NCBI GenBank assembly: GCA_036172245.1
Contig: JAYWIR010000001.1
Coordinates: 8,246,001-8,310,000, forward strand
Length of the DNA stretch: 64,000 nt
Reading direction: 5' to 3'
From: Raillietiella orientalis
Taxonomy: Eukaryota
Of this stretch, positions 1-64,000 are shown one piece after another (position 1 is the stretch's first letter; every line of letters starts with the position of its first letter). The notes below the pieces were generated by a model. That model made no database searches. It had not been told where the DNA came from and was given only the letters and a program-made list of their open reading frames with translations. The translations under genes were made by a program, and so were the position numbers.

Positions 1-3000
1 AGAATTCGACACGGAGATGCTCACCATACCAAAGGGAGAAAATTCCGAGGCGATAGCACCTATCTCATCGGATGAGGGAATTTTTTTTTTTTTCTTCTTC
101 TTTTTATTTTCCCGGCGATGGCTGGTGACAGGTGAATGCCAGCTGATGGCCGGCTCCAAAAAAATTCAAGATGATGTCAGAATGATTCATAAACTCGTCT
201 TGCTCCTAAATTGGAAAGTTTTGAAATGGACACTGATTGCAATTTCCAATTCCAATCGCAATTCCAAGTCCGTCGGGCAGAGCCAACACGACGGTTTTTC
301 ACAGGAATAGAGGAACCGCCAACAGTGACTCCAAGTGATGAAATGCAAAATGCCTTCGAGGAGCGACTTTGCCACACTCTCCCCCCGCCCCAGGCCACCC
401 CCCAAAAACACCGTGCAACTTGATCTGATAAAAAGTTGACGAGAGACGAAACAAAACGCAACTTGGGAAACCTTAGTCGTTCCAGAAACAAGGCGTGCAC
501 CCGAGAGGAGGGAAGAACCGATGACCGCAGGAAAAAATCATCACGGAGCACTTCGATCAATGCAGCTCTACTCAGATCAATCAATTAAATTTCGATCCCG
601 GAAGTGAAGAAAGCTATCGAGCATGAATACTCAAGGAAAAACCTGTTACTGGATTTGTAGGTCAGAAGAATTCTATCGGTGGGTTTGACTGTTAGGGCTT
701 TCTATTTGGTGAAGTTGAGTACGAAAGCACGTTATAATTACTGTTAGACAGGGACACAATTCTAAAATAAATCCACCTTCTTATGATGGGATGGGAAGAA
801 ACGATCGATTCCTTATGAGCTGCTGTTTTCAATTGTGCAGCGAATGGAATTACGCTGATACAGATGTTTCGGATAGAGGTCAAAGACTGGGTCACGACAC
901 TTAAATGGACTGCTCGGTGTTCGCGAGAAAGGTAAAAAATAGTGGGATCATCGATTTCATATGAAAATTTACAAAAACTCAACCAAAAGAACAAGGCTGC
1001 TGCGTTCTTCCGTCCCTCTTCCGAAGGGGAGGCTCTTTAGGCTTTCTGTGCTCGTCTTCTCCCTTCTCTTTTGAGCTTTCATTGATGGAAAAACGAAGGT
1101 CAAAGAAACGAGGAAAGTAAAGCCATCTTGTACATAATGGAGAAGAGCATAAAGATTTATTCAAAATAGACAGGCTGATCATGTTTTGATTGGACGAAGG
1201 CATGTGTCTTATCATCGGTTGAGTACAAAAGCAAAAATGAAGACTTTCGATTTCAATGTGACTTTCCACTTTCAAGCGTAATGAAAAAGCTGATTGCAAA
1301 GAAAGAAAGAAGAAAGAATTTTAGGGAACCTCAGCACCCGTTTTGAAGCGCAGGAAGGACAAGGACGTTCGAAAGCACAGATGGCGTTCCAGGCGAATGT
1401 TCCAATCATTGCACCTCGTAGAAAAAGAACAAAGTGTTTGGTCAACACACGTATAAGTCCCCACCACTGCTCTTCCCATCTTTCACACATAAAAACAGGC
1501 AAACCCATCCGAGTGTTTGCCTGTTTCGAGACTGTGCCTGCTCAGCTCACAGCTGCGGCAATCCGATTTTGTGTGGAGTTCACTAGGAAAAGTAGCCGAA
1601 GCCAAAGACGTCTCTCGTTGAACGAAAGTTGCGCAGTCCTTAGGGTGAATGACTTAACAGTTATTCACCGACCGATGCCTTAAGCACTTCCATGCTGAGA
1701 GGAAATGTTGGAAAGAAGGAATCGTAATACAAGTATTTCTTGGTCGGGTCATGACATTCTCGCATGTCGGATTTTCCTGAGAAGACCGTAGGAGAACCGC
1801 GGGCACCGCCGTGCCTCCGTCAATATTGACGCAACGACAGTATGGCGTTCGGTGTTGCATTCGTGTTCAGATAGGTCGCTGTGGCACGCGTCACGTTCAC
1901 TGCGATGAGAAAGGCAATGGCAAGCCATCGTGTACGGAGATCCTCGCATGAGTAGCGGCAAACACCGGGAATAACCGTATCTTCGTTAGAACAGTTACCA
2001 CTTGGAAAGGGAGGAACGATCCCATAATAATGTAAAACATGTATCTGTACGGGAATTTCGTATCTTTCCAAGATATCCCGATTTTCGCACCTGTCATACG
2101 AACAAACGCAATTTGGTAAGTTGCGTGTGGATCGCCATATCTTTGAGCAGGCGGGATATCAGTTTTGATCGTCATTTTCATTATGAGAATTGCGGATACC
2201 AATTACAATAAGTAAGCATCCTTATCGTATTTCTCGGTACAGATATGAGGTTCAAGATGGGATCCGAACACGGGACCATGTGCACAAATCGTTTGACTTT
2301 TTGTTTGTCCGATCCTCTCTCAGCAGAACCCCTGAAGCAAAAATCTTCACGTATGCGTGTCGAACGAAGGGTTTGATAAAAAAAAAAATACACTCCCATG
2401 CAACTTTCATTCCTCGCTGAGCCAAAACTTCTGCAACACACCGCAGTGGAATAACTACTTTGAGGCATTTTGGCAACACCTGGATCGAAGTATTAGCACG
2501 AAAGCTGGGAAATTGCGAACTGCTCAGAATATTTCCACACGTGTTGACCTTGCACTTTGAAGTTCAAACTAAACACTTGTGCGATGCAGGAATCGTACAC
2601 ATCAGTAAGATCGTGATTATCGCTACCGCGGTTCCTTAAGGTTCATTCTGCTTACATTTTCACACGGAATAAAGAAAAGGCGAATGTCGCATTGCATAAT
2701 GCGGAAGGAGAATGTCAGTCGTTTCTGTAAACGAGCAAGTTGGAAACCCTTCTGATGATTGGTGGGGGGGGGGGGGGATTCCCTCCCGTGAATGTGTAAG
2801 CAGATATGAAATGAAGTGAACGTCAGTTGGCGGCATAGGGCTCTCCGGAAGACACAACGGAAGTAGGTTCCACGTTTGCTAGGGAAGCAAGGTCCACACA
2901 CGGTTCGACTCTTGCTCTAGAATCCATTCGTCAGTACGTGTGTTTCAGAAGACCAAAGCATGCTCTAAGGTTACAGACTTCAGAAAACGAATTGAATTGC

Positions 3001-3519
3001 TAGATTTTTTTTTAAAAAACAAAAAACACAAAAGAAAAATACACAGACGCTTTAGTTTCTTCGGATGTTTGTGTTGGAATTCTTTTTTGTGCGCCCATTT
3101 TCTGTTGCTGAAGACTGATCCGTTGAAAATGTTTAAATAGTCAGCAGACCACAGCATGCCATTCTCAGATGGGAAAAGGTCTGCAAAACACACATGCTTG
3201 CTCTTCTGGACTCCGTGGTGCAGTGATCAGTGCTGCAAGAAGTCGGTTCCTTTCCCTGATTCTTGAGAGCGATTCACCAGCAAGCAGTGGGACAGAACGG
3301 TACATTTTCCTTAAAAGTTAATTCCCCATTCCTACCAGAGAACAACAAAGAAGTGTGAAAGGGACCAATGAGACCACGTGCAGAGTTTCCAGGAAAGTCG
3401 GATCGAAGAGTACGGAGTGGTGAATGGAACTTGCGGGACTTTCTGCGCTGCCTGCAAGGAGCGTCGTGGATGCGAACTTCCGGTACTATGGAACGTGTTA
3501 TGCTTTCCTTTGGACAATA

Positions 3520-3696
3520 CCATTGTGCCATTCATCAACTCACATCCGCGTAAATGGTGCAATTCATTTTTTTTGTAAAAATATGTATTACTTTTCCGTA
3601 GATGAAAAAAACTTTCTGCTGGAAAAGTCATACATATTTTACAAAAAAATGAACTGCACCATTTACACGGATGTGAGTTGATGAATGGCACAATGG
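3520..3696. mobile_element. Fold-back MITE-like element, about 78-bp inverted arms, flanked by TA on both sides
   Basis: CCATTGTGCCATTCATCAACTCACATCCG...TACTTTTCC (3520-3597) is a near-perfect reverse complement of GGAAAAGTC...CGGATGTGAGTTGATGAATGGCACAATGG (3621-3696); TA at 3518-3519 and 3697-3698. Confidence 0.8.
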
Positions 3697-5705
3697 TATT
3701 AAAAATAGGCTGCTGTGATAAGTCTTCATGTTTTTCAACCGAGTGTTGAAGGTTCCTTCCTGCAAGACTATTGCAAATATTTTGCCGTGGGTCGACATTC
3801 ATGAATGCGATCTTACCGTTGCATTTGTTTGCTTTATATTGCAGCAGAAATTTCTGCATGATCTTTGAAGTCTTATTTATATAGTTTCCATATAATGAAT
3901 ATCGAACGAGCACAGAAAGTGTTGCGTACAGGAGCAGGAAAAGAACCTTAGTTAGCTGATGAAAAGAATTTATAAGTCTTCCAGAAGAGGTCAGAATGTG
4001 CGGCTTTCAGTTGACACAAAGAGTGCAAAACAGTGCAGTTTCTTGACAGAGGAAAGTTCAGAAGTGCCACGGTTTTGAAGAAGCGCCAGCTCGTACCAAC
4101 TCCTTTTCCATATTATTCTGAACACAAAAACAAGCAGAAGCTCGCGACTGCTTCCACACTGCGTGGAGACTCCATCACACTACTGCCAAGTGTTCGGAAG
4201 TGTGGCGAATGAACTCAAGCGCGTCCTCGCTGTCGAACACGTTTCGGCGAGAAGGTCGGTGCTGCTGCTGCCTGTGTGATGTCAGCAAGCCTTGTCCGAG
4301 AAATAGGAAGGATCTCGACGCTGAAGGCTCCAGGAGGCACAAAGATTGTCGTTTGGAAGGAAGCGCAGAAAGCGTACGAGGTGTCCGAAGTCGAGTTCGA
4401 TAGCCACCGACGAAGTAAAAAGACTGACTTTTAATGCAAACTGTGTGGGTAACCGGCAGTCGGATCTCCATGCGGACAAACCTTCTGTTCTTTTGGGCGG
4501 ATACGGCGCCGTAGGAAGGCATGAAACATGCGCCGCTCCATCTGCTGTAATCCAGCAAGGAATGGAAGTTCCCACGCACGTGATCGCTAGCGAATTTCGA
4601 AATCCTCTGCCACTTTAAGGAGTCGGTGAACATCACGAGTCCCTTCCGGTGGGGAGCTCGTCTTTCGACGTTAGCAGGGACTGTTGCACGCCTGCTCTTG
4701 GAGGACAGCAGCAAATGCAAACAGTAACAAAACTGAACGGCGACGAACCTATTTGTTCCGGCATACCCTTTTCTTCCGCGGCGTCGGCCGGTGCCCATCG
4801 GGTGCACGCGAATCCCCCTCGGTCACCGCTGCGCTGCGCTCGCTCTGGAGGCGAATTCGAACTTCCCGCCCAACACGGCGCCGCTTCTCGCCGACGGCAC
4901 TTCTAGATGGCATCCGCGGCGCGAATTCGCTCGGAAGGGGTGGCGCTGAGGCCGAATCGCGGGGGAAGTGGAGCTGCAAGTTGCTTACGTACGGAACGTC
5001 AAACTGGAGCTACGTGAGAGACGTGGGGCTGCGAAGCAACTCCTGATTTCGGGGTGTGAGGCCCGCCATCTTCTCCGACTGCTTCCGTGGTCGACAGCGG
5101 GAAGTCGCCTTGAGCTCGGTGCGACACGAGTCGGCGACAGGAAGAACTTGGGAAGAGACCATCACCACGGGCAGAACACGAGGACGCCGAACGAACTCTC
5201 TTTCGAAATGGTGCAGGGCGCAACGACTGGCGCTTTTTAAGCCTTTCGCGCTCGCGCGAGGAGCAGTGGCGGTGGGCCACGGCAACTGCGTGATCGGCAC
5301 CCCGACTGCGTGTGGTGGTTGCTGTTGCCCCCTTCCTCAGCTGGATTCCACGCACTGCGCAGCACGCATTTGGTCTTCGGGAGATGAGCCGACCTGGAAG
5401 CGGGATTTGTCACTTTGGAACCGGCAACGAGACGCTGATGCCCGGCCATCCCTCACGCACAACGAAAGCTCCTCGCGATGCTGAAGGTGGCCGCGGGGGG
5501 AAAGCAGACTGTCCTGAGGTGGTCAGAACCCGAAAACTTTCGTGTGCTGTGTGCACAACGCAAAGGAAGAACACCAAATGGTGCTCTACTCTGCAAAAAA
5601 TTCCTCACTGAAACAGAAAGTCAAGGAAGCAGATGTCATCTTCAAACAAAGGTGCGGGACATGGCGTCCACTCTGGTTTGAACGAGCAGGAGATTATAAA
5701 AAGCA

Positions 5706-5711
5706 TTTATT
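5706..5711 (-). terminator. Candidate OLA1 polyadenylation signal AATAAA
   Basis: tttatt on the plus strand, 16 nt past the stop codon. Confidence 0.55.
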
Positions 5712-5727
5712 CCAAAGAGAGCACGCA

Positions 5728-5835
5728 TCACTTTTTTTTGGATGAGATTCCAGCACCCGCATTAAATTTGAAATAAATGATGTCACCATCTTCAACAACG
5801 TAATTCCTTCCTTGTTGTCGGTATTTTCCGGCAGC
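5728..5835 (-). CDS. OLA1: OLA1 last coding exon ([35 protein letters not shown])
   Basis: Not in the ORF track; read manually. Acceptor TTTCACTAG|GCT; TGA at 5730-5728; FKFNAGAG ending as recalled for insect OLA1. Confidence 0.96.
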
Positions 5836-8800
5836 CTAGTGAAACAAAAACATTAAGATGTCAGCACTGAGAGCAGAGTGACTCTGACAAGAAAACTCCA
5901 CGTATCATACAGCGTAGAAAGGACAATTAGAAATAGCCGCAGCGTGTGCAAAAGTTGGGTTGAAAGCACCGCATTAGAGAGAAGCAGGAAACTCTTCGTG
6001 TCGCGCAAAATGGCAAAGCTGAGAAAGTTCGCAGGCGCGGCTCACACTGCCCGGGAACAAATTTAAGTCTGATGTGTATGAGGCAAGGAATTATGAAACG
6101 GGAAATGCAACAAGTTACAGAAATTGGAAGGTGATACTTGGGAATTCACGAGGACGGAGTCTGCGATACAAGAAACCACAGTTTCAAAAACAAAAAACAC
6201 ACAAAAAAACGAGAATTTCAGAAGAGAGTTCTACAATCAGAAGAAACAATTAATTACTTTAACAGCAGCCTCTGACCCTTCTGCTTTGAAGTCGTCAAAT
6301 TTCATCACTTCTGCCATGATGAAACCTTTCTCGAAATCTGTATGAATTTTTCCAGCAGCCTGAGGAGCCTTTGTTCCCTTCTGAAACGAGACATGTTCTT
6401 TGTAAGCACTGATTGTGTGAGTATACTGCTGATTTATATGAGACAGTTTGAACTTTCGTGATTCTCACCTCGAACACGGAAAACAGATAGTGGAGCACGC
6501 GGCTCGAAGTTCTGCAAGACACGCTTGGGGTTTCTTAAACAGCAATTGCAAGAAACCACGGAGTGTCGAGTTTTTTAAACGTAACCTAGCAAATAAAGAT
6601 AACGAAGAGGAAGTCAGGAAGAAGCACATTCTGTTTCTCTGTATTCTACCATACAGCAAGGAACGAAATCTTGTGTGAAAACAACGCGGAGGGAAAAATC
6701 CGTTTCGTAACGAAAACGAACCCTGTAATAGCAGCTGCCAGTTTTTCCCCATTACCGGATTGCCAAATGCGTTGTCTGTACGAAATTTGGTAACCGGTGA
6801 AGTGCCCTTGTGCGTAAGACGGGGATGCACTAGAAACAGCACCCATGCCCGGTCAAGGCACCGATGCTGACCTTGCCCCCACGATGCGCTGTTTCATCAG
6901 ATCATAATGACCTTACGCTCGCTTCCTTTCCGATCCCATTTCCCCCGCTGCCCTCAGCAGATACACAACAGTACTCGAATTCTTATCATGAGATCGCGAT
7001 GGATGGCCCTGTACTTTGTTCCCACGTTCTCCATGCTTGACCTTCTAGCCGGTATTTTCCTTGGAAGCAAAGAATCATGGGAACCAACCTTTGCCTGCCG
7101 ATAACCCTCGCACAACTACACGTTCTTCCTTGTTTTGATGCTTGCGACGACCACACACTTACATGGACTGCGAGAGCATTCACGCAGAACCCAATAACAT
7201 TAACGCACATTGGAGCACATTCCGAGAAGCAGGATGAGTTTGTTTTCCCGGATGGAACAATTTGAGAAAAATTCTTCCTTCCACATTAACTGAATACCCT
7301 GATTTTTCAAAGGAATGAATGCTATGAACAAAGGAATATTGGGGAGTAGAGGGGAGTTGCAGCAGTTTCCTCAAGACTCGTTAACACCTCAGAAAGAGGT
7401 ATCAGCAACGACAGCCACTGCTTATGCATTCAACAGGAAAGAGGCCGCATTTCCACGCTTTGTTGAAACGCTTCAAAATGACTTTGCGGCCTTCTATGAA
7501 GTTCTATCAACTAGCCTTGCTTTCACGAGGCATCAATGGAGTGACCACGCTTTCTTCGAGTACGCAGGATATGTTCACTACTCAATATGGCACAAAAAAT
7601 CTTTACAATCCCGATGGAAGATGGATTCCCCCCCCCCCCTTCCTCCCACAATGCCTCCCACTGCTTCCTTATCGCTCATTAAATATTCACACCGACAACT
7701 GCGTTCCATCTCTCGTGACTTGGGACTCGCTTCCTCCATTTTTGCACACGGGAAAGAACAGTCATGATTTATGGATTTCCTTTCATCCTCTTTCAGCTGG
7801 AAAACCACCCTCTATGGTTCTATTGAATGGAAAATTTACCCGTTACTGATTCGAGCTCCTGAGAATTGGAGCTACGCAGTGTTGACGTTTGCACGTTACA
7901 GTGGCCACTACGGCTTCCAAAATCCTGTGTCGAACATTTCCCAGCTATGATGTGTCCTTGGCATCAGCTGATTGCCTCGTCTCCGCAACTCGTCCCGATA
8001 AATTCGTATGAACTAATGAATTGGATTGAGGTCGCTGAGGAAAGGTATCCGCCCACGCTTTTGCAAGCGTTTTACAGGGTGAATGGATTTCATGCAGCTG
8101 GTCATCATACTTTTCGAGATGCTCCTGGCTCCTAAGTACATCGCTTCATCACAAAAGCTCTTACTGGAACTCGAAGCATCTACCATTCCGTCGGCATTCA
8201 TTCAACGGTTGTACCTTGAAACCCAAAGGCCGTTTTTTGTATGGGTAAAACCGCATCGAATGAGAGAGATTTCCTAACCATGCTTTGGACTTGGGTTAAC
8301 CACACTTAGTTCCCAAGTTCCCTGCAGTAACTGCGAGGAGCCAAAGAAAGACAGAGGGAAGAAAGAGGGATTATTCGTCCTCTGCTTGCGCATATGCTTA
8401 TGTTCATTTTGTGTTCTACGTTATGTGACTCGCTCATACAAAGCTGCTTGCTTTCGAAAAAAAGCATTCGCGAGAAGAAAGGGATGTGGTCACTTTTCCC
8501 TCCCCTTTGAGGAAAAATGGTACGAATACGATGAAATGATGAGGATACAAACGACAGGTCTACTAGAGACGCTTTGGACCTTCTGTAAAGATGAGATTTT
8601 TTCCTTGGATAAAAATCCCCACCGGCGAAATTTGCCTTCGACCAAAAAAACCGCTTTCAGGATTTCCTGTGCATTCTTTCAATGGATTTGTGAGCCAACG
8701 AACATTTGAAGCCTTTTTCTTCTTCTTCTTCTTCAAAATGCTGCAAGTAACACGGTGCAACCACCACCAGAACGATTCCTGTTCATACATCCTAGTTTCC

Positions 8801-11800
8801 CATCATGTTTTCTTTCGCTCATTTTATTTGTGCCCTCCAGAAGTTGTGCGAGATACCATCAAAATGACGTTCCTCCATGGATGCAATGAATGATGCGAGG
8901 ACAAAAACGGCTCCACATCTGCAGCCAATTCGCAACGCTCTTCCTTATCCTTGCAAACTTTCAACACAGCTTCTAACACAAAGTATTTTGCTGCACGTTT
9001 CTTGCCAAAAATCCAAAGCTCCGACCAACGGCCACACTAGAGCATCCTTCAAGCGTGTTAGTCTTCAGGACATTTTGTTTCCGTATTTCGTTCAGGCATC
9101 TTCCCCTTTTAGTCATCCCATACGAAGTCTCGAGACTTGACAATCACTCCTATGAAAGACCATTCAGACGAAAACCAACCGCTTGAGCGCGCTGTGGGTG
9201 CTGAAGTGGTTTTTTTAAGAACGAAAAAAAATAAAATAAAATCACAAGACTTTTAGCATCTCGTTGCGATGGGAATTTTCCACAATTCCACAGCTTTTCC
9301 ACTCGCACTGCTGCAGCATCCACAGTTCGTTAGAGGAATTCTTGTGCATGAACGCACTTGTGCATGTTTCGGTCGAAAATCCGGCGTGAATGTCCTTAAA
9401 TATCACACGAGCCGGTCCTCTTCATTTTTCTGAGTCTGGGTTCCCACCTGGACTTAGAAAAATGAAAAGACGACCTCCTCAAACCCGGATCTTCGCACTG
9501 CAACGACGACGCGAACGTTCTGATCACGACGTGCTTCTAAATCGAAAGAAACAAACGTCCATCATAGCAAACCACATCAGACCATCTGGTGGCTACGTCG
9601 AGATACTTCACAAGAATTCAACGTGGGTTAATTATATGAACACATACACAGGCTTCTATAGTCGGCATGCCTTAGCGAGCTACAGACACGTGCGTGGGTC
9701 GCATCCCGAACTACTAAATGATTAATCGCGCATCCTTCTTTACCAGTTCAATCACAGCTCAATCGATCAACTCTGAATCCGATGAGGGTACATCCAGCTG
9801 CCCGCAATAGCAACAGTAAACACATGGAAGTTTTTCACAAGTGAAAGGAACTCATTGGTGAACGAAATCAAGTGATCATTTCTTTCGCTAGTCGGCTAAA
9901 TGATTGATCTGAGACACGAAGGTCAGCAATTCCGTTTTCCGTGAAACGGGAGATTTTTGCACGGACTCCAATGGCAGCCCTATGCCGTGGAACCTGTGCA
10001 AAACTGAAAGCCGGCGACAGCGCAATTTTTGGAAGTGATTCAAGTGAAGACGTCCCTAGTTAAATCTATCGGTAGGTCGTCGTCGGACAAATTTCAGTTC
10101 GAACATAACAAACCTCTACCCTTACGCGACAGGTTCTGCTGGAATCGCAATGCGTCATCTCAACGAAAGTTGCTCCCATTCGCAAACGTACATGAGGGAG
10201 GGCGGACGATGCTTGCGGTAGATGAAAATGGATGCACCGAAAACCAGAGCTATCAGGTTACTCTGACCGACGGTTTGCAACATGCCAGTTCGGGTCGAAA
10301 CGAGCGCAAGCAAGCAGAGCTTCACTTCGGAAGCGCCAAACTCTCGTAAAGACGAGGTTCCGAGACTCGGCTGCTGACAAGCAAACGAAACCCCAACGGA
10401 AAACCTGCGGCCAAATGAAACTAAGGGACAGAACTTTCTGAAGGGAAGGACTCCCTGTTTGAGAAGTTAACGGCCATGATCAGTCAGAAGATATGCATAA
10501 TTAAACAACAACTGCTCCAACCCCTACCTCATGAAAGGGATTCGAGGCAGGCCACGAAAGGTAACAGATCCGCAAAAGCTGACCTGGAGAGCACATGAAA
10601 GATGCATAGCAAATACGAAAGTGCACAAGGGACTACTGAAACCCTTTATGCTTGCATCGGCCATGAATTTTTGACTGCCGATAAACCAGTATATCTAGAC
10701 TTATATAAATAGTTAATTTCATTAAAGTGACCCAAACATATTAAAGAAACTCTTGCACAACTTTCATACACATCTGTCCCGTAGTGCTTTTGCATGTGCA
10801 CGGTCTTTCTGGGGCTCCAGCAGGTAAATCGCACTTACCGCAAGCAAAATTCACTTATTTATCACAACTCATCCAGATATTTCACAGCATGGTTCAAAGC
10901 ACGCGTGCACGGTACGAAGGGCGATGTTTCTGGTCCTTCATGAGCAACGAAGGCGCCTTCTGCTCCCAATGCAGCGAAATGGGCTCAGTTAAAAAAACGC
11001 CAAACCTTCAGAGATTCGACATCGCGAGAAATCCATCATGAGCTTCGAGGAAGCGTAATCCTGGGAGCCGTTACTATGGTGCTTACGAGGCACCTACTCC
11101 ATAAGCAAACGGAATGCAGCATACGTCTGTAAACAACAAGCAGTTAGAAGAAGCACGCATGGGCAGCACATTCTGACTCATTGTCTCAACAAAAGTTCTT
11201 CCTGTGACCGCGGAGCGAGATCGGAGAGGAAACGAGCTTAAGGCACTGCCGGAGCGACAGCATCTTTAGCCGGTCAGAAACGAAAAACCTGCGGATCCTG
11301 CAACAATTTCGTGCTTTGCTGTGGCGGCATGCAAACATTGACAAAACCACTTCCCGACTTTATTTCCTCTGTCGAGAGCGCGAAAGCACTCTATGACCAT
11401 CAGTTCACACCTATGTAATGTTGGATGAATGCACGTACATGGAAGGCATGCCGAACTGTGCTCAATACGGCGTTCAATATGACTAAGCTATGAGCTAACG
11501 CGAGGTTCTGTCTTCTCTTCCATCCTTTCCTTTTTTTCTTTTTTCCGGCTTGATAACTGATAAAAATGAATGATGACAGATGGCCCACTTCAGTTATGTA
11601 AGAAAGCCTTCCCTATAATCATTCATCAATTATCATAACGCAGTCGTTGTTTACAATAAAGAAAATACATCCAAATTATATGGTACGCAGGAAGTTGAAG
11701 GTCACGTTTTACGAGACGTATTTACACACAGCCTCTGAGCGCGCACTGAGAGCAGGCGCAGGAAAGAAACTTACCTGCACTGTCCAGGCCTTCACTTCAT

Positions 11801-14800
11801 CTTCGCCGCAAGTGAAAAAGTAGATCAGCTGCAAAGCCCTGTAACCCTGTACGATTATCTTCTCCAAAGCGCTAAAATATATATATATATATACCACAGT
11901 ATTTGAGGCAGGTACGTGGCGATGGAGTAAGCCAGGCGCTCAAATTTTCCACCGAGGATGGACGAGGGAGACACGGAATCTTCCGATCACGTGAACCTTG
12001 CAAACGGAGACCACACGCAACCGTTCGCTGCCACATAAACACGTGGCGGATGGCGTGGTCGGCCGTGGTAGGTAGGAGCGGACATAAGAGATCTCTCTCT
12101 CTCGATCGAGGAGTTTCACTCCTTCACTCCCAAAGGATTCCGTTATCTCCTTCGCTCATCCTTCGCGCACACATTTCAGTTCATTTCAGGCAAGGATTCT
12201 CCTTGACTGTAGAGCATCCCATTTACTGCACTTCAAAGATTCAACCAACAGACCTGTTTGTTCCGTTCTCTTTCAGGTACGCCTCCTTATCCTCTTCGCC
12301 CATGTCTGCAAGTTTGTTTTCCAGGCTTCCGGAAAACGGGATGATGGTTTCTCCATAACCCGATTTTGCCACGTGTTGTTTCAAGGGAACCAACCTGCAC
12401 ACGAAGATGGAGATCTCAGTCTTCGGTGCAACGCACAAAAAAGATGTCTGCTGTTCCTTCCTCAACGTTCACGCACACGCGCCAAGCGAATAGCCATCCG
12501 ATCGCGGCACCACGGGGAGAGGAACACTGCAGCAAAACGCAAAAGAATCGAACTTTTTGACACTCTTTGATTAACGAAAATATTTCCCAGCTGCGGCACG
12601 CAAACAGGAAGCCGGTTGCTGCGCATACGGTGAGAAGTGCTTCCGCGAAGCAAAACAGAAAGAACAAACCAGCTGCAGAGAACAAGCCATTTCCTGTTTC
12701 CGAGACGGCTGCTGGATTCCCTTGTCGTTCACAGCAGGAAAATTAGCGAAGAGTGGTGCGGACGCGAACCACGGGGAAGGCACGAGCGCGCCCGATAAGG
12801 CGGGGCGGCATCAGGGGCATAGGGAACGAAAGGAAAAGACTCTGGAAGACCTTCCTCCTGTGGCGGGAGGCGGGCATCCCTCGCGCGCACTTTCGCGCAT
12901 CGCTTCTTGCGAGCCGTTCGGGTTTTCGGTTCACACACGGTGTGGAGCTTACTGGATGGGAAACGGATAACGAGAGGGCGCGCAGTAGCGGCATGCCCCC
13001 TCCCCCTCTTCCCCCTTTTCTTTGTCTGATCTGAGAACGTCTCCTCTGCCACCGTTCGTTCTTCAAGGACTCGGCGAAGAAACAAGGGAAAGCCGACATC
13101 ATTCCAGCTCCTTATTGTTCTTCAACGGCAGCATAAGATTATCAGAATCTCCAGCGTTTACGGAGCAAATCGGAGGCGACCTGATTCGAAAGCAACCGGC
13201 AGGGGAAAGAGGAAGAAAAATGGATGCACAACGCAAAGGAACGGCGGTTACGAGTCTCGGAACATTCCCGCCCTCCAAACGCGAGGATTCGTTTCAGCGC
13301 TTACTTTTTGTAATCTGGCTGGACATGTTTGAGGATGTGTATGTGAAATGTGCTGTGGGAGAGAAAGAGAGAGAGAGAGAGAGGGGAAGCACACACATCG
13401 AGCAAAAGAGAGAGAGAGCGCGCGAGATGCCGGGGAAGACACGAACGGAGCCTGTAATTATAAACTTTTATTCACGTTCCATTCATGATTTCCAAATGCA
13501 TGTTATTATCTGTGTGAAGATAAGGGAGCTGATCGGAAGTGAACAATATCTGGTAATAACCTAAGAGTAATTTTTCTCCAAAGCAGTTTCTCCTTCCCCT
13601 CCCCCCTCCTTTTCCCTGCTTTTTAATTTGCCTACTTTAAATCAAACAAACCATTTATAAAACGAGGATCGTCGGCCCGCTGGACTAGAGCGCCTTCCAG
13701 GAATGCTAAACTATTCAAAGCAGGAAAACGAAGTCGGGCGCGGTCTGACCAGTTGTTCTGGAGTGGCCGTCGGCACCGAGGAGAATACGTGTATGCGCGC
13801 ACCGGAAGCGACTTCTTCCTTCCTTTGACTATCATAGGAGACACTCGTACGATGCTCAACCGGGAAGCCAGCGATCCTCGCAGCGCTCCCCTTCCGATCA
13901 ACAGCTCGCTTCACTCCGGAGCCGGAACACGGGACATGTGGGAATTCGGGATGAGCTCTCGGAGTTGGACGCGCACACAGCACTCTTGCGATCGCGTGCC
14001 ATCTAATCTGACGCACAACATACCTTGCATATACTTCTCCCCCCTCCCCCCCTCAAAAAAGTCATAAATGGTTACCATTTGTTTTTCTTCTTAATAAAAT
14101 CCTTTTCCGACATATTAATGAGATATATCATAGGTTTTGCTGTGATGAACAAGTGTTTATTCAAAACCTCAACCTATAAGAGAAAATTTTCAAAAACACA
14201 AAGGTCAAAGTGCAAAGTCCGCGAAAAAGCGTCACAAATTCAGCAAAAGGAGCAATCTCAGTTCAGATCCCATAGCAGCAGTCTGCAGCCACAGAGACCC
14301 ACAGGGATCTTAGATGCAGCATTGGAAAGGTTTGCAGACTTGGAACGCACTCCGGTAGTAACCTGCGTGGCGACTGCGAGTCAAACGGGAAAAACAGGTG
14401 CCGTTTGATAAAACTGGAGAACACTCCCCACGTCCAAGGGAGATATCCGAAACAGAGAAAATCATGGGAATGCTCACGGTATGGACAAATAATTTCAGTT
14501 GGAAAGGGAAAAAAGGGAAACGGAAACAGCGAAGCAGATCGGGCATCGCATGACACAATCGGATTGAGCTCACAGATTGCAGGATCCAAGACATTCATCT
14601 CAATCGATTCTTGGTACCACATGGAAAACCGTTCTCCCCCATCCTGCACATAACTACACATGAATACGATGATGAAATGACGCGAAGATGTCACAGCATT
14701 CTATGAAGCTGCGAAAACAACAAGAAACACAAACGTCCACTTGAGGGTCATAACGAATGGGTGAAGAACGAACAATGAGTTCGTTCTTGCAATGCGACTT

Positions 14801-17800
14801 CCCATGATCAACGGCTGCACAGGTCTAATTTCACGTTTGTTTCCGAAACAGTGATGTCATTTCATTCACCTGTCTCCAGTGCTCTGAGACATGCTGACAT
14901 GTAAGTGGCAGCCACCCTCTTGTATCCGGTAACACCTTCAAGAGCACTCTTCAAACGTTCCAAGACACTTAAAACCTATTATTCACAGTGAAAAATAGTG
15001 GATCCATAAGCGCAGCGACACCTAGTCATCGCACTCTATTTGCTACGCATTGTCACACTTGAACTTGCTTCTGATGGAAAAGAAACATTTCGAGAAATAA
15101 AAAAATGATGAGCGGTTAGCCACGAAGAGACCACTGAGAGGACCACAATAGCACCTTAAACCCAAATAGCTAAGAGAACGAGCAACAGAAAGAATAGCAC
15201 TATCACCACCACCTGGACCTCTAAAAAGCGATCGGAATTCCATTCTCGGGAAAAGCAAGAGCTTAACTCAGAAAAGATTTCTATTAGCTTCAATTAGTAA
15301 TCAAATGAAAGTATGAGGCACTGGAGTAGCAAATCGCACGGTGTAATAAAACCATTTGCATTCTTGATACTTAAGTTTTCATCCCAGAACACTGCAGCTC
15401 AGAAAACACCATGCGTAAAACAAGGTGCATATAGTCAACACTTTGGGATTTATTTTCACAGCCCTACGATTAGAAGGGAAACCAATTTTCGCGAGAAAGG
15501 ATTTTTCCTAAGCGAATGCCACCTGAGGATAAACGTTAACGGAGTCACTGCTCATACGCAAAGCAGAAGAAAGGATATTTTGAGGAACATTTCGAGAGAA
15601 GGATACCATTTATTTTTTTTTTCAATCATGAATTGTTGATCATTTTAACTAAAATAAATGAAACTTAAGAGTTCTATGCATAATCTCCCATTCGCAAGCA
15701 CACACAATCGAATAATACCTCTTTTTCGTTCCAGTTACCGTAGCGAAGATGCTTCTTATCCACGGCCACAAAATCTTTAAGCTTGGTCAAAATTGTCTGA
15801 AAATACCACAGAGATTTGTTGCAAAACATGTAGGTGTCGTTCACGTAATGTTGCTTCACTAACTCTTACACACATTATTTTGAATAAGGCACTCTTACAC
15901 ACGCTCACACGATGTACGCTCATCACAATGTAAGGTAAACAACAAGACGGCCAGTCATGAAGGATTAGACTTACGTATTCTAGCTTTATCTTCTTATCAC
16001 CACTACGCATTGCATTTTTATCTAACTTTTCTAAAATTCCTTTTAAGTGCTCTTCATCTTTTTTAAGCAACTCTTCGTTGATTATGTCTATGTCACGTAT
16101 GGGATTCACATCTCCCTCTACGTGTGTTACATCGTCATCCTCAAAGAGTCCTGCAATGTATGAAAACATTAGTTGGAAGATAACGTGTGGAATATTCCAT
16201 ACATGAATGATTCCGTTAACGAATGTGCAAGACCACATGGACGTGATTCGATGAACAAGAATCACTTTAGCTAATGGTGCTGAGCAATTCCTTCGTTTAT
16301 GTCACTATAAACGATGCATTGTTCATATCCCGAAGGATTTTTGGCAAATGGAAAAATGAAATGCACAGCCTGCATCCAATTTCCAAAAACAGCAAGCAAG
16401 AATTTCTTGAAAACGAAAGATTCATTCCAAGAACTCCATGCTCTTTTCACTTTCGTGCTAATCACACATTTGTTATTAACACACGGTACTGATAGCAACA
16501 CTAATCCGTGGGAGAAAACACTGCAGTAGCGCCTCTTCAAAGTCTCGTTTTGCGAATCATTATGAAACATTTTTTACAAAATAGTTCCAAATTACAATAA
16601 TATGGTACTTTTATATTATTATAAACAAACAGGAAGTTTTCTGTTCTCTAACCACACATCCAAGCAGTTGATCTGTGAAGGAAAGGAAATTGAGCATCTA
16701 TGTTTAGCAAAAAAACAAGGCTAATCACGAAGCAACACCTACTCAGCATGAAGCCTTCTATTGTCTTTGCAAAACTAAAACCATTCGTCTTGGACGGGAG
16801 ATGTGATAAGGCTATAATTACAAGCACCGCTTTGACTTTAAAGGCACATATAAGAAAAGGGTTCACTAATTGGGGAAGTGTTACAACACGCTTAGCCTAT
16901 CATTAGAGCTACGTAAAGGTGAGCAAAGACAGACACCCACTTGCTCCCAACTGAGCTAATAAGAAAGACTTTGGTCAACACTTTATTTTACTGTCTCTAG
17001 CACAATGCCGGTAATTAATTTCTTGCCAACATAAAGTCGGCAACGGAATTCAATCAGCTCATGTGATCCGGGAATGAGTCAATCGGAGTCAAAAATGGAA
17101 ACGGAGGAGGGATTCAGCGATCCTCCTCTGAGACCACTCTGCGTCCCTAAACAAGAGACGTCATTAACCACGCTCGACACATCGTACGATCATTCCGTTG
17201 CTGCAAAGGCAATCATTTCGTTGAGAGGATTACAGATTTCCTGGTGATCATGACTAATTTACGCGAAAGTGCTCTTTACAATCACTGTTTACGGTTTCTC
17301 AGACGAATCTTTCCCTTCCCCGACCAGAACAGTCCCCTCTGTTCCTTTTACTGGCCAATAGCATCAAGAGACAAAACAACAAATTGTGTGAAACAACGAC
17401 GCGAAGTTCTAGGAGCATAATATGATATTGAGAAATGATAAATTCATCAAGTTTCAGTTCATTTTTAGGTCTTTCTGGATGAAGAACAACATCCGCATCA
17501 ATTTTTCATCAACTCTGGAATGCCCAGAGCATATATCTGTTATCGTACCATTGTACGTTTACCAAGAATCGTAGGTGTTGCATCGCACACACGGTACACC
17601 ACAAAAGCCGATGTCCAGCACGAACACATTAGTTGTACAACAAGACTGAGTTTGCTTTTTTTGATGGCAAGTGAACATAGCAATCAAGTATTGAAGCTAC
17701 GCTGTGTTTGCGAACATTCGAACGCAACATGAGTCACGAAACCAACACGAAACAGCCGGCTCATAAGAGAATGTTCAAGTCAACAAGTATATAAAGCATA

Positions 17801-20800
17801 TACTGGTCAGGGAGATACACACCGCAGGGTACAAAAAAAATATGCCTTAAACGACGCAAGACTTCCGTACGGAAATTTTTGATATAGTTTATTTTACATG
17901 AATATGATTTCCCTTAAGAAATCAAAGAAACGAGTACACTCCATTCACACGTGCACATATATACACATACAATACACAGACACACGATTCTGCACCTACG
18001 CCAGAACGAGATGCTTTAGTGTAGCAAGTGTTGTTCCATTACCAGACATGAACTGCTCGGATTCCTGGCGCAGCCTTCACGACTTTGCCTTACCACAATG
18101 TACTGAATGTTTGTTTTCTGCCTAGCACAGTAAAACATGTTCATCACGTATAATAAGGTGGTACGCAATGATTCATTCCACCACCATTTCTACAGAATGC
18201 CGTCCATTACTCGCCTTTGTGTGCTGCATCCCTAGAAGCAAAGGAACTAACAAACTCGTCTCCACCATTGCAACATTTCAGGAAAACGAAAGAAAGAAAG
18301 AAACAACTCGTCTCTCATTTACCAACACCTGACTGTGCATTTAGCAAACCTACGAGCGTAAGCGTGATGTAAAGTTCGGTGAGGCACAGTATTAAAATAC
18401 CATCTGAAGAACCAAAGAGTTCGGCAAAACATGTTTGCTTTTTTGAAATGAGAGAGCATTTTCGGGGAAATTTTCACCAGCGATTCGGAAACAAAAAAAA
18501 AACACTCGATGGTTTTACAGTGCTCGCCGGCGAAAGGTGTTCCCAGAACCACGTTGAAAGCAAACAGTTCTTCAACCGCACTCCGTGCGAACAGCTTGTT
18601 TATTAATCGTGCTTTTGAAAAATCCGAGTTCTCGAATCTTTGTGACTGGAAAATAAAATCACGGCACATCGCTTCCGGTTGGGTCTTACATCGCTTATTT
18701 TAACCCCTGTTTTGGCCATTAATCGCCGAAATGCCATCTGAAAATTTAATAAACCAATCGGAAGATTCAGATCAGAACCACACGTATCCTGAAGAGAAAT
18801 AATTTATGAGAGTGCACAATGTGGATCGGGAGGAAATATGCTAGACATGAAGAGACGCATTCGACGAAAAAGCATTGACTCAACTACAGTGCTACTGACT
18901 GCACAAAAGCGGACTACCCATTATTTCCAGTCAAGGCAGTATCCCACTCTATGAAAGCAGCGAGAGACATAAGACAGTCTCTCACCATGTCCACCACCAT
19001 TGCAACATTTCCGAGAAAACCAAAGAAAACAAATGGCAGCATTCTTCATCGGAAATAATTTTGGATCTCAAATCGCGCATGAATTCAATTCAGATTCCTT
19101 TCAGTGGGGAACACGACACGACATGAATGGTAAAAGCATGGCTCAGACAGCCTGCAGTGCACGGAAGAAAAAAGAAAAAAGGAAATCTAAGACTTTACAT
19201 GGAAATCCCATCCGTCTTAGAGCAACCATAGCATCATGCGCAGAAAGGGGACAATCCGTATCAACCTGGAGACCAACCCAACTGTGCCTCGGACATATCT
19301 AAAAACCTAACACACGAATACATTCATCTGTGAATTTCGTTAATGCACGCCATTCCATTTTCCACTGGTTCTTGGATGTTCAATAAGAAACTGCGAATGC
19401 ATGCAGGCGAAAGAAAACCGAATCGGCGGATTTTCTCAGGACTTCTTCACATTGCACTTTGAGATGGGCAATCTGCAGAAATCAGTTGTCCTCAGAAAAT
19501 GCGCAGCGAACATTTTTTGCGAACATTTTAATGATAGTCAAATCTTGAAGAGACCGGCAAAGTGTCTTTCGATGTGCCACCACAAAACTTGTCTAATGCC
19601 GCGATGATTCTCGACATCTTAATCGCACAACAGAAAACTACGAAGTTCCCATAACGGACTGCTTCCACGATACAAAAACAACGAATGTTGCATTACCTCC
19701 TTCTAGCAACTGTGGTTCACAGAATCCCGTTTGCCAACTAACTGTAAATGCAAAGACGGATTATTGTATGAAGAAGAAACACACTGAAAACGTACAAACG
19801 TTTCCGCGCTGATGTGAACCACTGTGATTTTCCCTTGAGGCTGAAGAGTAAGTGAAACTTGCTGAGACGTCACTTTAATGTGCGAACGCTACAAAACTAG
19901 CCTGTGGCAGCTATTAGAACAGAAAATCATCGGTTCAAATCCAGGAAAGCACACCTGTAAGCAATGTGAGATTTATCAGCATACTGCGGAAGAATCAACC
20001 TGTTCCTTATAACAAGAAAAGTAATTCAATCCACAGGGTGAATACAACAGGTTAATACAGAAAATTGCTTTCGACTATGATACATCATTTCGTGAGTGAA
20101 ACGAGCATCCCTTGTGGAGCCGACTTTGCTGCAACGTGAAGTTGCGATCCGTTTCCACACTATTCCTAAAGCATATCGGAGAATCATCCTCATACCATTT
20201 GTTAATTTACCACCTAATATGAGAGTTGTCTATTAAGTGATTACAGTATGATAGTTTGGAATAACAAGGTATTCCAAACTAAAAATAATTGGGGCTCACA
20301 AAGCTGAAATGACCACTTGTAGTACCATGTAGGTAGGCTTGGCCAAGCAAGCAGTGAAAAGCAGAGATGTACACACAAACAAAAAGAAAAAAAAGGATCT
20401 TGTAAAATACACACAACCTAGCGGATACTGCGTTGTGTTTTCTAATTGAGAATGTGTCCAATTTTGCTCAGAGTGACTTCGACGCCACTGATTTGGGAAT
20501 GTGAATTTTCGTTTCAACCCGAGTCCAGCTTCGTTTCAAATTTGCCGTACACACTCTCGAATTTCGAGTTTGCAACCCATTTTCTTTCTTTCTGCCCTTC
20601 TTTTCCAATTTTCTTCTAGAAGTTCAACCTCTTATTTTTCGCGAATTCCAGGTTACGATTAGAATTTACTTTCTTCGGAATCATCGCGATGGCTTGAAAG
20701 AAAAGAATATCTCTTTTCGAAATATGCGACTCTCACAGTTATTACATCATAGGGCAAAGTATCGGTTCCTTTCAATAAAGAAATTCAGCTTAATACTTTG

Positions 20801-23800
20801 GTAAGATACCCACAATGAACTCAGTCTGCCAGTTAACTAAACTCCACAATACACATACATGTTCATTTTTCCTCTTTCAAGACGTTTTCAGAACCACATG
20901 TGTATGCTAGAATTACGTTTACATGAAACATAATTCCCGAATCTCGGACCGTTAGGTGAGCAGCCTGACCCCAGCACCCTCAAGATCCAGTCCACTCCCA
21001 ACTACCACATCGGATATTCGAAAAGGATTCTATCCCGGACCCTGCTGGAAGTATGGAATCCAGTGTTGACATTGGATGCCTGTCCCGATGAAGAACCTCG
21101 AACACTGCCTTTTTTCGTGTTGCTGTCCTCGGAAACACGAAATTCTACTCTTAAGCTAGGAGCATAGCACGAAGCTTCGAGAGCTGAATTCGCTGATTTG
21201 GAGCAACTCACACAGACTATCTTGGAAAGCATCACAAAAATGTTTGTGATGATTCCAGAGCAAATGTGGAAACGATCCCTGCACAGGGACGAAATTCAAA
21301 TGAAAGCACATCAAACATTTCAAAACAGAGCTACATCGTCGAAGTAACGCTTACTACGGAGACACACGAGGGTTGTGTTGCGCTATTTGCAAAGTCAGCA
21401 AAGCCCTTTGCTGAGAGTATGGGAAAGCAATGGACTTTTAATATTTTTTTTTTTTTTTTTTTTCTTTTTTTTTTTTTTACAAAATTAAGAAAAATTAGTA
21501 CACGGGGAACAACAGTCGCAGATATTAAGATTTCTGCACATTCCGGATACGAATACACTTTCGGAAAAAATTCTCTTCGAAGGGGGGCAAGGGTAATTCC
21601 TTTTGCTTTCAAAACAGTAGTGGCAGGGAAACTTTAAGGATGCCAGTCCTTACTTTAAAACTTGTGAATGCTTCCCATCATAAGGATTAAGTAACCGACG
21701 GGGTTCACATTCAGCATTTTTTAAATAGATGATAAATTCGACAAACCAAAAAACTAGGATAAGGGAACTCTCAATCAACACAACTCTGGTAATCCCTTTA
21801 CATGGTTAAATTCAATCAAGGAGCATAATAGCTCCATAAATTAAAGCACCAAACTGCACCTACATTTCCCCATATAGGAGCTACCATGATTTTCAAAACA
21901 TGACAATCCATGGCTGATACAACGGCTTCAACCATTCATCACCACAAATGCAAGCTACACGAGCTCTTTCTAATTACAGATTTCATATTCTCGTTTGCAT
22001 AGATTGTCGGCAAAACACCTGTTAGAGACGAAACTTTATGATATCAAAGATGCGATAAAATACATTTCGGGGATCACCATCCTGGGATGCGCTGGAGCAT
22101 TTAGAAGCTTCAACTGCTCATGCGGCTCTTCATGGAAACTTCGGTGTTAATGCAATTTTTCTACTTCTGTACACCAACAGTGTTCCAAAGAGACTACAGG
22201 GGCCCTCCTGGATTGCACAAGTGATGGAAAAATAAAATGCCTGCCTAATTTTATAGTGATGAAAACTGCTGAAAACGTATGTCATGTTAAGTAATTGTTC
22301 AGTATATCTCTCGTTTGTGAACGATACCGAGTTTCATTAAGATATTACTTACAACAAAACTTAACAAACGGAAATACAGTTTAAAAACAGGGTTTTTCAG
22401 CTGATGATTCAATACAATATTTTTCGGATGCATTACTTCATTAAAACGTGTTTCTTCTCGGTTCGATTTTATGATCATTAAGGTAATATTTTCGAAATGC
22501 TAATTTAACAGGTACAATGCATCAATACACATACCTGTGGTTACAACTGTATTATTAACAGACACATAAATTCTGCAACATGTACGTTTACGCGCGTAAG
22601 TATGGTCGAAAACAACAGCATCATGCAGTAAAAAGACAATTGCTTAATTGTGAACAACAGTTAATGCTGATCCGAAAAAACTTCTAACAACAAAAAGAAA
22701 GGAAAACGTTGTAATGTCAAGTTTAAGCAAATATTCTCATAATCCAATGTCCTAGAACTCATGCTACAGCGACAACTTGCATGCAATTTCACCAGACATG
22801 TAGTTCATTATTGGAATTACATTTATGTGTTCATGGATCTCTGCTATATCGACTACGTATTTCCAAAATTAATCTATTTTAGTAGGGTAAAAAAAAAAAA
22901 AAAACGACCTATCTGTACCTTGTACTCGTTATAAATATGATTCAAAATAAACTTTGTACAAATTTTTTTCTAAATTAACTACATATACTCTATGTTTCCT
23001 CACTGCAGTGCTGTTAAGTGCCTTAATCTCTGTCAACTAATAAGCAAAAATTATTATAGTACTGTGGAAACAATAAATATGGGTTTATTATTTGTTGGCA
23101 TATGGAATGAAGACTATCTGAATTTGATTCCAATCATTTCGTAAAATCATTTACCATTTGTGCAAACTATAACTATAAAATAAGTACTTCAGGATACTAT
23201 AGGAATCCACATACATCCACACAAACATCTCATTCTCTAAATGAATTTTCAGGTTGAATATGTACTGAAAACAGAATCATTTAGAGCATTTGCTGCTTGA
23301 TTCAGATCTATGAATTAAAATGGACCCAAATTTACAATAACAAAATGCTTGTTACAGAAAACTCTAAAAATATTTTCTACAGAGATCAGAGTGTAGTTAC
23401 TTATGATATTAAATTCTAGGGGCATCAATATACTTTGCAATATAAAATAAAAGTGAAGAGATTGCATAATATTTTTAAAAGAGAGAAAAAGTATTTTAAC
23501 TGATCTTGTTCTTTCAATTAGTAGTATGTATGAATTTCTTGTGTAAATGCAGTGTGCATGAGTTGATCCTGTTAATAATGCATACTTTCAGAGGACAGTG
23601 AGCAGAAACAATTTTCTAATTCAAATTCAAGAAACTTACTGCATAAATGAAAAATGGCATCACATGCTTTTATGTGAGATAAAAAAGCATTTCCTAATCC
23701 TTGTCCTTCTGAAGCGTTTTTTACCAACCCAGCAATGTCAACTACATTTAAAAAGGCAGGAACTTTGCTAAAAATAAAAAGAAACATCTAAAAACTGCTT

Positions 23801-24258
23801 CTAAAAAAGAAGTCATACATAGGAAAGAATATATACCTTATGGGCTTGTAATAGTTGCATAAATAATCAAATCTTTCATCTGGCACTGCTACCCTACTTA
23901 CAAAAACAAGACAGATATAAATACGTAACTTCACTTGCAAGAATCACAATCAACAGTTCGCTTATTTTCTAGTTTTGCTAAAAAACCAAAAGCCTGGTTT
24001 CAATCCTCTGAGGCTTACTCTAAACCCTAGCATATTTATGCTTCTTTTGAAATAAAAAAAATACTTATTTTCATTGGGATCTATTGTACAAAATGGAAAA
24101 TTATCTGCTGCCACCTGACATTTCGTTAGAACATTGAAAAACGTAGACTTTCCCACATTTGGGAGACCAACGATCCCAATTTTTAAATTCGTTCCAATTC
24201 TTCCTATTATTGGCACAGATTTAACATCACTGTCATTTTGTTTCTTGGGTGCCATCAT
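5728..24258 (-). CDS. OLA1: Obg-like ATPase 1 (YchF family), complete spliced CDS: join(24069-24258,23837-23897,23640-23767,15975-16150,15719-15796,14076-14173,12254-12394,11775-11871,6258-6380,5728-5835); 1200 nt, 399 aa
   Basis: Exons join in compatible phases into one open frame. It has the P-loop [35 protein letters not shown], the TGS-domain [21 protein letters not shown] and the C-terminal [18 protein letters not shown]. Introns 2-9 are GT-AG; the intron 1 junction is ambiguous by 4 nt (see findings). Confidence 0.96.
6258..6380 (-). CDS. OLA1: OLA1 coding exon 9 ([41 protein letters not shown])
   Basis: Not in the ORF track; read manually. Acceptor TTTCAG|AAG, donor AAA|GTAATT. Confidence 0.96.
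7410..8280 (-). mobile_element. Possible decayed pogo/Tigger (DDE_1) transposase remnant in OLA1 intron 8
   Basis: Broken frames give, in the expected order, RCGFTHT, GDEAIS*...IIAGK, RVVFQLK, YLMSDKE and [11 protein letters not shown]. These resemble pogo-family GF..T, DETG...VIA.KG, PP.VIF.K, Y.MS..GW and F.KCGI.P. Matched by eye only. Confidence 0.4.
11775..11871 (-). CDS. OLA1: OLA1 coding exon 8 ([33 protein letters not shown])
   Basis: Acceptor TTTTAG|C, donor CAG|GTAAGT; conserved YFFT.G.DEV.AWT. Confidence 0.96.
11877..11893. repeat. (AT)8 microsatellite abutting the OLA1 exon 8 acceptor
   Basis: Minus strand reads GG(TA)8TTTTAG|C. Confidence 0.9.
12254..12394 (-). CDS. OLA1: OLA1 coding exon 7 ([46 protein letters not shown])
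   Basis: Acceptor GTGCAG|G, donor AG|GTCTGT; IPFSG motif; phases match both neighbouring exons. Confidence 0.92.
13358..13420. repeat. (GA)n microsatellites in OLA1 intron 6
   Basis: Two GAGAGA runs directly visible. Confidence 0.85.
14076..14173 (-). CDS. OLA1: OLA1 coding exon 6 ([32 protein letters not shown](W))
   Basis: Not in the ORF track; read manually. Acceptor TCTTATAG|GTT, donor TG|GTAACC; includes the YchF-type G4 variant NxxE (NMSE). Confidence 0.95.
15719..15796 (-). CDS. OLA1: OLA1 coding exon 5 ([26 protein letters not shown])
   Basis: Acceptor TTTTCAG|ACA, donor GAG|GTATTA; aligns with the K.K....KK..R...WN.KE segment of OLA1. Confidence 0.92.
15975..16150 (-). CDS. OLA1: OLA1 coding exon 4 ([20 protein letters not shown]...GDKKIKLEY)
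   Basis: Acceptor TTGCAG|GA, donor TAC|GTAAGT; conserved F.D..VTHVEG.V.P.RD. Confidence 0.96.
21444..21478. repeat. Poly(T) tract with one interruption in OLA1 intron 3
   Basis: Directly visible. Confidence 0.85.
23640..23767 (-). CDS. OLA1: OLA1 coding exon 3 ([42 protein letters not shown])
   Basis: Acceptor TTTTTAG|C, donor A|GTAAGT; contains the G3 motif DIAG. Confidence 0.96.
23837..23897 (-). CDS. OLA1: OLA1 coding exon 2 ((S)[19 protein letters not shown]); starts at 23897 or 23893
   Basis: Not in the ORF track; read manually. Matches the conserved RVPVPDERFD.LC; donor AG|GTATAT at 23836. Confidence 0.93.
24069..24258 (-). CDS. OLA1: OLA1 coding exon 1 (MMAPKK...GLPNVGKST...FCTIDPNE); ends at 24069 (AT donor) or 24065 (GT donor)
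   Basis: ATG at 24258 and a second at 24255; translation carries the G1/Walker A motif and switch I of YchF/OLA1. Confidence 0.95.
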
Positions 24259-27200
24259 CAAATTCTAATTCCTTGCTAGCATCACATACGAATGAGAGGC
24301 AATCATTTCAACACAATTATTTTATATATAAAAACTGCATAATGCATAAACAAAATGTAATATTAGTGCTACTGTATCATCCAAAAACTGAAATAAACGA
24401 TGAATGGGCAAATAAAAGTTAAGAATTTCACGGGGAAAAAAAAAACAAGCAATGACAGCGGAATGCTGTTCCGTTTCAATTGGAAAGTTTTGTGCCTTTT
24501 AACAGGAAAGATGCTTAAAACTCATGCACCAGTCTTGACTTTCCGAAGAGCAATCGGCAAACGTGATGTCGGTACCAAATAAAAATCAAGTTTTGGGAGG
24601 TAAAATCTAGTGTGTTCGAAAACACATCCTAGATGAGTCGAATTATGTTTTCTATTTAATAACAGCGAAAATCGAAAATGTAAAGGTTGCTTACTAGAAA
24701 TTAGAAAGTATCCAGAGGGATAATACTGAGAATACAGGTTCCTAATAAATAAAGTACGACAAAATCAGTCAACAATGATAAGTGCTGTGTCCAGGCATGT
24801 CAGAAGTACGAAAATAATAATAATAATAATGAAAACATACACAAACACACATGGATACAGTTTAAATATCTAACTACAACCTTGAAGACTGAATCAACAA
24901 AAATCCAAGTTTCAGTCAGTCCATTACTGCAGTGTTTAATTCATAAATGCAGGAACTAATTCCTTACTCTTAGGTTCTTTGATCTTGATATCCATTGCCA
25001 ATTGCATGTTTCTCATGCACTGCTTAGTGATATTAGTGAATATATATTAGTATTAGTGAATTGCGGATTGTTTGGATTTTCTTTGACTTACTGCGTCCAT
25101 CGGAAAGCATCTGTAACTCTAAATAAATTTATAAACAGCTTCACGAGTGAGCTACATGATTTTGGAAGGCGTTAAAGAAATGAGGCAACCAGAAATTTGA
25201 ACCTGTTTGGAAAATTCAGCGATGTATTCCTGCCAATTTTTTTTTTTGCCAGTTGGGAAAATGTGAAGTAACCTATGGCTGTGTTTGGTCTGGAATTTTG
25301 CAGTGTATTTTATGTTCTAAATTGAAGGATTATTTCAGGACTAGAGTATCAAAAGTGTTTTTTTTTGTTGCCTATTGCTTTTGCATTTATGAAGTAGCAG
25401 TCGTACCTAATATGAGAGTTCATTCCAAAGTGTGTATACGCAGAATTTTAATTTTATTCTGAGAAACTGAAAGTTGACTTTCGCGCCTTGTACCGTGGCT
25501 GAAAGTGTGCGTGTGTGTGTCTCGCGTGCATTCTAAACATTTCACAGAGCTATAGATGGCATTTCGCTTCTCTAGCAAGCCAAGTGGGTTAGTCCACTTG
25601 AGTCTAACCAAATTTGGAAGAAATGAAAGCAAAAATTTTGTTAGCAAAATAATTCTAAGCCATCAACCATGATTTTCAACCCTTTTTATGAATTTCATTA
25701 TTTTTCTAAGTGAACGAAAACATTTTTGGGGGATTTTTTAGAAAAAGAATGTGTACATATCCAGACCTTATTCGGCATTGAGGATTGGGCATAAAAGTTT
25801 TTGCAGTATTTTCTGAAAAAGAACCGAATGAAATTCACTGATCAGAGAAGCAAAAGAAAAAAAAAAAAATGATCACATCACACAAAATGAAAAGTCAATG
25901 TCGCATAACACCACATAATGAAACGAGTGGAAGGTGTTTGAGGTGGGAACAACCCGATCAAGATAATGTTTCGAGAGTAAACCACGAAAAGGGAAATCCA
26001 AAGAGGAGAATAATTTTTACTATAACCCAGAAATTAGCCTGCCATTAGTTCCGGACAGGTTATCTTCGAATTTAATGACAGATCACGGAGTGGAAAATCT
26101 CAGAACTCACATGACAAATCAACGTCTGATCTTATACGGCTATGAATGCAAAAGCATATAAGCTTTTTTGACAGGAGTTCTAGCAGCAAATGCTTGATAA
26201 AGAGCAGGAGGCACGAAAGCGTTCGTGTTACACGAGTTGATAGATGGAATGTCAACGTTTCCCATGAATTAGGAGAAAAGTAAATAAGGCTCGCTTCACC
26301 AAGGCGAAATAAGAGCTTTGGTTTCGTTTCCGAGCCCCGGAGGTGTACGAAAGTCTTGCGATTACTAAGAAGAATCCTCGAGGCATATGGATCTATTTCA
26401 GTACTCTTGGAAGGATCTCAGGTATTCAGTGCTGCAATGACGTGTTTCGTACACTGAGACCCAAAACGGGTTTGATGTTGATTCCTGTTCCATGCATACA
26501 AGGCTCTCCGGTGTGTTCTTGTGCCCCTATAATGTTCTGCCTGTTCCGTTTTCTCCCCATCCCAACTTTTCGAAATTTGTAGGATGGAACAAATAAAAAT
26601 GTATCTCAATGTGCTCTTATTGTTAAGCAGTCAGATCTAAACTGATAAATGAATTTCAGCCAATTGAAGTGTTCATTATCCATTCAACTGCACTAATAAA
26701 TGTAATGGCAACAGAATGCAATAATCAATCACACTGTGATCACGTGGCGGAGTTCTCTACGCTCTACTGAGCCGCATTGTGCACAGTTCTGTTCATCATT
26801 TGGGTTTCCTTTGTACCAACGGCTACTTTATAGAGGTGGTTTTCATTCAGTTTTTCCCTTGGTGAGTTCCTTGTGCTCTTCAATTTCATCTCGATCTTTC
26901 ATCAGGGTGTCTCCTGATTTATGCCCAGTTTCAAAACACTCAAAATCATCCATATCATCTGTTTTTTTAAAAAAAAATAAATAAATAAATAAGAAACATA
27001 ATTAAGCAGGTGGAATTTGTCTCTGGTAGGGTTCAAATTTCAGTGAGCAGACCGGAGACTTGATCCGAAAAATTCGATTGAACAGAGATATGCACTGGAG
27101 GCAGCCTCATTTTTTGGTTTTCGACTTTGACTGTTTCAGACTTTCAGCATCTTTCGAATCTGTTTGTTTTTGTTGCTGCTGTCGCCTCAAGAAAACATGA

Positions 27201-28799
27201 TTATGAGGGTGGGCATGCTCTGGATCAACATGGTTAAACGGTATATCTCCCACATCGGAAACTAAAGAGTGTTCTCTTTCTATGTCGCTTTCGTGTTTAC
27301 ACGAATAAAAGAAAAGCACGCTTTGATCTTTAGTTCTGAAGCAATGGACCACTGACAGACAATTCTCCTCTATTTTGAAACCATATCATCTTCTTTTTTT
27401 TAAAAAAAATGTCTCCATTCTAAAGATCAAAATGTTCGCGTGCTTCATGTGGTCCAACTTCTCTTTCTGAAATCCCTTAAAGCAAAGCTACGTGCTTTGT
27501 AACGATCCCATTAAGAAAGTTAGAATTTTGCAATCGATAGATGTCGGCTCCATTTCGGCTCTTGCGACCAGAGCAACAGAAAATCGCTTCGGGAGCTGAA
27601 TGCAGCCGCTGCTTGAACTCTTCGAGACGGGGAGCTTTGCAAGCTTTACGGCTGCAACACCAGCACGCATCTTCCTTCTGAGGACGAAGACGAAAACCAC
27701 AGTTCCGCGCTGCGAGATACATGCAAGTTTGTCGGCTCTCCACTCGTCCCGGGAAGGAGCCACGTGACTAAGCATTTGCATTGCTAAGTATGCAGGCTGC
27801 TTCCGACACTGTAGGAGAAGACTCGCGATTTTGGGGAAACCCCGCACCGCCGTTGCGCCACTTCGAGGTTCCGGTTTTTGATGAAGCAGCGGCTCGTTGT
27901 AGCGGCGCCCTGGGCTTGAATTAGTTGGTCAAAAGTACCGTCGTGCTCACGGAAGGAACGGTGAAGTGTGGGAAGTTAGAGAAGTCTTAGCCAGGTGAGA
28001 AGCCCCATGCCCCCAGTGGGGATCCACCGTTCCGAGGGAACTGCAAACTTCTCTTCTCTAGGCTTCTGAAGGATATTCCCACGACACCTAGGGGGCTTGT
28101 CGGCGTCTTCTTCTTCTGGGTCTTTGGAAGGAAGTAGGAGAAGAGGAGTAGGCACCTCTTCAAATCCGCAATTTGCAAACCTCACATTTCCTGTGCGGGA
28201 GTAGGGGAGAACGACTGTTTCTGATACGCTGGTAGGAAGTTCGAACGGGACGGGAAGTCCCGTTTAGCACAGTTATGAGGCTCAGAGTATTCGAACCGCT
28301 TCATGTGGGCGAGATCGTCCCGTCTTCTCGCGAATGGAGTTGCTTCCTCTTTTTTGGAGGGGGAAGGGGGGCTGCCCTCATGGGCGGATTGCTCCTGGGA
28401 CCTGGAACCGGGGCTTGGACGGAGTTATGCCCTAAGTCTGTTTGCGTAAAACCCTCTTCCAGATCCTATGTCCAGGATCTCATTGGAGAATTTTGCTATC
28501 TCCACCAAGATGCGCGTCTACACCTCCAGGCGAGCTCGTGCCCGAACCTTTCGGCGAGCACTGTCAAGATCCCGTTCCCAGACCTCCTGAGGAACGTGCG
28601 TCCCCCTGACGACGGAACGTCAAGAGGAGGCCGGAATAGGCAGTGTACCTGCGGTTAAGCAAAGGCCCGGCTCTTCAGAGTCACCCACCTTCAGGGTGGA
28701 TTGTTTGGACAGGCGAGTCGTCACACTCTCGGAGAGGATTCCGACCTTCGTGGTTGCCAAAGTCCTGCTGCCTTAGCGGTCAGCATTTACCTTCTATGG

Positions 28800-29330
28800 A
28801 ATGTGGTGAGCGGAGCAATCTCTGGTTCGTCCCATAGCTCCAGCCCTGATTCCCAAAACTGATCCACTGATGATGATCATGCATCCGATGGTCTTGTCTT
28901 CAGCGTTCAAGCAGGAAGGACCTATTCTCAAGCTCTCGCAGCTTGAGAATAGCTCGAGGTCCTTTCGTTTCCGAGACCTTTAATCACTCCCTTTGAGGGA
29001 CTCCGTTCGCCTTCCAGCGCGAGGAGCGCCTGTTTTCCTGAGGGATGCTTGAAAGGAAGCAGCTACTCGATGACACCCTTTGGGAAACTGGCGCTTCTCT
29101 AGGGCGCACCGTCGCTCAGACCGACAGTGAACTCTGACACGGAAGAAAATCACAGGAAGTGCTTCTCCTATACCCAGGCTGCATTGGAGCTGGTGTGGTT
29201 GATGAGCGGCTCCAGCTGGTATCTCCGATGCTAGAAGCGGTAACCTGGGACTCAACTTTCGAGCTTGGGAAGCCTGGAGCAAAGAAAGACAGAGATGCCC
29301 CGGAAAGGCAGACACTCGGAAAGACAGACA
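28800..29330 (-). mobile_element. Possible decayed LINE endonuclease fragment
   Basis: VPGYRF*HRR and downstream MIIISGS loosely resemble the APE-domain motifs PGY...R.D and III.GDFN. Weak. Confidence 0.2.
28922..28952. repeat. Perfect 13-bp inverted repeat with 5-nt loop
   Basis: CTATTCTCAAGCT-CTCGC-AGCTTGAGAATAG. Confidence 0.85.
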
Positions 29331-32300
29331 GGAGTTCCATCTGTCGTTTACAGTGTCTCCTGCACTAAAAAGCACGCATTTCATGATCTAACGCGAATTA
29401 AAGCGACAATAAATCTGAATGCACACAGTAGGGATGGTCGTTAAGGTGGCTCCTGTTTTCTCCATCTGCTCGATCTTCGTGCCAAGTAAAACACCATCTT
29501 TTCTAGCGCCATCTCTAGTGCTCACTTGACAGGAACTTTCTGCAAGCTCATTGGTCGTCGTTGGTTTCAGAGGAAACCTAACTGCAGGCGTGGAGACGTT
29601 AAAACTGTAACGCTTTCTTGCCTCTCTTTTTTGCTGCGAACTTCTAAGGGAAGCAAGTGCTTCGGTAGAAACGGAAGCCGTGGACTTCAGGAATTGTGGG
29701 GATCACGAGAATGCATTTGGTTTCCTATTTCACGTGACTCCAATGAAAGGAGACTGAAAGACCTGGGCACTATCATATCGGTCAGGAGGCAAAGGTATTT
29801 TCGCAGGAACTTATGCAGGAGTGTGACCATTACATATAACAAATTCAAATTCGTTCCTGAAAGAGGTTCTCGAAGGAGAGCATTCTCTCAAAACAAGCAG
29901 GAGCGAAAAATCGAGGGTCAGTAGTCCAAATTTTCAAAGGAATTGTGTTTAGACTTCGAATTCCAGGAGGAGGACACTCCTACAAAGATTTAGAACAAAC
30001 ACTAGAAGACACGGCATGCCGAGGAGGAAACCGCATTTTCACCCAGTCTCCAGCAGCTGATGGAAACGTTATGTTTTCTGGTTCTGTCTTGCGGAGCAGA
30101 GACTGAGAGCGTGGAGATGTCCAGTTGTACACGCACGCGATCAGCATGGCCATGGGCAGACTACCCAGTGTTTTCCGCTGATCTGCAGATGAAGCGTCTG
30201 CTTTGCTTCACTGTCTCTTGTTGCGTTTCTTCTGGGGGGGAAGGAGAAAATGCCAAGATCAGGGCTTCGGTTCTCTGTGCCAGAGATTTTGGGAGAGGGA
30301 ATTCGTTTTAGCCAAAGAATGGAATGACGAATTGCGTCGAACACTGCCGAGTATTTCTTGATGGATCATGAGAGGTTTTCGCGCTCTCGATGCGGTGGGT
30401 TCACGAAAAGGAGATGAGGGCGTCCAAGTGTTTGCATTGCTCCAGTGTATCATGGCCGATCGACCAAGTCTTCGGCTGTACGGCGCTGGTCAGAATGAGA
30501 AAGAGCACACGAGTGGAGAAGGAATGGAAACCAGAAATCGTTTCTCTCTCTCTCTCTCTCTTTCGAATAATAGCAGCTATTAGTCAGTAACACTTGATTA
30601 TAGTGTTCAGAAAGTGAGGGTCCATCCACTCTTATGCTATGCAGCTCATCTTGTGGTTCCCGGAGATTCGTGACGTCTGGAAATCCCTGAAGGAAAATAC
30701 CCGCCGATGCCGCTAAATGGCAGGTCGAAATTGCTGCTGAATTCCATGCCTCCCGGTCGAAAAATCTGCACTTAACAGGACTCACAGAGGAATTCAACTT
30801 TCTCGTGATGCGGATCCCCCTGGTGCAGGAACGAGGAGTAACGGGCATCCTGAGGTTGGTCTGTGCAGCCGTTTTGGAAGACTCGCGTCTCTAGAGAGAA
30901 GGGACACCTTCGAAAACATGGCTTTTGGGCTCCGAACAGCAATCACAAGGAGTGGACGGATGGGATGGTGGTAAAAGAAACGAGCTGGCGCAGGAAATGC
31001 TTGTTGAAATGAATCGCTGAACGGAACAAAAGGTCAAGGAGGAGCACATAGTTGTTTTCCTTGTGATGAAGCTCTCAGAATTCTCTCTTTGCTTTTCGAA
31101 ATTTCACGTGCGTGTGTGTTTTTCTCAACACGCTCACGTGTTTATCTCTTGCTTCTACGACGAAAAAGAACTTTGGCATAACATTTGAAAAACCTTCTTC
31201 TTTAATTTCCAACGGATATCCGAGGCATGGCAGGGGTAAGTATAATTAGGCTCAGGGGGCAAACGCTACCACATCTATGTTCTGAATGGAATTCTCTACA
31301 CTGCTGGACCACAATTACATTATTAGTTTGGCATTCCAGAATATCAAAGTGGAATCTGCTGCGAAAAGCGAGAGAGACAAGTTGTCACCGAGTTACCACT
31401 AGCTGCAGTTTCTGGGGCTGCGTCCAAACCTTTTCGAAAGCTGCGCTATGATCGAGCATACTCTTATCATATTCATCATCAGAGATAGAGCTCGCTTCCC
31501 CTTCTAGCTGGATCTTACCCACTAAGCGTGTTCCTTCAGCTTTACTACTTTACTTTCAGAAAATGATTACTTTCAGAAATCATCTCGGCCGCAGCAACCA
31601 CGCGTCTTGATGATGCACGACTTTCAAAAATGCTTCCCAACAAGCACTTCTGGGGAATATTGAAGCTCTCCTTCCAGACATAAGCCAGTCCATTTCGTGA
31701 GTCTACCAGCTCCATAGGCGTTCGAAGCACAGTACCATCTTCATTCTTTGGTGCGGTGACTTCTACGACTGAACAGGGACTGACAGAGCAGTTTTGTTTT
31801 TGGAGTCGAGAAGGTCTTGTTTCTGGTGCTGACGTGACATCGGGGAAGCGGCGCGGTTGTTTTGTGGCACCGAGAAAAACAGCCGTGCATTGAAGGCATT
31901 CCTCAAGAAACAAGTGCTTCCGTTTCACTGGTTCGGCATTGAAGGTCCCCTGCGTTTCCTGCCGTCTCATAACCGTCGAAAAGGTGAGCTAGGAAAGTGC
32001 CCTAAGGAACCCCCTGTGCTTCAAACAGTGGGCCAATTCCGTCCTCTGTGACCACGCATCCCAGAACATTCGGATGCAACAGTGATTTGGCTGGCAAGGA
32101 GTCCTGGTCAGACCCTCGCATCTCAAGGAACCGTCAGTTGAATTTTCTACTCCGAGGTCTCACGCAACTCCTCAGCTGCTCACTGATGGGTCCGAAACAG
32201 ACACCCGTTGTGTGAATGATCTTATTCGCCTTTGCTTTGATTTCTCTTCGTAACTCTGCCCCAATGATTCAACCTCTCCAGCCGGGGAATTCAATCCGGG

Positions 32301-35300
32301 CTAGTGCTCGAGACTCCGCACTGCAAAAACTTTGTCGAGAAACCGGCAATCGGGAACGGAGAGGGAAGGAAGAGGCTATTCCTGATACCGAAGAGTTGCC
32401 CACAATCCACCTCTCGAGATGGCACACATTCATAGCCTCATATTTGGGGAGAAAAGGGAAAGAGAGAGTCTCTACACGGACGCTGAAAGTTCTAAGCAGT
32501 TTCTTTCGCTTCCAGCCAACTTGGAAAAATTCGGAGAAAAATGTTCCAAAAGGCGGGAAGAGGAATTCGTTCTTTTGTTCGGAATGATCTACAGGGGGAA
32601 GGCGAGGAAAGTGAAAGATGGAAGAAGTGAGAGAAGAGAGGCTGTTTCGAGTTTTGAAAAGAGAGGCTGTTGGTAGGGCCACAAGGATCAGTACAAGAGC
32701 TTTGCCTCTGCCGCCTCGAAGCAGCCTGTGGAAGGAAACCAGGGAGGCGCCGAGGGTTCCCAGAATACGACGCCTTCGAAAGCCAATGGGCGTCGGCAGA
32801 GGACGACATCCTGTCATGCTGCAGCCTCTCTCGAGATCCTCCTGCTAGGGTTTTCATCTTTTGGCCGAGGCAATAGAGCACAGCGGGACGTGAGACCGAA
32901 ATACCAGAAGGCTTGGATTCTGGATTCCTGTCACGGAAGTGTGCCACACTGAGCAATGAGATCCCGGTTTCGCTGCGCTCGAGCAGTCATCTGAGCTCTC
33001 CGTGGTCGCAAGTGCAAGAACTGAGCCGAGAGCTCTATTCCTCACTTCTTCACGTCGGAGTTGAAGCATCCGAGAGTCCTGTAACAAATGGTATGCCCCA
33101 GACACGGGAGTGTTCTCTGGTGGGGAGCGAAAACGAGCTGAGTTGCTCGCTCAGAAGGACGCGCAGGGATGACAGTTCCCCCCCCCCCCCCCTTGCGGCC
33201 TTGGCTGGATCCGAACGAAAACAGCGCGACAGCACGACTCGGAGCAGATGACGATGGCAGCTGTGCTGCGGGCGCTGGACCGGGAAAAAAAACCGTCTTC
33301 TGCGAGTCAAAACCTACGGGGCGTTTGAAAATCCGCGGCGCGCAAGATGCGCTCGGGGCGAATCTTTTCCGTGTTTGCTTGCCCTCGTTGCGGGGGAACC
33401 AAGGATGCGCGGCGAGCTCGCAGCCTCTGAGAGTTCCGGCCAGTTCCTCGGCGTGTAGGCTGATGCAGGAGGTGGAGCTGCAGCAAGCCAGGCCCACCTA
33501 GCCGAAGGGCCTCTCGCATGGCGCTCAGCTCCTCAAACGGACAGAGCGAATGCAGCTGAAGGTGCTCGCACTCGGAAAGAAGATCGAGGATAGCTTAGAA
33601 CGCTGGACTTGCTGCTGCCGGTGCGCATCGGGCTGAGGCACGCGTAGGGGCGAGGGCTGGATGATTCAAGGTACCCTCGCAAGGAGTTACGTTCATCCTG
33701 TCGGAAGACCCTCAGGATGATTGGAGGGACCAGTCGGAGGTTTGGATTTGAGAGTTGGGTTTGTTGCTGCTTCACGGGCGCAGCCTGCCTCGACTGGCGC
33801 AAGGGTCGCCCCGCGGCAGGTGCGTCACACGCCCGAAAATCGACCGAACGTCCCGGGAGGGAGGTTTTCCCTGGCGTGGCGCACTCCTTGATCGTGTGCC
33901 TGTGGTTGTCCAGGATGGCGGGACATCAACTGGGCCTTCTGGTCGAACCGCTGGACGGTTCCCAGAGCGGAAAGTTTCGACCCCGTTCTCTCAGAGTCAT
34001 CTTGATCGCTCCCGCTGTCTCGAGTGCTTCCACTCCACTCGAGCGATGTCCGCGGCCTTCATCCTCCTCCCCTATTCCCCTTCCCCCCACCCTCAGAGAC
34101 GAACAAGACGCTCGCAGCTTCTCCGTGGACGACAAACGGTGATGCAAGGCGCGGCAGTAGCCAAGCGAACGCTGCCTACCGTTCATCCATGATTTCGCAT
34201 CCATTTTTTACACACAGAAGAAGAAGGAAGGAGGGGGAGAGGGAAGCCAAAAGAACGAAGCGGGACAAAGTGAAGAGGGGAGCACGGAATTATCCTTCCA
34301 AGTAGATCGGAGTGGTGGGATCTCCCGACTTCCTCCTCCTGGTGTTTGTGCTTATTCTGCTGCTTTCAGTCATGTTGAAAATAAAAGGATAATGATGATG
34401 AAGAAAGGATTTCCGTCACATTCGTAGCCTCGGCTGCTTTCTCTATCTCGCACTCACGACGGGCTGGATCGCTGGATGTTATCAGGCCGGATGCTGATCC
34501 ATCCGAAGCTTCCAGAATGTGCCCCTGGAATGCTAGTGTTTACAAACTCCCCTTCCCCTCCCGATGTGCCACGTCTCATCCTCTTCTTCGGAATCGCCAG
34601 TTTTCTTTCTGTATACTGGCAGATCATGAGATCCAAGTGATCCGGGCGCCTGCAATTCCAGCTGGTGCGAACACTCCGCCGTAGGCGCAAAGCTCAAAAT
34701 CCCCCCCAATCCTTCCCAGTCCTCGACTTCGCTCTCTTTTCTTTTCCTTTCGGACTTGCCTCTTTTTGTCACCGCTGCTGGATGCTCAGAAGGGAAGGCG
34801 ATTTTTAATGAGCCATCCGCCTTCTCTCTGCTCGCGCTGGTGGCGATGTGACTGCAGTGGTGCCAAGCGCTGCGGGTTCGCATCCTTACGTAGAAGATCG
34901 ACACCGGAAGGCGGATGCGTTGTGCGTTCCGAGTTCTTGCTCCCCGTCCCTCGCAGGATGACGCTGGTTGACCTCAGGTGGCTGCGGCACTGGAGAAAGC
35001 CGGAAACCGAATACCCCGTTGACTGACTGGGATTGGAAGTAGGCCCTCCGGGGTCCTTCCAGGAGTCAGAAGACGGTCTCTGGCTTGAAATCCATCCAAG
35101 GGATGTTCGAGTTGGATGAGGAACACCGACTATTAGTATTTCTGGGTGGCACTTTCGATCTCAGAGATCCTGGAGTTGCAGCTGATGCGGTGACTGAGAA
35201 TGTTTCCTAAAAACTCTTTTCAAGCCATTCCCTCCCTTCTGTGCTGGAGACAGACGAAACCGCACCGCACCAGCACGTCAATGATTCACACACTGGTGTC

Positions 35301-35339
35301 TGTCATGGAGCAGCAGACTACCCCGGCTCTGCGTGGCGC

Positions 35340-35850
35340 GGGACGCAGTCTTACCTCGATCTGGTGTCTCTTAACAAGGGGCACCCGCTCTTCCTTCTGC
35401 CGAGGCTTGTGGGAGTACTGGAAGCGATCTTTCCTTCCTCACTTTCTCCGAGGTGTGCCCGGCGTGGAGTCGCGGAATGCGCCTTCCTGCAGCAGCCTTT
35501 TCGGGAGCCTTTTTCTACCCCTGTTTGCCCGGACTCTCTCCCACTTGCCGTCCAGGTGCTCGTGACATCACTGCTGGGACTGTTCCATCTTCCTGAGGTT
35601 GCACCGGACGTCGGCAACGTTGGTGCGTATAGCAGACAGCATTTTCGCACCACCGAGAGCCAGTTTTTGGTCCTTGCATGGCTGGCTCTGGAAAAGCAGG
35701 GGGAGTTGAGAACGGCCCTCTCGACTCTGAATTTCTCCCTTTGTTTTGTGATCTTAGCATACTGGTCCAGAAAACGTCGGTTCTGTACCAGCGCGTTTCT
35801 GCAGTGATCTGTTGTGGTGATGCTGCGGTGGTCTGTCCCTCGCCACACTT
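35340..35850 (-). mobile_element. Decayed RTE-like non-LTR retrotransposon 3' fragment
   Basis: Across frameshifts and stops it reads ...KFRVERAVLNS / LLFQSQPCKDQKLALGGAKMLSAIR...RLPKRLLQEG...PGTPRRK*GRKD. This is the same order as the RTE post-RT motifs (K.RVY.AV..S.LLYG.E.W, KMLR.I, RLPK.LL...GRPR.RW.D). Matched by eye only. Confidence 0.5.
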
Positions 35851-37036
35851 GTGATCGTGGTGTACACGTGACCAGTCCGCTTCCATCTCTCGCGCGGAGG
35901 TTCCCACTCGGCTTTTGGGAGCTCCCAGAGAACGGTCCGGAGGAAGACCTGAAGTTTGGCCGAACTATCTGGTCAGCTCGAGGTGGTAGCCGTTTCGAGG
36001 AGCAGAAGGGAGTTCCACTCCCTCAGGCCTATCGAAAGAAATATCAAAGCCGCACTTTCCGGTGGCGAGCGGTCAGCCGAAGTTCCGCGATCCGAAAGCG
36101 TTGCCCTGGACGACGACGCCTCCGGTGTTAACCGCCCGGATTACACTCCCGCCGACTTCTCGCCTTCCTGTGAGTGAGCCGGAGCATGCTTGCGTGATCC
36201 AGCAGGGACTACCGCCAGGTTCGCAACAGTCTCGTGAGGTTTCTGGCTTCCCCGTGCACACAAACAGCCCGCGAGTGAAACCTCTTGGTGCTGGCTCCTT
36301 GGACCAACGGCGAGGACAATAGCAGCGACCTCTTGCTCTGCAAAACTTCAGACCCTTCCGCTGTGCCTCTCCAGCCGCTTGCCGCATGCACTTTCCTGCT
36401 CTTCTTCCCCTCAAGTTGAAAAGTTCTTCCCGCTCCCCTGCTGAGTCAGTCAGCGCCACAAGCCTTCTGGAACACCTGGAAGAGCGCTCTCGTTTTTCTG
36501 TCCATCCTTAGCGATTCCTCAGGGAACAACTTGAGGCGTAAGAACATCGGGTGCCGTAGTTTTCCTTCTGGGATGCTCTCTGGGACGTCCGTAATAGAAA
36601 GCAGTTTAAGGAGTAATTTCGAGTTTTATGGAGAAGGAGAAGGAAATGCTTCCATTTTCTTGTAAGCCTAAGTGGTGTGGATTTGCAGATGCGGAGACGA
36701 CGAAGAAACGGCTACAGTCTTCGTGTAGCGCGTCCGTGAAGAGCTGTGGATAAATTTCGATTTTGTGGCACAGCATCAAAATTGATTGCCTAAAATGGAA
36801 GAAAGAAACACAAAGATCTGAGTTGGTCGAACTGTGAAGCAACGAAAACGATAGAGTCGAAACTATAGGCTCCAGTTGATTCCATATCTACAAAACACTA
36901 AAAACTTTTTCAAGTTGCATGGTAGATTAACGGTTTCTTTTTCCAGTTTTCCTCCAAAGTGGAACAATAGGTGTCTTCCTTCTTTCGTAAGTTTTTAGGT
37001 ACATCTTGTGTCTTTTGTAAATACCACTGCATCATC

Positions 37037-37087
37037 TGCGAATCTGCATCATCCACGTGCAAGGCACGGGGATGATGCAGATTCGTA
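37037..37087. repeat. Inverted repeat / hairpin (16-bp perfect stem, 1 mismatch, 5 more bp, 3-nt loop)
   Basis: CGAATCTGCATCATCC-A-CGTGC-AAG-GCACG-G-GGATGATGCAGATTCG. Confidence 0.85.
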
Positions 37088-40000
37088 CGTTATACGGAAG
37101 CCTACTGTATCCAAATTTCGGCTTTCATTCCGTAAGCGTGCGCTCGTATACACATCCGTACATGCATTTTTAATGATTCCATGCTGGTGGGACCAAGATG
37201 GATGCACGTGTCATGTTGCGAATCACAGGGAACGGACCCCTCAGCAGACATCTGATGCCACCCCATCGCCCCACCTAGCAGCACATTCCCAGTGTGATCG
37301 GCAGCCACAAAGAGGAACTCACATCGAAAGTGAGACCTAGGTGTCGAGGGCGTGGGAGAGCTTCTCGCAGCCCGAACCCGCGCGCGCGCGAGAGAGAGGA
37401 AAAGCAAAAAAAAAAAAACAAATCACCCGCACCGCTCTCTGAATCCTCCGCGAATCAACAGATGGTGCTGACCGAAGATCCGCCCGCGCTCGGCGCCTGC
37501 CTGATCTCGCGAGCTGGTTTCCGGAAGAGGAAAGGCGCCAAAAATAAAAAGGGCGCGACTTCTCCAGCCCCCCCCGTTCCTTCTTGGTCTTCTCTTCTTG
37601 GCAACCAGGGAGCAACCAGGGAAGGACTCGCTCCTGCGTCCTTTCCTCTCCCGGCGGGTCGCGGCGGTGGTGGCGGCGCTCCTGAGTTTCAGGATTTTTC
37701 TTGCCCTGAGCCGCCTTGAGTCAGCGTTTCCGATCAGCGGGGGATGAGATTTTTTTCCCCTCCCATCCTCTTGGGGCGAGGCCACGCCTTCACCTGATCC
37801 CGATGGAGAAGCGCCGCTGTCCGCATCGACCTTTCCGTTTCCACACTGCATCGGCCTCCCTCTTCTCGGTTTTTCCTCCAGCCCTCCAAGCATCGCTTGC
37901 GGTCCAGCTTCATCCAGGAAACGGAGGAATCCTGGGAGCACCCCATTGCGTGTTGCAGCAGCCTTTCTTCCTTCTCTTCCTTGGAGGGAGAGCTCATGTC
38001 CCCTACAGTTTGCTGCAGTGGCCCCTGGAAGGGTCTTGCGTGCTCGGAGTCAGGTCGGGGTTCCGGCGAGGAGCCGTGGCTGCTGACCGGCGCCTCGGGA
38101 CCACCATCTTTCCCTCTCCTCCCATGGGATCTCGTGCTCTCGTGCTCGGTGGGTTTCTCTTCTGGAGAAGGTCTGGGGCGGCATGAGATTGTCGGTGGAC
38201 AAAGGGAAAAAGTCTCTGATCGATCGGGGTTGGAAGCTCGTCCCGGAAGGGAGGAGCCAAGGATTCAGCATCCGGGACGGCTTCCCGCCTCGTTTCTTCC
38301 TCCTCCCCTTCCGCCTCCTTCAGCTGATGGAATGAGGACTCGTCGGAGAGAGAGGTCCACGTGACGGGATCGGTCGAAGCGCGCGCGGGACTCTGTCCGG
38401 ATGGATGCGGTTCGGGAGCAGGGGAGCGCGCATGATCCAACAGTCGACCATCAGCGACCTTGGCGTCAGCGAAACGTCCGTCCTCCTGAGCGGAGGACCG
38501 GCGCTTCCCTCTCGTTTCCCTGCCTTCCCTCTCCGGAGCTTTCCCGAGCACGCGGGCGCAAGGAGCGGAGGCGCGCTCCGCCGCGTCCTTCTCCGCCCTC
38601 TCCCTCAGGAGGAGGAGGCCGCTCATCAGGAAGCAGAAAGGGCGAGATCATGTCTCTCTCACGAGTTCTGGGGACTCCGGGAAGCAGCCCTGCTCGGGGG
38701 GAAAGGGGAGGAAAGACTCCGGAGATGTCGCCGGATCCGGGTGCCGGTGGCGCGTTTCGAAGGAGCAGCAGCTGCGATGGTGGAGGAGATCGGAGATTCT
38801 GTGGAGCGACGAGACACGCTGGGAGAAGCCTGGAGCTTCTCCCCTCCCCATCCACCCACCGAATTAGCAGGATGGGTACGCGGGTGCTAGGGTGCGGTGC
38901 GGGGGTGAGAGGGAGGAATGAAGGCGGCGGCTCCTTCTCTTGCGAAACGCATCTTCCCGTGCATCCTTGAAGGAAGGATTGATGGAGAGTCCCTCCTTTC
39001 GTTCCTTCCCTGCTCCCTCTTCCTGCAGCTCGCACTATGCTTCGGTACGTTTCGTGGTCTTCTCGCTGACGCCATTCTCCAGCCCTCTTTCGTTCCGTGA
39101 ACATCACCACTGCTCATCCCCTAAAGGGGGGGGAATCGTGGGCCTCCTCGCCTTGGGGGCATCCGCGGACCGAACAGAACTGTTGCGGAGGGCGCGGGGC
39201 TCGAGGAGCAGTCGAGGACGACGGTGGCGGTGGTGGTCATGAACGTTTCTGCTGCTCCCTAGCCAGGAGAACTTCTTTCCGGAGTAGAAGAAGAGCAAGA
39301 GGGCGGTGAAGGGTCAGTCGAGGACTCCCTGGATGGATCCTGGGAGGACCGGGCTGGACCTCCGCCTGCAAGACCGCAGGCGGAGGTCGCTTCCGTGTCG
39401 CTGTCGGGAGGTTCTCGAAAGAGGGGCGCAGGAGCCCTATGTTCCGGCCTGGAGAGGAGAACCACGCCCTCGGAAGAGGAGGAGGAACCTCTCCGGGACG
39501 CTGATTTCGAGGGGGAATCGTAGTGGCGACGGCGGTGACAGCGGCTATCAGGAGGAGCATCCAGGACACTTCGGACTTCCGGGGAGCGTCCTCCATGTCG
39601 GGCTCGACGGGTCGAGAGCGTGGACGCGCTACCGGAGCCTCCCTTCCGAAGGTCAAGGAAACGAGAGGGAGGAAGCGGGGAGAGGCGGAAGTGGAGACAG
39701 GGAAGGAAGCAGAGGAAACCCACTGATTCGTGATGCTTGGGATCGTGATCGATGATCCTCGACAGTGGCGCTGCAGCGCGGGAAGGGGCGCTCGCGGCGG
39801 CTGGCGAGCAGCAACTTGCTCTTCCCTTCCATCTCCACACAAGTCCTCAATGACCCCGTCCGGAGAGATGCAAGAGCCCAGAGGTCACGTCTCCCCTCGA
39901 AAGCGCTGTCTCCCTCACAGGAGTATGAGAGGAACTCAGCGGCGTGTGACACGGGAAGGCGGATTTATATTTCCGCGTCTGGTTCCAGAAATCCGTCTGA

Positions 40001-41854
40001 GAGGAAGGAAGAGGACGGGTTGACCTGAGCCTCCACCGGGCTGCCTGCAGGACGCGACGCGCCGGGATCTCCCCGAGGAAAAAGCAGATCACAGCATCCT
40101 TTCCGAAAAGAATTCGGATGCAATCCCCCGGGATTCGCTCGTGCTTCTCGGACCTGGCCGCGGTCTTCTCAGGGTCGCCGACGAGGTATGAGAGGAAGGG
40201 CGCAACTGATGACGTCGTTCTTCCTCGGCGATCCAAAAATCGCTGGCGAATCACGGGAAAAGAGGTGTCGGGAAGAAGAGGCTGAAGCATCTCCCATGGA
40301 GGGCGGGATCTGAGTGGGGAATTCGTGGGGAAATTGGGGTCGAGGAGGTCTCCAAGGGCTCGTGGTGGGATGGCGTCCTCTCCACGTGATGGCCGTCGCC
40401 GTCTTCGGTTTTTTCCACCGCCCCAAATCCCGGCGATCCTGCCTCATGTGAAGTTCACCGCCGGTGGAGACACGTACTCCCGTGGCGCTGGGGTCGCCCC
40501 TCCGCCATCCGGAGCCGGGAAGCAAAAGTGAGACTGCAGGGCACCGGCTTTCCGCTCTTCCCCTGCACCTTCCCTGCTTTCCTTTGTCAGTGACCGCGGG
40601 CGTCCTCCCGGCGTTGCCTCGGCACGGGTGCGAAGCATTCTAGGGAAGAGGGAAGGATCCGTTTGGAAAGAGTTCCGAAGAAGCCGTGTGGGGAGCAGGA
40701 AGGGTCCCGACCCGGACAATGAGGGTCCTGTGGTCTGTCGTGCGGGGGGCAGTCACAGAAGAACCGCTCCCTTCTTGGCTCGCTGGGGTGGGGGAGGACA
40801 TCGCTGAGGGTGACATCGAAGAAGCGGGAGCGGCGAGGGGGGATGGCTCCTTTGGTAACTCCATCCTTGTCGCCGTCGAACATCCAGAGGATTTCTGGTT
40901 CGAGTCGAGCGGGAAGCCATCGAGAAAGCGCGCAGAGAGCGCATCCGGCGGTCGCCCCAGTAGCCGCAGGCAAGCCGACACGAATGAACTCGTCGAAAAA
41001 AAAGTCCAAGAGGAAAAAAAGAAAGAAGAAAAAAAAGGGAACAGGAAAGGGGGGGGGAGGAAAGAGAGAGAGGGAGAGATGAGAGCCGAAACGCACACTG
41101 GTTACAGGAGGGAGGCTGGCGCGCCCACCGTATCGAGGCGCGCGTCCGTTCGTCACTGGGGAAGCAATGCGCCAAATGAGAGCTAACAAGATTCCCGCGC
41201 GAGATTAGGCAGCAGAGCGAGGAAGAAAGATGGAAACCAAACAGGGAGCTTGCCGCGGCCAATAAACATGCCATTAAGGGGGAAAGAGGGGGGGAGTTCG
41301 CTCTCCCTACGCGGTGACTTGGAGTCCCCCCATTTAACACGCGCGCCTTTCGGAATTCGAGAGCCTCACCTTGAAAGCTGACCCCTTCACACCGGATTAC
41401 GCTTTGTCAAGCAGAAAGCGTAAACAGTCCTCGAAGCCGCCGAGCAGGCCATGCCCATCGGGACACCGACGGAGGAGGTGGAGTGGCTCTGCCACCCGCT
41501 CCGCGGGGAAGGAAGAGCGGCGAGCCGACCGGGGAACAAAAGGCACCCCTTTCGCCCCTGCCGTCCGCGTGCGACCACCGCCGACGACGATGGCGGGATT
41601 TTTGACTCCCCGCTTTCCCGGGAAACTTGCCGTCCTCCCGCTCCGTTGTCGTCGCCGCTGCGAACGCCGGGCAGCACTGACCGAGTCGAACAATTTAATC
41701 CCGCGCGCCTTTCCCTCTCCCATCTCCACCCGGGCGGAGGACGAGAGCCGACCTCTTCCATGATATGCTAATCAGTGAGGGCGATTAGTAGCCGCCATTA
41801 GTGTTCCTTTCCTCCTCTCCTTTGGTGGCATCCGTGGAGACTCAGTCGAAAGCA

Positions 41855-42130
41855 CGAGGGAGAGAAAGGGAGGAGGAGGGAAAGAGGAGGAAGGGAGGAG
41901 GGGAAGAGGAGGAAAGGAGGAGGGAAAGAGGAGGGAAAGAGGAGGAAGGGAGGAGGGGAAGAGGAGGAAAGGAGGAGGGAAAGAGGAGGAAAGGAGGTGG
42001 AAAGGAGGAGGGAAGGAGGAGGAAGGGAGGAGGAAGGGAGGAGGAAGGGAGGAGGAAAGGAGGAAAAGAGATGGAAAGGAGGAAGGAAGGAGGAGAAGGA
42101 AGGGGAGAAGGAGAAGGAAACGAGGAGAGA
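41855..42130 (+). repeat. Polypurine GGA-rich imperfect tandem repeat, about 275 bp
   Basis: Almost only G and A; recurring GGAGGAAGGGAGGAGGGGAAGAGGAGGAAA-like units. Confidence 0.9.
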
Positions 42131-45100
42131 GAATTATTTTTCCCGGCGTCCGATGGCTCTTGGAGGCACCTTTCCTTGTAAGGGACGGTAGAAGTCGAGA
42201 GATAGGATCTTCTGTTCCTGGGATCCGGCAAGATGACGAGAGAGACTGTGGTGCAGGAACGGGAGAGGGCATTTGTTCCATCGACCACGAGGAGTCGGTA
42301 GGTTCCCTCCATTCGTTTCAAGAGGCGCCATTTCCTCATCACCGCCGGACGTGGGCGCAGTCATCTCAGCATGACGTAAAGAGAAAGTCGAAGACAGGAG
42401 AGAGAGACTTTGAGAAGAAATGTACAGTCCGAAACCAAGAGAACTTTCTAAGTGGAGAGTGGAAGAAGCGCCTTCCGGTTGGTTGGATCAGCAAGATTCA
42501 TGCCTTCGGGGCTCGAAGGCGATGATGGTAACAGGTTTCCCCTCGCTGGTAACCCATGGGGCGTCACACGTCCGATTCGCGCCTCCCACTCCCCTCCGAC
42601 TTCCGTCACTCCTGTGCTCCACTGCCCTAGGACCGAAGATGCAAGAAGGTATTTTGTTTTTTTGTTTTTTTTTCAGATGAGCATGTGAGAAGGTGACCTC
42701 CCGCATCCTAGTGGATTCTGCGTTCCTTTGCATTTTAGCCTTCGTCTCCCGCCGCCTTCGAGAAGGCTTCATCACATATTCATCTGTCTCTCGAGGACGT
42801 GGATGAGTGAGTTAGGGGAACCGGAAGCCGCGTCGTAGCGTGCTCTGACGGCACGGGTGCAGAGAGAGCGCGTCACACCCAAGGACCGGTGTGTGCAATG
42901 ACTCCTTGACGTTCGAGGCAGTAGATCTCTCTCACTCTCTGATACACTCTACTTTCTTCTTCGAAGACTTCGCGGTCCAATTCCAGAAAACCGAACCAAT
43001 TCCACGGATCTTTGGGTGCCAGCAGGGGATTCTAATCTCTGGCGCCGCGACAGGCAAGTGCGGGCCGGCCGGAGCACCGCCTTCCCATCTCTTTCGCCTG
43101 GACTTTCTCATGACTTTTCTCTCTCTCTCTCCTTCTTTCCTTTCCTTTCCTTTCCTCGTGGGTGTCACGGGCCCTTGGCTGGACCACGTGAATCAAACCT
43201 TCCCTCTGCCAGGACTCCCTCCGAAGAAAAGAAATTCTCCATTATAGTGTTTTCCTCTTTGATGTTTCTATAATTTCGTCCTCGGAGCTGTGAAGCGACT
43301 CTGGAGCGGTGAATTCCCTCCCAACCATCGATCAGAGCGTGAAGGCCGCCTGAAAAGACGCTGGTAAAATTTGTCCTCTTTTCTTCTTTTATTGACTATA
43401 GAAAGCGCGTCTCTTCCGAGGTGGGTTGCCCCCTTGTGCGCGCGTCTACGAGACTTCCGAGGTGGACGACAGCGCACCTGGTTCCTCCGCCCAAAGGGGA
43501 GCATCGGCTGCCTTTTTTTTTTTTTTTTTTTTCCTTTAGGACCGCGGAATCCTTCCTTGCCTGTCTCCTGGGCGGTTTCTCGCTCTGTCGGCTCCCGCGC
43601 GGAGCTTTGCCTCCGCCTCGGTCGGCGCCTCCTGCGTCCAACGCGGAAATCGGAGTGGCGCGTCGAATCGCAGGGCTGGAGGGCTCAAGTGGATGGCTCT
43701 CAGGAAAAGAGGGGAAGACAAACAAACAGGTCGAAGAGTGGCTCGTGTGATGGCGACGACGACCGGGAGGGACAGAATAAAAGGGGGATGGGGAGACGTG
43801 CTCTGGACGTTCATCAGTAGATGGCCTCACTCGCCGCTTCACCCCACGGCCACTGTGGTCGGACGGCGAAACGGGCAGTAGGACATCTCCACGCTGCGAT
43901 GGACACCGAAAGAGTTCAGAAGTTTCCGTTTTTTTTTATTGTCTCTAGAGGTTGAGGAGCATCGCAGGGGGCTGCCAGAGGGAGTCCAGATCTCGATGGC
44001 TTCCACCCCTTCCTCTAGCTTCGTTCCTTCGTCTGTCCTCTGTGAGGAACGTCCGAATGAAACTGGGAGAATGCGAGGAGGGTGCCCGCATCTCCCAGCT
44101 TCGCTCCTGGACCTGGGGAGACGACTCCATCTGATGGGATTTTCCTGAGCCGACCGTGTCCAGTCCTCGTGGTCGCCTCCCTCGCCCTGGCGCAGGAGGA
44201 GCAATAGGGGTGAGAGGTCGTTTCTCCCTCCCCCACGACCCATCTTTTGCCGATCATCGAACTCGAGCTGCCTCCGGCTGTTCCGCACTCGGTGTGGCCC
44301 ACTGCGAGTTCCTCGCCCGCTTCGCCAAGCGAAGGAAGGGAAAACTCTGACGGCGTGATGACACAATCCCCCCCCCCTCCTCGTCCTTCTCTCCTCAGTT
44401 CGCCAGGACCTCCTCCTGCTTTTCACCTTCTAGACAATGAGGAAGAGGGCGGCAGTGGGACGTCTCCAGGAGGCGACGACAACGATGCCACTCAGCATTT
44501 TCTTTCGACTCGAGATGGCGCCGAGGCACCCTGCTGAAAGCTCTTCCCGAAGGGGGTTGGCTGGCTGTACGCTCGCTCTTGTCCCCTCCCTTCTATTCCT
44601 CTCTCACGGACTCCTTAGAACACGCGTGCGCTTCCTCCTCCTCCCCACCCAGTTCCTCCCTTTCCTCCTCCCCTACAACCTCCTCCACCCGTTTTTCCCC
44701 TTCCCTCCTCCTTTTGGATGGCCCGAAAAAATTCGCCACCCTGATCGTCGCTGCCAGGGTCCTCGAGAGAGGGGCATTCGGGCTTGATGGCGCGTGAATC
44801 GCTGCGTGAATGGCAGGAAAGAGCGTGACCAATTTGGGGTAGTTTAAGACGGCGGCGTTCCATCCCGTTAGATCGCGGCTGTCACCCCCGCCCGGTATCG
44901 GCTGCCTCGGCGGCGGCGGCGGGGTGATACTCCCCCACTTGCATACAATGCGGAGGGTGCCCCCCGGCCGGCAAGGGGCTGGACGAGGAGACGGGAGGTC
45001 GGGGGGAAAGGATCTGAGTAGCCCCCGCCGCGCTTCCCGCGGGAGGCACGTCCCCCCCCCTTTTGTGTTTTTTTGTGGCTCTTGCCCGCTGCCGCTGCCC

Positions 45101-47994
45101 CGAGAAGCGCGGGGTGTCCGTGTCCTGCCCTTCCTCTCCTCCTCCACCTCTCGCCTGCAATCCCTGGACGGTCACATTTGCGGTGCACCCACGGAGGAAG
45201 GAAGGAAAGGGAAGACGGCAGGGCGGGGACGGCGTCAGAGGCTCCCGGCTTCTGCTCCGTCCCTCTTTCGTGTCCCGCTTGTTCCCCTCTCCCCCTCCTC
45301 CTCCTCCCCCTCCGAGTCCCTGGAGCTCCCTCTCTTGCGCAACAACAGCATAAAGAGGAGGCAGCTCCACGGAGCACGAGGAACACATGTACCTCGGAGG
45401 GACGGACAATAGGGACGCCGGGAAGGTCCCGCGAAACGGACCTACTCGCGCGAAGATTAATGCTTCTCGGCCTCAATGGATCTTCCGATAGACCAAATCA
45501 CAACTCTTGTAATTCCTCGGGACTCATAAATAATTCGCTGTTTTACCTTCCCGGGGGATGCTTACATGTACACTCGTCCCGCGCATAATGGGGCCGGGCG
45601 TAATCCCCCAGGAGCCACTCCTCTCCGGAGGTACAGAATGCCTTCCTCGCGTCGCCCCAACAGCTGTAATCAATTAAAGAAGAAAACGAGCTGTGGATAT
45701 TCAACAAGCGAAGAATGAAACGTTTATGCGCGCGTCCGAATCATAGGGGTGAGCGGGGGGGTCCGGCGCCATGAAATTGGCGTTCGTCCTTTCATGCATC
45801 CAATGGAGGTTATCAATGAGCCGCATCTCGGGGCCACCACTTTTGATGAATTGACATTTTCGGTAGTCTTCGTGTCCGATCGCCGGCACAATGCGCGGGA
45901 GAGAGAAAAAAAAAAGACTCATGACAATCCAGATTGATCGTCTCGGAGGCCGTGACGTCACCGGGAGGAGATTTTCCGAGCGGTGGATTTCTTCCCCGCC
46001 ACCACGGACGCGCTCCCGGCGCCGCGAATGCCCTCCGAAATGCAGGAGGAGGAGACGGAAAAAGCGGGGAGTGCGGGCCCGCCCTCTGGGTGCTCATCTG
46101 CACCGCTCCGAGCCAGAGGACCAGCTAAATGCCACGGAGGAATCCAAACGCGCCCTCGACGTGCTGGGAAAGCACAGGAACGAGCGCGAACCGCGCTGCA
46201 GATGGGCATGGGCTTCTGGGAGGAGGACAGAGTGGAAACTGGAGTTGAGGAGAGCCTCACACTTCCGAGAGCATCGAGGCGGATGCACGTGCTGGCTCCC
46301 GTAGCACATCAAAGGCACACGAGCGGGAACGCGAAGAAGCACGTAGCACCTCTCTCCCTGCATCTCTACGCATCGCCGTCCGAGATGAGAGGCAGAGGGA
46401 GAGGGATGGAGGCTCGGAAGCACGGGGAGAGGCCCGCTGCACGACGGGGGGGGAGGGGAAGAGTTGGGGTCACGCGGCGCGGGCGTTCCGAGAGACGCAG
46501 GCAAGAAAGCACAGAGCGACAGAAGGGGAGACAGGAAAGCAGCAAACATGGAAGGAAACAATCCGGGAGCACGCAGAGAAGCCTCTGGGCACGCGAGGGG
46601 GGAAACACAGGCGGCGCATGAGCGGAAACGAGCACCCGTGGGCGCAAGCACAGGGGTGACGTCGACGCAGACACGCGCCAAGGCTCCCTCCACCTTGAAA
46701 GTGGCCATCGTTTTCCGCCGCCCACCACCGCTCTCAGAGGCGGTGGCGGCGGCAAGAGTGACGATCGCCGCCTCCGGAGGACGGCGCATACAGACTCGTC
46801 TGCAGACAAGCGGAAATGCCTGCTGGGAACCCACGCCGCGCCGTCCATAGCTGCTGCTGCTGGCGCCGCCGCTAGCAACTCCCGGGCTCCTCGCGCGTCG
46901 CCACGGAGCAGGTTGGCAGTCTCAGGCGGCTGCTCCCGGTGCGGTCCGCCTGCTCGCCTCAGCGCGTGGACCCCGCCGCTGCAGGCGGTGAGGCACCTCG
47001 CTGAGCTTCGGCATTTTTGCTCAGGGAACGGGACACCCGAGGGGACCCCACCATCACGCAGAGCTTTTTGCCCGTCAAAGATGCGGCTGCTTCGGGCTCC
47101 CGGATGCCCTCTTCAGAGCGGTCTTCGAGGAACAGAGGCCGGAACACGAGAACGAGGTCGTCTGGAGGACGGAGAAGTATCTCCTGCAGCGTTCTGAGCT
47201 CTCTCTTCTTCTCTCCAGCATCCCGTCCCTCTCTCTGCGCTGCTTCCCCTCACGGCTGGGCTCGACGCGTGCCAAGCTTGGGACGCGTTCCAGACCGCCG
47301 ACTCTTCGCTCTGCCCGACGGTCGCTTGGCAGCGAGCCCTCGCGTGACATCCCACGGTCCGCTTCCCCATCCACTCCCACTTTCCTCTTTTTGGCTCTTT
47401 CCACCGCTCGGCGAAGCGTTCGATTTCGCAGTTTCCGTCTTCCTGCGGCGACGGCTGGAGTCCTAGTCCCGCCACCTCGGACTGGAAGAGTCCGTGCGCG
47501 TCCTCCCGCAGCAAACGGAGAGGGCGGGCAGTAGAGCAGGTCGGCTGCTTCGCACAGGCAACCAGTGGTCTCCTGGAGAAGCAGGAGAGGATGTGGGATG
47601 AGATCGCGTCAGCGTCAGGGTGATGGCAGCGACACTGGTTGTGATGTAGGAGAAACGAAGGTTCTCGCAGGAGGGAAAAGAGCTCCCGACGCGCTGGTCT
47701 GCGCAAGGAAAAGGCGCGCGTGCCTTCAGGTACCGGGAATGGCGCGACGCGAGGGAAGGAGTGAGAAGAGCACGCTGCAGCCAAAAGCAAAGCGTGAAAT
47801 TCTTCCCCTTCTTCTCCCGCCATCCTCTTCCGCTCCCGTGCTCTCTCTCTACACCCGTTCGCCAATGTTTTCCTTCGCGTGCAGGAAATCCTTCCCTGTG
47901 TCCTTTCCGCTTTCACCTGGCAACCGCCCCCTCCTCTGCAATCATCTCCTCCTCCCAGATGCTTTACGCGTGCGTCCATTTCGTCCTCTCGTAC

Positions 47995-48135
47995 CTCGGC
48001 ATCCACTCTGCCCCCATCTGTGTGCTTCCAATCTCTCCTCTTTTGCAGCGGCCTCCACTCTGTCACCTGCGTATGGTTACTCTGTTTTCTCTTACAGCGG
48101 CATCCACTCTTCCCCCTTCTGTGAGCGTCCACTGC
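47995..48135 (+). repeat. Degenerate three-copy tandem repeat, period about 50 bp
   Basis: CGGC(A/C)TCCACTCT(G/T) starts at 47997, 48049 and 48098; copies 1 and 3 continue CCCCC(A/T)TCTGTG. Confidence 0.75.
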
Positions 48136-51100
48136 ATTCTCAGTGCACTTCGAAGATGGCGCGCAAAATGGCGTAAGCGTGTCGGAAGAGCCAACCGAAC
48201 GATCGCTTTTGGCTGCGCGGAGGGTCTGTGGCCGCGTCCGCCATCCTGGATTTGCAGCCAGACTCCGAGGGAACGGGAAGGGAGGGGCGGTCCATGGAAA
48301 ACCTGCCTCGGGAAGGTGGCGGCGTACCGGCAAAGGGACCGCGGCTGTGTGGCTTCCTCCCTCCCCCCACCCCTCGCGAGCATCTGCTCGCAGGTCCGCC
48401 GCCGTGCGACCCGCAACGCAGACCAGCCGCACGAGCGTGCAAACCGCGGGGAGGTCTCTCGCTGTGCCTGCGGTTTCGCGGTCACAGAGGCGACCCACCC
48501 GCCCGGGGTTCTCTGGGCTCTGCTGGGTCTTGTGGAGAGCCTGCCGCGTAGGAGGAGGGAAGGTGGCATAGCAGTGTCCGCGCGGCACCCTGGGGTGTCC
48601 GCCGGGTAGCCGGGTCTCCCAAAGGAAGACGTGACGTTTCGACTCCCGAGAGGGAGGGAATACAGGGTCCCTCTGCGGGAAAGCCCCCGTTCCCGTGAGC
48701 TCCGTTACAGAAGGAGGTGGTCGTGGCGGCGGGGTTGATCAGCTGCGCAGGCGGCTTCGGAAAGCTCCGGGAACGGAAGGGAGGGGATGAGTGGGAAGGG
48801 AGGGGCGGGGTAGGGGGTGGGTAGGGTGCGCCGCGCGCCCTCGCAGGGGCGCGGAGGGGGAGGAGCCCGTCCGCCCGACACCTCGCGCCCCGCGCGCGAG
48901 CGACGGGAGCCCATTCATTACCTCCGACTGCCTCGCGCGCAGTGGGGGGAAGGGGGGGAGCGAGAGGTGGGGTCGGCGGCGGCAGAGCAAGTTTCGTGCG
49001 CGCGAGAGCGTTCCGTGGACCGGACCGTCTTCGGGAGTCTCCCCGCAGCTTCCCCCGGACTGACTCTAATTAACGCGTCTCGCTGCCCTTTAATGACGAG
49101 GGGGAAGGCCTTTTGCCGGATCGCGCGCCCACCAGGGGGACACCGCTTCTGCGATTCTTTCAGCGGCTCTGCGGGTCCGGCAGGAATCGAAAGGGCCGCA
49201 GCGGCGACGCACCCTCTCGAAGCGTGAGAGAGAGTGAGCTACCGCCCCTCCGGAAGGGGCTGGCTAGCTCTCCTCCCCCGGGAAGAGCACCTCATCTCTC
49301 TTTCGCTCCTCCGCCTTGCTGCTGTTTCTTCCTCCTCCTCCCCTTTCTCTCTCTCTCTCTCTCTCTCTTGAGGGCGCTGCTCCCCTCTGCTGCTGCTGCT
49401 GCTTCTCAGGATGGGTCTCTTCCGCTGCCGCTGCTCTTCTCGCCTTGAGCTGCCCGCCCCTGGCGCGCGCGCCTTTCGGACGGGCGGCGCTCGTGTTTCC
49501 CCCTCTCTCCCCCGAGGGAGAGAGAGGGAGAGAGCTGTACCTCCGGAGCGGCCTGGAGGAAGACCAGCCACGCACGCACGCGCTGCTGGCGTGTGTCCGT
49601 GCGTGGGAGCCGCTGCCGCCGTCGCCACGCCCCCAGAGCAGGTCTCCCTGATCACGACGTGTCGACCGACTCGGCTTCTCTCCTTCTCTCCCTTCCCCTC
49701 CCCCAGCTCGCCTCTCCCGGATGAACTCCTGAGGGCGACGGCGGCGGTGACCGTGACGCCGTCGCCAGAGAGGACGCCATAAAATCCGATTTCGGGTCAT
49801 TACGGGCTCCCTCCGTCGCTCCACACGGGGGCGCCGATGCCTCGCCGCTAGCTGCTCCTCGTAGACGGCGGGTGCAGAGGACGCGGAGGGAGAAGAGGGG
49901 GAGGGGAAGAAAGAAAGGTGCGAGGGGGAGGGGGAGAGCACATGCCCTGGTGGTCCAGCGTAGCCTCGGAACGTCCGGCGTGAGAGCAAGGAAAGGAATG
50001 AAAACAACTCTTGCGTCACCGAGGCGGCTGACCCCGTCCTTGCGTCACGGTGTTGCCGGGATGCCGCAAGATCCTCCTCCTACTACCATGGAAACCACGA
50101 GGGACTTGAGCGGGACTTCCTTGTCCTTCTTGCCCCTGCATCCCGTGCGCTGTCTTCCGGGGAGGAGGGAAGTGCCACGTCTTCCCGCGGCTTTGAGCCA
50201 GCCTTGCTCCTCTGGCTGGCTCACGGCTCCTCACCCTGGCTCCTCCCCATCTGCCCAGGCTTCGTTTTTTTTTTTTTTTTTCATCTTTGGTTTTATTTTC
50301 ATTTTTGCTTCTTTTCTCCCATTTTTCTGTTCCGAGGACTCTTCCCTCAGGAAGGGGGGACCTGGGGAACAGCAGCTCGCGCACGCTCGTCCGGAGAGGC
50401 CATGGCTAGCAGCGTGGAAGGGAGGAGAGGGGGGAGGGAGAAGACAGGGAAGAGGAACTGGATAACCTGCATCCCTCACCTCCCCCACTCCTTCACCTGC
50501 AGTCTCTTCGGGGTGAGGACGAACCTCGAAAGGAAAGAGTTGCTCCTTCTCGGCGAAAAAGGAGGGAGGCACCGGGGAAGCCGCGAGAGGACCCCCAGGG
50601 AAGATCAGGTGGGAGAGGAGGGAGAGGAAAAATCCTCTTCCTGCACGTCAGCTCGCATCGGTCCATCCTCCACCCCTCACAGCCACCAGGCTCTCCAATG
50701 TCGCTCCGGCGACGAGCTCCGATCTCGGCTCTCCTCTCCTCCCTCCTCCTTAAAAATCGAAACCTCTGCGTCAGCTGGGGCTGCCGTGAGAAGCGATGTC
50801 AGAAAAGTGCAAACAGATGACTGGAGGGAACGCTCCGGGAGAGACCGTCGTTGCTACAGGTGACGGCGGTAACTCCTAAACAGAGAAATCCGGGAAGCAC
50901 GAGGCAGTAGGAAGAAAGATCTATGAAATGGGAGGGGGAGAGAGCAACAAAAAGGAGGAGGAAGAGGAGGAGGTGGAAGCGGCAGGAGATTCGTCTGTCT
51001 TCCAGAAGGCGGAAGCACTTCCGCGAAGACGGATGCCCTTCCCCTCGAGGGCTGCCGCGGGTGCGCGCTTCGTTGGAAAGGGGAGTGGCAGTTGTCCTCC

Positions 51101-51949
51101 CTGAGACGACGAAAATCACCTGCGTTCGTTGGGTGAAACCTCAAAGAGCGGATCCATCCGTGAAAAGGGAGAGAGAACCGCCCCCTTCGCGCCAGAGTTC
51201 GCCTGGTACTTTCGAACTGGCGGCGGACGGTCCATTCTGGAGTCGGCAGAGACAGGAACCCGCTGACCTGGCCCCCCTCCGGGGTAGCGCGGAGAAGACT
51301 CAGAGAGCTGGGATGATGATCAGCAAACAGTCTGGAAAGATCTCCCGTGCCCGACGTTCCAGTCCCCGGTGCGAAGAGGTTTGCTCCTGGGGGAGCGGTG
51401 TTCGTCCCTCGAAGTGGGATTTCGGTTTGCCCTTTGCCGCAGAGTCCCCCAAGGGAAAAGGTTGCCGGCAAATGCGTGGGTTGCAGGAAGGTTTCTTGCG
51501 CTGCAGCACGGGGGAGGGGGGGACCGTTGAGGATCTGGAAGGACACGGACATCCGCTGTCCTCTCTACGCTATCATCCCCCCTTGCCTTAGCATTGCCCG
51601 CCCACGGAGCAAACAATGGCAGCAGCGGACCGGCGGGGTGGGAGTTCTCCTGCAGCATTGCAGAGTTCTATGGCTGCAAGAAGAGCGAGCTGGAGGACGG
51701 CGCCAGTCCTCGTTTCCGGACGAAGGGACTCCTTCGGCATAGCGACCTGCTCGGTGTGTTCCCCGAAGAACTTGCAGCCCTCCCCTGCTTGCGGACACCT
51801 CCGTGCCCTCACTGAGCTGGAAACGGGACTCTTCCGCACTGGGGATTCCCGCGCAATCGACGCAGACACCTAGTTTCCCGGAAAGCTGTCTCTCCGAACT
51901 GTTCCAGGTGCGAGGCAACGGGAGCGCACCCGCAACCTTCTGTTGGACT

Positions 51950-52130
51950 TCAGTGTCCTGGAGGATATGTGGCAGAGACTCCCTTCATTGCTCCATGACC
52001 CCGCTTCGGACTTGCTGAGACGCTTCTTCACGCAAAGCGGGCTGAAGACGGGTGCTGTGATCGCAACCATCTGTTGCATCCGCACCATAGTGACAGTCCA
52101 CCATATGTTGGAGTCTCGTTCGTAGCGAAG
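51950..52130 (+). mobile_element. Possible decayed I/Jockey-like LINE ORF2 C-terminal fragment
   Basis: RFGLAETLLH followed in another frame by TICCIRTIVTVHHMLE, resembling RLR.GHT.L.H...C..C..TV.H.L.EC. Weak. Confidence 0.25.
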
Positions 52131-55100
52131 GGAGGATGGCCACCAGCATGGTAGCCAACTTCATGAAGAGGGCCGCAAGGTGGTCTCACTTGCAAGAAAA
52201 AGTCGCCAGGAAAGTCGCCTAGGAAGAAAGGAACGAAGAAAACCAAAGACCGTTGTCCCTACCCTCCCATCTTTTCTTTTTATTTAATGTCCCCTCCCTT
52301 CTTTCCCTAATTTCTTAGAAGCCGACCTGCGTGCCGGTGGTCATCCCGAATGACCTGCTTTTTTTGTCATCTCTTGTATTGAGGGGACACCATTTCCCTC
52401 TGACTCGTGATTTATTTTTAAATAAACTACAAGTCAGAGGGATGGAAATCTACGATCCCGGCGTGAGCAGGTAGAAATGTACAATGAGTTTGCTGCAGAG
52501 GAGCTCCTTGCTCCTCAGGAAACCTTCGCCGTGGGAAAAACATCAGATTTCCGTCTGGACCAGGAAACCTTGTTTTCTTCTTTGCTCTTCGTGCTCGCAG
52601 GCAGAATGCAGAATGGCCGCCCAGCTCCAGCAGCTGGAGTAGATTCCCCTCTCAAGATCGGGCCTGCCGAAATGAGGCCCGAGACCTCCCGGTCTTTCGG
52701 GTAAGAATGGAGTCTAACGGGAGAGGAGAACGCTTCGGGGACAAGCACGTGTCCCTCCTCAGTCCGAGAGATCTTTGCGGGCCCCCTTTTTCGAGACTCT
52801 TTTCAGGAAGTCCCCAGCCGGCTGCTGCCTCCGCTCGTCTGAGTCGGCCATGAGTCCAGACATCTGTGGAAACATCCCCAGATGGAAACCCAAGGAGAAG
52901 AACGGGACCTTTTGAACGGACCGACCTTCAGAAAAGCGGGGAATGGACTCTGTAGAGGACATTTCTGTACCACCAGGATAGTCTCTCTTCCAGCTCCATG
53001 AACGATTTGGAAGAGCCTGCGTTCCGTGTGGTTCGGATCGTCCGGAGTTCTATCGTGTCATCGAGGGGAAGGAATCCCATTATTGAACAACCTCGTCATC
53101 AGGGCGTTTCCGAACGTCAAAGGACCCGACACCATCAGAGAATGTGGTAGTCAGGATGCCGATCCACCTCTCCAAGAAATCCCCATGGAAGGAATTTCCA
53201 AAAGAAGCCGCGACTGAATTGGTTTTCACGAGGTCCCTTGTCGAGGCGGGAAGCAGCCATCTTGGAACTCTGTCCGACCAACGGGAATGCCGAGTGACTG
53301 CAGGTGAACCGTTGGCAGGAGGCGCCAGCCCTGCCCGGTCGGAGTCTCCTCCAGCTCTGTCTTCTGCGTCCTTGTCCCTTCCTGCATCAGACAGGCAGCT
53401 TCGGGATCGCGAAGCGGGAGCGAGGCGCGCCAGAATTCATCTGGGGGGGGGGAGGGCGAGGAAGAGAGAGGGAAGTGAGCGGGAGAGAAAGAGAGGGAGG
53501 GGGTAAAGGGGAATACATTTTTCAGGACTTGGGGGGCACTTCAATGTGCCCCCGCAGTCCTTGATCCTTGCGCTCCGTCCTGTTTCGCATTCTGGGATGG
53601 TTTCCGGTCAAGCAGACAAGAAGGAATTTTGCCGAATGCCACCCATGACCGCAGGAGCTCTTTCTCTTGCAGGAGCGCCAGCAGGGCAGCGGATCGCAGG
53701 GGGCTCGGAGGGCATCTGCGGTTGAGAGGATGCTCGACCTCCCTAGAGAGAGGATTGGAGGAGGAGGAGGAGGAAGGGATGGCTCTTTCTGCCGGAGTGA
53801 GCAGCCGGCGAAGCGGCATCTCCCCGAAGGTCGTGTTCGGACACGACCTTCGGGGAGATGCTCCTTGCGTTGGTCCATCCGCCGTGCCACCCAAGGACAC
53901 GATGCATCCAGCGTTCTCGCCTTTCCTTCTCCGTCCCTGTGATGTGAGCAGGGAGGTCTTCTTTCTCTCCTTCCTTCCCCCTTCTTCTCCACCTTCTCCC
54001 CCTTTCCTCGCCCTGCTTTTCTCAGGTCCTTGTTTTCCCGGAATCCCCAGCACTAAGGAGGAGAGAAGAGACTCCGATCCACGGCAGAGTCAAGAGCTCG
54101 CGCCTCCCGTCCGATCTCGAACTCGGGGGTGAGACAGACGTTCCCGAATGATCGTTCACTCCTTCGCTCTAGAGAAAGAAGACGGGAAGCAGCTGGGAGG
54201 GAGTTTGCCTTCGGAGGAGCCGTCTTTCCTTGCCTTCTTGCTCTTCGACCCTTGCACGGGGCATGGGGTGGATCAGGGTGGGGCGGGGAGGGGGCGGGAA
54301 GCAGCCTGTCACCGTTCCAACGGGAGGAGTGGCGAGGCAGAAGGAAAATCGATTTTCCGGAATAAGGAAGGGAACTCTGGAGAGGGGAGCCTTGGAGGGA
54401 GGAGGGCAGCCGATCGTGAGGCGAGCAGGAAGGAGGAAAATTCGGCTCGTTACCTCGTCGCCAGAGCACCCCTCCTCCCTTCCCACCCATTCCCTTTCGT
54501 CTTTTCTCCTCTTTTGTCTTTCTCTACTTCGCCTTGTTATTTCCTTTTTGTGTGTTGTGTCCTCCCCCTCCTTCTTCTCCCCCCCCTTCCCCCTCCCCTT
54601 CAAGCTCGTTCCGCCGCTGTCCCTTTGAGACGAGCCGCCCTGTCCGCCAGCCGCAAAAGGCGTGCGCGCGCTCGATGCCCTCCGTCCCTCCCTTCGCTGG
54701 GGAGGTGGGGACGAGGGGTGACGGCGAGGGTGGTGGATGGGGGTTCGTGGGGAACGCGCTCCTGGCGTGCGTGAGCGCGCCGGCTCGCTGGGGCCTGCCC
54801 GGGGGCCTCTCCGTCTCGGGGAGGGAAAGAAAAATTGCTCACCCCATTAACGGGGATGACTCAGGCGGTTCCCAGGCGCCCCGTCTGAGGAGACCGCCGC
54901 CGCCGCCGCTTCCCCCCGCGCGCGTTTTTTTCCTGGGGTCCCCCTCGCACCGGCTGCTGGAGGTCCTGCAGAGAACGCGCCGCCGCCGCCTCACCCGGGA
55001 CCGTCCGTCCGCGGACGTCGATAAATCACGCGCTCTCGGTCGCAGCCCGGGGGCGCTGTCGTCGGCATCCGCCGGTCAAAGGGCCCCGACGCCTAGCCAG

Positions 55101-57359
55101 GTCTCCTTCCCCCCGGCCCCTGTTTTCCTCTCCCCGGCGCGAAGGAAGCAGCGGGAGAGAAAAGAGGGGGAAAGGCGAGCGGCACCATCGGGAACGGTCG
55201 GTGCCGCCCGGTGGGTTCCTCGCCCCTTCCTTCCTCTCTTCCTCTTCCTCCTCCTTCCCTACCCTTCTTCCGCCCCTTTGACGACCTCTCCTAATCTCCT
55301 TGCAATCCTCCTGCTCTCCTCCTTCGATCTCACTCTGATTCTTGTCCTGCCGCTTCCTATTCCCGAAAAGTGGATCACTCCCCAAGGGAGGAAAGGGGGA
55401 AGCGATGACATAAGACCCGCACCGCTCGGAGGGAACCCGGTGGATGACCCAGAGTTCTCCCGGCAAGAGGAGTACCCGCTCGTGCGCCGGCCCCGAGTCT
55501 CCTGGAAGAAGTGTTCGTTTACAGTGCTCCCCAGGAGGCTCCTGCCGGAGTGGGGAACCTCCCGAGAAAAAACAGGGATGGAGCCGTGGAGAAGGAGGGA
55601 GGGAGCGGGTAGAGTGGGTGAGGAAGTCCAGAGAGTGAGGTGGTTTGCAGTGCGGAATCACGTAGGGAGTAGGCGTGGCGGCGAGGGTTCTCTCGTCCTC
55701 TGGGATGACGCTGGGGATGAGGCTCGGGGAGGAAAGATGGGGTTCCTTGGAGGAGGGGGGGCGCATCCTGCCGCCTTTAGCTCCCGTTTGGAGGCTGACA
55801 TGTGTGCTGGAGAAACCCAACACCGGAGGCTGCGCGCAGCCCAGGGATAATCGCGCGGACCGGCGCGCGTAATGAGGTCCGTAAACGCCGGTGTCCGCTT
55901 TCCCGGGGTCTCTCCTGCTCGCCCCATTTCAATGTCGGAATTTCGGGAGAGAGAAGCGGGGAAGAGTCCCGCAGAAGGGAGTCGATAATTAGAAACAGAC
56001 GCGAGGTCACGTGTGATGCGCTTCGCGGGACGCTTCCCTCTCTCTCCCCCAGGCGGGTTGGGATGAAATATGGCGTCCGCGGGTCCGGCGGAGGAGGGGC
56101 AAGCACGCGCGTGCGAGGTGGGAGAGGGGGAGATCTGATCCCCGGGGTGCCCGTCTGCGGTGACGGCCCTACCCCTCCCCCTTTCCGTTACCCCCCCCCC
56201 TCTGCCCTTCCGGCAATCTGCAGGGAGGATCCCGCGTCCGTTCCCGCCCGTCGGTCGCGAAGGAGGGGACAGGAACGCCCCTCTGAGCCAATAGTAAGGG
56301 TAGCAGGGCCCCATCTCCCGGGAAGAGGGCACAGGATCTTCCTTTCCTGAGAGTGAACTCGTTCGACCCTCATCCCAGAGGGGACACCAGAGGAGGACAT
56401 CATCTCGGACGTCTGGGAACCTCATAGTATCCGGAGGAATGGAGATGGAGAGGTATCCCTTGGATTTCCGTTGGTCCTCGTTTTCTTCCTTCACTCCCCT
56501 TTTTCCCATTTCCCTTTTTCCTCTCCTCCCCAATGCTTTCCCCGCTCCCTTCCATCCACCTTTCCATCTTCAATTCCTCCTCGTGCCCCCTGTTTCCCCT
56601 CTCTTCCTTCCTTCTTTCCTCTTTCTCCTCCCCCTCGATGTTCCGTTGGTGCAGAGTGGGGTAAGGGCGAGTCGTCTCCCCGTGTTCGGAGAGGCAGGGG
56701 CGGCAGCGGGCGGCTCCTCGTTTCCGCCCACGCCTCATTCCCTCCTCCTTACGCGCGTATGCACGCCGTTCCGTGCCCCTCGCGGGCTCATCCCTTGGGG
56801 GATCAGGCATGAAAGGGAGTCCTTCCCTTCCGACGTTACGGCCCCCGTCCAGGCTTTCTCATTTCTGCCTTTGGATCTTCGAGAACGGCAGGGTGCAGGA
56901 GGGAAGGGAGAAGGAGAGAATCGCAATCGGGATCGGCTCTCTCCTTCTCTCTGAGGCCTCATTAGAGGGACGGGGCAGCAGGGGAGTGGGCGAGGGTTTG
57001 CAAGGGGTATGCTGGCAGGAGCGCCCTCCCGATCTCCCCCTTGGGATCGCGGCTGGAATTCCCGGAGGCGCTCGCGCGCTTCTTCCCCCAATGCCTAGGA
57101 TTCGGCCGTTTCACCTTGGACGCTTCCCGGATCCTTCTGTACGCGGCCCCCACACGTGCACGCCGGTCGCACGTGCGCGCGCGCCTCCGTGAACGCCTCT
57201 TCCAGGGGATTCGAGGCCGAGGCGCTGGTGCGTGAGCGAGGACTGCCAGGAGAGCTCCGGGACGTCCCCAGGTGCCTTCCGAGCTGCGCGGGTCCGATGT
57301 CGTCGCCTCCCCCTTTCCACCCTTGGGACCTTCCGGGAATCGGAAGCGGCAGGACAAGT

Positions 57360-57780
57360 AGGGGACGAGGAGGGAAAGAAGGGGAAGACTGAAGAAAGGA
57401 GCAGAGGAGGGGAGGCGGAATGGAGGAGGGAAAGAAGAGGCTGAAGGGTGGAAGATTGGAGGAGGGGAGGAGGACGAGAGGAGGAGGGGAGGAGGAGAAG
57501 AGGTCGAAAGGGTGAAAGAGGAAAGGAGGAGGAGGAGGAGAGGCGGATTGGAGCAGGGCGAGGAAAGGCTGAAGGGGTGGAAAAGGAGGGGAGGGGGAGG
57601 ATTGGATGAGGGAAAGGGAGGTCAGAGGGCGGAAAAGGGGGAGGAAAAGGAGGAGAGGTTGAAAGAGTGTAGGGGTGCAGGAGTGGGAGAAAAGGAAGAA
57701 TTAGAGGGGAATTTCCTTAGAAGCTTTCGTTGTCTCCTGAGAGAAGGGCTGAGAGGAAGAAAGGGAGTGGAAGGGTGAGT
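57360..57780 (+). repeat. GA-rich low-complexity tract with a recurring GAGG(C/T)TGAA(G/A)G(G/A)GTG motif
   Basis: Purine-dominated sequence; motif variants near 57438, 57567 and 57655. Confidence 0.8.
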
Positions 57781-59858
57781 GCATCGAGAGGAACCTCTGC
57801 TACCTAGTGGACGGGAGAACAGGGCATCCCACGTAGAAGGGACACGGATTGGGAGAAAAGAGAGGTTCCCTGAGCGCTTGGGAAGCTTTCTCCCTCTCCC
57901 CTTCGCACCCCCCGTCGATCAGGGGTCCTCCGGATCGGCGTTGTGGAGGGGGAAAACAAAAAGTACCGTCGTCCCTCCCGGGAAGGGCGGAAGGCGGTCG
58001 AAGACGCGGTACTTCCTCATCTTTGTGCTCCCCTTCCGGTCTCCCCCATTCATCCCGTCGGGGGCCGCCGAGGAAAAGGGAGAAGGAGCAGCGGGAGGAG
58101 GAGGAGGAAGGAGAGGGAGAGGGGAAGGAGAAGGAGGGGGGGAGGAGAGAGGAAAAAAGGCCCGGTTCAATGAGCGCCGGCTTTCCCCGCGCGCGCGCGG
58201 GTCTCGTCTTTTCATCCGTCCCCATTGATCCCCTCAACAGCCATATGTCAGCGCCCACAATGGAGCGCCGCTGCCGCAGCCGCGGGCTCTCTCCCCCTTC
58301 CCGCCGATTGTGGGGGAAAGGCTGCCGAGACCCAGTGAAACCGCGCCGAGGGAGATGGTGGAGTCTCCGACGTTCCTGCCTCGGGCCTTTCCTCGGAAAA
58401 CGGACGCGGGTTTGCGTCCCTTCAGGACCCCCTCTTGACCACCCTGACACAACCATTGCCAGTAGGAGGCCACACTGTACCCTCATCTCCACTTGCTTCG
58501 CTGACGTCCTCCCCTGCCCTTCCCTATCCCGCAATCGAATTTTATCCTTTCCCCCGCTCCCTATTCCCTCTTCCTACCCCGCGCACCGCCCATCACGCTC
58601 CACACCCCAAATTCATGTCAGCCCGAAAAACCATCCGCTCCCGCCCCGCCTTCGCCCCTGCTCCGCATTCTGCCTCTCCCTCCACGCCTCCACCTAACGT
58701 TCGCTCACCCCACCGTGCACCCCAACTCCACCCCACCCCATCCAACCACAACCAGAAAGCGAATTTATAGTGTTCTCACGAAATACCTCCGACCCTAAAC
58801 CCGTCCCACCACGCTCCAGCCCGTCACTCCCACCTTTTCCTCGGGGCTCCCCTCCTGCGCACGGTGGAACCGGCGGAGGCAGGGACGGCAATCCTGGCGC
58901 GCGTCTCCCAGGGAAACGGAACTTTTCCTATGTCGTCCGCGAGAATGCAAGGGTTAAAGGAAACTCGAGGTCGCGTGGAGAGAGACGTGGGGACGAGCAA
59001 GGGGTAGTAAGAGGAACCCCTGGGATCCTGGAAGGACTGAACTCTGCTCCTGCTACCTTCTTTCCCCTCCTGCCCGAGTAGGTGGCTTCTTCATCGTCCT
59101 CCCCCGTCCGCTAGCGTCTGGGGGCGCTCGCCGCGAGCCACGGGGGAGGGGAGAGGGGACCTGGAGGCTGTCGCTGCACCCCAGACTCCATCTGCGAAGC
59201 AGGCAGCCCCTCCTCCCTCCCCACCGCCCGCACAGCCTTTCGGGAGCAAACGACAGCGAAGGAGGAAGGAGGGGCCAAAAGAGTGAAAAGGGGTTGGAGT
59301 GGGATAGGGAGCTGCATGAAGAGCTTCCATACGGCCGCTCTCCACTCCTTCCCTCGGGGTTAGCAAGGAAGCGACAGGTGAGCCTTTGGCGGTCTCCCTG
59401 TAGACGCGGAGGGAGGCCCCGAAACAAATACTCGGAGGAGGAAGAGCACCTTTTCCACTGCGAAAGTGAAAGCGCCCTCCGCAGCCTCCTCGCCCTTCTC
59501 CCCCACCCCCACGCCCTTTTTTTTTTTTTTTCGTTCGCCTCCTCGTTTCAATTTGCTCCTGTAGCGCTCCCGTTACGGCTTGCGGAAGCCTGCGGTCTCT
59601 CCCGAAGAGGAGGAATCAAGGGAGCGGGACGAAGAGGAGTGCCGCCTCCGGGAGGAGAGGGCAGCCATCCTACGCACGGCGCGGCGGGCCGCGCGAAGGG
59701 GCCCTCGAAACGAGGGAGCAGGAGCCTCGAGGTGCACTTGGAGACCAAATGGGAGAAGCTTCCCGTCCACCGCCGCCTCCTTCTCTCCCTATCTGCGGTC
59801 GGAGCTCCCAAAGGAAAGGGGGAGGGGAAAAAAAAAGCAGGGGTGTCCAACACTCGCT

Positions 59859-59864
59859 TTTATT
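59859..59864 (-). terminator. Candidate Sp6-9 polyadenylation signal AATAAA
   Basis: First AATAAA I found on the minus strand after the stop (about 475 nt downstream), with a T-rich run about 25 nt further on. Confidence 0.6.
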
Positions 59865-60337
59865 GCTGGCTTCCCGTCCGTTCCAGGAATATGGCACGTG
59901 CTCCTTGTGCAAAGCGGTCCCGGAGAGGGAAGAGGGAGAGAGGGCGATTTCCCCCGATTCCCTCCACTGAGTCCGTCGCTCCTCCCTCCGGTTCGCTGCC
60001 TCCCTCCGCCCCTTCGGCCGGGCTCCCGGGACGGCGGAGGAGGCGTTCGCGCTCGTGTCTTCTCCCTGCCTCTTCAGCGATGTGCCCCCTGGCTGGTGTG
60101 ATGGAAGAGGGCGGCTGCAAGCGAGGGGGGTTGGCGGAGTGGCGTCGGCGGTGGCCGCAGAACCGTCCATCCCGTCGTCTCCGTCGCCGTCTTCCCGCCT
60201 GCCTGCTGGCGCTGAAGAACGAGTCATGGGGGAGAGGGTGGAAGGGGACGGAGAGAGAGGGGGAGGCAGGGAGAGGAGAAGATGATGGGGGGGGGGGATA
60301 TGTGGTGGCGGTGGGGTGCGCTTGGTGGCGGTGGGGG

Positions 60338-61735
60338 TTACTCGCTGCTGTCCGCGCGGGGGACCGTCGTTCCACCTCCGGCCGCCCTATGTCGCTGCTG
60401 CTGCTCAACCGAGCCGGGAGGCGGCGGTGTGTTGACGGACGAGGAGGTGCTGACGCTGAGCGCCTCCGACTGGCTGTTCTCGGAGTCGCTGCCGCTGCTG
60501 GAGCTGCCGCCCCCCTTCTTCTGCCCGTTCGGACCGGCTCCGGGCCCGCCGCCCATGCTGTGCGTCTTCACGTGCTTGGACAGGTGGTCGGAGCGCATGA
60601 AGCGTTTGTTGCACACGGGGCATGCGAAGCGCTTCTCGCCCGTGTGCGTGCGCAGGTGGCGCTGCAGCTCGTCGGAGCGCGTGAAGCGCTTCCCGCAGAA
60701 GAGCCAGTTGCACACGAAGGGCCGCTCGCCGGTGTGCCAGCGCAGATGCGCCTTCAGATGGGACGTCTTCCCGTACACCTTCCCGCAACCGGGGATGTGG
60801 CACGAGTGGATGTTCTTTTTGCGGAGGTGCGCACCAGCGGGGCCGAGCCGCTCAGCCTCTTGGCAGTTGGGGCAGTCGCACGTGGCCCGGCCCGTGTACC
60901 TCCTCTGAGAGCGGGGGGAGGGCACTTGGGACAGGGAGCCTTGCGCTGCCCCCAAGCCGAAAGGGGACGCTCCTTGGGCCACTCCAGGGAGCATGGACTT
61001 GTAAGTGTCCTGCAGCAGGTGGACCGTGTTGTTGGCGGCCAGGGTGTGACTCAGGGAAGGGTACTCGGCCGTTGTGGCGCCGGGATACTGCGCCAGCTGG
61101 CTGGCGGCGGCATGCATCCCGGGAATAGAAGCCGCGGTGGCGCCGGATACGTCCAGCCAGCCGCCGGCGGCTCCGGCAGCCGCTGCGGCGTGCACCTCCC
61201 ACCAAGGGTTGGCGCTGGCACCGCTCAGTTCCGGCTTGATGGCTCCGTGTGTGGCATTGAAGGCCGCCCACGAGTCGTAGGGGTGCGCCGCGGCCGCCAT
61301 CCGAGAGTACACGGAGCTCAGGTGGGCCGCGCTCCCGTCCATCTTGCCCAGGAGGCCTCCGGCGCCCGCCGCTCCGGCGGCGCCGCCGGACGCCACCGAC
61401 ATTCCCTGCGGGGAGTCCATCTGGCCGCAGCTCATGGCCACCGATGTCACCGACCCAGGAAAGTACAGCTCTCCCCCGTAGGAGGAAGACGTGCATGGCG
61501 TAGCCGCGGCCATCACCGACGGGGAGCGCTGGTAGCCTGAGGGGCCCAGGCCCCTCTGGGACGGACTACCCAGGCACAGGGACACCGAGGACGGCATCGA
61601 CGGATGCTGGGACTTCTTCCAGGGATGGAACCCCTTCCCGACAGCTGCGTCGGCCAGGGGAGGGGGACTCTTGCTGGACAGCTTGTTGCACTGTGCCGCC
61701 AGCATGGCCAGGGGCGTGCTCCGGAAGGTGTGGTC
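60338..61735 (-). CDS. Sp8: Sp6-9 main coding exon ([15 protein letters not shown]...RADSSE*)
   Basis: Acceptor CTCTTGTGCTTGCAG|GAC at 61736/61735, just before the Sp box, the usual intron position in Sp8/9 genes. Confidence 0.96.
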
Positions 61736-62693
61736 CTGCAAGCACAAGAGGGGGCCGTCGAGTGGTCTGTCTGAGTCGCCGAAGGAGGGGATCTCCCGCT
61801 CGCCACTAACCCTTCTCTTCCGGGACGGCGGCAGAGGAGAAGCCGCAACGAACCTTCCCTGCACGTCCCCGACCCCGCACGCTCCCTCGGTCGGGTTCGC
61901 ACCCGCGCTGCTCCCCGGACGAACGCACCCTCGCCGACAGGCTGCCCCCTTCCCCCCGGGTGTAATTATGGAGCCCATCGTCGCCGCGGGGGCTCTCTCC
62001 GGGGGAGCCAGGGCGGACCCTAACGGGACTTGTCAGTGTCCTTCCCCCTCTATCGCGAAACGCGGGGAGCCCCGCCGGTGGCGACAGGGGAAGGGGAGGG
62101 GGAGAGCGCGCGCGGGGGTCCTCCACGTCTGGGAGAAGTCTGTCGCTTCGCGGGGGACTCGGAGAGTGCGGGCCGGAAGGAGCAGCGGGACGGACCCCCG
62201 CGGAGCAGGCGGGGGCGACTCTGACGCGCTCAACCCCCTTCCGGGAAGAAGGGGATCCGAGGCACTTGGTCTCAAGGGAAGGGGGAGAGGGTTACCGCCG
62301 GCATCCCGCCCCCGCGTGCGGGGATGGGTGATGGAGGAGGAGGGGGAGGGGTGCAGCCATCTCTTCCTCCTTTCCTCGAGAAGGAGGGGAGGGAAACGAG
62401 GAAAGGGCGAAGGGGTGCGCGGCCCCTGCCCCGTCCCGCGGCAGCCCCCCCTCCTCTTCGGGAGCGCTGGATGGAGGGCGCCTCTGACCGCCCCTTCTCC
62501 CCTCCGTAGAGGGAGGGGAGGGAGGGTGGCGTGGCTGGTGGCGCGTTGCGTCACACGGACGGCGGCACCCTGCTGACCGCCCCTCGGAGCAAAGGGTCTC
62601 GCGGGCGGCACTCACCGAGATGGACTTCTCCAGGAGTCCCGTGCCCGCGTTGTAGAGGTCGGGACGGTTGCCCAGCCCGAGGTCTGTCAGCAT
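60338..62693 (-). CDS. Sp8: Sp6-9 (Sp8/Sp9-type) zinc-finger transcription factor, join(62616-62693,60338-61735); 491 aa
   Basis: Sp box [30 protein letters not shown]; Btd box [19 protein letters not shown]; three C2H2 fingers ([73 protein letters not shown]); 880-nt GT-AG phase-0 intron. Confidence 0.95.
62616..62693 (-). CDS. Sp8: Sp6-9 first coding exon ([26 protein letters not shown])
   Basis: ATG at 62693; consensus donor TCG|GTGAGT in phase 0. MLTD...LY...KSI resembles the recalled N-terminus of insect Sp6-9 (Drosophila Sp1). Confidence 0.85.
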
Positions 62694-62839
62694 GGGGCAG
62701 GGGCTTCCGGGGCTGCTCTCTTGCGTGTTTCAGAGGGCGCACTGCTGCTGCTGCCGCCCGAGGCGGCGGCGTGCGTCGCCGAGCTGGTCGGGTCGCCCTG
62801 AGAGTCGGCCGGTGTCGCAGTTCTCCTGGAGCGAGCCGA

Positions 62840-62980
62840 GTAGGAGGAGGAGGAGGAGGAGGAGAAGGAGACGAGGGCGGTGGACCACAGGGAGCGCCGC
62901 TGCTGCTGCTGCTGCTGCTGCTGCCGCCGCCGCCGCCGCTTGTGGTGGTGGTGCTGCTGCTGCCGTCGTCGTCGTCGTCC
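62840..62980. repeat. Compound trinucleotide microsatellite (GGA)n-(GCT)n-(GCC)n-(GGT)n-(GCT)n-(GTC)n in the probable Sp6-9 5' UTR
   Basis: Consecutive triplet runs directly visible. Confidence 0.85.
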
Positions 62981-63129
62981 GCGGGCGGGTGAGCGCCGTT
63001 CGCACAGCTCGTCGTCGTCACGGTAACAGCAGCTCGCGTGCGGCGCTCCGCACTGGACTGCTCGCTCGACGGCACGCGGCGCCGTGTAGCCCTGCCGTCC
63101 GCGGGTGCTGCCTGAGCGCCGCGCGCCCG

Positions 63130-63495
63130 GCAGGGGAAAATCCCAAGGTCGCGGCGCGCGCGAGCCAATGACGTACGGGCACACCCTCTCCCGGCCGGCG
63201 GTCCCGGAGGGCGGAGCCGCGCCCGCACGCCCACCCTGCTTCCCGGAGGGCCAATCAGAGGAGGAGGCGGCTGCCGGCTGCTCTTCCCGGCGGCGCGCAG
63301 ACGCCGCCGCAGATTGAGGCAGCCCAGGCCGCTCAGCGCGCACGCGTCCCTCGAACGTGACGTCAGCGGCGGCGGCTGTTTTGCGGCACGCGCGCACCCC
63401 GAACGGACGGTAGGGAAGGAGAATGGAAGGAAGGGAAGGTGGAGGGGGGGAGCAGGAAGAGGGGAAGAAGGAAGGGGGTCGCTCTGACGTCATTT
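63130..63495 (-). promoter_or_regulatory. Probable Sp6-9 proximal promoter (CCAAT boxes, CRE sites, GC box, Rel-like site)
   Basis: GGGGAAAATCCC at 63133-63144; CCAATGACGT at 63165-63174; GGGCGGAG near 63209; CCAATCAG at 63251-63258; full TGACGTCA palindromes at 63358-63365 and 63485-63492; CpG-rich; 0.45-0.8 kb upstream of the ATG. Confidence 0.6.
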
Positions 63496-64000
63496 TCTCC
63501 ACACATCCCACCCTCTCCGGCCTCGCTTCCTCTTCCGCGGAATTCGAATCAAACCAAAAAGGGAGCAGAAGTAGGGGTGGGGAGGAGAAGCGCAGAGAAC
63601 ATCTTCACCCCCCTCGCCGATCCCTTGACTTGTCCGGTCGGCCACCTGCCGGCATCGTTATGCTCTCGGAAGGGTTTCTAGGTAACGGAAGCGGGGAAGG
63701 AAAAGCGCAGTTCAGGAGCGAGAAACAGTGGAGGGTGGGGGGAAGAAGGAAGAGAGAGGGAGAGAAGGGCTCTACGGGAGACCACGTGCCTCACCTGCAG
63801 TCCACCTCCATCCTCTCTTCGAGCGCCGCGCAACCAGGAAGCCCGATCCGCGCGGCCTCCATCTCCCGTTCCGCGTTTCCACGGAGACAGAAGGAGAGCG
63901 GACGGAGGAGGGGCGCCTGACCGATGGCTTTCCCCTCCCCCGCCGTCCTCCTCTCCTCCTCCTCTCCTCCTCCCTCCCTCCCTTTCTTTCCTCCCGCGCG

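Follow-up and report, generated by a model that had tools for sequence, protein, structure and literature searches.

The question raised by this locus is where the first intron of an OLA1/YchF gene begins and ends. In the window (the whole 64,000-nt stretch of Raillietiella orientalis DNA that was analysed) this intron can be read either with canonical GT-AG ends or, a few bases away, with AT and AA ends, and the encoded protein would carry Asn-Lys after P-N-E in the first case and Ser-Arg in the second. For major-type introns beginning with A, a C as the last base is generally considered necessary. The first-pass annotation of this DNA had proposed that the AT-AA register is the real one.

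Results

The OLA1 gene in the window

OLA1 exons were matched in the window by tblastn, and the whole gene was then built in each splice register. The gene lies on the minus strand, with ten coding exons running from 24255 to 5728 (Table 1) that encode 398 amino acids followed by one terminal stop. Pfam searches with the exon translations found both the G domain (MMR_HSR1, PF01926, E 2.4e-11) and the YchF C-terminal domain (YchF-GTPase_C, PF06071, E 1.8e-16 and 1.1e-07), the combination that defines membership of the OLA1 family. The protein is approximately 70% identical to insect and scorpion proteins and approximately 65% identical to those of annelids and vertebrates, which makes an arthropod source likely. 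Each of introns 2 to 9 has GT-AG ends.

Two other features of the window may be recorded here. Within intron 5, right after exon 5, there is a decayed copy of exon 6 (15582-15692, minus strand) that matches a homologue at 37% and contains one stop; judged from its sequence, it may be what remains of a tandem duplication of the exon. Further away, at 60338-62032 on the minus strand, lies a 564-aa open frame with three C2H2 zinc fingers (Pfam), the finger block being Sp/KLF-like in appearance. GC content around this frame is 60-69%, as against 32-45% in the 5' half of OLA1. In vertebrates too, OLA1 adjoins Sp genes.

Table 1. Coordinates of the OLA1 exons and of the competing forms of intron 1, in window positions
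Feature	Position	Strand	Basis or remarks
OLA1 coding exon 1	24069..24255	minus	ATG at 24255; last base A at 24069 is the first base of the Ser codon; Pfam MMR_HSR1 on the translation
Intron 1, AT-AA register, 171 nt, phase 1 (proposed real intron)	23898..24068	minus	Sequence; orthologous AT-AC/AT-AA introns; L005 transcript product reads S-R
Rival GT-AG register, 171 nt	23894..24064	minus	Donor TAA/GTATTT, acceptor GTAG/G; would yield N-K
Second rival register, 168 nt	23897..24064	minus	Same GT donor with AAG acceptor; would yield N-N-R, one residue longer
5' splice site ATAAGTAT	24061..24068	minus	+2 to +8 are the major-type consensus TAAGTAT; sole deviation is A for G at +1
3' end of intron 1	23898..23921	minus	Pyrimidine-rich, 15/20 bases before the last three (75%); ends TGTAA; no U12 branch-site motif
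OLA1 exon 2, 61 nt	23837..23897	minus	Begins GT AGG GTA GCA, completing Ser, then Arg-Val-Ala-Val-Pro-Asp; donor is a normal GT; tblastn match begins at 23898 with S-R-V
OLA1 exons 3-10 (rest of gene)	5728..23767	minus	
OLA1 exon 3	23767-23640	minus	Gene model
OLA1 exon 4	16150-15975	minus	Gene model
OLA1 exon 5	15796-15719	minus	Gene model
OLA1 exon 6	14173-14076	minus	Gene model
OLA1 exon 7	12394-12254	minus	Gene model
OLA1 exon 8	11871-11775	minus	Gene model
OLA1 exon 9	6380-6258	minus	Gene model
OLA1 exon 10	5835-5728	minus	Includes stop

Three in-frame registers for intron 1

Read on the minus strand, exon 1 ends CCC AAT GAA A, with the final A at 24069, and is followed by ATAA (24068-24065) and then by GTATTT from 24064 onwards (the letters after 24069 are ATAAGTATTT). 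At the other end the intron runs through TTTTTGTAA to 23898, after which come GTAG (23897-23894) and a G at 23893; put differently, the letters before exon 2 are CTTGTTTTTGTAA, and exon 2 then reads GT AGG GTA GCA GTG CCA GAT GAA. It can be seen that the AT-AA and GT-AG registers lie 4 nt apart and that each excises 171 nt. With the AT-AA register the coding sequence is 1197 nt long, giving 398 amino acids and a stop and reading P-N-E-S-R-V-A-V-P-D; with the GT-AG register it is again 1197 nt and reads P-N-E-N-K-V. Joining the same GT donor to the AAG acceptor at 23897, formed by the intron-final A together with the exon G that follows it, gives a coding sequence of 1200 nt that reads N-N-R-V. 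All three registers stay open to the natural stop. The first-pass annotation had described two 171-nt registers differing in S-R and N-K, together with this third option, and sequence and gene builds agree with it exactly.

It had also argued that the supposedly intronic GTAG encodes Ser-Arg. This is true of the sequence, but as an argument it is weak when taken alone, because any intron ending G-Y-A-G before a G would do likewise, and two of the eight other introns of this gene do end GCAG. The rival donor GTATTT, moreover, shares GTAT with two real donors of the gene (GTATAT and GTATTA), although these have AG at -2/-1 where the rival has AA. The window sequence alone does not lift the reading above chance; the case rests on comparative and transcript evidence from other species.

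Orthologous introns in metagenomes

We scanned a metagenome collection with a degenerate pattern that called for C-T-I-D-P-N-E and then A-R-T-R-A-G, with A or G permitted at +1. As the pattern forced R-T-R-A-G at +1 to +5, the scan is blind to U12-type or other donors, and conservation at +2 to +5 does not count as evidence. It returned 51 loci, a count that overstates the number of independent lineages because several loci are near-duplicates (L033 equals L043, and L006, L031 and L047 share 93% of the intron). The exon ended A/ATAAGT in 40 of these loci (ATGAGT in one of them) and A/GTRAG in the other 11. Rough taxon assignment made three of the loci ant-like and one cockroach- or termite-like, and placed L005 and L019 nearest to Daphnia, at 81%.

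Exon 2, recognised by V-x-V-P-D, was within reach in 30 of the 51 loci; in the remaining 21, all with AT donors, the contig or the 3-kb flank ended first. These 30 introns comprise 11 GT-AG, 15 AT-AC and 4 AT-AA forms, the last being L005, L019, L027 and L031, so that 15 of the 19 relatives with an AT donor end in AC and 4 of 19 in AA. Together with the window, 31 out of 31 code for S-R in the register GAR A / intron / GY MGN GTN.

We then asked of each of the 20 AT introns (window included) whether a canonical reading lay close by, searching from -15 to +15 nt of the donor and from -40 to +15 nt of the acceptor. In eight of them no in-frame GT/GC-AG pair was found in this span, so that in these the protein can be made through the AT register alone. 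A shifted GT-AG pair occurs solely where the Arg codon is AGG (10/20) and, judged from these sequences, is a by-product of the GT at +5/+6 of ATAAGT and the AG of that codon. The AAG is present in all five AT-AA introns (four loci and the window), which means that a canonical pair always exists there; the window itself has two canonical in-frame alternatives.

Some further features of the loci were seen in passing. Eight of them (L006, L011, L021, L026, L031, L046, L047 and L049) come from one organism in two metagenome assemblies with many OLA1 copies, some of which have a damaged exon 1 or 2. Compared with its 93%-identical sisters L006 and L047, the L031 intron ends in AA in place of AC. 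In all 11 GT-type loci (L003, L007, L012, L013, L017, L018, L025, L028, L036, L038 and L040) the in-frame reading breaks just before K-S-T-F-F, which suggests, at the level of sequence, that another intron separates G-x-x-x-x-G from K-S within the P-loop codons. No such break is seen in the window or in many of the AT-type loci.

Transcript and protein evidence

One of the AT-AA loci, L005, reads GAA A / ATAAGTCTTC ... TCTCTCCAA / GTAGGGTAGCAGTGCCT and so has the same AT-AA ends as the window. The two are identical over the first 16 bases of exon 2 and have both canonical alternatives in common. One L005 exon, used as a query, retrieved P0122, a protein of 396 aa from a run assembly (longest contig 1372 nt), which is identical to L005 in every exon, the only mismatches being read-through residues at exon ends. 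Since the L005 gene spans approximately 1.8 kb and its introns are full of stops, P0122 derives from spliced RNA. It reads P-N-E-S-R-V-A-V-P-D-D, and the AT-AA register is therefore found in the mRNA of a species with a window-like architecture. The P0122 cluster is a single sequence. For L019 no identical protein was found (best match 88%), leaving L005 as the sole AT-AA locus with a matching transcript. By analogy, the window intron presumably behaves like that of L005.

A search with exon 1 listed 120 relatives, in which the residues after P-N-E were SR in 63, NK in 21, GR in 16, AR in 13 and NN in 5, with 2 unmatched. Nearly all of the NK and NN entries are genome annotations of arthropods in which the reading continues into the intron (N-K-Y..., from AAT AAG TAY); a few models skip to a wrong exon, and in a few others the residues are N-K-V-P-V-P-D. 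From three protein searches we also drew up a transcript-like full-length set of 109 proteins (at least 376 aa, longest contig about 4.6 kb or less). In this set SR occurs 77 times, AR 25 times, GR 6 times and NR once, with no NK or NNR, whereas all nine N-K-V proteins lie on genome contigs of at least 121 kb and are genome annotations. Likewise, the transcriptome-derived Panstrongylus protein reads S-R and the genome-annotated Rhodnius model N-K. The artefact of forcing GT-AG, against which the first-pass annotation had warned, is thus visible in public data. Models that read N-K were noted for Oratosquilla, Arctopsyche, Petrolisthes, Nesidiocoris, Oedothorax, Rhodnius, Centruroides, Eretmocerus and Ladona.

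Asn in the Ser position does occur in real proteins, as the transcript-like P0143 and Bemisia both read N-R. Among the Daphnia models (P0153, P0155 and P0180), D. pulex and D. carinata read S-K and D. magna reads N-N-K, one residue longer; judging from the proteins, the latter would be expected if an AT-AA intron were forced into a GT...AAG join.

Splice-site signals of the AT introns

The donor of intron 1 in the window differs from the U1 consensus only at +1, as had been pointed out for ATAAGT, and the match extends further, from +2 to +8. The sequence TAAGTAT is complementary to the 5' end of U1. At the positions that the scan pattern left free, the AT donors of the relatives have T at +6 in 29 out of 29 distinct sequences, as against 5 of 9 GT donors, A at +7 in 19 of 29 and T at +8 in 22 of 29. 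This retention of +6 to +8 looks, from the sequences, like compensation for the odd first base. In addition, C is found at +9 in 20 of the 29 distinct AT donors (ATAAGTATC). Among the AT loci examined at +5 to +10, which include L002, L008 and L016, three donors carry the U12-like hexamer GTATCC starting at +5, four bases into the intron; no branch site to match it was found.

The signals of the minor class were not seen in the window, in agreement with the first-pass annotation: there is no ATATCC donor, and neither the RTATCCTT donor nor a TCCTTRAY motif 10-26 nt from the 3' end that mark U12-type introns was found. Over the 30 loci and the window, TCCTTRAY with one mismatch allowed was found in the last 60 nt of none of the 31 introns, and the orthologous intron tracts are pyrimidine-rich. 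By contrast, several hallmarks of U2-type (type II) AT-AC introns are present in the window, namely an AT start in the S-R register, A at +4, G at +5 and T at +6, a pyrimidine tract and no U12 branch site; the exception is the 3' end, which is AA and not AC. The same A +4/G +5/T +6 match is seen in 40 of 40 AT loci, although +1 to +5 were set by the search pattern. From these signals we infer that intron 1 of the window is removed by the major spliceosome.

Relation to known introns

A close counterpart is catalogued in FlyBase R6.04 (Crosby et al., 2015, PMC4528330, Table 3 and File S4). It is a coding intron of CG1354, classed there as AT-AC and U2, which is backed by an RNA-seq junction and for which no similar alternative is listed. 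This gene, the fly orthologue of OLA1, carries the name Obg-like ATPase 1 in a source name of our protein search. The fly and window introns thus have in common the gene family, the AT start, the coding location and, for the fly, a U2-type classing like that suggested here; they differ in that the fly intron, at X:9779242-9780241, ends in AC rather than AA and is 1000 nt long rather than 171. On the strength of the arthropod-wide series, the CG1354 intron probably lies at the same codon as intron 1 of the window.

Major-type AT-AC introns are rare. Sheth et al. (2006, PMC1557818) count 24 in five species, three of them, TAF2 included, being AT-AC II introns of the fly, and Crosby et al. (2015, PMC4528330) list four AT-AC (U2) introns in the fly. 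The type II AT-AC introns of SCN4A/SCN5A and TAF2, in the passages on them (PMC1557818, PMC2831892), resemble the window intron in having A at +1 in an otherwise good major-type 5' site (G +5, A +4, T +6) and no U12 branch site, and in being conserved between species. They end in C, however, whereas the orthologous OLA1 intron occurs as GT-AG, AT-AC and AT-AA. According to Lin et al. (2010, PMC2831892), the U2-type machinery permits little freedom at the first and last bases, and such AT-AC introns are 'trapped'.

The AT-AA pair itself has been described as a variant of the minor spliceosome (Sheth et al., 2006, PMC1557818; Larue and Roy, 2023, PMC10639083). Those introns share their terminal dinucleotides with the window intron, but they have a ATATCCTT donor and a TCCTTAAC branch site, and the window intron has neither. 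A search of the literature treating AT-AA, AT-AC and U2-type together found no description of a major-type AT-AA intron, and one of main-text literature found none that links OLA1 or CG1354 with an AT-AC, non-canonical or minor intron, CG1354 appearing solely in File S4 of Crosby et al. (2015); Olthof (2024, PMC11347168) likewise yielded no AT-AA or OLA1 passage. There is precedent for the annotation problem in the GA-AG intron of ITPR1, which alignment wrongly places, with mismatches, at a false GT-AG (Parada et al., 2014, PMC4176328). As in OLA1, a nearby canonical pair captures aligners and annotation and produces apparent base differences from the genome. The ITPR1 case is human and involves another non-canonical pair, and the false differences in OLA1 would be two A-to-G changes that resemble recoding.

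Alternative explanations

A reading that needs no unusual intron is that the canonical GT-AG pair (24064-23894) is used and that OLA1 in this organism truly has Asn-Lys after P-N-E. The GT and the AG are in place and in frame, the two GTAT-type real donors of the gene offer a parallel, Asn at the first position is known from real proteins and Lys at the second from annotated Daphnia proteins (S-K). We regard this as decidedly unlikely all the same, because the donor TAA/GTATTT has no G at -1 or at +5, this GT is also part of the ATAAGT donor of each relative and is unusable in frame in 8 of the 20, and N-K would stand where all 31 orthologous loci, window included, code for S-R. The dipeptide is also absent from the 109 transcript-like proteins, and L005, which has the same option, yields a transcript product with S-R. 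Pairing that GT (24064) with the AAG acceptor at 23897 would keep the Arg and lengthen the protein by one residue (E-N-N-R-V). The AAG carried by every AT-AA intron and the N-N-K of the D. magna annotation, one residue longer than in D. pulex and D. carinata, speak for such a join; however, it is very improbable given a donor just as weak, the S-K of the D. pulex and D. carinata models, the S-R of the L005 product and the lack of N-N-R or N-N-K in any of the 109 transcript-like proteins. The first-pass annotation had further wondered about a regulated step or a two-isoform switch. Two or three registers would then be used side by side and give S-R and, as a minor form, N-K or N-N-R. In favour, these alternatives keep the frame, and for two of the four AT-AC (U2) introns in FlyBase, CG4433 and CG10750, a closely similar GT-AG splice is listed as an alternative (Crosby et al., 2015, PMC4528330). 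Against this, FlyBase gives no similar alternative for CG1354, the P0122 cluster holds a single sequence, and no N-K is seen among transcript-like proteins, although assembly drops rare variants and a minor form might be missed in this set. The idea of an isoform switch found no support here and we think it unlikely.

Two other proposals concern the machinery rather than the register. Removal by the minor, U12-dependent spliceosome is favoured by the fact that AT-AA is the commonest non-canonical end pair of that class (Sheth et al., 2006, Table 2, PMC1557818; Larue and Roy, 2023, PMC10639083) and by the GTATCC found from +5 in three relatives. It was rejected as extremely improbable, since the donor is ATAAGTAT and not ATATCCTT, TCCTTRAY is lacking within 60 nt of the 3' end in all 31 introns, the pyrimidine tract is normal, and FlyBase classes the CG1354 intron as U2. 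Alternatively, editing of both terminal adenosines to inosine might make the AT-AA register look GU-AG-like to the spliceosome; for human, AT-AG and GT-AA splice sites that undergo editing have been tabulated (Parada et al., 2014, Table 2, PMC4176328). This seems extremely unlikely, as two near-complete editing events would be required and the AT-AC relatives cannot work in this way, yet give the same product from the same donor.

Discussion

Taken as a whole, the evidence makes it probable that intron 1 of the window (24068-23898, minus strand) is an AT-AA intron with major-type-like signals, hidden behind a GT-AG register, and that it gives P-N-E-S-R-V. The AT-AA reading, as put forward by the first-pass annotation, is supported by the series of orthologous AT-AC, AT-AA and GT-AG introns, by the S-R product that P0122 represents for L005, and by CG1354 in FlyBase. 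What is new is the AA end of a major-type-like intron; the AT-AC form in fly OLA1 was already catalogued.

On this AT-AA reading, intron 1 would be the local form of an old intron that, in many arthropod-like genomes, interrupts the Ser codon of P-N-E-S-R-V behind its first base. Its donor, A/ATAAGTAT, would be recognised as a normal major-type 5' splice site, because all positions but +1 fit the consensus, and the first step would cut before the A. An ordinary pyrimidine tract would mark the 3' region, and the second step would join at the base that follows the terminal AA, since an A at the start of the intron is paired with a last base other than G (C in most relatives, A in the window). 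The resulting mRNA would carry the codons for the conserved Ser-Arg. By accident, the GT that lies four bases into the donor would then make a canonical pair with the AG contained in the AGG codon for Arg, and software that insists on GT-AG would pick this pair and translate it as Asn-Lys.

The practical consequences reach beyond this gene model. At least nine public arthropod OLA1 models carry an apparently false Asn-Lys, and roughly two dozen others are either truncated or continue into the intron. In RNA-seq, aligners restricted to GT-AG would in addition report two false A-to-G 'edits' in a conserved GTPase.

A wider proposal, on which our confidence is evenly divided, is that one ancient OLA1 intron occurs as GT-AG, AT-AC and AT-AA at the same codon position and that the AT-AA form has arisen at least three times: in the window, in a clade of Daphnia-like crustaceans (L005/L019/L027) and in L031, whose sisters end in AC. 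Should all three forms be removed by the major spliceosome, an A-A pair of first and last bases would be tolerated in vivo. A conserved housekeeping gene with a terminal A in several lineages, and with a transcript in one, bears on how stringent the major spliceosome is at the first and last bases, and also on how introns that start with A change type. Were the proposal true, major-type AT-AC introns would not be 'trapped', AA ends could serve as an intermediate between AC and AG, and a natural series would be at hand for testing the first-last nucleotide rule.
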